DNA of 64,000 nt from Adineta vaga (lineage: Eukaryota; Animalia; Rotifera). Below the pieces are notes generated by a model. The model was not told the DNA's origin, did not search any database, and worked only from the letters and a program-made list of their open reading frames with translations. Below, piece by piece: positions 1-64,000 of the stretch. The position numbers were made by a program, and so were the translations under genes. Positions within the stretch are counted from its first letter, which is position 1. The number at the start of each line of letters is the position of its first letter. The DNA is taken from assembly GCA_021613535.1 (NCBI GenBank), contig CP075497.1, forward strand, positions 8,618,001 through 8,682,000, given 5' to 3'.

Positions 1-246
1 TGAAAAACAAAACATAAAAACAAAATAAGATATAATGTTGATGATGAGCAATAGGTAAGATATATATGGTAGATTCGAATACATAATTATTCATGGTAAC
101 TAACTCATATTCACTGATAAGGAGAGAAAAACAACACAATTGTCAGTTTCTTTTTATTTTTATCAATAGTTAGTTTTTTTTACTGTCGTCAACCAGGACG
201 GTATCGTTATCGTAATCATCATCTGTTTCTACACCCATCACTTACT

Positions 247-504
247 TAGTATTAGTTTTATGATGATGTTTTGCATTTCGAAATCCATGTGAAAATAATG
301 CATTCAAATAAACTTGTGGAGTAGAATTACGTCGATCTACAGCAGTATTATCATGATGTTCAACTGGAGTTTTTAAATCACTACTACGTCTATACGTTTA
401 TTACTATGTTTATTTGCATATGATGGCATTGTTGTTAATTCAGCTACTGTATCAGCAGATGTTTCTTCCGAAGCAGACATTGTTCGTGTTCGTGAACTAC
501 TCTG

Positions 505-540
<36 letters not shown>

Positions 541-723
541 TGGTTGTTGATGTTGAGAAGAATCTCTCGATGCTATATTTATAGAATGTCTTGCAGGATG
601 ATAATGATCATTTTGAGATGATTTTGGTTGCAATGATTTTGTAGGTTGAAGATATACTTCGAGACTATTTTTAAAAGTTGATACTTGTGGTGATGATGAC
701 GATGATGTCGAATCGACAGACAT
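247..723 (-). CDS. 5' exon of an unknown Ser/Gln-rich protein; apparent 1-nt frameshift near 391; gene probably continues beyond the left edge
   Basis: ATG at 723 opens MSVDSTSSSSSPQ...polyQ. The frame stops at 373-375, but the -1 frame continues RRSSDLKTPVEHHDNTAVDRRNSTPQVYLNALFSHGFRNAKHHHKTNT to a GTAAGT donor at about 246. Confidence 0.5.
503..541 (-). repeat. (CAG/CAA)n coding microsatellite (polyQ)
   Basis: tgttgttgttgctgctgctg... run on the + strand, encoding a Gln tract in the minus-strand ORF. Confidence 0.9.
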
Positions 724-2996
724 GATTATAAAAAATTAATAGAAGATTTTTGTTCTGAAAATACGGATATAAGTTTTTTTTAGAAAAAAATAGAGATATT
801 GTTAATGAATTCATTAATTTTTCCGTTTGATCATAACAGGAAAAGGCTATATATATACATTTAGATACTTCATACTGATTTAACACAGTATGAATCTTAT
901 AGATTAGAAAAAGCTGATAAAATGTTCTTTTATAAGGTATTTTTGTACTTACCTTCTCAAATGAAATCAATGTCGTCAATATATTATAGTAATCGACTCA
1001 CTCTATTCTTTTACGTCGTTTACTATTTTTTTCGTATAAAATTTTTTATTGGAAAAAAAAGAAGATGTCAAAAATCTATTGTCTATCTTCTTTTTCCAAT
1101 ATAACTGAAAGAAAACACGTTTTAGATGTCGAGATAGAAAAGTAATCAATGAGTAAAACAATGAAAATAAATCTTTCGATCGGTTAACCGACCTTTCGTG
1201 GCATACATAGTCATGTGCATACCCATTGCGTTCTGCTTGAGTAATCTTATTTCGTTTTTTTTCTTCTTTCTTGCCCACTCAGTATAAACATGAGTATGTT
1301 GATTAGAAAGAATTTTATTGCATAGTTTGAGTCACATGTGTTCGACCAAGCGTGTTTCGATGAAAATAAACAAAATTATAAAAAGGTAAAAGCAAATAGA
1401 TAAATACTTATTCGACCTTAGAATAAGCTAAATTTTTACATATTCATGGTAATATATTTCTATGAACTGATTCGTGTTTATTTTAAATCAATAAATATTG
1501 ACATATGCCAGACATTACTACGATTTGATTACTTATAATTAGTCACAGAAAGCTTTTAAATTTAAATGTAGAAAGATAACACCTATTAACAAGATATACT
1601 TATATGTTAATGAATATTCACATGTTTTTCTTCTTTCTACAGGACTAACCTATATGTAATTTCTGTAAGTTCATACGAACATTGTTCAATGTCACGGGCA
1701 GTTTTTACAATGATATGTACCTGTCATTCAACTTTATGATCAACTTAACAGGAATATCTTGCTAAGTCTCTAGGAAATACTCACTCTGTAATGTTTAAAA
1801 AGTGATCCATGTATGAAAAAAAAACGAGGACAAAAAAAGGTATGATGCGCAATAAAACTAATTCAAGTAAGAGTTTGAGATGAAGCCGAGAAAAGAGAAA
1901 GATTTGGCCTTTCTTTATAACAGTCATACTATGTTATTACTTTTTCTTCCCCACTTATTTCTCTTTTCATCTCATTACTCATCTACAGTATCGTAGAAGA
2001 AGAAGAAGAAGAAAGAGAAAGAGAATTGAAATGAGCACATTGAAGACTCGAGGGAATTTCAAATTGTTGTAACACTTGTCGATCTTTTCTTTCATTGATT
2101 CGTTCAGGTTTAGTGAATATATATCTATGCATTCGAAATAAGATCTAATATTAAAGAAAATACTAACCTGAAACAACAAACGATGTAAACAAGATCAATA
2201 TATGCACGTTAAATTCAATGAGAGAAAACATTGACACTTTCCTCAATTTTAAAGAAAAACATCACAAGTAAGATCAACAACAGAGAAAAATCACACACTA
2301 GTAAATAAAGAGTAGAAGATCATTTCAATATGTGTTTGTTTTCTTTTTCTCTTGATTTAAAATGTAATGGTTCAATACAACTGAAGACCTTTCCGTCCAT
2401 TTCTATGTGCGCATTTAACCTTCAATTACTCTGATGAACTTTAAATTTATTATTGCATAAACTAAATGTAATTGAAACCAGAATGAGAGAAGAAAAATAT
2501 ATTCTATACTCTTCGTTATGTAGATTTCGATGATATACTTATACATAAGAATCTTATCAAATAACAAAATTTTAAATATAAATAGAACGATGATGTAAAC
2601 ATTATAATCGGTAACACAAGTACAGATCAATTACAAATGTATTTTTCGAAGACAAGTAATCGATTTATGAAAAGTATCCCTGTTTCTAATTAAACCTATA
2701 TGATTGACATTTCTACAGCTAATAGTTATTTGATATACTATAGAGTTTCGGCATAATATTGTTGTGAAGTATTTATTAGTTTTATCAAAATTTTGATATA
2801 TATATATAGGTTGAAAATGATCGAAAAATAAGTGTATGATGAAGTTGCTTAACAATCTTTATAATTGATGTGTTTGAATAGTAATAGATATTTATCTTTG
2901 TTCAATGAATACATCTATCACTTTTTCGATCGAAGAAAAAAAAAGGTTTTAGAGTTAGTAACTATTGTATTTATTTGCTATGGTGATTTTTCATGA

Positions 2997-3383
2997 TTAT
3001 AGGTTTATAATATGTCCATTTTGTACTAATGCATCAATCGCTACTTGCAAATTTTTATCCTTGACCAAGACATAATCTGTATCAAATGTTGATATTGCTA
3101 GTATACCAACATCAGTTTTGGCTAATGGATTTAGAATCGATGTGAGAATACCAGTCATATCAAATGAAAATGGACCTTTCAATTTAAAACATTTCCAATT
3201 TCGTTCACATTGGATATCTCTTGGTAAACGTTGATCATCAATAGTTATTATTGATAACTCATCATTAGTTTTTGTAATTGAAACAAATGGACCGTCGAAT
3301 GCCCATGCTGGTAATGATGATGATGGTGATAAACGACAGATAACAAAATTTTCTCGTAAAAGATTAAGAGTTAATTTTGCCAT
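2997..3383 (-). CDS. Bacterial-type small ACT-domain protein (ACT_7/CASTOR-ACT-like, COG3603-like), intronless; HGT candidate
   Basis: 128-aa ORF from ATG 3383 with family motifs SITKTNDELSI, WKCFKLKGPFSFDMTGILTSILNPLA and ISTFDTDYVLV. Confidence 0.85.
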   Translation of the reverse strand: MAKLTLNLLRENFVICRLSPSSSLPAWAFDGPFVSITKTNDELSIITIDDQRLPRDIQCERNWKCFKLKGPFSFDMTGILTSILNPLAKTDVGILAISTFDTDYVLVKDKNLQVAIDALVQNGHIINL

Positions 3384-4108
3384 CAATAAATTGTGTGTGA
3401 CACAAATAGATTTGTAAACGTCATTTCGTTTTATAAAAGAAATACATACGATACAACTGTCATCTAATCACAGACATCATAGATATATTACTAGAAGAGG
3501 GCGTACTCTGATGGTAAATAATCATTCTCAACATGTTTCAGAATGTAGTTGAATGATGTTAAATCTAGTAATTATCCTAATTAGAACATTATAATGCAAT
3601 TAAAACTAAGAATTTTGCTATCTATAGTTCTATTCTAATGTAATATATGTCTGTCAGAAATGATGCAGTATCAGTATGAGTTTTATTTGAATTTTGGAAT
3701 AAATCTTATCATAAGAGCAAATATGTAATCAATTCGATATCTTATTACGTCAATCAGTTATTCATCGAGAGAAAATGAATATTTAAAGTAAATATTTATC
3801 ATAATAGTATACTCTATCCATGATTTTTACAATCAAAAATTCAATATCATATTCTCAAAGATTTTTTTGTTCTCGCTGGTTATCAACATCGATTCTTCAA
3901 GTTCACACTTTTTATTATAACTATTAATCACTCTGTATGAAACAATTTTATCTTAAGATGACGACAAGAAAAGAAAATGTGTTTATCAATGTTTGGTTGA
4001 GATCTCTTGACAATTATCGCTCGTTTAGTATATTTCATATAAAGCTTCTACACACTTTCATTTTATCTAACAGTGTTGAACTATCGTCTCGTATTCATTA
4101 TTTGAATC

Positions 4109-4832
4109 ATGCAAGTCGTTTATCCTGATCCAAAAATGATTCGTCGCCAACAATGGCAAAAAAATTGGCCAACACTATTTCTTGCTATAATTGCAACTAC
4201 TCAAATGTTACTAACATTTCTTATTGTTAGTTTTGAAACATGGAGTGTGATATTGAGTATTCGATATGCATTTGCCTCCGTTGGTTATTCTACAGCTTTT
4301 TTCTTTACCATTACTTGGATATCAACATTTACTGTTGGTAATAGACTATCGGGAAAACTTGTACATAAATCTTCTTCTTCTTCTTCTTTTGTTTATAGTT
4401 TGTTGCAATCGTGGTTCTCAAGGTTGTGCAACACATGCATTAGTTGAAAATATTCTTTCAATTATTGCAGCAAGTATTCTATTATATTTTGACGCTCAAT
4501 TTCTTCGAAATCCATCCATATGTTATTGGCCCAGTGAAATGTGCTCTAATTCTTTTTGGAGTATTCAATTGAATGATTTTTCGATGAATTATGATATAAA
4601 TATTCTGAATGCCAAACTTCTTGCCGTTAAATTACAATTAGCTTGTGCCGCCATAATGCTGTTTTCATGTGTACTTTTTATTGTTATATATATCTATACA
4701 GCTTATAAAGTTCGACAGGAAATAACAGTTATTCAACCACATACAACAATTCAACTTGTAGCGCCTTCACAAATTCAAGCACCATCATCATTACCACCCA
4801 TTGAACAACAATCGCCCACAAATTTCTATTAA
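4109..4832 (+). CDS. Uncharacterised four-TM membrane protein (MS4A/tetraspan-like topology), 2 exons (4109-4337, 4399-4832)
   Basis: A 61-nt GT-AG intron (4338-4398) joins the two ORF-track frames. The product has four hydrophobic segments, an NPSICYWPSEMC loop and a Pro/Gln-rich tail. Confidence 0.8.
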
Positions 4833-5116
4833 TTTATCTTTTCATTAAATTTGCACTTTCATTTTATGTCATTGAAAATTTAAAGCGTATGAATACAAAC
4901 AACTGAGTTTCTATTCTTTGTTGTTATAAAGATCTCTCGTTTAACTACTTTAACCTAGCTATAAAAGAAAAGACATGTATTTTCATACGATGTGCTATTT
5001 GAATCCTATGTTTTGTCAGTAATTTATTGAAAAGAAAAATAATCAGATGCTACAGAATAAATTTCTACTACCGAGTTTATTGAATAATCCTTTGATTTCG
5101 TTGTCCATCGATGTTT

Positions 5117-5717
5117 CTATTGTTCCATTTCGACTTCTTTGATAGCAATATCAACACCATTAGGAAATAGAAGTTCCAAACGTCTTTTTTCTAATTTATC
5201 TTCTTTCTCAACAATTTCTTGAACTTGTTTAATTTTTTCTTCGTCAATAATCATCTTTTTAGCCAATGCATAAATAGCTGTTATCTTTTCCGGTGATAAT
5301 TCTCCACCAGCTAATGCAGCACAAAAACCATCATAGAAAAGCCATAACTGTCCATATTTAGCATGATCAAGACCACTTTTGGAATGATATGGAACTGTAC
5401 CATCTTCAACATTTGGTTTAAATTTTTCCGCCAAATCTAATACTTCTTCAGGTGCACCTGTATGTTGAAGAAAACGTATTTTTTTTTCTTTTTTTTCCAA
5501 ATAAATATACAAGACAAGGATACTAACCCATAGCTGCTGAATATCCGATAACCCATTGTCGTGTTTCATCAGTTACTTTCGTATCAGCAGCAGCTACTTT
5601 AATAACAGCTTTCGCATGACATAAATCTGCATAAAATTTACGTTTTGTTTCGCCTTTATGATTATATTTTTCTTGGTGCAGCCATTCACTAACTATTTGA
5701 CGAACGTTATCAGTCAT
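5117..5717 (-). CDS. TerB-like helical protein of probable bacterial origin, 2 coding exons (5717-5528, 5457-5117)
   Basis: A 70-nt intron (5458-5527) gives ...GYSAAMG|APEEV.... Two repeats of a TerB-type motif are present (AAADTKVTDETRQW; LAGGELSPEKITAI), plus a C-terminal KRRLELLFP. A 5'UTR intron is likely (GTATGT about 5782 to CAACAG 5719). The family call is less certain than the CDS. Confidence 0.65.
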
Positions 5718-6173
5718 ACTGTTGAAAAAAAAACAGATAAATATTTCGGTAAAATCTATTGCAAAAGTATCATAATACATACTTTGTGTACGGCGACGGT
5801 AATCAATGAAAACCTTGTAAATAATGTACAATGAAACAGGATAAAATGCGATTATATCGACTTAGCTCGACGATAGAGAAAAATCAATCATGCAAAACGG
5901 ATTGTATTTTGTCGTATGATTGGTGATTAAATCGCCCACATAGTTTTGAGAATGCGAAAGTTTATGATTTGAAAATACATGAAAATAAAACTCGATATTA
6001 TCAATTAAGTTTATTTTGAAAAAGAAAAATTTGAATCATTTTAATAGAATAAATCATTTTTTAAATAGTGTTTATTCAGAAATATATTGTTACATCCGAT
6101 GAATATCTTTGAATATTCAAGAAAAAAAACCAAACTTTTTTTTGTGATCTAGTTTCAACATTACACTTCAATT

Positions 6174-7133
6174 TTAATTTTGACGACCTAATGTTGGATA
6201 TGGTCCTTGCTGTCTGGGATTTTGCGGCAGAGGTCCTCTTGCACCAGGTGCCATCATTGGACCACGAGGTCCAACCATCATCGGACCAGTTGGTCTACCC
6301 ATTCCTCTTGGTGGTTGAGCTCCATATCGAGGATTGAAACCAGATGGTGCTCCTAGTCTTGCATTAGGTCCCATTGGCATACGATTATAAGGTGGTCCCG
6401 AAGGACGAAAATTAGATGGAGCATAACCTCGATGAATATTATCAAATCGTGCTTTACCACCAACACCAAATTTAGCGAAAAGAACAAGAAATACTACAAC
6501 TAGAAAAAGAAATATATCATAAATTTCAAATACCAATTAAATTCCTGAATAACTAACCTGTTGCAATAAAAAGCAATCCAAGAACAATTTGACCAACATA
6601 AAACGAAGTTGCATTTGAATATGTATATTTTAAATAACTACAACCACTAGGTATAATACAAGCATATGGATTGGCTGCAAACATAACATTAAAAATCACC
6701 ATTATAGTTGCAGTTATTCCACCTAAGACATTCAATGCTGCAGCAACTTGAAGTTTCATCCAAGTTACTTTTCGTGCTAGGAAAACAAAAGAATATAAAA
6801 AATTGTCACTTTAAAAGAAATGCATATTAGCTTCTTCTTACTGGAATGTAATGTGCTTACACAAGCTATAAAACCAAATATAAGTGACCAAACTCCACAA
6901 AGAACTTGCCAACGTGGTGCATACATAAGAATAACTGGTAGATCGACACCAAATGTAGCTAAACTGATCAATAATTGAACTACACCAATTATAGCAACAA
7001 TACATTTGGGCCATGAACGACGAAAATATTTCCGTAAAAAATCTTCTCGTTTCTCTGTCACTTCTTCTTTTTGACGAACATATTCTGCCACATCAGAATC
7101 TGGACTATCTCTATCAGCTCCTCCTGGTCGCAT
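6174..7133 (-). CDS. Uncharacterised four-TM membrane protein with Gly/Pro/Met/Arg-rich tail, 3 exons (7133-6842, 6776-6558, 6499-6174)
   Basis: Two short GT-AG introns join three ORF-track frames in phase. There are four hydrophobic segments and an NPYACIIPSGC loop. Confidence 0.8.
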
Positions 7134-9682
7134 ATCTTTACGTACTGTTTTTGATCAAAGTTTTCGAATCGTTTTGTTGAATGTTGTTGCTTGCTTGATT
7201 GTTTATGTGTGGGTTGTCAGATCACAAAACAAACATTCCGTTAATGCGACAGTTTAGTTTTATGTATAGATTGAATCGATAAGAAGTAAAACAACGACAA
7301 AATTTTTTCTTTCGAATATTCCATTTAAGAAAAAATAAAGTGCAAAAAAAGAACGAAAAAAAAAGAAATGAACAAGTGAAAAATAGTTTTGCAACGGCGT
7401 GATACTCATTTTTCAACTTATACAATACAATTATTAAAAGGAATCAAAACAGAAAGAAAAAAAAGATGACGCCCACAAATTATTCGTTTTTATCCGTTAG
7501 GCGTTTTCAAAGATCCAAGTTCATGACAATTTCAACAGATTATGTCATGGACGATGTATTAAATAAGAATTTTCTCATTGTGTAACGTACAAGAGATCAA
7601 ATTATTAGTTAGAAATACTACATTCCAAGACGATGATTCTGATCTCTAGAAGTGGTCATTGTTCTAAATCATTTAATTTCGTTTTGAGTGGGAATATCTT
7701 TATGCCAACCTACGGTTTCCTTGTTATTGTTTTTATTATTAGGTAAATAATATATTGATGAATTGAATCTTTCTAATAAATTAAGAGTAGAATTCTTTTC
7801 TTTTATTTCTATATAAATAGAAACATGATTAAATTTTGTCATTTCTAATTTCTCGAATCATCACTCAGTTAAATAACTTCGATTGCATGTTCATTCAATC
7901 CAAGGAAAATTTCTCTAAATTTATTGACGAATAAGTTTCTCATTAATGAAGACAAATATCTTTTTTCTTTTCAATCTCGAAAAAATCATTGTTTTTATCG
8001 TTGAATAAACTAAAATTGTTTGATCATTTCTATTATCAATCACATTGTAGTTGATATTGAATCAAATGAATGGCGATACATGGTCACGGAAGAAAAGCAA
8101 ATTAACACGACGATATTAAATGAACCAAACCTATGTTTACGATGAACAAAGAAATAAAACGAGTAGATTTTGTATTATCTTTTTCAATTTCACACATATC
8201 AAAATAATTATTCAGCCAACAGAGAAAAAAACATACATATCTTTAAGTTTTGATGAAAATGATGAACAATCACAGTTATGAATTTATCAGAATGGATACC
8301 GACGTTTTCTCTTAAGATTCAAATTATTATCGGTTTTTTTTAAATATTATTTTCCGCCATAATATATGTTAACTCAATAAAACATTTTGCTATCGGAAAT
8401 GAATGAAAACTACATCACTGAATAGAAATAAGAATGTTTGTTTTTATACAATATACTCTTCTTATAAATTCAACGTGTCTGAGAAGTGTTACATCAATTT
8501 CATGTTTGATTTAATGAAATGATCTGGTAAGATTACATGAACATGTAGATATATAAATTAGAATGAAAGAACATAACATGTTATTATTAGTATAGTTATG
8601 AAAAAAAAAAGTTCTTCTAAACTGAGTTGTTATGACAAAAAGAAACGAGTCTTTTCTTATCATTAATTTTGTTGAAGTAAGAAAAAAAAATGTCTCGATG
8701 ATAATCGTAAAAATCTGTCTTGAAGTTTTAGATTAGAATCAAAAGGACATTATCCGTCTTTTCTTTCCTAGATCTTTATATAGACATATAGGCAGACAAA
8801 ATGAAAATCATTATATATCTTGACGCATGTACACACATTTGTCAATGCTGACTCTTTTCTCTCTTTTGTTCCTATTTTGATTGATCGATTTGATTTCATT
8901 TTCAGCAATGTTAGATGTCTATAGACAATCTTGGACTCGTACTGATATTTGTCCATATATTGAGTTAATTGTTGTCAAGTAAAATGAGAGAGAGACAACA
9001 TCAAATATCTATACAATGTTATGTTCTCTCTATAATCTGGCTCAATGCCAGGTCATACACTGTTTTCCATTCTATGTTAAATTGAACATTTCTCGCGTTT
9101 TCTTAGTCATTTCTAGTCTTGCTTATTAATAGTAATTGAATACGACAAAATGAGAAAATTGGTTGTTGTTGATTTGCCAGAAAACGTTATCAGGTTAACT
9201 TGTCTTTTGAGCTATCTTAACGCGTCTTTCAGACGTATAAGTATAAAGAAGATATAAATAACATATTCGAGTAACAGACAAAACATTATGACTATCTGAC
9301 GTTGATAGTAGCTGTTGTTGTTATTATTATTTCAGTTGATTTTTCATTCTTTTTTGTTTCTTCTTTGACTCTCTCATATGTGTCGACTGAAGGGGGTACA
9401 ACGATATAAGAAAAATCTGTACTCCAATTTCGTTGTCGTCGACAAGAGCAGAATGTATGCATCTGTGTGTGTGTGTATATATAAGACGCGTTCGCGAACA
9501 GCAGCTAACCCTACAAGTGTTGTTGGCGTTAAGCCAACTGCGCGTGGAGCAGCGTGATGTTGATGACGAGCATCATGTGATTTGAATATAGAAAGAGAAT
9601 AAGAAGAAAAGGAAGAAAGAAAAAACTGTTGTTCGTTTGTTGTTCTCTTCCGTTCTCTTTTCTTTATCAAATAATTTTTTTC

Positions 9683-9793
9683 TATTGGTTGGCTCACGTA
9701 CTACTTCACAACCTAACATACATACAAATACGATGGATGGATAGAAAGAGCAGCTGTTTCTTCGTTTCTTCAGTATGTTGTGTCGTGCAGCTG
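9683..9793 (+). promoter_or_regulatory. Putative TFAP4 upstream regulatory block: ATTGG (CCAAT) box and two CAGCTG E-boxes
   Basis: ATTGG at 9684-9688 and CAGCTG at 9751-9756 and 9788-9793, in a locally CpG-richer stretch about 0.5 kb upstream of the ATG. Confidence 0.35.
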
Positions 9794-10304
9794 ATTCGCC
9801 GTTAATGAAAAAATAAAACATTCTGGTTTTTTCTTCTCTGTTTCTTCTTGGTCGTCGTCGTCTTCGTCGTCCATACACTACATTCTTTCTCTATTCTTTT
9901 CTCGCGCTCTCTTTTTCTGGTTTCTATTATTACCCTACACACACATACACACTCGTCGTCATCATCGGGTTTGTTCGCGTCGCCATCGTTGGTTGTATAC
10001 GTATTTTTACTACGATTAGTACTTCCGACAGATACTCTTCGAGAAAACCACATTGAAATTAGATACAAATCAATATTCTACTTCTTTTTTTCAAATCGTA
10101 CGTATTCAATGAAATTTCTTTTTTGTTTCTTCTCCTCCTCCTCCTCCTACAATTACTATTACTACTACTACTATTATTTATTTTCTTTTTTCTTCTTCTG
10201 CTGTTGTTCCCTTTTTTCCTCCTCATTATGTAAGTGTGACAAATTTTCTTTTTTCTTTTCTCTCCTATAGAAAAAATTTCATTACAATTATAAACATTTC
10301 TTGA

Positions 10305-12522
10305 ATGTCCTATTGCTATACGGATGATGATTCATCTAATCCAGCATCTATACCATCTCAACATTATCATCATTTAATGCCTGAATCACCCTTACAACAT
10401 AAGTTGTCAACGAATACGATTACTCCAAATAGTCACGTTAGGTAAGTGTAAGTTAATATGAAACAGATACTTTTAGTGTACTATATCAGAACTCATATGT
10501 TCAAATGTATATGAATGATGTTTGGCTAATAGCCAACAGAAAAGAGAATGTGTTTTTCTTCTTCGCTATGAACTGAATTGCAATATGATACGTGAAAAAG
10601 CACGCTCATACAAGAGGTGTTTGTTCTGTTCTTTTTCCTGTGCATCTGTTCGTTCATACATATATTGGCTACAGTTCAGTTCAGTAGCAAACACGAATAG
10701 CGCAAGAGAGAGAGAGAGAGAAAGGAAGTCAGAGAGAATTTCCTTTACAATTTTTTTTTCAGTATTTTAAATATTCGACGAACCTATCTATTGTGTGATA
10801 TAAAAAAAAGAAGATTACATTCTGTTCTTATCAAATATTTCATTTAAATATTTTCTTTGCTTTTAGTCGTGTGAGTTCCAATATGTCGCCAAATTCACAA
10901 CTAGAGCATGAAAAACGCGTACGACGTGAGATAGCTAATTCAAATGAACGTCGTCGTATGCAATCAATTAACACTGGTTTTCAAAGTTTAAAAATACTCA
11001 TTCCTCATTCATGCGGTGAAAAACTTAGTAAAGTATGTTATGTCTGCGTCACAACGAGAGTCTCTAAAAAAGCAGAACTAAAGTACCTAGAAAAAAAAGA
11101 GGGATGGAAAAAAATGAGTCAAGGCCAAGGTGCGAAAACATAGTGTGTAAATAAAGGAAGAAGAAATGTTTATTAAAATCATCGTATGATTATAAATATT
11201 AATTTTCATTTCAATGAAATTTAGGCATGTATTCTTCAACGTGCAGCTGATCATATTAAAAGTCTCGAAACCGAAAAACTTAAATTACAATCTCAAAATG
11301 AACAATTTCGAATATTAATTAAAAGTTTCCAAATAGATTCTACTAGTGTTCTACAAGCGCAAAGACGTTTATCAACGAATGGTATAATAACATATGATTA
11401 AATAATCGCTATTTTTTCAATATTGTTTTCTTTCGTTTCAGATCCAGATGATTCGGTTTTATTACTTAATAATGAAACAAAACCTATTATTAGTTCTGAT
11501 GATAATAGTGATGATCAATTAAGATTATATCATGATGGAAAAAATCGCCATACGTATATTCAAAACTGGCATGATGCTTCTCCGTATGTTCAAGCACATA
11601 AAGACGAACAACAACAACAACAACAACAGCATTATTATCCTCCGTCATCATCATCATCTTCGTCATTGTATCGAACGAATTCGAAACCATTGTCAACATC
11701 AGACACAACATATATGATTGTTAAACAAAATCAACCTAGTCAACGTTGTTATAAAACGAATTCACTTGATCAAAATAATGATAATGGAATTGTTATTGTC
11801 GAACGATGTCAACTCAGGGCACAAAGTGTTGATACAAATAATAATAATAATAATAATAATAATAATTCCTCTTCATCGTCATCCCATTTAACTGATCATG
11901 CCGTTTCTCGTCGAAATTTACAAACAATTGTAGAAGCTATACGTCATTTAGAAGGTGATGATGCACTAGCAAATATGAATTATCAACAATCATCGTCGAA
12001 TCAAGAAGATCTACCAGCACAAATTAAAGCAATGATTAATGAAAAATTCCAACAACAAACAAATAAAAGTCCGCCATCATCATCAACAAATGCTATTTAT
12101 CAACAAACAATTAGTCTTTATGATCAACAACATACTACATCAACATTACACGATGTCGATTTACATCAAAAACCACCTAAAAAACGTAAAATAACTTATA
12201 ATGAAAATGATGATACCATTGAACAACAAAGCATTGTACATAAACATGGTAAAATTTCTGTTAGTTTTCTTTCTATGGTAAGAAGCTTTTATCCTGTTTA
12301 GAATTACTCCCAATATCAAGTCCAGATGTTCATCATCATGAGCAAATCACAAGTGAATCACCACCTCTGCACCCTCCTTCACAAACAACTATCTCTAGTT
12401 TAGTCGTACGTTCACCACCAACAGTAGCTCAATTATTACAAGAGCATATAATACAACGTACAGCACGTTATCCCCCACCTCCCCTATTATCAACGAATCT
12501 ACATCGACATCAACAACCTTGA
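10305..12522 (+). CDS. TFAP4: bHLH-LZ transcription factor AP-4 (cropped-like), 5 coding exons (10305-10441, 10867-11032, 11225-11381, 11442-12248, 12302-12522)
   Basis: bHLH-LZ reads EKRVRREIANSNERRRMQSINTGFQSLKILIPHSCGEKLSK|ACILQRAADHIKSLETEKLKLQSQN. The AP-4 specific TIV motif SRRNLQTIVEAIRHLEG is present. All introns are GT-AG and in phase. Confidence 0.92.
11838..11866 (+). repeat. (AAT)n coding microsatellite (polyN in TFAP4)
   Basis: aataataat... run in exon 4. Confidence 0.9.
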
Positions 12523-13696
12523 AGAAATCTATCACAGGTGAAACATGATTAATTCACTCGTTCTCGTTTCATAGCCCGGTTTGTATTTTTCTTTGTTTTT
12601 CTCTTGTAAATTTATATATATATATACATATTTTCTTTGTGTGTGTGTACGTGTGTTGTGTATTCTGTTGAAGAAAACAAAACTAAGACCAAAAAATGTT
12701 CATGATGTTTTTACTTCTTGTTGTTGTTATTGTTGTTTCTATGTGTGTATGTGTGTTTTTGGCTCAAGTATTTGAAAAGGACAGTGATACGCATTTTTAA
12801 TGTGCTGTCTCTTTCTTCTTTTTTTCCTATATGTTTTATGCGAACAAGCTGTCCCTTTCGAAAAACAAATAGTACGATTCAACACATCACACGTTCATTT
12901 TGTTGTTTTTTTTAGCGTTTTGCTTCATTGTTCACACCGGTCTTTTTTTCTTTCTTTGTCGCATTTTATTCGCGAAAAGCTATGCATCTCCTTTTCTTTT
13001 CATTTTTTTTCTCTCTGTTGTTCTATTTCCTTCTGTTGCTTCTGTTTTGGTTTGATGATGACGATGATGATGATTATTATGTATATGGTATGCATTCTAT
13101 AATCTGTTTCTCACTCATATGCGATCGATGAGTGTATGTTTTTGTGTGTGCTTGCCCGTTCGTTTTGATGAAGCTTGTACATTTGTACAGACAAAGAAAA
13201 ACAAACAAACATTAAAAAAAACGAATTTGATTTTTTTTGTGGCTATATTGCAGTCAATGAAACGCCATTGACAGCTGTTCACAGATGCTATAAATCAACA
13301 AAAGAGAAATGTCTATCGGCAATCATATCAACTGATTCGTACATTTCTAACGTTCTACATTTTTTCTTTTTCTTTTTTGAGACGAATCCAGAACAGAAAG
13401 AAAAAGGACGAACGATCGAGATAAAATGATGTTCTAGTCTCTGATTCATTCAATTGGAGTGCGTCGATGACGGAAAAAGTGAAGTCCTCTATTGATAAAA
13501 TCGAGTCCGCTGTAGATTTAAATCTGTTATCGATTAAATATCAATGTACCTATAATTTTAGAGGGGTACATCACAGATGTATATCGTCAGTCATCATTAT
13601 GAAATCAAACACATGTGATCAGTATTCAATCGATCGTATGATTATTTTTCTTATGACTCATAGAATTTGTTTGCCAAATGAACATGTATTTTGAAA

Positions 13697-14845
13697 CTAT
13701 AAAAAAAGTTCATTGTTACTCAACTGATCATTTTTACTTTCATTAAAACGCATTTCTGATTGTTCAACAATCTTTCTTAGTCTATTAGTCATCATATAGA
13801 ATGATGGAATACAAGTTTTGATTGGCATATTTGTTAGATTTCGATTTAAACGATGATTTTTATTGGAACCAGGAAAAAATGAAAGAATCATTTGAATTTG
13901 ATGATATGCATATGTTAACCATCGTTGTGTATCACTTAAAATCGGATACAAGAACGACGTTCTCATTGCTGTAAGACCACCAGAACGAATCGTTATATAT
14001 AATGTCAAAAGATCATATTTCACTGTTGTTAATGCAGCTGATATCGCATGATAGCGTAGCATTTCTCCTTTTAACTCTGTTTTCATTACATGATCTTCAA
14101 TATCATGAATTTTCTTCGCTAGATTACGAAGATTACATGCAAATATTCGTAAAATTTGCTTGAAATCTAATCAATATATTTCAGCTTTTTCTGTTCATTT
14201 TCTTTTTGATGAACCTACTTGGTGAGAATCGTACAATCCAAGTCGGATGATCTAATCGAGCTGTTTTGATATCATATAATGTGGATTTTGTCATAGCACT
14301 AGACAAGAGAAAGACGGTGTTTTTATTCTCTTGAAAACACCAACTTGAACAATTGTTATGTTTATTCAAACACTACTTATAATTTTACTCTTGCACAAAC
14401 ATTTATTTACGAGAACCTAATTTGAAAATCATGCTTTCTTGTTTCATGTCATTGATCAAACATGCCTTTCATCGTATTAAAATCTTTCTCTTGAGTAATT
14501 AAACTAATGTCATACATACTCTAATCGCAGAAAAGAATTTTCTTACCAAATCCGACGCATTCTTTCCCCGTAAGTGATAAAATCCGTATCCAAATTGATA
14601 TTATACAAAGATATACAATTTGGAGTCGTTGACAATGTTTTATGCGTTAAATTTTGATAATTTTTTATTGATACTCGAACAACATAATCAAGTACCAATG
14701 AATTCAAAGTAAATTCACATAAACTATTGGCATATTCAGTATATTCAGTAAGAATTGCAAGATCGAGATAACCATATGGATTATATCGATTCGGATGACA
14801 TCCAGTCATGATCGATTGTAAGAGTAAAAGAAAAAAAAGGACAAT
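13697..14845 (-). CDS. Unknown, possibly secreted helical protein; 3-4 exons (about 14845-14547, 14503-14411, 14343-14219, 14166-13697); start uncertain and exon 2 carries an in-frame TGA (possible pseudogene)
   Basis: In-phase GT-AG introns of 43, 67 and 52 nt link the three ORF-track fragments. A hydrophobic signal-like stretch IVLFFLLLLQSIMTGC begins the frame. TGA lies at 14451-14449. Confidence 0.6.
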
Positions 14846-17554
14846 TAAATCGATGTCGTGATGAGAAAACAAAGATGAAATATTTGAATTGATTAATAAT
14901 ACTACTATGGCAACATATCGATAGAATTTGTTTTGTATAAGAATACATTTTATTTCGCTTCATTGATTCGATAGTTTGTTGATAGAAGTAATACCATTGA
15001 ATTTTGTGTGAAGGTTATCAAGTTCAAAATAGAATTTTCTTACGTGCTATGACCGACAAGGATGCGTCAGAAATTTATTTATAACTGTCTGATGTTATCA
15101 TTGTTGATGTTTCTGTACGTTATATGGAACAAAAAAAGATGGATGAACTTGATGACAGAAACATGTATTATTGTTGTAAGTAGTAGTAAAAATAGCTGTT
15201 TATTCTCTGCCATCAACTGAGATAAAACAAAGATAGACAGTTAATCTGAATTGTTATTTGAATCAGCTTAATAAATACTGTCTACAATTAATTGATATAG
15301 TTTGTAGAGAAAAATTGAATTCGAATTGATGTTTTTGCATGACCTTGAAAGATTGTCAACTCGATTGAAACAGGATAGAAATCTTCAGTAATATTCTCCT
15401 ATTCGACTGAGTCTTATTGGTATAATCAATGCAACTGTTATGTCATTTTACTATTTAATTTTCCGATTCATTTATCTTTTTTAATGACAAATATGACTTC
15501 ATAGTTGATTATTCTAAAAAAATATTATTCTAATATTAATCAAGCAAGAAATTGCTATCTCCTCCTTCTTTTTCCAAGGATCAACAAGTCTTATACGTAC
15601 ATAGTAATGTACCCATTTTTTCGTATGTTTGCATTGCATATTTAATTACAGAGATGCGTCTATATCGAATCGAAAATACAATGCAAGATAAAGGTTTTTT
15701 TCTAGAAGTCATGCTGTTCATATTTGTCAATCACCATCATACAGACTGTTAACTAAGTATTGAAAGCACATTTTGAATCGGTTATAAGGAGAAAAAAAAT
15801 GAATGTCGCAGTTAAGTAAAATGAATATTGAGTAAATATGAAGAAACCATAATAGAATACTTTAGTCTTAGTCGATTTCCGTAAAGAATTGTTAAGATGT
15901 TATAAACAATTATATCATTGGAGTGTTTCAAGCTTTCTCAACGGTTTTTTTTAGAGTGTTTGACTTAAATAGTTTATATTATCAATGAATGAGAAAAACA
16001 TAGATTTCTACTATTTGTAAAATCTAAATTTAGAAAAACGTACACAAGTATATAGTTCTTTGAAAATTACAATCGAACGAAATTATTCCATATAAGTCGC
16101 GTATCAGACAATTTATGTGAAGATAAATTTCTATTGTGTTTGATTGTGGTTCATCATTGAAGATTTTGATGTAAAGTACATATAAAGTAATTGATTCTAT
16201 GGCAGACAATATCGAATAACAATAAAGAAAATACCATTTAATTTGAAAACAGCGAATAATAAAGTTTAGTTTATGAACATGTAGTATGAAAGATTTAAGA
16301 AAATCACGTCAATCTCGCCATCAGCAGTTCCAAAAACTATCACAATTCTCATTACGTTTTTCACTAAAGCTATGTTTTGAAATACTTCTAAAGAATCGGA
16401 AAATATCGTCATTGGACTTGTTGATGAAATAGTTTTGAGATTGTCAATAAAATAAAATTTTGTTTCATACTTTGCTTATCTTTCAGAATACAAGTAACGA
16501 TACGGAACAGCACAATCGCTAGCAAACGTTTCTTCTAAATAATACCACAACAACTCCAGGTAAGTATTGGCGTCAGAGTTAAAGCAGTATCTTTGTTCAA
16601 AAAGGAAATGAATTAAGTACTCTTCTTCTCTATAGATGTATTCCCAAGGTCAAAAACAAAACAAATTGAAGTAAAAATTGGTTAGTTATTCTCTTAGTCA
16701 AATCTCTTATCTTATTTATCTATTGATCAAAAGAATGCTTTTTCGTATTTGAACTTACAGTTTCTTTGTCACCATTCGTACTCAATACGTATAGTAATTG
16801 AAAAAGTTTTCTTTCAGTAAACTTCTTCTCTACTTCTTTTCGTTATAGCAAATAGATAGATATTTCCTTAGATGCATCTACTTTCTTGATGATAGTCAAC
16901 CAACTGCTATCATCATTACCTTCTCCTTCATTATTGACTCCTTTTGAAAATTTCTATTGTTTGTTTGTTTAACCATATAAACTTTTGTCACAACGTCTCT
17001 TGAGAATTATCCTTTTTCTACTCATCTGTCATGAAACCAAGTATAGATTATATGAAGTGATTTAGAATTAGTGATGATTCCATGCGTTGAAAAACAATCT
17101 AGAATTATTGATTGAACGTCAAAGATTGTTCGATTTCTCATTACAATGAATGAACAAAGACGAGAACCAAAACAATAAGAAAATTTCCATGCGAAGAGTA
17201 GATTCATAACAGTATCGTATCATAATATTTCAATTCGAATATTACCTATCGACATGTACTTGAATAATATGCAGCAACTCATAGAAGATATGATTAGAAA
17301 AGATTCATCATTCAGATTGAGAACGATCGTAACATTCATTGAGATGCTTCTCTTGTCAAGAGATTGATAGATAGTCTTTTGTTTTTGAAATAGTTAATAT
17401 TCAACAATGAAAAAAAAACGTTTTTATTTACAAAGCATTTAAATTAATATCTGATTTCTTTTACAAACTAAAAATAAGCCCTGAGAACGAAGAAAAAAGA
17501 CAACTACTTATTAAAAAATCGATCAAAAAGAAAAACAAAAGAATTAGTATATTG

Positions 17555-18550
17555 TTATTCAGATGCAACAATCGACAATGATTTAATCGTCGCAAGTTTA
17601 GCATTAATTTCATCTAATGTACTTGTACTATCTGTTGCAATATCCATTTGACCAATTAAATTACGATAAGCAATTTCTAATTGATCACAATAATGAGCCT
17701 AAAGAATGTAATAGATTCCATTGAATTGTTTTTTATTTCTTCTTATAAATCAAAACTTACCTGAGCTTCAATAAATGCTTCTAAACATGGATAAACAAAA
17801 GCAGCACGTTGTTCATGTAAAATAGGTAATTCATTATTTAGAATTTGATTTTTCAATTCATATTGTTGTTTAGCTTCATTCAATTGTTTTTGTATTTGTT
17901 CTAATTTTGTATTATTTGTTGCATTCATTGTCGCTCCCAAAGATGTTGTTGATGAACCTAATTTTTCATTGAATTTATCTAATTTATTTTGAATTTTAAT
18001 GTATTCATTTAAGCTTTGTTCACGTTTTTTAATTGCATTTGTTACATTTGCTAGTGCTAATGTTAAACGTTTTGATGAATCAATAATTGTTTTCGAAGTT
18101 ATTTCATTCAATAGATTGGTTTGTTCAGATATATGTTGTGCTGTGATTTTCCAATCATTAATCAATTGAGATATATTGGTGGATAAATTTGTTGAGATTT
18201 GTTGTTGATCATAATGATTTATAAATGAACTACCTGATAGATCATGTAATAGTTTTAATTGACCACGAGCAAAATCATCAAACGATTTATCTTGTTTTAT
18301 CAGATCACGTGTTAAAGATTTAGCATTATCTTCAAGAGATTCTAAACGACGAGTTTCACGATCGAAATCTCGAGTAGTCTGAAACAAAACAAAAAAAAAA
18401 TTAAATGAAAAAAAGAAAAGTCAAAAGTTAATGAACATACAATTAAACCAATACTCTTTCGTGAAGTTGTATTTCGAGTAAATGGATTCCTGAAAATATT
18501 CAATATAAGAATTAAGTAATTACAATCATTTATTCTTACCAACTACTCAT
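17555..18550 (-). CDS. BIN3: Bridging integrator 3 (BAR-domain protein), 4 exons
   Basis: N-terminus MSSW|NPF...GLI|TTRDFDRETRRLESLED and C-terminus ...FVYPCLEAFIEAQ|AHYC...NAKLATIKSLSIVASE* match BIN3/Hob3 termini. The protein is BAR-only, with no SH3. Confidence 0.85.
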
Positions 18551-19028
18551 TGATTTAAAATAATTAATTATACAATGTCTGTAAAAATCTATGATAGAAA
18601 AAGAAAGTAAGATATCTGCTTTTCATCTTAAATTTTTTCGTTTCGTCTTTTTGTTTTTTATGTATCAAAATAAATATAAGAAACATCCACAGACACATAC
18701 ACACAAACATATACATTATAAATAGAAGAAGTGACAAAGAGGAATAGTTCGTTTTTCGAAAATCGAACCGTATAAATAAATAATCGAGATCGAAACATAT
18801 ATGAAACTAAAATTGACATACAACACCAACAACAACAACAACATCTCGGTTGATAAAAGAGGAAAAAACGGAAAAAAAGACATATGCATATATTAAAATT
18901 GAGTATGGAATGATAAATAATATGAAAAAGAATTGAAATCGTTTTTCTATTGCTCAATTATTAAAGATTAAAATCAACTAAAGGAAAGAAAAATCAACAG
19001 AAAAGATTTGCTTGTTTGTTCACTGTTT

Positions 19029-22000
19029 CTAATCAAATTGTGTAATTTGTCGAACACTTATTGTTCCATCAGCACCGGATGAAAATAAATGACGACTCGT
19101 TGTTAATTGCAAATGATTCACGCCACTAATTTGTGAAGAAAGAAATCCTCGACGAAAATGTTCACCATAAAAACAATGAATCATCTCGCAACCATGTAAA
19201 CGCCAAATCTATACAAATGAAATTTGATTTCAAGAAAAGAAAGAGAACAGTGTTTTACTTTGATATTTCCTTTGTTTGAACCAGTAACATAAAATTTTTC
19301 TAATGGATCTAAACAAAGAGTTTTCATATGTGTATCATGTGCTTGACTTGTTGCTAAACGTTTTCTTTGTCGTAAATCAAATATACATATATCTCCTTGT
19401 TTACCACCTGATAATAATAATTGATACGATGGAGAATATGCTAAACATTGTGCACCATTTGTTTCATGACAAGTAAATGCTTAAAAAAAGAAAGAAGAAA
19501 GTTAATTCCATAACAGAGAAGAAATTCATTTCATACATGTTACGTTCGCACGTGCTGGAGGCATTAACGTATCCCAAAGTGCAACATTTTGTTGATCAGT
19601 TGATAATCCACATGTGGCAAGTAATGTTGATGAATCAAGAAAAACAAAATCATTAGTCGTTTTCGAATGAGTTAATAAACGCTAATGAAACAAAAGAATG
19701 TTCATTTTTCTCGATAAAAAACAAAGTTAATTTACTGTATAAGCTGTTGAACGATTGTTAGAAAGCACATGTAATGATAGATTACCTTCAATATCTGCTA
19801 CACCAAACTAGAATTGAAAAGAAAGAACGAATTATTTACGAAGCAACGATTGAATGATAAATAATACCTTATTTCCTTCATTGCTTAATTCGATTTTAGT
19901 AACACGTTTGTTTGCTTCGCGAACTTGTCGAGGTGGAGAATCTTGAGACCAGTTCATTAAGTAAACACTACCGTCAGAACATCCAGTTAAATCTATTAGA
20001 AATAAAACAAATGTATGAAATATAAAGAAAATATCAGAAGTAAATAAATATATTTACAATGAGGTAAAATTGGATGATTAGCAAATTTTCGACTTTCTTT
20101 TATCGCATGTCGATTGATCTATAACAATTTAACAATTATTCGTATCAAAACAAGAAAAATTCCATACAAGAACATGTTGATTATCAGTATTTGTTGTATT
20201 TCCATTAGTAGTTGCAGTATTTGTTTGAGCTAAATACATATTTGGAACATAAACACCCATTGTTGGCATTCGAAGTGATGGAATTCGATTTGATGACGTA
20301 TCACGATTGAGCATTCTATAAATATGAATTGATTTCACATGATTAATTAATCAATCAGAAATTAAGATAATAGACAATAACTTACGTTGATGTTTGCGGA
20401 GGTAATGATGGAGATAATTCATTTTCATCGTCTGATAATTCATATGGTTCATTTGGTAATGTTATACTTGAGATATCTAATTCGATTATTTCACGAGATA
20501 AACCAGCTGCTAATAATGTTGGATTCATCTATTGAAAAACAAATAGTTATAAGATATTGTTTGATTGTCATTCTATTTCTTCTTAACTTACACTATTAAG
20601 ACAAAATGAATAGATGGATTCTGGATCTCGATAAATAATCTTTGAATTCGATGCAGTTGCTGTTGCCGTAAGTTCTGATAAATTCTCCATTGCTGTTCGA
20701 CTTTCCGACTAAAAGTAAAGAGAAAAAATAGTATTAAAAATGAAAAGAATCGATTTTATCAAATATCAATCAGCAGCAATTTAACAATCGATTAAACTCA
20801 CAATAATCGGTTGTAAAGAAACCGAACGTTTCAAACGTTGAGTTTTCGAATGTTTAGAAAGAATAGGCTTGAAAAATAAATTTCATATTAATATAAATAT
20901 ATTTCTTATTCTTCTTTAACTCGCATGAAAATAGAGGAAAATTATTTACTTTTTCCATAAATGTTTTCACCGGTGAAATTGTTGGTGTAGTTGCTTTTCG
21001 TTTAAATATATATTTAATAAATATTCCTTGCGATTGTTCATCATTGACTAGATATGTCCAAAGACGTTTTGCTGCTAATGCTGATGGCGATTTTCTAAAG
21101 AAAATCATTGGTTTCAATGTAGAATAAAAATAAAGATCTCTTACGAAAATGGAGTATTGTTTGCATCGAGTATTGTTCGATATCGATGAATGGGTAGACC
21201 AGTCATTTGTTCATCGATTGTATTAATACCACTCAGTGGTAGATAATTATCTGGTGGAAGGTTGAAGCTTTCTAAAGTACGTCGAAGTGAATCTTGCCAA
21301 ATATTAAGATTTTGTAAGAATTGTTGAATTAACGGTGAAACGCTTGGAATTTCTAAATATTTAATTAAAAATAATAAGAAAACGAAAGATATCAAGATGA
21401 TATTTACCTTGTTTTTCAATACCAATATGAGGAAAGAATGACCATAGACGTTTATATACAAGTCGAACAATAACATATCGCATTAGGACCCATGAATAAG
21501 ACATAGAATCGGTATGTTCACGTTCTTGAATTTTACTAAAATATGAAAATAATAATCAAATTCAATATAGTTTGTTCAAATGAATACAATAGAACATATT
21601 CTGCTTTATGAACATCTGAACAAATAGTTATATCGATAGGTTTTGTTCAATTCTAGATTAGTACTAAAAAATCTTCTCTCTCTCTCTCATCAAGTTTTGA
21701 TTTTTATACTTTCTCAGAATATGAATCGACATTTTTCAAGAGAAATTATCCTACCGTTGTTTCTGTTTTGTTGTTAATTCATCATCACTTTTTGTTGAAT
21801 TAAAAATATCTTCATCTTCATCGTCATTATTATCATCATCCGCGTCACTTATATCTCCATCATTATCATCTGAATTTTGTCCTCTATCCGACGAAACCTA
21901 AATAATTAAACGACTGTCAATTTCATTTCTTTCATTTCATAAATCTATTACTTTGGCCATGAAATAGTTAACAATACTAGCTCGTGGTGGAATAAAGACT

Positions 22001-25000
22001 TCTACATAGGATGGTTGCTGTTGCTGCTGCTGTTGTTGTTGATTGTTTGGCATTATAATCTTTTTTGCCAGTGTAGTGGCCGATGTACGCCGACCGGCTG
22101 CTGTGTTTGCTGCTGATGCACCAGACATTTCAATGTTTGAATCAGCTAAAAAGATTAAAAACACATGGAAATTTTCGTTTTCAAACTATCATGAATATAT
22201 GTACGTGATGTTGATAGAGCAGCAGTTTGTGGAATTGGTCTTGGTTTTTTTGCACCTCCACCAAAGATACCATACCATAATTTAACAGCTAATTCAGGTG
22301 TTGACCATTTACGTACTAATAATCGATATAATGTATTGCAATCATCCGTTGACAAAGCATAGATTAATAATGACATATAAACAGCAATAAGAATTTCGAC
22401 GAGAAGAATTTTTAATTTTGTTAAATTATTTTCTTGATCTTTAATTAGACTTGTAAAGATTTTAATTCCTAATTAAATGAAAAAAAAAGAATTGAATAGA
22501 ATTTAGATTCATTTCACGAATAATTACCTGGCCAATCTTTTGGTGCTGTTGTTGGCGCTTCTCGTTCTATTAATTCCGTAACACTTTTACGTCTATGTAA
22601 TCGAATTGATTCTCTTCGATATAAATACGATCTAAAAACGCAATATTTTCGTTAATGAAATATTCTATTCATTCAATTAAATAATCATTTACTTTAAGAA
22701 TGCTTCTACTGCAATACGTTCAGTTGTTTGATTTTCATTCGTATGACAAAGTGATTGATAAACACAGCTAGCTAATGCAATTGATAAATCTCTTACTGCA
22801 ACAATTTGTACACTATGTTCTGTTATTTTCGGTAATGTTAACCATGTATTCATTGTACGTAATAAATCTTGACTTAAATCACGTAAATAACTAATAGCAT
22901 TGTTACTAACACTTAATGTTCCCGATAGATTTGCAATTAATAATGGAACTTGTGTAGGAAATGGTATAGGATATTTTAATTGTGTACGACGATCACGATA
23001 TAATTCATGCATGAGTAATAATAATTCCATACGAACAGATGCTAAACCACCACCATGCATACCATGAAGACTTGTAAATGAAACTAATGTACGAAGAAGA
23101 TGTTCATTGGATTTTAACCAACGACGACGACGTAATAAACGTTTCATTTTTGTTTCAAATGTACTTGTACGAACGTATGATAACGATGGAGATTCAACAC
23201 TAGAAAATGTATTGGATGGTAAGTTTGGATCATCGTTAATATCTGATAAGATTGGTGCATCAAAATCTAAACAACAATAACAAATGATGAATTCATTAAA
23301 ATAATCTTCGACGATTCCATGAAATCAACTCACTGTTATTATCATCTTCAGTATCACCATTACTAGATGTATTTAAATTGCATAATTGACGAATGACACC
23401 GATTTCTTGTTCAAGCCAACATGCTAGATGATGCCTAAATATCAAACATAATAAAATAGTTATATTTCGCATAAATTTAATAATAACCATAAAAAATCTT
23501 TTTACCTAAGTTGACCACCAGCAACTTCAAATCCTGTTGCTAACGTTGCCATTTCTTCTACAATAATTTTTAAACAACAAATTAATTTCATATATTGTCC
23601 TATAGTATCAAATTGTTGTTTAATAGATTTATTTTCGATTGGATCTGTTGCTTTTTTAATTGGTTCTTCGACTTTTACTTCTTCTTCTTCTTCTTCTTTT
23701 TCATCGTCACTCCATTCAAGTTGCAATTCATCATCTCCGACTTTATTCGATACTGGTTGACTCCAATCAAAATTGTCTACAGTCTGTTGTTTGATTTGAG
23801 GTTCAGCTTCGACAGGTGTTTTAATCTCATTAGTTAAAATAATATTCGCCGGTAGTTTTGCGAGAATTTCTAATGCTAATAGAGGACAACCAATTTTTAA
23901 ATAATAATAAGCTGTTTGAAAATGAACTCGACGTTCAATGGAAAAATTATTTGTATTTTCATTTGAATTCTCATTTGATAATTGTTTAGCACGTAATACA
24001 AGTGGATGTTGTTTTAAATAGTCATAAAAAATAAAAATGGATTGTTGTTGATCAAAACTATCATTATGAAGTAAAGTACTTAATGAATGTTCATAATCTT
24101 TCAATAGCCAAGAAGCCATACTACGATAGAATGGATCGGAATGTGGTTTTTTAAGAATTTCTCGATTAAGAATATTCTCAACTAAATTCTGTTCATCACC
24201 TTCATAGAGACGAGCAATTAATAATGCTAATTGAATATCATTTAGATTATTAATAATAACTTCAATGGCATCACGAGTCTTTCCAGCAAGAAGAAAAAAT
24301 GCAGCAGCATGTTCAAAACGTTGTTTACCCAATAGTGCAAATGCATTCTTTTGTGCAGCTTTTAACCATCGATCTTGTGTAAAATCATTTTTGAAAAAAT
24401 CTTGCATTTTAGTATCTTGTACATGTCTTTAAATGAACAGAAGATTTTATTTTCAATGAACAAAAGTTAATCATAATACTTACTTATATAAAGTATAGAG
24501 TAGAGTTTTCTTTTTTAGTGCTAGAAAATATAAAGCGCTATCAAGTGGATCATTGTTCGTTTCAAATGCAGCTTTACCAAGCTAAAATTAGAAAAACAAG
24601 AATTTCGATTGAATTCATTTTCACGAATGATTTTTAAAAGACATAAAATACTCCTCATCATTTATCGTTGCTCTTCTTACCTTTTCAAACAATCTTGCGA
24701 TAACACTTTTATTCCGAACCCACCATCCAACTCCGAATAATTGTAATTCGCTCCATACAGGTTTATTTTTTACCATACATGGAAGCATACCAAGTAAATC
24801 TTCTTGTAAATCTGAATGAAATGCCCATGCAAAGGATGCACTTGTTATAATATGATTTAATGCTGAATTTCCATGTGTATTTGGTGATGCAACGATTCGT
24901 GAGAGATAAATATAACGTTGAACATCGATTAAAAATCTCAGACCACAATCATCCATAGTATCTAATACAGATATGAAATTCCAAAACAAACTATTGAAGA

Positions 25001-25858
25001 TAAATTTTCTTACTTGATGGTTTATCGCCTGAATAAGTTTGATTAGAAAGTGAATCGTTACTTGCGTTAGATAATGTATCAGCTAGAGCAAGTAAATACA
25101 TTTGTTCGAGACTTGTTAAATTTGATAAACGAACACGTTGAAAATAATCAACAAGTAAATCAACCATTCGAGAATCGAATTTTGGTGACCAATTTCGATT
25201 GGATAATAATTCTTTTCGAAATTTATTTAATTCCACTAACAAATAAAAGAAAATGAAAATAATATCACATGAAAGAATTTCTCTCTAATGTTTACCTTGT
25301 TTCTTTCGTTCGACATCTTGTACAAGATCTTCATCAATTTTAAAATCAACTTCTCGATTAGTATCTAATTGTGATGCAAATAAATCTTCATATTTATCAC
25401 CTCCATTCATATCTTCATCATTTCCATTTATATTTTTATTCTCCGTTGATTTACCATGATCATTAGTCGTTATTATTTCATGATCAGCATCAAATAAAGC
25501 AAATAATGGTAATAATGGTATAGTTTCTATTTCGACATATTTCATATTGTCAACTTCAGCTATAGATGGTTCATTATCATCATTGTTTGCAATTGAAAAT
25601 GTTCGACTGCGCATTAATTTCATTTCTACTTTACCTTCAACACTATGTACGGTACTAACAATACAACGTGTTAAATGAGCAAGAATAGCTTTAACACGAC
25701 GATATTTGCCGAAACGAACTAATTCTAATAGTAATGTTGGATGATATTGAGGTAATACAGGTGCAGCATTACGAGCAACATGAAATAAACTGATTGAGTC
25801 AATTGAATCTAATGTTAACCAAGATGCTTGTGGTTCCGTATTTGTATTCGTTGCATCA

Positions 25859-25898
<40 letters not shown>

Positions 25899-28800
25899 TT
25901 ATTGAATTTAAATCATTATTAGTTAGAATCTTTTTAAGATTATTTACTGTATTTACTCGACGTTTAGGTTTAATTAATGGTTCTGGTACAACGGAATGAC
26001 ATTGCCGTTTTAGTGATGACCATTGTGAATAAACTTGTAATTCACTATTAAGGCCAACTAATAGAAGTCCACCACGTACCCATTTTAAACTTAAATTTGG
26101 ACGTAAGAAAACATTTGCATTTATAGATGATAATTCAATTGTTCGTATTTTTGTCCATTGTGATGATTGCGTATATGAATAAATAAAAACATAACGTATA
26201 CCAATAGCTGCTGCTAAGAGATGTGCACCATTTTCAATGGATGCCCAATCGAAATGAACTGATAATTGATTTGTTTGATTTTGTATTTCAGTTATTGAAA
26301 CAATTGTTTCACAATTAAATGATGTTCCACCTGTTGATTCACATTCATATATACCAATTTGAATATGTTGATCGAAAAATGCTACAGCTAATCTTCCACA
26401 ATATGCATTACTTATTGCTAATGGTTGACCAGAAAATTGTAGACGAGAATTTAATTGACATTCAGTTGATATTCCACACCATTCTGACCATTCATACGTA
26501 TTGGATGATTGATGCGTACATGTCCAAAAACGAATTATTCCATCGGAATGTGATGTCGATAATAAATATGGAGATGAAGAGGATGAATCAGAATAACAAA
26601 GTGTACTAGAACTTAAATGACCAAATGCAACATCGACTGATTGCAATTCAACATCGGAAAGTAATGGAAGGACATATGTACTAACCTAAAATACATTAAT
26701 TTTCTCTTTTTAATTAATCTTAATTTTCAAATAGCATTTTTTTACCTTGGAACTTTGCACTTGTACTAACCATTCAGTATCATTATTAAAACTATTCATA
26801 CTTATAGATTCATTATCATCATCGGGATATGTAATCATTATTTTCCACATATGAATACAACTTTGACTAGTATTTTCGTTAGATTTTTCCACGAGAACAA
26901 GATAATAAACTTTATGTAATGATGTTTGATAACTTTGATCATCGATAGCATTAGCAGGAAATATATGTATCAATTCAGCACGTGTCCAAATCTACAATTG
27001 ATAAACATACTTTTTCTCTTCGAAATATTCAAAAAAAAATGAACTTACACATTTCGAATTATCTATTTCTGCAAGACTGATTACACAACTGGGCCGAGCA
27101 GTAGATTGATTACTAACAACATTTACACGTGGTGCACTCAAATCAGATGAAGGTGATGATCGAATCATATTCGATTCAGTATCACTAAGCGTTTGATATG
27201 ACTAAAATACAAAATAATTAATTATATATTTCGAATATCTTCAACATACTTTAGAAGAAGAAAATTGTCTTGTTAATACTGCCTTTGCATTACAGACGAC
27301 TTGATAAATTCGTAAATCTTTACCATCTGATGCACAAAAAAGTACACTTGGTGATTCACGTAATAATTCATTATTCATACTAGAATTCATGTAAAAAGAA
27401 AATAGTAATGATTTTCTTTCGAATTTTTTCTTACCAAGGCATAACCATTGGAAACCAAGCAATTAATTTAAATGCTCCATTATGTGTCGATTCCATTCTT
27501 GCTAATTCTGTTATTCCACCTGTCATTGTCAATGGACCAATGGGTTCCGTACTCCAAAGGATTAATGAATTATCATAACGTTGTTTTTTACCATAATTCA
27601 ATTCATTCTTATCATCATAATATGAACTTGTTAAAACTAATGGAACAATTGGATGACAGACAATATGTCGAATAGGAAAATGATGGCCACACATTCGTGC
27701 TGTATGTGTAACACATATTAATGATTGAAATTTTTGTTGTTGATGAAATGTTAATGCCCAAAGATTTAATGTTCCATTCGTATGTTTTGTAATCATACTA
27801 ATCATTGGTAAATGTTGTTTTTGTTTTGTTTGATTTAATGAAAGATATTGATCAAATAGAAAATGATTACAATAAATGATTAAATGTGGTTGTAAAGATA
27901 ATGCATCACCTAATGGAAATATGTCAGGTATACGAGCGGAAAAACTAACTTGAACTTGTCGATATAACATTTGATAATTGATTAATGATGTTGGTGATGA
28001 TGAAGAAAATTTTGTTGTATTCAATAATGGTTGATCAAGCCAATCGATAACCCATAATAGAAGACTACCATCAGTTGGATGCACACTAAAGACAACATCT
28101 GGACTATTCTTCCATTCATCAATCAGTTTTTTTAGATAAGTTCGTATTTGTACAAAATGCTTTGATTCATCTAATAAACAATCACGACCATAAAGTGTGG
28201 GTCGTTTTTCATTGGCAGTTACAGAATCTAAGTTTATATCATTACTATTTGTATCATCATTATCATTAACTGTTGAAAGATTGGTTTGTCCTTTTGTTTT
28301 TCGTTGAATATCAAGAACAAATTGTTCGATCGAAAAAAGATTATATAAATCTTTATTGTTTAACCATTGGACAACGAACATATAATCTTTATGTGTTGGT
28401 ATAGTAGGAGCTAGAAGTGCATCCGTACTTGGATTGATAGTTGTTGCTAAATGAAAACGAAGAAATTTATGTGTTGATGTCGATGTTGATGAAGAATTCA
28501 TTTGAACTAGTGATGATGTAGATGAAGAAGGAGAAGATATTGTTGTTACTGTTTGACCAATTTGATTCAAGTGCTCGTCATCATTAGAAAATAGAGCATT
28601 GGATGAAATCATAGATGCAGGTGTATGAGGAACTTGATTATCGACATAGAATGTTGGTGAAGAGAGTTCTGGACGATTGTTCATTGGAATGAAATGATTA
28701 TACCTAAAACAAGTAGTATCTTTTGATTTCGTAATATGTACGTATGTCTTTAAGATATATTTTGATAAGATCTTGTGCGTCAAATAATAACATCAAATAT

Positions 28801-30301
28801 GATTGAAAATCACATTATTTTTATTTATTACTAACTAACACCTTGTTTTATATTACACCGACAAAGCAAGGTCTCGAGTTCGATATTCGCAATATATTTA
28901 CTCAATATTTTTCTTCTTCTAAGTTTAAGCGGTTCTATACAATCAAATGACTAGTTATGATAGTTACCTCATTTTATATAGTTGTTGTACACTTTTATCT
29001 ACACATTCATTTTGTTGTTTTCGCTGAGTTTTTATCATTGTTGGATCATTAGTATAGATAGATGATTCATCTTGTTGCATAGTTTCACACCATATACGAC
29101 AAATATTATCTTTACAACATGTTAATAAACAATTGACAACTGTTCCTCTATGAATATTAAAAAATAATTCAATTCGAAGAAATAAACAATCATATTTTTC
29201 GTTTTTATTTACTCAGCAAAAAACTGACTGGTCTGCCTCCATGATATATAAGTAACTGCTCTTGGATGGGGTAAATAAGCTGACATAAATGAAATAATTG
29301 CACTATTATCTATTGTTCGATACCAAATCTTAACTAAACGATCATTCTAATGGAAGAGAAAAAGAAATGATTAAAATATATGTCATTTTCGGAAGATTTT
29401 TGTACTTGTGATGCAGTGGCAAAAAGTGTTCCATCATTTGAATAAGTTACATGTTTTATTGGTGATGCTGGTCTTTAAATAATCAAGAACAATAGACAGT
29501 GAAAAAGAAATTAAAATTTCAATGAAATATTTTACTTGTAACTCCAAACATTTCTCCATGTTCGTGAAGTTGCATGACCAGATAATTTTCCGGACGTATC
29601 GCTTGCACCTAACTCAAAATTGACTTTATTTGCTCGAGATTCACTTTCATCATAATGATGAAACCAAACTTGTAAAGTCGACTCACAAACCACAATCAAT
29701 TGGTCACCTAAAATATAATTATTTTCAATTATTTCAAATGTTTCCTTATTATATACCTTTCGGATGCCAAGCAAGTGCTGTTATTTTCTCATTTGAACAT
29801 GTTAATGTATGTGTTAATGTCCATCGATAATTGACTTGCTAGAAAAAAACAAAGAAGAGAGAAGAAATTTCTAGTTATCACAATGAATATAAAACAAACA
29901 TGATGAAGTGATCGTTCGGAAGTAGATGTTGGTTCATAGATACAAACTTGATTTCCGAAACCAGCAACGATCTGAAAAAATTAACAATTTTTTCTGAAGG
30001 AAAAGACAAACAAGTAGTAAGCTAACCTTGCCTGATTCATATGTACAATGAATGCATGTTAGTAAACATTGATTATTCTCATTTCCTGATAAAAGTACTT
30101 GAACACGCTGAAAATCACCAGATAAAATCACAATATTATAACCAGCTGCATAGGCCTTAAAAATGAGAGAGAAATACATCATTTCACTAGAATTCAACTA
30201 CTCATAAAACTTACCACAAAATGAACACTATCAATACTACCAGCGGCAAAGCTATAGTCACTTGGATTGGCCGCACCAGTTAAAATCTGATGTAGATGCA
30301 T
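19029..30301 (-). CDS. DMXL: DmX-like / rabconnectin-3 alpha (WD40 repeats + Rav1p_C domain), many short introns
   Basis: N-terminus MHLHQILTGAANPSDYSFAAGSIDSVHFV|AYAAGYNIVIL; LPQYHPTLLLEL; FAWAFHSDLQEDLL; Rav1p_C motif KAAQKNAFALLGKQRFEHAAAFFLLAG; C-terminal WD40s ending FSSGADGTISVRQITQFD*. Confidence 0.95.
25862..25895 (-). repeat. (AAT)n coding microsatellite (polyN in DMXL)
   Basis: ttattatta... run on the + strand within the long DMXL exon. Confidence 0.9.
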
Positions 30302-30481
30302 ATCATCTAAAGTTAAACAAATCAGTATGTTTCGATTTTTTTCTATTTTCTTTATTTTATTATCCTGCAATAAACGATTTCATTTATTTTTTTATTTTCT
30401 TATGTCTGTTCGTTTCTTTTTTTTGCAAAACAAGAAAGTTAGCAATAAAGCAGGAAAAGTGACAAAAAATCAACAACAAAT

Positions 30482-32016
30482 CTAAGCGGATTGAGATTGT
30501 ACTGCTGCTGTTGTTGTTTGTTGAGTTTGTTGTTCTTCTTGAAGACGATTTTTCTTGAGTGGACCCATAAAGTTGCGTTTTTCTTCGTGAGTTTGAAATC
30601 GACCATGACCAAATTTCGATGATGTATCGATGAAACGTAAATCGATTTGTTCACGATGTGAACGTTTAGGATTAAGAATCAATGATTTACGTAATGTAAT
30701 AGGTCGTTTCTTTGGACCGATACAACAGCCCTTGATCATGATGAAATCTTGACGTACTTCACCATAATGTGGAAAACCACCCTAAATGAAAGAGAAAATT
30801 AAGAAAAATGATTGATTATTTGCTCTGAGGTAAGAGAAATCAACCTTCATAAATGACAATAACCATAAAAAGAAAAGAATTTCTATTCGCTCTATTATTT
30901 GCCTACGGGCATAGGAGGCAACATTTTCGAAAAACTAAATATTTACCATTGGATTAATTGTTTTTTCTGTTGGATCGTGGTCGGTTGAACCGGTATTTTT
31001 AACAGTTTTACCATCTTTAACTTGGATAGCATCACCAATACGATAGATCTTCTTGTTAATTTCTGTACGATGATGATAACCTTTTTGACCAGCACGTGCA
31101 ACGGCAAATGACACATGAGCTGGATGCCATGCACCAATACAAGCAACTTTTCGTAAACCTTTGTGTGTCTTACGTGGTAATTTTCGTGTATGCCAACGTG
31201 ATGTAACACCCTTAAAACCACGACCTTTGGTGACGGAAATTGTATCAATCATTTCATCTTTGGAAAAGACTTGAGTGACTGGTACTTGTTTTTCTAAATG
31301 TTGACGAGCAAAAGCAATTTTTTGTTCAATAGTGCCACCATTCAATTGAATTTCCATAATATGTGCTTTCTTTTGTCGTTTACGTAATAATTTAACTTGT
31401 GTATGTGCCAAAACACGGATGACTTTGCAATATTTAGTCATTTGTTTGAAGTCATTTTCAATTGCTTTTTTACCAGATTCATCGTCCCATTTCTTTGCAT
31501 ATTTAGTAAATGCTTTTCGTTTTGAAGCATACCAATTCTTATAGAAACGACGACGACATTCTTCATTTAAATGTTGAGCATAGATGGTTTTATATGCACG
31601 AAGACCACGTGGTGTAACAATATAACCAACAACACCAACGATAACCATTGGTGGAGTTTCAATAATTGTAACAGCTTCGACTGTTTCCTTTTTGTTCAAT
31701 TCTATTGAATACGATAGATGATATATTATTTTTGTAAGTGCAAACTTGTTTAAAACTTACTTGAAGCTGGTCGATCAACTTCACGAACAATATGGGTCAT
31801 ACCTAAATACATAAGAGAAAATGTCAGATTTTATGTGAAAACAAAAGGAAAAAGAGACATACCTGCTTTGTAACCAAGAAAAGCGGTAAGATGAACAGGT
31901 TTTTTGGGATCATCTTTTGGAAATGATTTTACTTTTCCACGATGACGACACGCTCGTTTTTTTGGTAAGAATCCAAGATTACCATGACGTGGATGTTCGA
32001 ATTTTCGATGGCTCAT
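30482..32016 (-). CDS. RPL3: 60S ribosomal protein L3 (uL3), 4 coding exons (32016-31863, 31802-31761, 31701-30947, 30781-30482)
   Basis: [21 protein letters not shown]; [21 protein letters not shown]; GGFPHYG; [15 protein letters not shown]. Confidence 0.99.
30805..30933 (-). ncRNA. Candidate intronic H/ACA-like snoRNA in the last RPL3 intron
   Basis: The intron is 165 nt (30782-30946), against about 60 nt for the other RPL3 coding introns. It holds hairpin 1 (TTCG/CGAA base, TTGCCT/AGGCAA top), an ANANNA box (ATAGAA) and hairpin 2 (TGGTTATT/AATAATCA base, TGAAGGT/ACCTCA top). There is no canonical ACA tail. Confidence 0.4.
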
Positions 32017-32350
32017 AGTGAGACTTGAAAACTATATACTATGATGCTCGATCTGAAGAAGAAGAAGAAGAAAAATTGAATTTTTTGCTCGAAAAAATAC
32101 TTTTTTGCTTTTAGATTAATGATAAGAGAAAAAAAGAAATGAACTCCTTCCTCCAAAATGAATCCAAACAAACAAGATCGACGAATGGGTTTTTGATGGA
32201 ATTTGGTGGAAAATAGTTTCGCATAATGAATCCACTTTATTGACGTTGTTTGTTTTAAAATAATTATTGAATATTTAAGAAAAAAAAATTTGTTAAAATT
32301 TATCCATAGTTCATGATTTATTTTGAATAATTCACAAAATGCTTTTCAAT

Positions 32351-32369
32351 AGATGGCGCCAAAGGAAAG
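32351..32369 (-). promoter_or_regulatory. Putative TCT/5'TOP initiator of RPL3 with adjacent GGCGCCATCT motif
   Basis: The minus strand reads CTTTCCTTTGGCGCCATCT about 350 nt upstream of the ATG. A strong acceptor (TTC)n-AG lies at about 32053. Confidence 0.45.
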
Positions 32370-33269
32370 TTTACTATTATAAGACAATGCATGACATAAC
32401 GTATTTTGAGATCTCATGAATTGATCGTGAAAACAGAAAATATTAATTAGAAAGAATGTAGACCAAATGAAGTATTTCTAATCGATATTTATTGAAGTGT
32501 TATTTCAGTTTAGTTCAAATCAATAAATGAAGTTTCATTTTTCATTTCTAAATCTATCATCTTTGAAAATGAATAAATATTTCTTGCAGTGTCCGCATTT
32601 CCTTTCCGAAACAAACTATATTTTTTATCAAAATTTTTCTGCATTCGCATCAATCACAGCAGTTGGATGAACAAAAACCGAAAGAAAGACCACCAATCAT
32701 TCCGGACGCGAACGTACTCTGTCTCTCATAGTCATAAACATAGTTAAATTATCAAAAGATCTTGTTTTATCGATTATAATTAAACATAATATCAAACTTG
32801 AAATAAACCTCTTTAACATGTCAATAGAGTCCTCTGTCGAATGATCGTGAATGGGGGTAGTAGGCGTTGTCGTCTTTTATAATTTGTGGACGACAAATAA
32901 GCATGCATATATATGCTTATTCGCACAGACACATCATTTGTCCTGTTGTTGTTTTGATAGGCTTAATCGAAATGAATGCAATCGGAAAACAATGTTGACC
33001 TATCGATATAGGAAAATTGAAAAAGAGATGAACATTTGTTTTTTTTACTTTGCGAAAATAAGGTAAATGTTCGCTTTTTTCATTCATACAGATCATTTCT
33101 CAATTTGTTTTTTTTTTCGAAAAAGACCTTTTCTGTATGAATTTATTTCGATGTTTTTCGTAATTGATATAGATCAAGCAAATCATAGATAAAAATACGT
33201 TTTATTTTTATTTTTTTTCTTAGACAGGGCCAACATAGACCCTTTCTTTTCACCTCTTCCTTTTTCATC

Positions 33270-33620
33270 AATCCCAATTTTCTCTCCCCCCCCCCCTTTT
33301 TCTCTCTGTCTCTTTCACTTTCCCTCTGTTATGCGCCCCTTTAGTTGCGCCCCGTACCGCGTGTATGCTCCATGTATGTCGTCGACGACAACCACCACAG
33401 CAGATCGAATCATATGGAAGATCATATGTGGGTAGAGGAGAGAGAAAAGAAAGAAAAGAAAAAGAACGACAAAACAGCTGATTACCCTTTACAAAGCGCT
33501 GATGAAAAGGGGCATTCATAATGGGTAACTGACGTATATACATATATGCCCGCGTACCCTCGTCCGCTCGACAAGTTCAATCAAGTCAGCTCATCAGAAA
33601 AAAGCAGTCGATAGTATTTG
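33270..33620 (+). promoter_or_regulatory. GC-enriched upstream block, probable promoter of the Regnase-like gene
   Basis: Poly-C run near 33285, CpG-rich segments, two CATATG, one CAGCTG and one TGACGT, 0.3-0.7 kb before ATG 33940. Confidence 0.35.
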
Positions 33621-33939
33621 TCTTTCTCTCTCTCCCTCCATCTTTCACTTTCCGTTGAGATTTTTATGAGAGACTAGAAACTGTGTATTAAACATGTATA
33701 TTCATCGTTACCTTTTTCTTTTCATCCATACAAAATATCTCTTTTCGATACAATTGATCGATCAAACTACCAATTGAGTATGAAAGGTTTTTAAACAAAT
33801 TATTTTTTATTTTAGATTTCTCAATGACATTTTCCTAGTCTTTTAGTTTTTAATTTTCTGTATAATTCCAATATATTCATACTGGTTTTTGTATAAATCT
33901 CTGATTATTATTTGAAAATTGAAAATAAAAGGAAATAAC

Positions 33940-36284
33940 ATGACAACAACAACAAATGATCAATCAACATTTTTTGATATTCAAATTGAATCTCCATCAA
34001 GTTCATGTTCTTCATCTCCACCAACATCACTTAAACCAATTCTTCATCATAATGAAATTGATTCAGGTTGTGGTAGTGATGAAGATCCAGCATTAGCTTT
34101 AAAGATTAATAAAGGTCTTTCAATGGGTTATGACTATGAATTAATCAAAAGTGTTATTGAACAACAAAATGATGGAGATGATATGTCGAAATTTATTGAA
34201 ACAATTGTACGTACAGCTGAAGTAAATGGAAGTTCAAATGGGACATCATCAACAGGAATTCATAGTCCATCAAGTAAAAGTTGTTCACCAACTACAGTCA
34301 ATCATAAGGTAGATATTGATTCATCATCAACAAATTCCAATCCTTCAGAAACAACAACTATACCACATGATGTGTATATTACGATGGTGCTGATCTTGCT
34401 CATAGGTAAATAGAAAAGATATTCTGTTTGATTAAAAAAAATTAAAGAAAAATTTTGTCTATTATTTAGTTATGGTAATAGTACATTTTCATGGCGTGGA
34501 ATTGAAATTTGTTTGAAATATTTACATTCTCATGGTCATAAGAAAGTTTTTGTAGCTTTACCTTATTCATTAAAACATCATCGACATGAGCAATGTTTTT
34601 CTGAATCCAAAGTTTTGCGTGATCTTGAACGAAAAAATTTACTTGTTTATACAAATCGAATGTCGAAACAGATTAATAAACCGAGTTCATATACTCATAT
34701 TAGTGAAATGTTAAAATTTTCACAAAAAACAAAAGGTCATCTGATTACAAATGTTTCATTAAAAGATGTTATACTTGATTTTACTGTCTATAAACATATA
34801 TTAGAAGAGAGAGTTATTCGTTATCGATTTCAAAATGATAAGTAAGAATTTTAAAGTTATCAAAAGTAATCTGAAAACAAATTTCTTTTTCTTTGAATCT
34901 TTAGTTTTCAACCATTGTTAGTAACAATTGTAAATGGTGATGATGGAAATGATTGTGAAACACATTATCCATTATGTCCTTATGGAAAAAAATGTACATA
35001 CGGTTCGAAATGCAAATATTTTCATATTGAACGTCGATATCAAAATCCATTATCAATTACTGAAAGTCTGCAAATGAAAGCACGATTAGAAAAAAATAAA
35101 ATACAACATCAATTATCGAATCCATCGATGGTGCCCATGTTGATTAACAATAGTAAAAAAGAAACAATCAATTATCTTTTCGTTAATTTTCTTTGTTTTT
35201 TAGCATTTAATCATACTAAATCAGGTCCAGATCATTTACGTATGTATAATGATCGACATTCACCTGTATCATTCTATCCTGCAATGGAACAAAGTCTAGT
35301 TGATGATGCACGTGCTGCTTATGAATATGGTTTACCATCAACACCAACAACACCAAATGATTTTTCATTCGTTGATCAACGTACTCCATTACAGCAGCAA
35401 CCAAGACAAACACATCATAGCTGGTTTGGTACACCAAATCAACAACATCCGTTTCTTAATCGAACATTTTCCATGCCGCAACAACAACAACAATCAAATG
35501 TATTTACAGGTAATGATTCTCAACGTATGATGGAAGAACAACAACAACAAATGGCAGCAGCAGCAGCAATGCTTATGCACCATCAACAACAGCAACAACA
35601 GAATTGGGCTCGACAACAACAACAACAGCAACAGATGTTTCCTATGCAACAACAAACACCACCGCCAGCTCCTCAACAGTTCGAACAGGTAGACAACTAA
35701 GATCAGATTCTTGAATGAAATCGGACAAGTTTTCAATTCTGTGCATTCAGATTTCGGATCATAAAGAATGAAAAGTAAAATATAGTGTGTTAGATAGAGA
35801 GAGCTTCAAGTTTTTTTAAATAAAAGAGAGCGAGTATGAAGCCAGTATATTATTTTGTATAAATACCTTAATTGAATTATTTCTTTTTTTATTTGTTAAG
35901 AATGTTCTCCGTCTTTTATCAATGCTTTCTTTGCAACAACAAAGTAATATGATGAATTACCCAAATAATAATAATCAACATCAATCTTCGATGATGAATC
36001 CAATGATGTCATCCACAACGGATAATTCATCACAACCAATTCAACAAGAAAATCAATATGATTATACATTAGCAAATAGTCAACAAGGTTTAGCTGATAA
36101 AATTCAAGCTGTACGTCATCTTTGGGAATCCGAAAATCAATATGCAAATGTATCATCATTCGCAAATCAGACGCCAAATTACAATCAATCACGCGCATCA
36201 TCTGGTCTTGATTCGGTTTCATACAATCATATGAATGCAACCTTCCCACATGCAACAACTTCAGGTTACGTTCAATTTCAATAA
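33940..36284 (+). CDS. ZC3H12: Regnase/ZC3H12-like protein (UBA-like + degenerate NYN/PIN + CCCH finger + Q-rich tail); exons about 33940-34405, 34470-34841, 34904-35152, 35204-35688, 35901-36284; 1-nt frameshift at about 34381
   Basis: UBA-like KGLSMGYDYELIKSVIEQ; PIN start VYI-x-DGADLAHS|YGNSTFSWRGIEICLKYLHSHGHK; CCCH finger PLCPYGKKCTYGSKCKYFHIE. Confidence 0.85.
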
Positions 36285-37264
36285 TAGATAGAACAAAAGA
36301 AGGAGGGATGGGATCTCTTCATCTGTCTTTCAGTATATATATATCTGTCTGTATGTTTCCTATTTATTTATTTGTACGAACACATACATTCTTAGTATGT
36401 CTCCCTTTGTGTGTATGTTTTTTCATAACTATATCTTTCTTTGACACTTAGTGAACATTTTTCATGTATCTATGTAAGTTTGTGCATTGCTGTTGTAAAT
36501 AGTGATGAAGAAGAAAACGAGAGAAAGTCGATGAATTTTTTTGTCGTTGTGACACATATAACATAAAATATGTATTTCGTCTTTTACTCTTTATTGTGTA
36601 TGTACGGTTTTCTTGTATGTAGTTAGGTCAAATGTATACTATGCTCGCACTGCGAACAACATTACTCTGGTTTTTGTTATATTGTTTTCATTTTCGTTTT
36701 GCTTTTTTTTTGTTCATATTTTCTAACTTATTCAAATAAACATCGATTCATCCTATTTCTTTCGTACTAATACGAATTTGTCTTGAACTCGTAGAGAAGA
36801 AATATTGAACTCTCTTACAGACATAATTGTATGAAAAGAACATTGTTCAGGGCAAAAGAACATTCAATCAAATTATGTGCGATATGAGTCTGATTTTTTT
36901 TATTACGATATCAAAAGTATGTCAAGTTCTAGTTCAATAAGTGAAATTTAATTAAAAAAGCATATGTAAAGACAAAATAGTTCATTAACTTGAACTAATC
37001 GTTCGTTATTTTTGACAAAAACTAATTTATATTGAACTTTCGATCATAAATTTGTTCAACTTGTGTTGATATATCTTGTTGATGATTCAAAATAAACTAT
37101 AATAAAATTTCGTTATATCATTGAAAAGTAACTGCAAACAAATAGCAAAATTATGATGTCACCATTGTTTGTCTGATTTATTATGTGTTTCCAACATTTT
37201 CTCGTTTTATCGAGAAATGTTTTCTAATATTTACAAAAAAAGAAACAAAACGTTTTATTTGTGT

Positions 37265-38497
37265 TTAGGAACTATCATCGTCGTCATCATCATCGTACGA
37301 AGCAAGCGAAGAGAGACCAATGGACGGTTTAGGTGCTGAATTATTTGTTGGAGTTGGTTTCTTCTTGATAATTGCTGCTAACGAATTTTTTGGTGCTTGT
37401 TTTTTAGCATTGTTTGGTTGAGCAAATGAAATTGTTGTCTAACAAAAACAAAATGATGATTAGCGGAATAGAATTATAATTTGACGTACTTTTGGTTTTT
37501 CAGGGTTTGTTGATAATGGTAAGATTTCTTCGTCAACTTCTTCCGTTACCGTATCATCTTGATCAGATGGAGCAGCTCGTTTACCAAATGCTTTGCTAAA
37601 AAAGCCATGAAAAGTTACATTTAATTGTGTTTTAGTCAAATAAACATACCAAATTTCAGCTTCATCTTCGTCTTCTTCTAATTGTTTTTTAAGTAATGCA
37701 TACTGTTTTTCTTGTTCACGTTTTTGATTTAACATTTGTTCAATTTCAATGTCAGCATGACGAGCATTTAATTCTTTAATATCTTCTAATGCTTCAATAG
37801 CAGCCATTTCTTGTCGCGAATCACGTGTTCGATTTTCTAATAACTACAAAATTTGATGTTTTAGAAAAAAAATGGATAACTCATTGAAATTATTCATGCT
37901 TACCTTCATTGGATTCAACGCTTCTTCTTCTGCGGTTTTTGCTGCTTCTTCCTTCGCCTGTTTTTCTGCTAGACGAATCGATTCAAAATTCCGGATGGCA
38001 CCATGTTCTAATTCGTAATCACCATTTTCTGGATCAGTCTATCAAAACAAAATGTTGCGTATATATCAAAGTGAACAAATTTTTATTTTTGTAAAACTTA
38101 CTTTAAAAGTGATTTCGCGTAAACATTTTGTACATTTTATGTAAAACCGATAGATTTGCATGCCTAAATATGTTTCACCCATAACATCTTCTTTACGCGC
38201 ATTGAATTTTTTTCCTTTGTAAATATATTCACCACAAGTTTTGCATCTATTCAAAGAAAAAAGAGATTGATGATTAGAATAATGAAATTAAGTAATTCAT
38301 TTTATTTACTTACCTCATATTACATGGAGCCATCAATCGAATGCTAAACTGACTATTTTTTTGACGTTTAGCACGAGGAATTTTTGATGGATCGAAATCA
38401 GGTGGATAATATTTCTAAATAAGAGTTCAAAATATGATTTTATTAGTCGAAAGAAAATAGATGATATACATACATTTAAGACTTTACGTTCAGACAT
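37265..38497 (-). CDS. YJU2: Splicing factor YJU2 (CCDC94/CWC16), 7 exons
   Basis: MSERKVLN|[14 protein letters not shown]...[10 protein letters not shown]|[19 protein letters not shown]...[18 protein letters not shown]|[18 protein letters not shown]; C-terminal [16 protein letters not shown]. Confidence 0.96.
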
Positions 38498-40241
38498 AGT
38501 TTAAGATCAAATAACCGTACACTGATTGTGATAAGGAATGAATGATGTTGAAATTGAGCACAATTCTTTCACTAAACTGAAATGTTCTTGCGAAATCGAA
38601 TGCGAAATGAATCCAAATCAGTCCAATCCAGTTAGGGCAAATAAACAAACAGATTGATTGATGAAATTACTATTCTATTGGATGATAAAGAACCAATCGG
38701 AGTGGATAAGTATCTGCAATGGAAAAAAAGCGAAGAAAAAAAGACCAATAACAGAGTATAGATATATAGACAGATGTCATGAGAGACAGGCATCAATCAA
38801 AAAGAGATATATGGATATTTCCTTTTCATTTCTATAGAAATGAATTTAGTTTTTTTTCCAATGATAATAAGAAAAAAAGCTTATTAATATAATATTCTCT
38901 AAGATCGTTAGTTTTCTAGTGAGATGGAATAAAGTGACTTACTGTGCTTCTACTCTGTGTGTTCTCTGACATTCAATAACAAAAATATACACTACAGCGG
39001 TAACGAAAGACTTTCATCCGAAATTCGTTACACTTTCACTGATAAATGACTGAGAAGGATGCGACTGCTATTATAATTAATTTTTTTCAACAATAATAGA
39101 ACAGATAGTACTTGTTTTTGATGAAATAATTCTGAAATCGAACTTTTAAATAACGTGAACACTATATGATGGACTATCATATTTTTATAATTGTTTATTT
39201 TTCAAAAACTGACATGTAGTTAAACAGAAAAGAGACTAAACGCTTTTGATCGGTCTCGATGATGTTCACTATAGATAATTATCATCGTATTATCGTTACA
39301 TAATCTATTTTGGTTCTGATGTGCATTTGATTAGATATGCTCTTGCCAGCTCGAGTCATGGTAAAATAAGTAGGATGAAAATCAAGTTGAAAAACACGAA
39401 TTCGAAAAGTTAATGATATAGGTTAGTCTGACTTGGCCTGGTGTCAGCTCTATTTTGAAGTATGTCTGTCGGGAACATCGCTTTGGGTGATAAAAGTTTG
39501 TTGCAATTTCATTGGCTTGAACAAACAAATTTCTATATATTTTGTCAAGTCTATAATTCTTTTTTTTTTCAGAAAAGGGAAAAAATATTTATTAGAATTC
39601 ACTTATGTTGATTGTCAAAGATTGTAGAGCAATAAAACTTCATATATGATTGATTGTTTCTCGAATTATTCATAGCTTTAATGAAAATAAACAAAAGTGG
39701 ATAATTGTATATTTAATCAAACTATAATGTTGAATCCCGAGTAGTTCGAAGATTTTCAGGTAATGAAAACAGGGAAATATTTTAGATATATTGTAATCTC
39801 CAGAAGAATATGTCGGTTTTAAAGCATTTTGCTTAGTAATCTGTCTTCTATCGAATCAAAGGATTGAGAAATGAACAATAATCTGAGATTTCATATTGAA
39901 ATAGAGAATATATGTCATGAAGCTTTGTCTCCAGATTCTTTTTAATTTGGAGAGAGAACAAATCAAACAAAACCATTCATTTCCGCTGACTATTTCAATG
40001 ATTGTCAACTGTAAGAGTATCTCGTCAGATGAATTGCTTTGCTCGCTTTTGATTCGTTTTTGAGTTTCATTCCTTTTTGTCTTTCGTGATAAATTCAAAT
40101 CATGAGATTTTCTTTCGTTCGGGTTTATTAAAGCGCACAAGCAGACAATGAAAAATGAGAAAGGAAGAAGAACTTAGAATATATGCTTGTTTCTCTGTAC
40201 AAACAAAAAGGAGAAAAAGAAAAGAAACGAAAAGAAACAGT

Positions 40242-43200
40242 TCAAGATAATAGAAATGCATGTTGACCATCTCGTATTGCTGTTGTTAATTTTAATTTCA
40301 TGATTTCTTTTGATGAATACTCAGGCAATTTGAGATAGTTGACACAGGTCATTACACTTGGTAAAAATGAATCCGAATTGATATTATCACTATTGTTTTC
40401 AGCTGTTTTTCGAACGATTGTCAATGGAGGATGTAGCATTCGAAAACCTATAAAAATAAAATTCATATTAATAAATAAAATTAACTTGACTGAAAATTTT
40501 TGATGTTTACCTCCAACCGGCAATCGAGGACTACCAGTAACAAATTGTAAAAACGCTCTTTGTTCATCAATATCAAAATTAATCATTATATCGAAAAGCC
40601 ATTTTACAGCTCGACTGTTCAAATTATATCCATGATCACAACGTGTTGATTCAAGTAAAACTTTAAGTTCCCATAATTCTGTTGAACCACTACCACAAAA
40701 TACTTGATGAAGCTAAATTACAATGAAATATGAAGTAAAAATTCAATTTCTTTTCTTTCATAAAATAAAACATACTTCATCAGGATAAAAACATTTTAAA
40801 TGATGTATCGAAAATATCGAATTAAATCCATCTCGAAATGATTCGAATTGTCGTCGAACACCTTCAACTAATGTCCAATAAACAACCAACTAAAATAGAA
40901 ATAATTAGAACTAAAACTTCTCAACTAGATTTTCTTATTACTTACATTAATATATTGATCAAGATTTTGTATGGTTACTAAACAATCTTTTCCACCTTTT
41001 TTCAATTCAATATTTGAATGACCAGGTAATGTAAAGACAAGTGATAAATCATCAATTTTACATCCATCAAGAAATAATCTTTCATCATTTTCATCAAATA
41101 CATTCGAATATGGTGAATTTTCAAAGTGAGAATCATCTTTTGATTTTAAACGTTTTTTATTATTTAATTTATTTGTTGTCATTTGTTGATTTAATGTTTG
41201 ATTTTGTGCCATTAATTTATCACGTATATGAACAATAGTTTGTAATTTTTTAAATTGTTCATATAGATTTGTATCGACATGAATTAAATCTTCAAGATTT
41301 AAACTATCTTCTTCTCCTAACATCCATTTATAGAATACAAGACTAAATGGCATATCAATCTAAAACGAAACGAACAGAATTATCAAAATAAAAACTTAAC
41401 AAAAAACAAAGACACCTACCATTCTCGAGTCCATCAATGCTTTAGCCATAAATTTGCCAAGAAATTTAAATTTTTGACGAACTTTAGTAATTATATTTGC
41501 TTTGGCATTACGACCAACTGGTGCTGGATAAAGACCATGTCGGGTATCAACATATTCAGCCATTGGAACATCTTTATCTAGATGTAAAAATTAAATATAT
41601 ATGATTAAAAGAAAAGAAATGTTTTCTTAAAAAAAGTTGAGATTTGATAGACTTTCACTATTTCTTTTTTTCGACAGAACAAACCTTTAGTTGATTCGAA
41701 AATTTTATCAGTTCTCCATAATTCCAATCCATTCTTTTGTAATTCTTTCGATAATAACGAATATGCTTCTAATGTTGGTCCAAGACCAAAACCAACCTAT
41801 ACAAGTTAACAAATCATTTCAATAAAATATTATGTTTAACATAAAACAATAGTACCTCATCTTCATATTGAACTTCTAAGAAATGTTTGGAATTCCAATT
41901 ATCAAGAATTTTTTCCATTTCAGCAAGAATATTTCCTCTTGAGAGTTGTACTTTTTTTCTTTCAATTCTTGGCACGACAGATTGTCGATCTGTTTGATCA
42001 TTATGATGTTGTTGTGTTAACATATCTGAACTTTCCAAAAGTCGTTGCATGGCACGTTCACGATCGAAAGCACATGGATAAAAGATCATTTGTCGAGTTT
42101 CAAATGGAAATAGAAATGAACATGTATAACCCATTTCTGTTATCCACGATGGAATATGTCCCATCATAATTACTACTGGATCTTGCAATTGTCGATTTAC
42201 TTTTGATGTTAATTTCGATGATAAATATTCATTTTTAAGTATTAATGTTAATGATGAATTGTGATGACTGAACATCGTATTTGTATTAAAATAAAGATCA
42301 TACCAATAAAGATTTAAACTATTCAGTATATGAAGTAGAGATATTGCGTTTAATGATAGATCATTAATTGTTAGGATGGATGATATTGATTCATTTAATG
42401 TTGTTATTAATAGAGATTTACTTTTTGAACACTGTCCATTGATCCATAATTCATCAATTACTGGTGGAGCAGGTGAACGTTTTGGTGTTTTACCTGTTTT
42501 CTTTGAAGATTTATGGGATGTAATATCCGTTGTTTGTCGTAAACGATTCGATGGTGTTGTATTACTAGCAGCACCGATTTCTGTACTTATGGCAGGTACA
42601 GTTGATGATATATTTGTCGATTGACGATAATGAATGGTATGTACACGTGTCCAAATAGAAGCTGAAGATAGTACTGATTCATCGACATCTGTTTCAGATT
42701 CGCCATCACTAAAATTCAAAGAAATATGAGAACGATATGATTTTTTGAAGAAACAAAAAAGTTTGTACATACGTTGTTCTTTGTATTGATGCCCCATAAG
42801 TTCGTATAGCTTGATACAGAGTCATATTATTTGGAATAAGATGATCATTTATTAAAAACTCAAGTCTCATTGACGATGAATGAGCAAGAACATTGATAAC
42901 ATCTTCTGCATCAGATTCATTCGATACTTCACTTTCTTCATCGTCGTCATCATCGTCATCATCATCGTCATCTTTCATTGTACCAGTTGGATCATCCTTT
43001 CAAGTAGACAAGAGAAGAGAACAATGATTAATTTTAAGAATATAAAATTGACTTACCGGTGTATTATTAGTGACACCACGTAGTAGTAAATATTTTTCAA
43101 TTGCTGATACGAGTGCAAACGGATCTATTTTCACCGGACCAGTATGCCATTGTTTCAATGTTTTACATTGTGGATGTCGAACAAGATTGCACTTGAGTTG

Positions 43201-46200
43201 ATGAGTTGATATTAAACGAAGAGCTGAACTGTGAACGGATCGACCAGCAGTATCATTGACTAAAATAGAAAAACAATTACAGAGAAAATTTGTAATATTC
43301 TTAAAATTTACCTCGAATAGGAAATTGTTCTAATTGATTGATACAGCCATGTAATTTACTAATTAAACAACTTAAAATGTTTTGATTAGGTTTATTGTTA
43401 TTATTCATTTGTGCATGATATAATTCCATAATAAATTGTTTTAAATCGTTATCATCGTCATTTTCTTCGGGAATACTTATAAAAATATGTAAAAACAATT
43501 TCAAACGTTCTAATCGATCATTTGGTAAAGATATATCATCAGTTAAATATTGATATAATTTAGTTATTAGACCACTATGTACCATTTCAAAAGGTGTCAC
43601 ATCACCTTTAGCAATGATACTTGCAATATCACGTAATGCTTTTGAATTTTCTAAATACTCTTTACCAACATGTAAGGTATCAACAGCTGTTGCTAGACGA
43701 TGAATAATTTGTAATGCAATATTTGACGTTGATGAACTATTTGAGAAATATGTATTACGAAAACTTTTTGCTTGATTTTGTATCCATTCTTTTAATTTTA
43801 ATTTGTCTTGCGATGATAGAGTTATTTGAGTTGAGTGTTGATGTAACATTGATCGTGGCATAGCACTTGATAATAATAAGGAAGCGGCAGCTGGTGCACT
43901 AGATGCATATGCAAATGGTGATTGATGTGTATAAGTTGATGGAACATAGATTGGTGTACTTGGACGAAGACCATTGCTCATTGGTAAAGTAAAATAAGAT
44001 GAAGGATCGATCGCAGTTGCTGGTCGAAAATGTCCTGAACTAGAACCACCACGTGATGGACGAGTGCGCACTGAAGATGGATCAGGTGCAGTTGAAGAAG
44101 CGAGTTCTTCGAACATTGAACGTGCTGATGATTTAAGACGAGAACTAGATGATGTTTGAGGGGTTCGGCCACCACGTTGTGAACGGGTTTCAATTTTAAT
44201 TGGATTGGATTCAGATTGAAAGCGACGAGATGATCCACTACCACGGTATGGAAATGACTGCGTTTTAGGATGAAGATGTGTGGCTGCACCACGATGCGTT
44301 GGCGGAGGATCATTACTATATGAATGCATTTGTTGATCATCTACTATAACACAAAATACATAAATAGTAATATAATCGTATCTTTGTTGTTATTAAAAGG
44401 ATAGATTTTCTAGTCGGAGAAGTATTTCAATAAAAAAACACTGATGAAATAAACTTACCCAACGATTCACTAAGTGCAGGAATGATTGGCTTTAACGGAT
44501 TTTCTTCGGCATGAGTAAGATCAAGTTCACTATGTGTTGTTATTGTTGTTGGATTATGAGTAGCAGAACGTGAAGTAGGCAAATTTGATGATGATGAGAC
44601 ACCAATATCAATAAGAATTTCAATTTGATGAACAACACCTTCTCGATAAAAATAAACTGAAAAGATTTCAGGTAATTTTTTCATTAAAATTTCTGATATT
44701 TGTAATGCACTAATGACAATTTTATAATCAGATGATGCAAGCATTGAAGCAATTTGTGAGGATATTGGTTGTTGTCTTAAAATGGTTTCGAAAAATTCCG
44801 ATGAAGAATAATAAATCATACGAAGTAATGATTGTAAACATCGATGTTTTACTGTTGGACCAGCTGATGTATTATAAACTTCATAGAGAATCGTAAATAA
44901 TGATTGAATAAATGAATTATATAAATCGGGGTTTTCTTTCAACGCTTCAATACGAGCATCTACAGTATTCGTTACTTTTGCTGTTGTAGAAGGAGGATTT
45001 GGTAATTCATCAGTCGAAAGTGAAGGCGACGGTGATGGTGATTGTACAGGATCAGGCGAATTTGGAGTAACTACACGTTTAATAAAACGTGCTTGATTCG
45101 TTTCTTCATTAATTTGTTGTAATTGTTGTAAATCAATTAAATAATGTCGACCGGAAATAACTAACTGAACTTCTTCCTCTTCTTGTTGCCAAGCTTGTTC
45201 AATTGTTTGTGAATCTTGAAATGAATATGAACATAACTGACCTAAAATAATCAAAGAAAACAAATGTTTTGGTATATTTAAAAACCAAACGAGTCTTCCG
45301 AACAAACCTTGATCATCTTGCCAATGCCATAAAATATAACCTTGTGAATTGACATCAAAATCTTTTCTACCTTGAAATAATTGATTAACTTGAAATAATG
45401 CATCATCAGATGGTAATCTCGGTAACATTTCTCCAATTAATGAAACAATTTCATAGATTTCTTGAGGTGAATGTGGAATCAGTTCGATATTATTTGTTTG
45501 TTGAATTGATGCTACATTTGCCATTGTTTCATTTGTTGGTAAAGCAGCTGATTTATATGTTATTGATTTTTTTGGTGATGGTTTTCCTTCAGCTGAACCA
45601 GTTAAAAGACACATTATTGTTTCGATAATATTCATTTTTAGTAATTTAATAGCAAGCGTTGGACAATAAGCTGAAAAAATATGCAACATACGAATAATTC
45701 CAACAAATGTGACACTATTTAATAAAGATGGTTGAACAATAATTATTGTTTGAAAGGTTTTTAATAATTCTTCGGAGGCGATTTCACATAGTATACTTGA
45801 ATCATGATGTAGATTTTCTACTAAACGTGAAAATATTGAGCATACATGTTCAATAGTTTTTTTATCATCTGAACGTAAACGATTCGATAGATTGACTAAA
45901 TGTTCTTGTATATATTTGAAATGATTTCGTGTTAATATATGTGTACAACAATTAGCCACGATAGCTAAAGCTTTGTGTTGAGAATTCATAGAGAAAAAGT
46001 CGATGTATTCAAGGCAAGCACCAATACCATCCTATGTAAAATATCAAGATTTATATTTAAATATAGATCAATTAATTGTAATTACAGAAATAAGAATTTG
46101 TTTAGCATTTCGTTTCGAAATCATTTCTAAAGCTGTTAATGATTGTTCAGCGGTATCGATTGATGTAATACTTCGTAACTAGAAAGAAAGAACAATTGTA

Positions 46201-48525
46201 GAATAGAATTAAGGATTTTTCTTATCTTTTCGAAAGTTTACTTTGCTCAAAAATAATGGTGTAGCTTCAACAACTTGCATAGCTGAACGAGGTAAAGCTT
46301 CCATAAGATAAGTTAATGCTCGACATGCTGTTAAAGCAATTTCAGCATTTGCTTCATTTTCATCTGCTAAACAATCACGTAATGGTGGATAAAGTGCACG
46401 AAATTGAAATCCAGGTAATGTATCTTCATTACTCATTACTAGAAGCTACAAAACAGAAATATAAATAAAAAATTATTGTTATTTCATATTTTATTTTCAA
46501 ACATACCGAACATAATTCATTAAGTGTAGTTAATTTCATATCAGGATCTGGTGACTAGAAGAAAAAAATATATAATTGTGCATTTTCTAATCTAAAATCG
46601 TTTGCTCATACTTGAATGCCTTGAATATATTGTTGTAAACGTCCATTCATAGAACCACTACCTCCAACTCTACTCATTAAATGTTGTACACGACCTGATA
46701 ATGTATGAAAAAGTGCTGCACTAGCCGAGCCACTACTACCACTCGTAGCGACACGACGAAAACTTGGATCAGATAGAATATCGCGTGCTGTAGGACTATT
46801 ATCGGGATCAGTATCGCTTTCGGTCGACATTTGTAAAGATTGTTTGGTAGTTCGATGAGCACTAGCAACTAGCGGAGAAGTATATGATGTAGTCGGAACA
46901 ATACCAGAATAAGACTGAGCTGATGATGTTGATGGTGGAGGAGATGAAGAATTTTGTTGATAATAAGTTGAGGAATTAAATAAATGTATGGGATTGGTCG
47001 ATGATATACCACCGGTATTAGTTGTATCACACGACCGGTTGTCAGTACCGGCGGTGTTGGTGACAGGCACCGATGAACGACTAGAATAAAATATAAAATA
47101 GTTTAATTTTCGTTGTTCTAGTTATCAAAAAAGATTAGGAAGATGATCATATGGCAAGAAAATGGTTTGTATATATGTTTGTATACACAATAAATAAAAG
47201 AAAAGAAAAGAAAAGAAAAGAAAAACGGCAACGTCTTAAATCGAGAAAGAAAGAAAAAAAAGAAGAAAAATAATGTGTAGTAGTGTTATTATTTTATACA
47301 AGGTCAATAATTTAAAAATAATCGTGAAATGTTAACTGGACTTTTATTCGTCCTTCATAGTTTACATCGAACGAGCTGGAGTTACTGATAAATAACAGTC
47401 GCCAATAGACTCTTACATTAGTTATAGTGTCATGTTTTTTTCCTTCTCTCCCTTCTTTTTATACGCAAACCAGAAGGCGATGAATAAGGGTTTTTCTGTT
47501 TTCTCTTTCTTTCCTTATGTGTATGAGTGCAAAAGCGCGTGTGCAAATGGACGTCTTTTTTGTCGCGCATCTGTACGCCGTGGTAACAATACACTGGCTT
47601 ACGTAATTATTACCAACGTATGAAAAGAAAGAAAGAAAAAAAAGATCTTTTTTACCTAGAGGAAGATTGACCCGTTGTCAAATAATCAATGTAAGATTTT
47701 GTTGTATAACGGCGTGGTCGTCGATTATTACTAGTTGAAGGATCACTTGCAACTGTATTAAGTTCTCGTCCGCCTAGTTAAAAAATAAAATGTTAAAAAG
47801 ATAAGATTGAAAAAGAAATATATATATATATTTATATTGAGGCTCGTTTTTTCTTCTTACCTGTTCTTCGTCGAACACAAAAGTTCCCCGTGTCTGTACC
47901 TTCACTTTGTTGTTCAGAATCACTCTTTTTTCGTCGATGACTATGGGTTAGAACGGGTGCAGAATTTCTCTTAGATTTCGATTGAACTAATAAATATTCG
48001 TCTTCTTCCGAAGATGATTGTCGTTGTCGTTTAATTGTTTTCGAATTTGTCACGTGTTCACTTCGTTTTCGACGTCTTATAACGTTCGATTCATGACGTG
48101 TTAATGATATCGATGTTCGTTTTTTATTATCTTCTTGATCTTCGTTTAAATCTGATTCAGATTCAATTCGACGTTTATTATTGCTAATAGCAAGAGCTTC
48201 AAGTGCTTTAGATTTTGCTTGACGAGTTGTTGTGGATGTAACTGAGGAAGACGATTGTGCTGGTTGATGTTGTTGTTGTTGTTGTTGTTGTTGCTCTTCA
48301 GCGTCTTCTATCATAGAAAATTTTTTCATTTTGATATCATCAGAATGAAACAAATTACCTTCGATATTCGATTCGTTTGTCGTTGATTTACGTTCGGCAC
48401 TAATTTAAAAAAAAGAAAATATGCATTTTCTTCAAAAACAGAAAACGACTAATTTTGTATACGTACGTTAATAATCTTAATGATCGTCTAGTTGAAGAGC
48501 TTGAATTGTTTTGTAAGTGGGCCAT
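40242..48525 (-). CDS. TRIP12: HECT E3 ubiquitin ligase TRIP12/Ufd4 (IDR + ARM repeats + WWE + HECT)
   Basis: [10 protein letters not shown] and [15 protein letters not shown] (ARM); WHWQDDQG...[23 protein letters not shown] (WWE); EVQYEDE|[10 protein letters not shown]; [15 protein letters not shown]; [17 protein letters not shown] with the catalytic Cys. The start MAHLQNN at 48525 is inferred from in-phase splicing. Confidence 0.95.
47196..47220 (+). repeat. (AAAAG)5 intronic microsatellite
   Basis: Five tandem AAAAG units in the long TRIP12 intron. Confidence 0.85.
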
Positions 48526-49710
48526 TCAAGACGATGTTGGACATTCGAAAGAGTAAACTATGCGAATTTTTATTCTGAGACATTGAACATACTAGAGATC
48601 GATCGGGATAAGAAGAAAAACAGAATTGAATGAATAAATAGAAAAGAATAATTGCGTTTTTTCCTTGTTTGATATAGAAAGAATCGTTTGTCTTCTTTAA
48701 ATGTGTGACGAAAGAAAAAAATTGAAACAATATATTTTTATTGTGTAATCTAAAAGAAGAGGGAAAGATTTTGTGAAATCTTATTACTCAAGAAAAACAC
48801 GTAAGAATGAACAATATAATCATGCGAATGAGACAAGACGGTAATGCAAAATCTTATTGGATGATTGTTGTTTGTGCATTGATTCAAGTCGAATATGCAT
48901 TTCAATCAGCTGATCTCGATATGTTCGAAAATATTCATATGACTCTGAATATTACGAATTTATTTTTCAACTGGTAATAATTTCAGGTCATATGATATGT
49001 TTTAACAAAATCTTCCTAACGAGATGAGTCATTAGTGTCAAATGTTTAAGAGTTTTTAAAAATCTTTAAAACAATTCTCTGCTTACATATAGATAAATAT
49101 AAATGTTTCTATCATATAAATAAAACTTTATATAACTTCTAAATAAAAAAATCATAGTGCAAAACGAACGTCTTCAAATTAAAATAAGAAAAACTTTGAA
49201 ATGTCATCACAAGCATACTTTATTGATCATATGTCTTCCAGTATAGTCCATAGATTTGATAAGAATATGATTCGTTTTTGATGAATCATAAAATTAATTA
49301 TCATGCATACTGAGAAAATTCCAGAAGGTATATCAATGGGTAAGGTCCATATAATAAACGTCAGCACGTTTATTTATTCTATATTTTATATATGGGCGGT
49401 ATTGAAAGTAGGCATGCACTAATGACAATGGCAGATGTAATTTCAAACATCCGATGAAAAAAGTTCCTTTTCTTTTCATATTTTGTAGCCAAAAGGCATA
49501 ACTTTACGAATGCTAATGGATACCTTTGAAGATTTATTATATTGACTTTGATAGTTCATTATTTTTATACGTAAACATATTGAATCTAGGTCTAGGTTAT
49601 CTCTAAGTATTTTTATTATTTATTTGCAAATAAATATTCAAGAAAAAACTATATATCCACTCCCAAAAAATGATAGTTAAATCGAGAAAAAAGAAATGAT
49701 GAGTCTTTTA

Positions 49711-51229
49711 TTAATTTTCAACTTGAAATGATGTAAACTGCCAATCTTTTCGGATTTTATCATTTTCTTCTGGCCAATTAGCTGCTTTGGAAACCCATGT
49801 TCCTAAATATGGTAAACATATATCGAGAATTTCTTCCGAATCTATATCATCTGGTAAACATATTCCTTCATTTGGATGTTTCAAACAGTATGTTAGTGCT
49901 GCTACGAGACTAATCGCTACTTGTAATGTTGTTGCATTTTGTCCTGGTACTAATTTTCTTGCTTGATGAATATCAAGTACACTACCTGTCCACCAAGCAG
50001 AAACATAATGACCACCCAATAGAAGAACACCAACTTCGTCAGCACCATCAATGACGTCATCGTTTAATATACGAAGTTTCGGTTGTAATTGATAATTATG
50101 CATACGAAATTCAATTAATGAACTAATTGCAGAATCTGTTGGTAAATATGCGTAATGAACTGTTGGACGATACAAAATATCATTGTTATTATTATCATCT
50201 TCATTACGAATAGTTAAATATTTTGAAATACCATAAGCTTCACCATGTCGAATAACCATACCGATAATTTCTCCACTTGGTACCCACGAACGAACCTAAA
50301 GATATAATAAGATTAATTTGAATAGAATGAAATATAAATATAAAAAAATATACCCAAGTATTAATACCATTTGTAGCTAAACAAACTTGATTACATGGAC
50401 CTTCTTTTTGTTTATGAAAATAGATTCCATTTGGAAGATTTTTTTCATGTGTTCCCCAACCCATTTCAGCTGGTGCTGCACCTTCTTCAACAAAACCTTC
50501 AATTGACCATGTATTAACAAATTCATTAACTTTCTTCGGATCTTTAGTTAATTGTGTATCACGTTCCGATATATGTATTGTTTTAACACCTAATAAATAA
50601 GCTAATTGAGGATAATCTTTGACTTTTAAAGCATTTTCTAGTTTTATTTTTTCACCATCAACAATTTGGATGCCTTCTTGTTTGAGTACATATTGTGCCA
50701 TATCAATTAATGCACGTTTAACAAAATGTGAAACAAGTCCTGGATTACATCCATGATCTAGGATTGCTGTTGGCCCTTTTTGATTCCATGTTATATCATT
50801 TTGCATTTCAATCAATTGCATTTGTCGATGATATAATGTCAATAAACGTGGATCATTCTTATATGCTTCGCCAAATGGTTCCCATAATTCTACGGATGTA
50901 TTGATAAAGCAAACTTGATGATCATGACACCATTTTAATAAACATCGTGTTTCAAGATTATAAGCAAGATCAAGAAGAATATCACCTGATGATAAATATT
51001 TATTTAAAATTTCACCATAATTTTTTCGTGTGATTAATTCTTGCTCATATCTTATTTGTTTATATCCCGAAAGATAGCGTTGAATTCTAGCCCGCTGGTC
51101 GAGTGCATCGATGATTGTTATTGATTGTATATGATTTTTTAATAGAAAATAATCGATTAAAAGTGGTAGTGTACATTGCGATACACCACCACAACCAATA
51201 ACTAATAATCGACGAGAAGACGAGTCCAC
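49711..51229 (-). CDS. hss: Bacterial-type homospermidine synthase (NAD-dependent, saccharopine-dehydrogenase-like fold), 2 exons (51229-50354, 50295-49711), about 486 aa, apparent GTG start
   Basis: Rossmann LLVIGCGGV; HGCNPGLVSHF; IHISERDTQ; EFVNTWSIEGFVEEG; AEMGWGTHEK; W|VRSWVP; RPTVHYAY; GADEVGVLL; QNATTLQVA. One 58-nt GT-AG intron at 50296-50353. Confidence 0.93.
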
Positions 51230-52412
51230 TTTTAATACGAACTATCGAGAGACTTAACTCACGAAACAAACTATACAATGAGAAGAAAAATAATGGATAT
51301 CTAACGAAGAAAAATGAGCTCCTTTTCAACTGAAAATTTTTAAGGAAATGGGAGTAAATATCAGGTGCAATATGTTTTGATTAGAATCGACCTTGTAATA
51401 GTTAAAAGTAATAAAAGTACATATATAGAATTGAAATAAGACCATGTGAATCCTATACAACTGTATGAGATATGCGTAGGTTCTTTTTTATTATCAAGGA
51501 GAGCAGAAAGATTTCTATTAATATATCGTGACTACGCATATTAGAAAGAAGAAAAAACAGTAATACAAAGTCCTTCTCGAATTTAATCAAAATTTTTAGT
51601 CTAGAATCAACCAACACTTTTGAAAGATTCAACTAAAAAGAAGTTTGTCATAACAAATGTTAATTACAATAGTACTTTATCACTTCTACTAATTTCACAG
51701 AAGATATTCTCTTTGTGACTAGATGATTTCGTATTTATAGAGTTTTTTTTTCATCTATCAGATATCCATCTCGTTCCGATTGAATAAACGGATATATAAC
51801 TGATGTAATAATATATTATACGACTTGAACTAAAACTGTTTTTTTTTCTCTCTCTATATTTATCAATGGATGAAAAATCGTGACTGTGTACAAACAATAA
51901 CTGAAAATGCAAAATTGATTTTAAATATGGATATCACTAGATCATTTTTTTAAGCCAATATAAATTACTTTTGTTCGTTTGTTATTACAATTATACAATG
52001 GAAAAGCAGTGAAGCAAAGATACAAAAATAATATTCTCATGTTTCTCTACTCTTCATCAAATAGACCATTGAATACTGATGTTCTCAAGCCATAATAAAT
52101 CATTTCATCTGTCAATTTGTTTTTCTTTTAACTTTTTCAAAGACTTAAAAGTGAAAATTATGATTGTTAAGAAAAACTTTCGTTCATATTTATTTCCCAT
52201 TAAATTAACTTCTCTAGGCAAACATCATGCAAATAGATATCTTAGGAATAGTTTTCAGCCAATTAAAAATTCTTCTCGTCTCTATTGACAAAATCGGCAC
52301 ATGAGAATTTTAAATTTTTGTTTTGTACTTTCTTTTCTCGTCGATCGTTCACTTCAAGAAGACATTTACTATGACATACGCACATTGATTTAATATATCA
52401 GAATAACTTCAT

Positions 52413-55404
52413 ATGGACTCGAATGATACAGATATTCAACAGAATCCTCAACTTGAAAATGACAATATGGCCGATGAAATGATGAATAATGAACTTTCTA
52501 CTGAGTTAAAAGATCCAGTAGAGATTAAACAAAAGATAAGAAGTAAATCTTCTCAATCAAAAAAACCAAAATCAAATGTAAAGAAAACGACGAATAATAC
52601 ACCATTAACAGCAAATGGGACATTAAATTTACTTCTTCCGACAATGATCTCGACAAGAACTGAAGATAATTCTGGAGTTAAACGTTCAGTAACAGTCGAA
52701 ATAAGTTATGCACGATCAAATCTTGATGTTATTCGTTTATGTTTACGAGAATTAAAATGGAAAGAAGTAAATATATCATCTCATCTATATTCTCAAAATC
52801 TGCTTTTCTCTAAAAGGTTTTCTCTGGTACAACTCTTGATCCTGATATTTATTGGCATTCAACATCATTTCATGATGGAAATATTAATTTCGCATATTCC
52901 ACTGGTCGAGTGAATAAATTTCCTGGTAATTTGTTTTGCTCACAGATACTAATTATTGTCTTTTCATTTAGGTATAAATGATTTATTACGTAAAGTTCAT
53001 TTAACACGTTTATTAAATAATATGAGATTATTATTTCCGAATGAATATGATTTTTATCCCAAAACATGGTTTCTTCCGGAACAAAATCAACAATTTAAAG
53101 ATGATATACGTTATATACATCAATTAGATGAAAAATATAACCGACGATTAACAACATTTATTGTTAAACCATCAGGTAAATAAAAAGAAAATTTTCAATC
53201 TTTATTCGTTATTTATTTTATTAACTTTAGATGGTTCACAAGGTGAAGGCATCTATTTAATTCGAGATGCATCTCAAATTACTACTACTACAAAACGTGC
53301 ACATGTTGTTCAAGGTTTGTTTTTCTTTTCAAAATCTTGAGTGTTTATTTTGATCATGTTTAGAATATATTGATCGACCATTATTAATTGGCGGTCTTAA
53401 ATTTGATTTACGAATTTATGTTCTAATTTTAAATCTTTATCCCTTGGAAATTTATCTTTACGATGAAGGACTTGTTCGTTTTGCTACGATTGATTATAAA
53501 GCTCCGTCAAGTGATAATCTTCATGAGACATATATGCATTTAACCAATTATTCGTTAAATAGACGGAGTATTCATTATAAACATACAGTGAATGATAAAC
53601 AAACAGATGGAAGTAAACGTAAATTAAGTCTTGTTTGGAATCAATTAAATGGAATCTATGGAAATGACAAAATTGAACGTACAAAAAGTTTAATTCGAGA
53701 ATTAATCAATCGAACAATGTTAGCAGTCGTACCTGAACTTCGTGTTGAATATGAGTTTCAATTACCCTTAAAGAAAAATCCAAATATTTCCTGTTTTCAA
53801 GTATTGTATTATTAAATTGAAATATTTGATAAAGATCATTTTTTTTTCTTGTAATTGTAGATCATTGGTTTTGATATTATCTTAGATAATCAAGTGAAAC
53901 CAATTTTATTAGAAGTAAATGCAAATCCTTCACTTCGAATCGATTTTGATAAAGACAATGATGATGGTAATAGAAGAAGTTTAATTACATTTGATATATT
54001 TATTTTGTAGGAAAAATCGTTTGTCAACCGAGTCTGATTGATGAAGAAATAAAAAAACCTTTAGTTTTAGAAACACTTAAATTAGCATTACCAAAGAAGA
54101 AATTAGATACAATGTAAGTTAATTTCTTGTTTGATTAAAATTTCAATTGAAATTAATCTAGTGCTCGTCATATTAAAAATCAAGCGAATGAGAAACTTAT
54201 AGCTGAACGAGTAGAAAAACTTGCTCAACGTCGTGTCGAAGAACGTAATGAAAAAATGAAAAATGCACGACAAAGTCGTTTTGATCTGAGATTAAATCCA
54301 TATTTTTCTCGGCCATTGCCCATGAAACCCAAACAATCGATTCTTGAACAACAAGAACAATCTGGAAAAGAATCAAAAGTTCTCGATGTTTCGTCATCAC
54401 AACCAATTATACCTATTCAATCGACTGAAAATACATCTCCATACGCATTATTCAACAATGAATCAACAAAACCTACGAGAAAAATCGGAAAACGTTTGAA
54501 AAATGTACGTTATTCCAATGATGATGAAAGTAGTTCAATGGTTACAACTATGATTGACACATTTTCATCATTAAATCTTAAACAAACGTCTGTTACATCT
54601 GGAACATTCGTTTCTCAAGCAACACGAACCGATATGACGGCTATAACAACAATCGAAAAGTTGAAACTTATATTTTCACCAAGCCATCAAAAAGAATATG
54701 AACATTTGTTTATTATTGATAAAATCGGTGATATTTTTATTCGACTAGTCATTCTTACAGGTTGTAAATTCATGACTGGTGGACAATTTAGAAATTTTGC
54801 AAGGTAAGATACACTTTCTTCCATAATTTTTTAGATTTTTTATTGGAGTGATTAAATAGTCTATGCGAAGTTATTGTTGAAAGTATAACATCATCAACTA
54901 TCGATATTTTATATTGTAAACTACTTAAAAAATGGCAACAATTTGTTTTACGAACAACATTAACAGGTCATTATTTTAATGATATGAGAGAAGAATTTTA
55001 AGATTAACGAATAAAAATGTATATTGCAATTTCTAGGATTACCATTTACAGCATTTATTGAAGCATGTTTTATCTTTTCACAATGGAAATTTCCTAGTGC
55101 TCATCATCTACTCGAAAGTGTTAATTGTTTAATAAATATTTGTACTGAACGATTAAATTCAAATTCTCAAATCGATCAGAATATACTTCGTCAAAGCACA
55201 ACAAATTACAATACAATAGGTTCTTCATCATTAAACCTTCGTTCTAGTTCGAGTAATCTTCGTTCATCAACAACAATACCAATGCGTCGTTCCATGACTA
55301 GAAATTCTAATCAACAGATTCTTACTGTGAATGAAAAAACACGACAAAGGACATCAACACAATCAGCAAAAAGTGTTTTTCCTCTATTTTTCGATGTCTT
55401 ATAA
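52413..55404 (+). CDS. TTLL11: Tubulin polyglutamylase TTLL11-like, about 10 exons
   Basis: VNKFP|G; FYPKTWFLP; FIVKPS|DGSQGEGIYLI; VVQ|EYIDRPLL; KFDLRIYV; MHLTNYSLN; CFQ|IIGFDII; LLEVNANPSLRID; C-terminal FRNFA..IDILY segment as in TTLL11. Confidence 0.85.
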
Positions 55405-55903
55405 ACTTTTCTTCAGAATCTAATTAAATAAGATTTATATAAACCTCTAACAATCAAAATTTGGAATTCTTCTAGGAACAATAATATTAACCATCATTTG
55501 CAATTCATTCGAGTAATAATTCTCTTTATTGATCCTTCTGCATTAGAGCTATGAACACTCAGACATACAAGATAGATCTAATTAGGCAAAGCAAATGGGT
55601 GTGATGCATTTTTTTTTTCTCAGTAAGTCAAATGTCGAGAGAAGCAGTATGAAGAAGAATAATAACAAAACGAACGAAATGAGATTGCACGAATGGTCCA
55701 CAGCACATCAAGCAAAAACGAGGAGAAGAAGGAAAAAGTTTTACAAGAAAGAAACGAGTGAAAACAAAACGTTTTTGGTTAATCTTTTGTTTGCTTCAGA
55801 TTTTAGAATCTAACAGTACAAGTAGAAAATAATGAGATTAGGTATATTGCACAGCAACAAAAACAAAAACGGGAGAGACAAAACAAATCCATTCAATAAT
55901 TCT

Positions 55904-57046
55904 TCATATGGCTGATGATGCAGCGACCATTTTCTCTAATTGATGACATTTATTTCGTTCATCAGCTAATTTTTCTAATTTGAAAAAAAAAAGAATAACA
56001 TAGAATGAATTTTAAGTTGACAAAGAAAATACCTTTGAGTTTATCAGCTTTAAGTTGTAATTTACCAACATCACTTTCTGCTTCATCGGTACGTTGTTGA
56101 GCCTAAATAGAGAATACATTTGAGTAGAAGAAAAAGTTATTCAAATAAATATTCTTACTGATTTAAGTCGAGCTTGAATATCTTCAATTGTTTTTCGATA
56201 TTTATCCTCTGTTCCATGTGCCTAAAATTTCAGTTTTTTTCTTTATAGAAATCAATTCGAATAAATATCTGTGTATTTAATACTTTTTCTTCAGCTTGAA
56301 GTAATGATTTCATTTCAACATACGCATGACGAATATCTTTTTCAAGATTCGTAATTCGTCTAGAAGTAAGTCATAGAGAAATTCATTATTTCCATTGATT
56401 AAACTTACTGTTCTGCATTAGATGATCGACGTTCAGTTACTTCGAAGCGTTCTTGTAATTCATTCAATTTACCAGCAGTCTATTGAAAAGTAAATCTAAT
56501 TTTCAGTTCTATTCAATCAAGATTGTTTACCTCTTGAAAACGTTTATCTGTCTCTATACTACATTCTTTTGCTTTTCTTAATTCATCGTCTAAATCAATT
56601 TCTTTATCTTTAACAGTTGTTAATTTAGTTTCAAGATTTGCACAAACACTAAAAATAAATCGTTTATCTTTATTTACGACGAAAGAAAAAAGAACAATTT
56701 CTTCTTACTGTCGAGCAGCTTCAGATACTTTAATAACTTCGATTAATTGTGTTGTAACATGATTAACCCGAGCTGTTGTATTGTCTAAATTAACTTCGAC
56801 TAATTGTACTTGACGTCGTAGATGTGCTGCTTCAGATTCAGCTTCAATTCGAGATTGAAGTTCTTTTTCTAATTCCGTATTAACACGTCGATGTTCATCA
56901 CGATTTGTTTCTAATTCTTGAAATAAATTTACAATTTTTTCTCGGACAGTTAACGGTTGTTGTTGTTCTTGTTGTTGTTCTTGTTTAGAAAGATCCTTTA
57001 ACAATGTTTCAGGCATCGTTGGTTTAACATCAATCGCGCTTGACAT
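55904..57046 (-). CDS. Divergent tropomyosin-like coiled-coil protein, 7 exons
   Basis: EAESEAAHLRRQVQLVEVNLD matches the tropomyosin AESEVAALNRRIQLVEEDL motif. Later exons read RITNLEKDI..EMKSL..AEEK|A..TEDKY..TIEDIQARLKS|AQQRTDEAESDVGKLQ in tropomyosin register. Confidence 0.8.
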
Positions 57047-57182
57047 TCTCAATAAAACAATAATACACAAAACAACTTCGATGGATTGATGAGAGAGGTC
57101 AGATAGTTGTTTATTCTGGTATCGATCGATCGATCATCGACGTCGTCGTTCTTCTTCTTCTTCTTTCCCAAATTAGGAACAG

Positions 57183-57248
57183 CCAATGAAACGATTTCTT
57201 AGCGACATCTATCTTCTATCGTCGCTTGGAGATATAATACTTAGCAAC
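57183..57248. promoter_or_regulatory. Bidirectional promoter core with CCAAT box and three RFX X-box-like sites
   Basis: 261-nt spacer between divergent ATGs (57046, 57308). CCAAT 57183; ATTTCTTAGCGAC 57194-57206; GTCGCTTGGAGAT 57221-57233; ATACTTAGCAAC 57237-57248. Confidence 0.5.
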
Positions 57249-57307
57249 AGTTTTAACTAACCACAAAAATGGTACAGAACATTTCGATAGTTTTTCTAGA
57301 TTAAAAC

Positions 57308-60300
57308 ATGTCGAAAGAAGGATCACCAAGAGACAAAACAAAAGATGAATCAGCATCAAGTACGAATTAATATATCATATCAATTGTTATAATTGATGTC
57401 TTTGTTAACTTTTTAGTGCATCAACCCATGTCTGCTATGGATGCTGGATCCGTAGATACTCATAGTAAATAAAGAAAGAATTCTTAATTGATAAAAAAAG
57501 ACGTTCGTTGTATATCTGTAGATACACCCGATGCTAATACAAACGAAGTTTTGAACGTGGATAATGAATCTGATAATGCTCATTCAGTAAAAAGAACGAC
57601 TCAGGATAATAATGCAGAAGATGAAGAAGAAGAAAATCAAAATTCAGCTCAAGCCGATCAAGATGAAGGTCAAGAAGAAGTGAATACTACGAATACTGAT
57701 AATGAAAATCAAGATATTATTGAAAAACCTCAACCTGATAGTCCACCAAGACTTCCAGACACATTCTATTATGATGCTGAAGAAATTCAAGCTAAACCAT
57801 TAACAACAGATGAAAAAACATTTCCACAAAATACATTATCGATGTAGTAAGTAGAATATCACCGTCATCATAAAGAACAGTTACTGACGAACTATTCTAG
57901 TCGATCATTTGGTTATGATTGCAATAAACGTGGCAATTTATATATACTAGATAATAAAACAATTATGTTTGCTGCTGGTTGTATTCTTGAACTTATCGAT
58001 TTGGCAAGTGGTGAACATAAATATATTCGAACTGTTGGTGGTTATAGTATTGGTGCATTAGTGGTAAGTTGAAAATCTCTAGAAATATTAGATTGTATAT
58101 ATTTTTTTAAATAAATACAAAGGTTCATCCCAGTAGACAATATTTTGCTGTTGGTGAAAAAGGTCATATGCCAAATATAGTTATTTATGAATATCCATCG
58201 TTAAGACCGTATCGAATATTGAAAGGAGGAACACAACGATCGTATGCTTATTTGGATTTTAAGTAAGTTAAAAGATTGAATATAGAAGAACGAGAAATGA
58301 ATTTATATCGTTTGTATTTAGTGCTGAAGGTGATTTATTAGCATCGTTGGGTGCAAGTCCAGATTATATGTTGACAATCTGGGATTGGCGTGATGAAAAG
58401 ATTTTATTACGAAGCAAAGCTTCTTCACAAGAAGTTTTCAAAGTATCATTTTCAAAAGATTTAAAAGGACATTTAACAACATGTGGTATTGGTCATATTA
58501 AGTAAGATTTGTATATCGCATATTCTATCTACAATCATTGAGATTCAAACTAGTTTGATTGTATATAAAACTTTTTATATCCTAGATTTTGGAAAATGGC
58601 TCGAACTTTTACTGGTTTGAAATTACAAGGTGAATTAGGTCGGTTCGGTCGAACAGAAATTTCTGATATTGAAGGTTATCGTGAATTACCTGATGGCAAA
58701 GTAAGTTATCATATTTTCATGAAATTAAATCTTCTAAATTAATTTTAGGTGATATCTGGTTCTGAATGGGGTAATATGTTATTATGGGATGGTGGTTTAA
58801 TTCAAATCGAAGTATGTCGAACAAAAGGCAAACCATGTCATAATGGTCCAATACAACAAGTCCTTCTAAATGAAAGTGATGTGTATACAGTTGGTGAAGA
58901 CGGTTTCGTACGTGTTTGGGATTTTGAAACGATTGATACAGCGGAAGCAACCGATGAAGGATCTAAAATGGAAATGGATCCATTGAATGAATTACGAGTT
59001 GGAACAGATAGTAAATTAATGGGAATTACACATGGCGTAGCTGATGATATGAGTGTTTGGTTTGCTCAAGTAAGATTCGTCTTCAATAAACTTTTTATTA
59101 TTTTGATTTGTTATTTGTATAAATAGGATGCTAAAGGATATATTTGGAAATTAGATTTAACATTCTCAAAAAATAGTACAGCACCTGAAATTATCCTTTC
59201 ATTTATGTCAGGCGCTGTTACTGGTCTCGATGTTTCATCTGTTTATAATATTTTTGCTTCTTCCGCTGGCAATTGTAAGTTCAACAAGATATATGCATTG
59301 TTCTCATTTTACTTTTTCGTTTATCTAGCAATTCGAATAAATCATATCGTGTCACAAGATTTATTATCTCAACGAATATTCTCTGCGAATATAACAAGTC
59401 TAAAATGGCTGCCTAGTGTCGTAAGTTAAATGAAATACTATTCTTTCACATATATCTCTTATTTTTCTCTTGTTTTCAGTTTAATGAAAAATCTGATGGT
59501 GTATTAGTTGGTTTTTCTGATGGTATTATTCGATATTTAAAACTTCGTTCAGGAAGTAAACCAACAGGAAATGAAAAGAAACTTGAATTTGATTTAAAAA
59601 TGATGCAAGTGTTAAAACCACATACCAAAGCGATTACTTTTATTACGTTAGATGTTAAAAATCAATGGGTTGCTACTGGAGTTCGTTGATGATTTCGATT
59701 AATTCTTTACGATCATTTCTTTTTTTTTTCATTATTTAGAGTTCTGATGGCACAGTATTCTTCTTTAATTTCACACCCAAAGGTTTGAATCCAATTGGTT
59801 TCGTTAACGTTAAAGAAGAAATTACTTTTATGACATGGACACCTGCACAATATGTAAGAATTTTTGACAACTAGTAAATGTAAATTTCTTGGTACAACTT
59901 TTTAGGAGAAAACACGTCTTCTTGTTTGCTTGAAAACGGGTGTTATTTATGAATTTGAAGGTCCAAGTGGTATTAAATTCGATACATCAATATCATATCT
60001 AATTGAAGCACAATTACCCGTACGAATATTTCGTTTTCGCAGTATTAAATCTCGATTACGAGTAAGAAAATGAATTGTTATGTATAGAATTTTGATGTGT
60101 TTGTTTGCAGCATGAAGAAGAACTTGAACGTAAACGAAAAGAAGAAGAAGAACGACAAAAGAAATTGGAAGAAGAAAGACGTTTACGTGGCATCGAGAAA
60201 AAAGAAAAAGGTAAATTCATATCTTTTGTTTTATGGTTATCATCATTATTGGACAAATGAATCAAACTGGATTGTCTTCTTGTTTTCAGAAGGTGAAAAA

Positions 60301-63300
60301 ACTGATCGACCAACTGAACCAGAAGAAGAACAACAACCAGAAGAAGATGATTGGAAACCATATATACCTGAAACTCCTAATGCTGCTCTATTTGCTGTTT
60401 ATACATCACCAGATACATTCTGGCTATCGATGGTTAGTCATCGTATGAACAAAGGTTTTTCATTCATTATTTGTTTATTTAGGATGATTATGATGCTGGA
60501 TATTTATATCATTGTCAATTTGGTAATAAAGATGATCGTTTTCAATACAATATGGATCGACAAGATGCCATCATTGCTAGTTTACCTGTACCAAATACCG
60601 ATCCAGCACATGGTGAAGATATTCCATTAACTAGTGTTCTCGTCAAGTATTTCAATGCACTTTTTCTTTCATATTCAAAAAATGAAATTCATTTTTGCGT
60701 TTTTAGAGAAAAATTAAACTTAATATTTGTTGGTTTGAAAAATGGTTTCATACGTGTTTATCCATACGGTGGAAAGCAAATCTTTCAATCACTCGAAGAA
60801 TATTGGACACGTGGAGCACATGATAGTGAATACGGCATTGTCACTCATTTAACTGTCTCCTATGATGATCGATTTGCTTTATCTGGTGGTGCTGATGGTA
60901 ATATATTTGGTTATGTTATCAAAGGTGATAACAATGCTGTTCAAGAACATAGTGAAATACCAAAAATGCCAGCATTTACGGTAATAAAGAAGAGGAAAGA
61001 AATCATCATTTGTTTTTGTATATGAATAGGGTGAAGTTGAAGCAGATGATATAACTGAACCAAGTCATTATTCGATCGAGGAAGATAAACAAAAAGCTGA
61101 ACAAGATAAATTGAAAAAGTCAGCTGAAGGATTGAAAAGTGAAATGAGACAACAAATCGAAGCTTTAAGAGGCAAATTTCGAAGATTATTAAATATCAAT
61201 GATCAATTACCAGCTGATTTGAAAATGCCTCGTCAAGTAAGTTGGATAAATGAAAAAAAATCTTTTCTTCAATAAAAGAACAAAACTGAATTTTTTATTG
61301 TATAGAATTTTATACTCGATGAAAATATTCGACAAAATTTTCAAGCTGAATTGAAAGAAAAAGTTGATCAATCTGTTAAAGAATTAGCATGGGAATCAGA
61401 ACGTTGTTCAATTGCACTGAAAAAACTGGAACAATGGTACTGAGAATTCTCTTTGAATTATGAACACTATTTTGAATTGTAGGTTTGTTGATCCTGTTGC
61501 ACAAGATATTGTTTCTATCAAAAGTTTTGATAATCAATGGGAAGTCAGCACATTTCGTACTATTGGTATGATGATTGTCTTGTATTTTAACAATAGATTC
61601 GATTAATTTTCTTTAGAATTACCAAGTGATTTTGAAGCTATGCAAGAAGAAATCGAACGACAAAAAGCTATGTTACTTGCAAAAACTAAACGAAAAGAAA
61701 CACTTGAAACTTTAGGTAAAGATTTCCACTGAAAATAGATCATCGATTTCTATATTTGATTTGTATAGATGATAGAAATGGTGATTATCGTGGAGTACAA
61801 ACAGCTGATTCGAAAATATCTACAACAAAATTAAAAGGTGCTAAAGCAATGCGTGTCGAACGTTTATTACGTAAAATGGAAGAACGTGCTCGACGAAGAC
61901 AAAAACGCAAAGAAGAAGTAAGACTCATTGAATTTTGATGTTTGTAATTGAATGAATGCTTTCTTTGATTAGTGGGGAATACTTTATAATAAGAAAAAAC
62001 CGGAAGGATATGATGATCCAACTGAAGTTGAAAGTATTCGTTTTGCACGGGAAAATATGGGTAATTATTTCTTAAAAACAGCACCCGATTATGTCGTACC
62101 AGCTGATCAACGATTGACAGTTCTTCGAGCATTGGAACGAATTATGAAGATTCGACTTGCAGTAAGTATAAAATCAGATGTTTTATGAGCAATAAGATTA
62201 TAGAAAATATAATCAATCTTTTGTTTGTATTAGACATATACTTATAAAATGGAATTTAATAAACGTATTCTCGATCTTATTGAACGTAAACGCGTTCTTA
62301 CAGAACAAATCAATGCTGATTATCAATATTTACGTAATCTTGGTAAAAATCAAACAAATGCTAATGAATTCTTCAATATTCCTCTTCTGCCCGAAAATGA
62401 AAACGGTGAAACAAAGTATAAATCAATTAAAAAAACAAAACATTGAAATTATTCTTTCCAATTTCATTTTCTCTTTAGTCGTTTTCAATTTACTCGCGAA
62501 GAAATTCAAGCATTTCGTGAAGAACATGAACAACGTAATGGTGATTTAACACGACCTGATGATGATTCATCCAATCCAACAACATCAAAACAATCATCAT
62601 TAAAACGTCCACTAGATCTTCGTTGGTCTGTCAATTTAAAAGAAGTACTACCATCGAATCTTTCTCATCAAACAATGTCTGAATCAATACCGATCGATGT
62701 TTTACGACAAGCAAAAGATTCCAATTCATTTACACATCGGTACGTAATAAATGATGAATTAATGAAATATTTCCATTTATTTTAGATTATATTTTGAACG
62801 TGATCAAATACTAAAGAATGTCCAAGAAAAAATGCGTCTATTTGATCAAGATGTTTGTCTTTTATATTATCTTAAAACTATTAAAACTTTACGAGTGAAA
62901 GAAACTGATCTTCGGTACGAATTTTCTTTCATTATCTTGATAGATTTCACTCTTAGTCTTTTCACAAAAATAGATGTATTACATTCTATGAAGAATTAAT
63001 GTTGACAAAAGAATTTGAACGAACAGAAAATGAATTAGAAAATAAAGTTTCCGAAGCACAAAAACGATTTGATACTGAACAAGCAAAAGTAAACGAAAGA
63101 ATCCTTCGTGTTTATAAGACATTTCTTTTTCTATATGAAATTTTAGATGAATGAATTTCAACTAAAAGTCGATGCCAAAAAGAAAGATATCGACATTTTA
63201 GATGATCGAATGAAACAACTCTATGGAACATATGATGAAATGATACCAAAAGAACATAAATTTTATAATTATCTTTTACGAGTATTGAACAAAAAGATCA

Positions 63301-64000
63301 AACGAAAGAAACGTGTCGAAGGAGAAGAAGGAGACGGTATGTAAACAAGATTGTATATCTGATATTTCTATGTAAATTCCTGGGATTATTTAGATGCGGA
63401 TGATATGTCACAAGATTTAGATGATGATGATGATTGGGAATTAGAGGATGATGATGATGATGAAGATTTAACAAATACAGATCCAACTCGACAACTTGAT
63501 GTGGATATCTGTCCACCTAATCTTGATCAAAAACTATATGATGAAGTTGTTGCTTTACGTGAAAAACGACTTGATCTTGGTAAGAAATTTTTCTCTATTA
63601 ATCTTCGAGATAGAAAAAAATATTGATTTTTAACTATTTGTAGAAGAAGTAATCGTTGATGAGAAAGGTGTTCTTCAATCTTTACAACAAACATTTGGAC
63701 AAACGCAAATCTATATGAATAAAATTGATGCTGAATTGAAAACGAAACAAAATGATCTTCTTGATTTTCAAGTAATATCAATTGATAATAATTGAAAACG
63801 AATCTTTTTTTCTCCTTTATCTAGAGAAAAAAACAACAAAAGATCAATAATATTAATGTGGCTGTTGGTCTTCGTTGTAATCAAATTCGTTATGATCATT
63901 CGACTTATTTACCGGATGATCTATCTGATTGTTTGATATTTAATAAGAAGAGTAAAACAGATTTAACTAATCGTATTGTTGATGTTAAAACGGAAATTAA
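57308..64000 (+). CDS. CFAP44: Cilia- and flagella-associated protein 44 (WDR52), partial, runs off the right edge
   Basis: Acidic N-terminus and [12 protein letters not shown]; WD40s with [17 protein letters not shown]; [21 protein letters not shown]; ELPDGK|[18 protein letters not shown]; C-terminal coiled coils with [13 protein letters not shown] and [14 protein letters not shown]. Confidence 0.93.

Follow-up and report, generated by a model that had tools for sequence, protein, structure and literature searches.

The 64,000-nucleotide stretch of Adineta vaga chromosome 6 that we analyzed (the window) carries a bacterial-type homospermidine synthase (HSS) gene that is an old, domesticated horizontal transfer and not contamination, that most likely encodes an active HSS, and whose open reading frame (ORF) opens with GTG, not ATG. 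The gene lies at positions 49711 to 51229 on the minus strand and comprises 486 codons in two exons, which we obtained by joining the minus-strand ORFs at 50240-51229 and 49711-50259 via a short intron (Table 1). An initial annotation of this DNA had described a full-length HSS gene interrupted by one spliceosomal intron at this position, and its coordinates proved exact. The NAD-binding Rossmann domain and the beginning of Sacchrp_dh_C are encoded by exon 1, together with the catalytic residues E114, N162, E222, W241, and E249, and exon 2 carries the catalytic H309 and E311 within the motif IRHGEAY, so that the Glu-His-Glu triad is split by the intron. TRIP12, which lies downstream of HSS on the same strand, extends beyond the part of the gene given in Table 1.

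Table 1. Features of the HSS locus (positions refer to the window)
Feature	Position	Strand	Description and basis
HSS exon 1	50354..51229	-	292 codons from GTG; ORFs, Pfam and PDB matches
HSS exon 2	49711..50295	-	194 codons (49714-50295) plus TAA stop (49711-49713); ORFs, Pfam and PDB matches
Spliceosomal intron of HSS	50296..50353	-	58 nt, GT..AG, phase 0, 12% GC, between ..NTW and VRSW..
Predicted GTG initiation codon of HSS	51227..51229	-	Context AAA-GTG-G; comparative alignment
In-frame TAG stop	51242..51244	-	15 nt upstream of GTG; sequence reading, relatives
Out-of-frame ORF overlapping HSS codons	51087..51176	-	29 codons; its ATG (51174-51176) is the first AUG after GUG
Two AATAAA polyadenylation signals	49612..49624 (49619-49624, 49612-49617)	-	About 90-100 nt past the HSS stop
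Upstream noncoding block ..CTGATATTTACTCCCATTTCC..	51345..51367	-	Putative promoter or leader element; sequence kept in Adineta, Rotaria, and metagenome lineages
Second conserved upstream noncoding block ..TCATACA.TTGTAT...TTCACA..	51445..51470	-	Sequence conservation
TTLL11 (tubulin tyrosine ligase-like), flanking host gene, divergent from HSS	52413..55420	+	TTL domain, synteny
TRIP12 (WWE/HECT E3 ligase), 5' part, flanking host gene	43755..48525	-	WWE domain, synteny; gene extends below 43755

Sequence searches with HSS were performed exon by exon. Pfam identified Sacchrp_dh_NADP and Sacchrp_dh_C in the exons, and the best match in the PDB was the Legionella pneumophila enzyme 2PH5 (E value, 1e-40 with exon 1 and 4e-37 with exon 2). 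The exons matched 14 distinct PDB sequences, all of them HSSs. As initially claimed, the enzyme is of the bacterial type and not of the plant type derived from deoxyhypusine synthase (DHS). No carboxyspermidine, saccharopine, or lysine dehydrogenase was matched by either exon up to an E value of 10. No NCBIfam match was found for exon 1, exon 2, or a full-length ortholog; as even the full-length protein went unmatched, NCBIfam simply holds no matching HSS model. For the fold, we used the database ortholog P0024 (75% identical), of which the AlphaFold model had a pLDDT of 82 and a pTM of 0.87. This model matched HSS crystal structures with TM scores of 0.80 to 0.85 (E about 1e-40; identity of about 31 to 34% in the structural alignments of the ortholog to the solved HSS enzymes), compared with TM scores of 0.57 to 0.62 against carboxyspermidine dehydrogenase and of about 0.5 against saccharopine dehydrogenase (E of 1e-14 or worse for these dehydrogenases). 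The initial annotation had recognized that grouping with either of these two dehydrogenases would speak against HSS, and we ruled out such an identity both by sequence (E ≤ 10) and by the fold of ortholog P0024.

Mutagenesis and structures of the Blastochloris viridis and Pseudomonas aeruginosa enzymes have shown that residues E117, N162, E210, W229, E237, H296, and E298 of the B. viridis enzyme (BvHSS) matter (PMC8489232). Through alignment with the P. aeruginosa and Legionella sequences, we found that all seven are kept in the rotifer protein, as E114, N162, E222, W241, E249, H309, and E311, respectively, and that they are invariant across a 20-sequence alignment of rotifer HSSs and their bacterial relatives. 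The earlier statement that the family motifs are intact thus holds for every catalytic residue of the solved bacterial enzymes. Two positions differ from BvHSS. Asp94, part of the "ionic slide" at the entrance, is Asn in the rotifer enzyme, as it is in the bacterial sister sequences, and the glycine-rich NAD-binding motif reads IGCGGVSQ (GxGxxS) where BvHSS has GxGxxG. This GxGxxS variant is common to the bacterial sisters and is therefore probably functional. The predicted enzyme should convert two putrescines (or putrescine and the aminobutyl group of spermidine) to sym-homospermidine with tightly bound NAD+.

The named eukaryotic matches to the protein were bdelloids only (A. ricciae, 84% identical; Rotaria sordida, 77%; R. 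magnacalcarata, 75%; A. steineri, 75%; Didymodactylos, 55%), and the only near-identical database protein was A. vaga I4U23_029996 (P0043). The best bacterial matches, from Omnitrophota, were about 53% identical. A phylogeny of HSS had been proposed as a check on the initial annotation. In a careful maximum-likelihood tree of 54 rows, the rotifer copies, including that of Didymodactylos, formed one clade inside bacterial sequences, in an Omnitrophota/Chlamydiota neighborhood (support of 89/60, present in 88% of bootstrap trees). Within it, Adineta and Rotaria formed a clade with 100/100 support on a long stem of 0.69 changes per site. The sister of the rotifer clade, at 100/98, was the bacterial protein P0055, a cluster mate of RefSeq WP_228840623.1 ("Candidatus ..."), and the rotifers and this sister were nested among a Parachlamydiales MAG, metagenome proteins, and many Omnitrophota. 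The simplest reading of the tree is a single transfer into an early bdelloid. The monophyly of the rotifer copies with Didymodactylos included is moderately supported, which leaves room for two transfers, and Didymodactylos may have received its gene separately. R. sordida has a second, divergent HSS copy (P0037), and A. vaga has a single copy in its 100.8-Mb, six-contig assembly.

We also considered a giant virus as the donor, the contig of P0044 having ankyrin and MutS genes. The 73 HSS copies on viral contigs were 30 to 46% identical to the rotifer protein (34 to 46% for the 71 full-length matches) and fell into separate clades of the tree, away from the rotifers. Being distant in both identity and tree position, viral HSSs do not point to a virus as the donor, and we rejected this candidate.

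Several observations place the gene firmly in the host chromosome. Domain searches of the window found a WWE-domain ORF (TRIP12) and a TTL-domain ORF (TTLL11) on either side of HSS, the same neighbors that had been read from the sequence at the outset. The A. ricciae locus, annotated TTLL11-HSS-TRIP12, is fully collinear with window positions 43755 to 58405, and TTLL11 is also the upstream neighbor of HSS in A. steineri, R. sordida, and R. magnacalcarata. Codon use is host-like, as had been noted (GC3 of 0.144, compared with 0.13 to 0.21 in the flanking host ORFs; RSCU correlation, r = 0.90). The intron sits at an identical codon boundary in seven genomic copies (A. vaga, A. ricciae, four metagenome lineages, and a Rotaria paralog), with a length of 49 to 67 nt, and the HSS gene of Didymodactylos is intronless; the intron is a gain that followed the branching off of Didymodactylos. 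Two full-length transcript contigs (L002 and L003), from two bdelloid samples other than A. vaga, lack the intron and so represent spliced mRNAs, and L002 starts with the last 9 nt of the rotifer spliced leader. In the A. vaga genome, we counted 58 occurrences of the spliced-leader sequence with GT directly after it, compared with 0 for a control pattern. An AG at 51271-51272 of the window, a few tens of nucleotides upstream of position 51229, is a candidate acceptor for the spliced leader in A. vaga. Pairwise dN/dS values, from counts summed over two separate exon alignments, ranged from 0.085 to 0.308 (28 pairs among eight complete copies).

The closest nonrotifer relatives of the gene are bacterial, as would be expected if it were bacterial contamination or a recent, nonfunctional insertion. 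Against this stand a spliceosomal intron and host codon use at a midchromosome site in a six-contig assembly, synteny in several species and independent assemblies, dN/dS values far below 1, and a trans-spliced mRNA in a relative. The initial annotation had called contamination unlikely; on this evidence contamination is excluded, and we regard this explanation as effectively refuted.

We then considered what the gene might add to the polyamine metabolism of the host. The A. vaga genome holds two loci for S-adenosylmethionine decarboxylase (SAMDC), two loci with spermidine/spermine synthase N-domains, several ODC-family genes, and, at a separate locus on contig 3, DHS. With these genes retained, HSS adds to the animal pathway and does not replace it. 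The alternative polyamine pathway suggested in the initial annotation, which had also proposed checking for the presence of SAMDC and spermidine synthase, therefore stands as an extra route but not as a replacement; it might, as was also suggested there, spare SAM, supply aminobutyl groups for eIF5A hypusination, or aid stress tolerance. The genome also contains an intronless bacterial-type Orn/Lys/Arg decarboxylase (contig 1, positions 11102638-11103732), in agreement with a remark in a preprint that Bacillus-like ADCs occur in rotifers, together with an intronless gene of the PAD_porph family (agmatine deiminase-like; contig 5, positions 5016586-5017479) and several genes of the arginase/agmatinase family. 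In combination, the decarboxylase, PAD_porph, and arginase/agmatinase genes could feed putrescine from arginine to HSS.

The start of the HSS reading frame is unusual. GTG in an AAA-GTG-G/A context was found in 12 bdelloid copies, namely, those of A. vaga, A. ricciae, A. steineri, R. sordida, and R. magnacalcarata, the R. sordida paralog, four metagenome lineages, and both transcripts; the base at +4 after GTG was G except in the R. sordida paralog, where it was A. In these 12 copies, an in-frame stop lies 15 to 240 nt upstream of the GTG with no in-frame ATG between (in A. vaga, the TAG that closes the frame), and no in-frame ATG occurs before codon 136 or 137 (codon 136 in A. vaga). Upstream ATGs in any frame are rare, with 1 in about 1,300 nt where about 30 would be expected from the ATG density of the window. 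The leaders of both transcripts contain an in-frame stop and no AUG before the GUG, and in one of them this stop comes directly after the spliced leader; the stops leave no room for a coding exon farther upstream in the species concerned. Codons 2 to 135, which encode the NAD-binding fold and E114, had a median dN/dS of 0.24, compared with 0.22 for the rest of the gene. Because they are constrained like the rest, we take these codons to be translated. Furthermore, the very codon that is homologous to the GTG is ATG in the Rotaria sp. Silwood2 paralog and in Didymodactylos. Placed on the tree, the reconstructed history of the start codon needs two changes, from ATG to GTG on the Adineta and Rotaria stem and one reversion. 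From the comparative sequence and the two transcripts, we infer that initiation occurs exclusively at the GUG.

Exclusive initiation at GUG predicts a low or regulated output. The next AUG downstream of the GUG lies in another frame, within conserved S-Q-C codons, and it would capture ribosomes scanning past the GUG. Synonymous variation just after the GUG was low (0.11, compared with 0.28 overall), with a rank of 9 of 468 windows that makes synonymous constraint at this site suggestive only. RNAalifold predicted two stems, a small one around the GUG and another of 10 bp some 40 nt farther downstream, with a single compensatory change. We dropped the idea of a start-enhancing hairpin, since the position was wrong for the classical effect and support was weak.

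Two other readings of the 5' end have to be set against initiation at the GUG. Eukaryotic ribosomes prefer AUG, and the NCBI model I4U23_029996 (P0043) begins at the first in-frame AUG, codon 136, which would yield a 350-amino-acid protein without the NAD-binding domain and leave the 5' third of the gene as an untranslated relic. We consider this very unlikely, given that codons 2 to 135 are open in 12 lineages under purifying selection equal to that on the rest, that the Rossmann fold and the catalytic E114 lie within them, that scanning ribosomes would reach the out-of-frame AUG earlier, and that two relatives have ATG at the GTG position. It is likewise highly improbable that an upstream exon supplies the AUG and that the GTG is an internal valine codon. 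The models for A. ricciae, R. sordida, and R. magnacalcarata do add 10 to 30 N-terminal residues, and the in-frame TAG of A. vaga ends in AG and could act as an acceptor. However, the peptides added in these models share no similarity with one another, the A. ricciae model requires a 10-nt exon about 900 nt upstream, and the AUG-less leaders of the two transcripts, each with an in-frame stop that in one case comes right after the spliced leader, point the other way.

A further alternative accepts the whole reading frame and questions what the enzyme does, proposing that HSS changed its job after the transfer and now acts on other di- or polyamines (cadaverine, 1,3-diaminopropane, or spermidine) or makes a different product. 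The long stem leading to Adineta and Rotaria is compatible with a functional shift, the entrance-tunnel residue differs (D94 to N), and a full spermidine pathway is already present, which leaves no obvious need for a second triamine. Nevertheless, we think such a change unlikely, because the enzyme has lost none of the seven catalytic and substrate-anchoring residues by which putrescine binding is defined, the D94N state is common to the bacterial sister sequences, and the predicted fold of the ortholog is nearest to HSS.

Taken together, the results make it probable, in our view, that this locus is a domesticated horizontal transfer of a bacterial NAD-dependent HSS that provides a second, SAM-independent route to a triamine and that is translated from a GUG start. 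In this account, an HSS of the EC 2.5.1.44 type would have entered bdelloids before the split of Adineta and Rotaria, most likely once and in the common bdelloid ancestor, from a bacterium whose present-day relatives are Omnitrophota/Chlamydiota-like sequences. In the Adineta and Rotaria lineage, the gene would have gained its one spliceosomal intron, its base composition would have come to match that of the host, and it would have acquired a polyadenylation signal and, at least in one species, trans-splicing of the spliced leader, all the while staying under purifying selection beside TTLL11. Its product, sym-homospermidine, would be a second triamine made independently of SAM beside an intact ODC/SAMDC/spermidine synthase pathway. 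Because the mRNA leader lacks an AUG, translation would begin at the conserved GUG in its strong Kozak-like context. The GUG would be expected to give a low or conditionally regulated output, with the out-of-frame AUG 53 nt downstream taking the ribosomes that pass it. A more specific version of this account is one that we put forward tentatively and rather doubt as a whole: that bdelloids make sym-homospermidine, that its output is limited or condition dependent through the GUG and the out-of-frame AUG sink, and that HSS is one of several foreign polyamine genes (the decarboxylase and PAD_porph genes being others) with unusual translational controls.

The solved bacterial HSSs (B. viridis 4PLP/4TVB, P. 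aeruginosa 6Y87, and Legionella 2PH5) share with the rotifer enzyme the two-domain architecture, full-length homology, and the catalytic residues, whereas the rotifer gene differs in its location on an animal chromosome, its intron, its host codon use, its GUG start, and its Asn in place of Asp94. The nearest bacterial relatives, at about 53% identity, are uncultured Omnitrophota/Chlamydiota-like sequences and not the solved enzymes. Viral HSSs, known from chloroviruses and from other giant viruses and phages (PMC9992855, PMC7019647), resemble the rotifer gene as homologous enzymes gained by horizontal transfer but differ in their lower identity and separate clades. Plant HSS, derived from DHS, makes the same product but belongs to an unrelated family and depends on spermidine. 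The carboxyspermidine, saccharopine, and lysine 6-dehydrogenases belong to the same Pfam superfamily but gave no match at an E value of ≤10 and a weaker fold match.

Some eukaryotic genes rely solely on a non-AUG codon for initiation, an example being EIF4G2/DAP5 with its GUG. Such genes have, like rotifer HSS, a conserved near-cognate start in a strong context and no in-frame AUG. In contrast to EIF4G2/DAP5, the rotifer gene is of bacterial origin, and its start is deduced from the comparison of sequences and from two transcripts.

That HSS occurs in bacteria and has been transferred to viruses and protists is already established (PMC4725965, PMC8489232, PMC9992855, PMC13625781). The closest parallel among eukaryotes is Paramecium, to which, according to the account of Li et al. 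2015 and Shaw et al. 2010 given in PMC13625781, a bacterial-type HSS was transferred; the family is the same, and in both cases the gene moved from bacteria to a eukaryotic nucleus. The same source reports that homospermidine has replaced spermidine in Paramecium, whereas the rotifer, a metazoan host, retains SAMDC, spermidine synthase, ODC-like genes, and DHS. Spermidine is stated to be nearly the only triamine that eukaryotes use, the exceptions being some plants and some protists, such as Paramecium (PMC13625781, 2026). A conserved and selected HSS across bdelloids would add an animal group to these exceptions, and it predicts that homospermidine is present in bdelloids.

Foreign genes are very common in bdelloids and well known there. 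UniRef already labels several of the orthologs "Homospermidine synthase" automatically. A literature search combining homospermidine with rotifer, bdelloid, and genus names found, among the papers covered, none that links them, and homospermidine is not mentioned in the supplements of the bdelloid papers that we examined. What appears to be new is thus a bacterial HSS in a metazoan combined with an unusual start codon, a feature well supported by the comparison of copies. The locus would offer a natural case of a horizontally acquired gene that has been under selection since before the split of Adineta and Rotaria without an AUG start, and the GUG start of HSS bears on how foreign genes fit into eukaryotic translation. 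The missing AUG also explains the errors at the 5' end in every public gene model of the locus, which are truncated or padded there because there is no ATG with which to start: the A. vaga and A. steineri models are truncated, the A. ricciae model recruits its distant 10-nt exon, and the Rotaria models add unrelated peptides.

Judged from the sequence, the 5′ end is wrong in every public model of the bacterial-type homospermidine synthase (HSS) gene (P0043, P0035, P0001, P0020 and P0023) because no ATG exists. Two of the models are truncated (A. vaga P0043 and A. steineri P0035): one begins at Met136, and the other lacks ~30 N-terminal codons, among them those of the glycine-rich motif. The A. 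ricciae model, P0001, carries an invented first exon of 10 nt, ~900 nt upstream (L004:6001-6010), while unrelated N-terminal peptides are appended in the two Rotaria models, P0020 and P0023.

Two noncoding blocks lie ~115 to 240 nt 5′ of the HSS start. They are near-invariant when Adineta is compared with Rotaria and with four bdelloid lineages from metagenomes, even though synonymous sites are almost saturated at these distances. One of the two contains CAGCTG/CACCTG. The blocks are likely to represent promoter or leader elements. On the other side of the gene, HSS and TRIP12 are arranged in tandem on the same strand, 1.19 kb apart, with the TRIP12 ATG at 48525. Between the HSS 3′ end and that start codon, window positions 48525-49040 match the A. 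ricciae sequence in every reading frame, and this stretch is therefore conserved noncoding DNA.

Features located in the window, the A. vaga genome (G000) and an ENA contig (L018)
Feature	Location	Strand	Remarks
Upstream noncoding block 1 of HSS	window 51345-51367	minus	near-invariant across bdelloid lineages
Upstream noncoding block 2 of HSS	window 51445-51470	minus	near-invariant across bdelloid lineages
Bacterial Orn/Lys/Arg decarboxylase family ORF	G000:C1:11102638-11103732 (L183:1147-2685)	minus	OKR_DC_1
PAD_porph-family ORF	G000:C5:5016586-5017479 (L188:1465-2442)	plus	Pfam, PDB matches
P0044 HSS	L018 (ENA ERZ25039528 contig_45572) 6001-7455		

A. vaga has a single HSS copy. Second, divergent copies were found in R. 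sordida (L184, P0037) and Rotaria sp. Silwood2 (L016, P0041); both share the intron site of the main gene, and one starts with GTG and the other with ATG. Among the closer nonrotifer relatives is P0044 (55% identical). The contig that encodes it is 52 kb long and gene-dense, has a GC content of 36%, and also carries genes for an ankyrin-repeat protein and an ABC transporter, a fragment of MutS, and numerous short ORFs of unknown kind. It could derive from a large virus or from a bacterium that lives inside cells.

Elsewhere in the A. vaga genome, the intronless decarboxylase ORF on contig C1 (512 amino acids; OKR_DC_1 E value, 6e-66; PDB 2x3l E value, 2e-35) is likely a second foreign polyamine gene and possibly an arginine decarboxylase; its ATG codons are ordinary. 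The PAD_porph-family ORF on C5, also intronless, encodes 325 amino acids and is agmatine-deiminase-like (Pfam E value, 1e-33; PDB 6b10 E value, 4e-13).

A search of the same genome with the leader plus GT as the pattern gave 58 matches to spliced-leader RNA genes. These genes occur in clusters (e.g., C5:9884354-9925971 and C5:10912929-10934589), often as head-to-head pairs ~157 nt apart.
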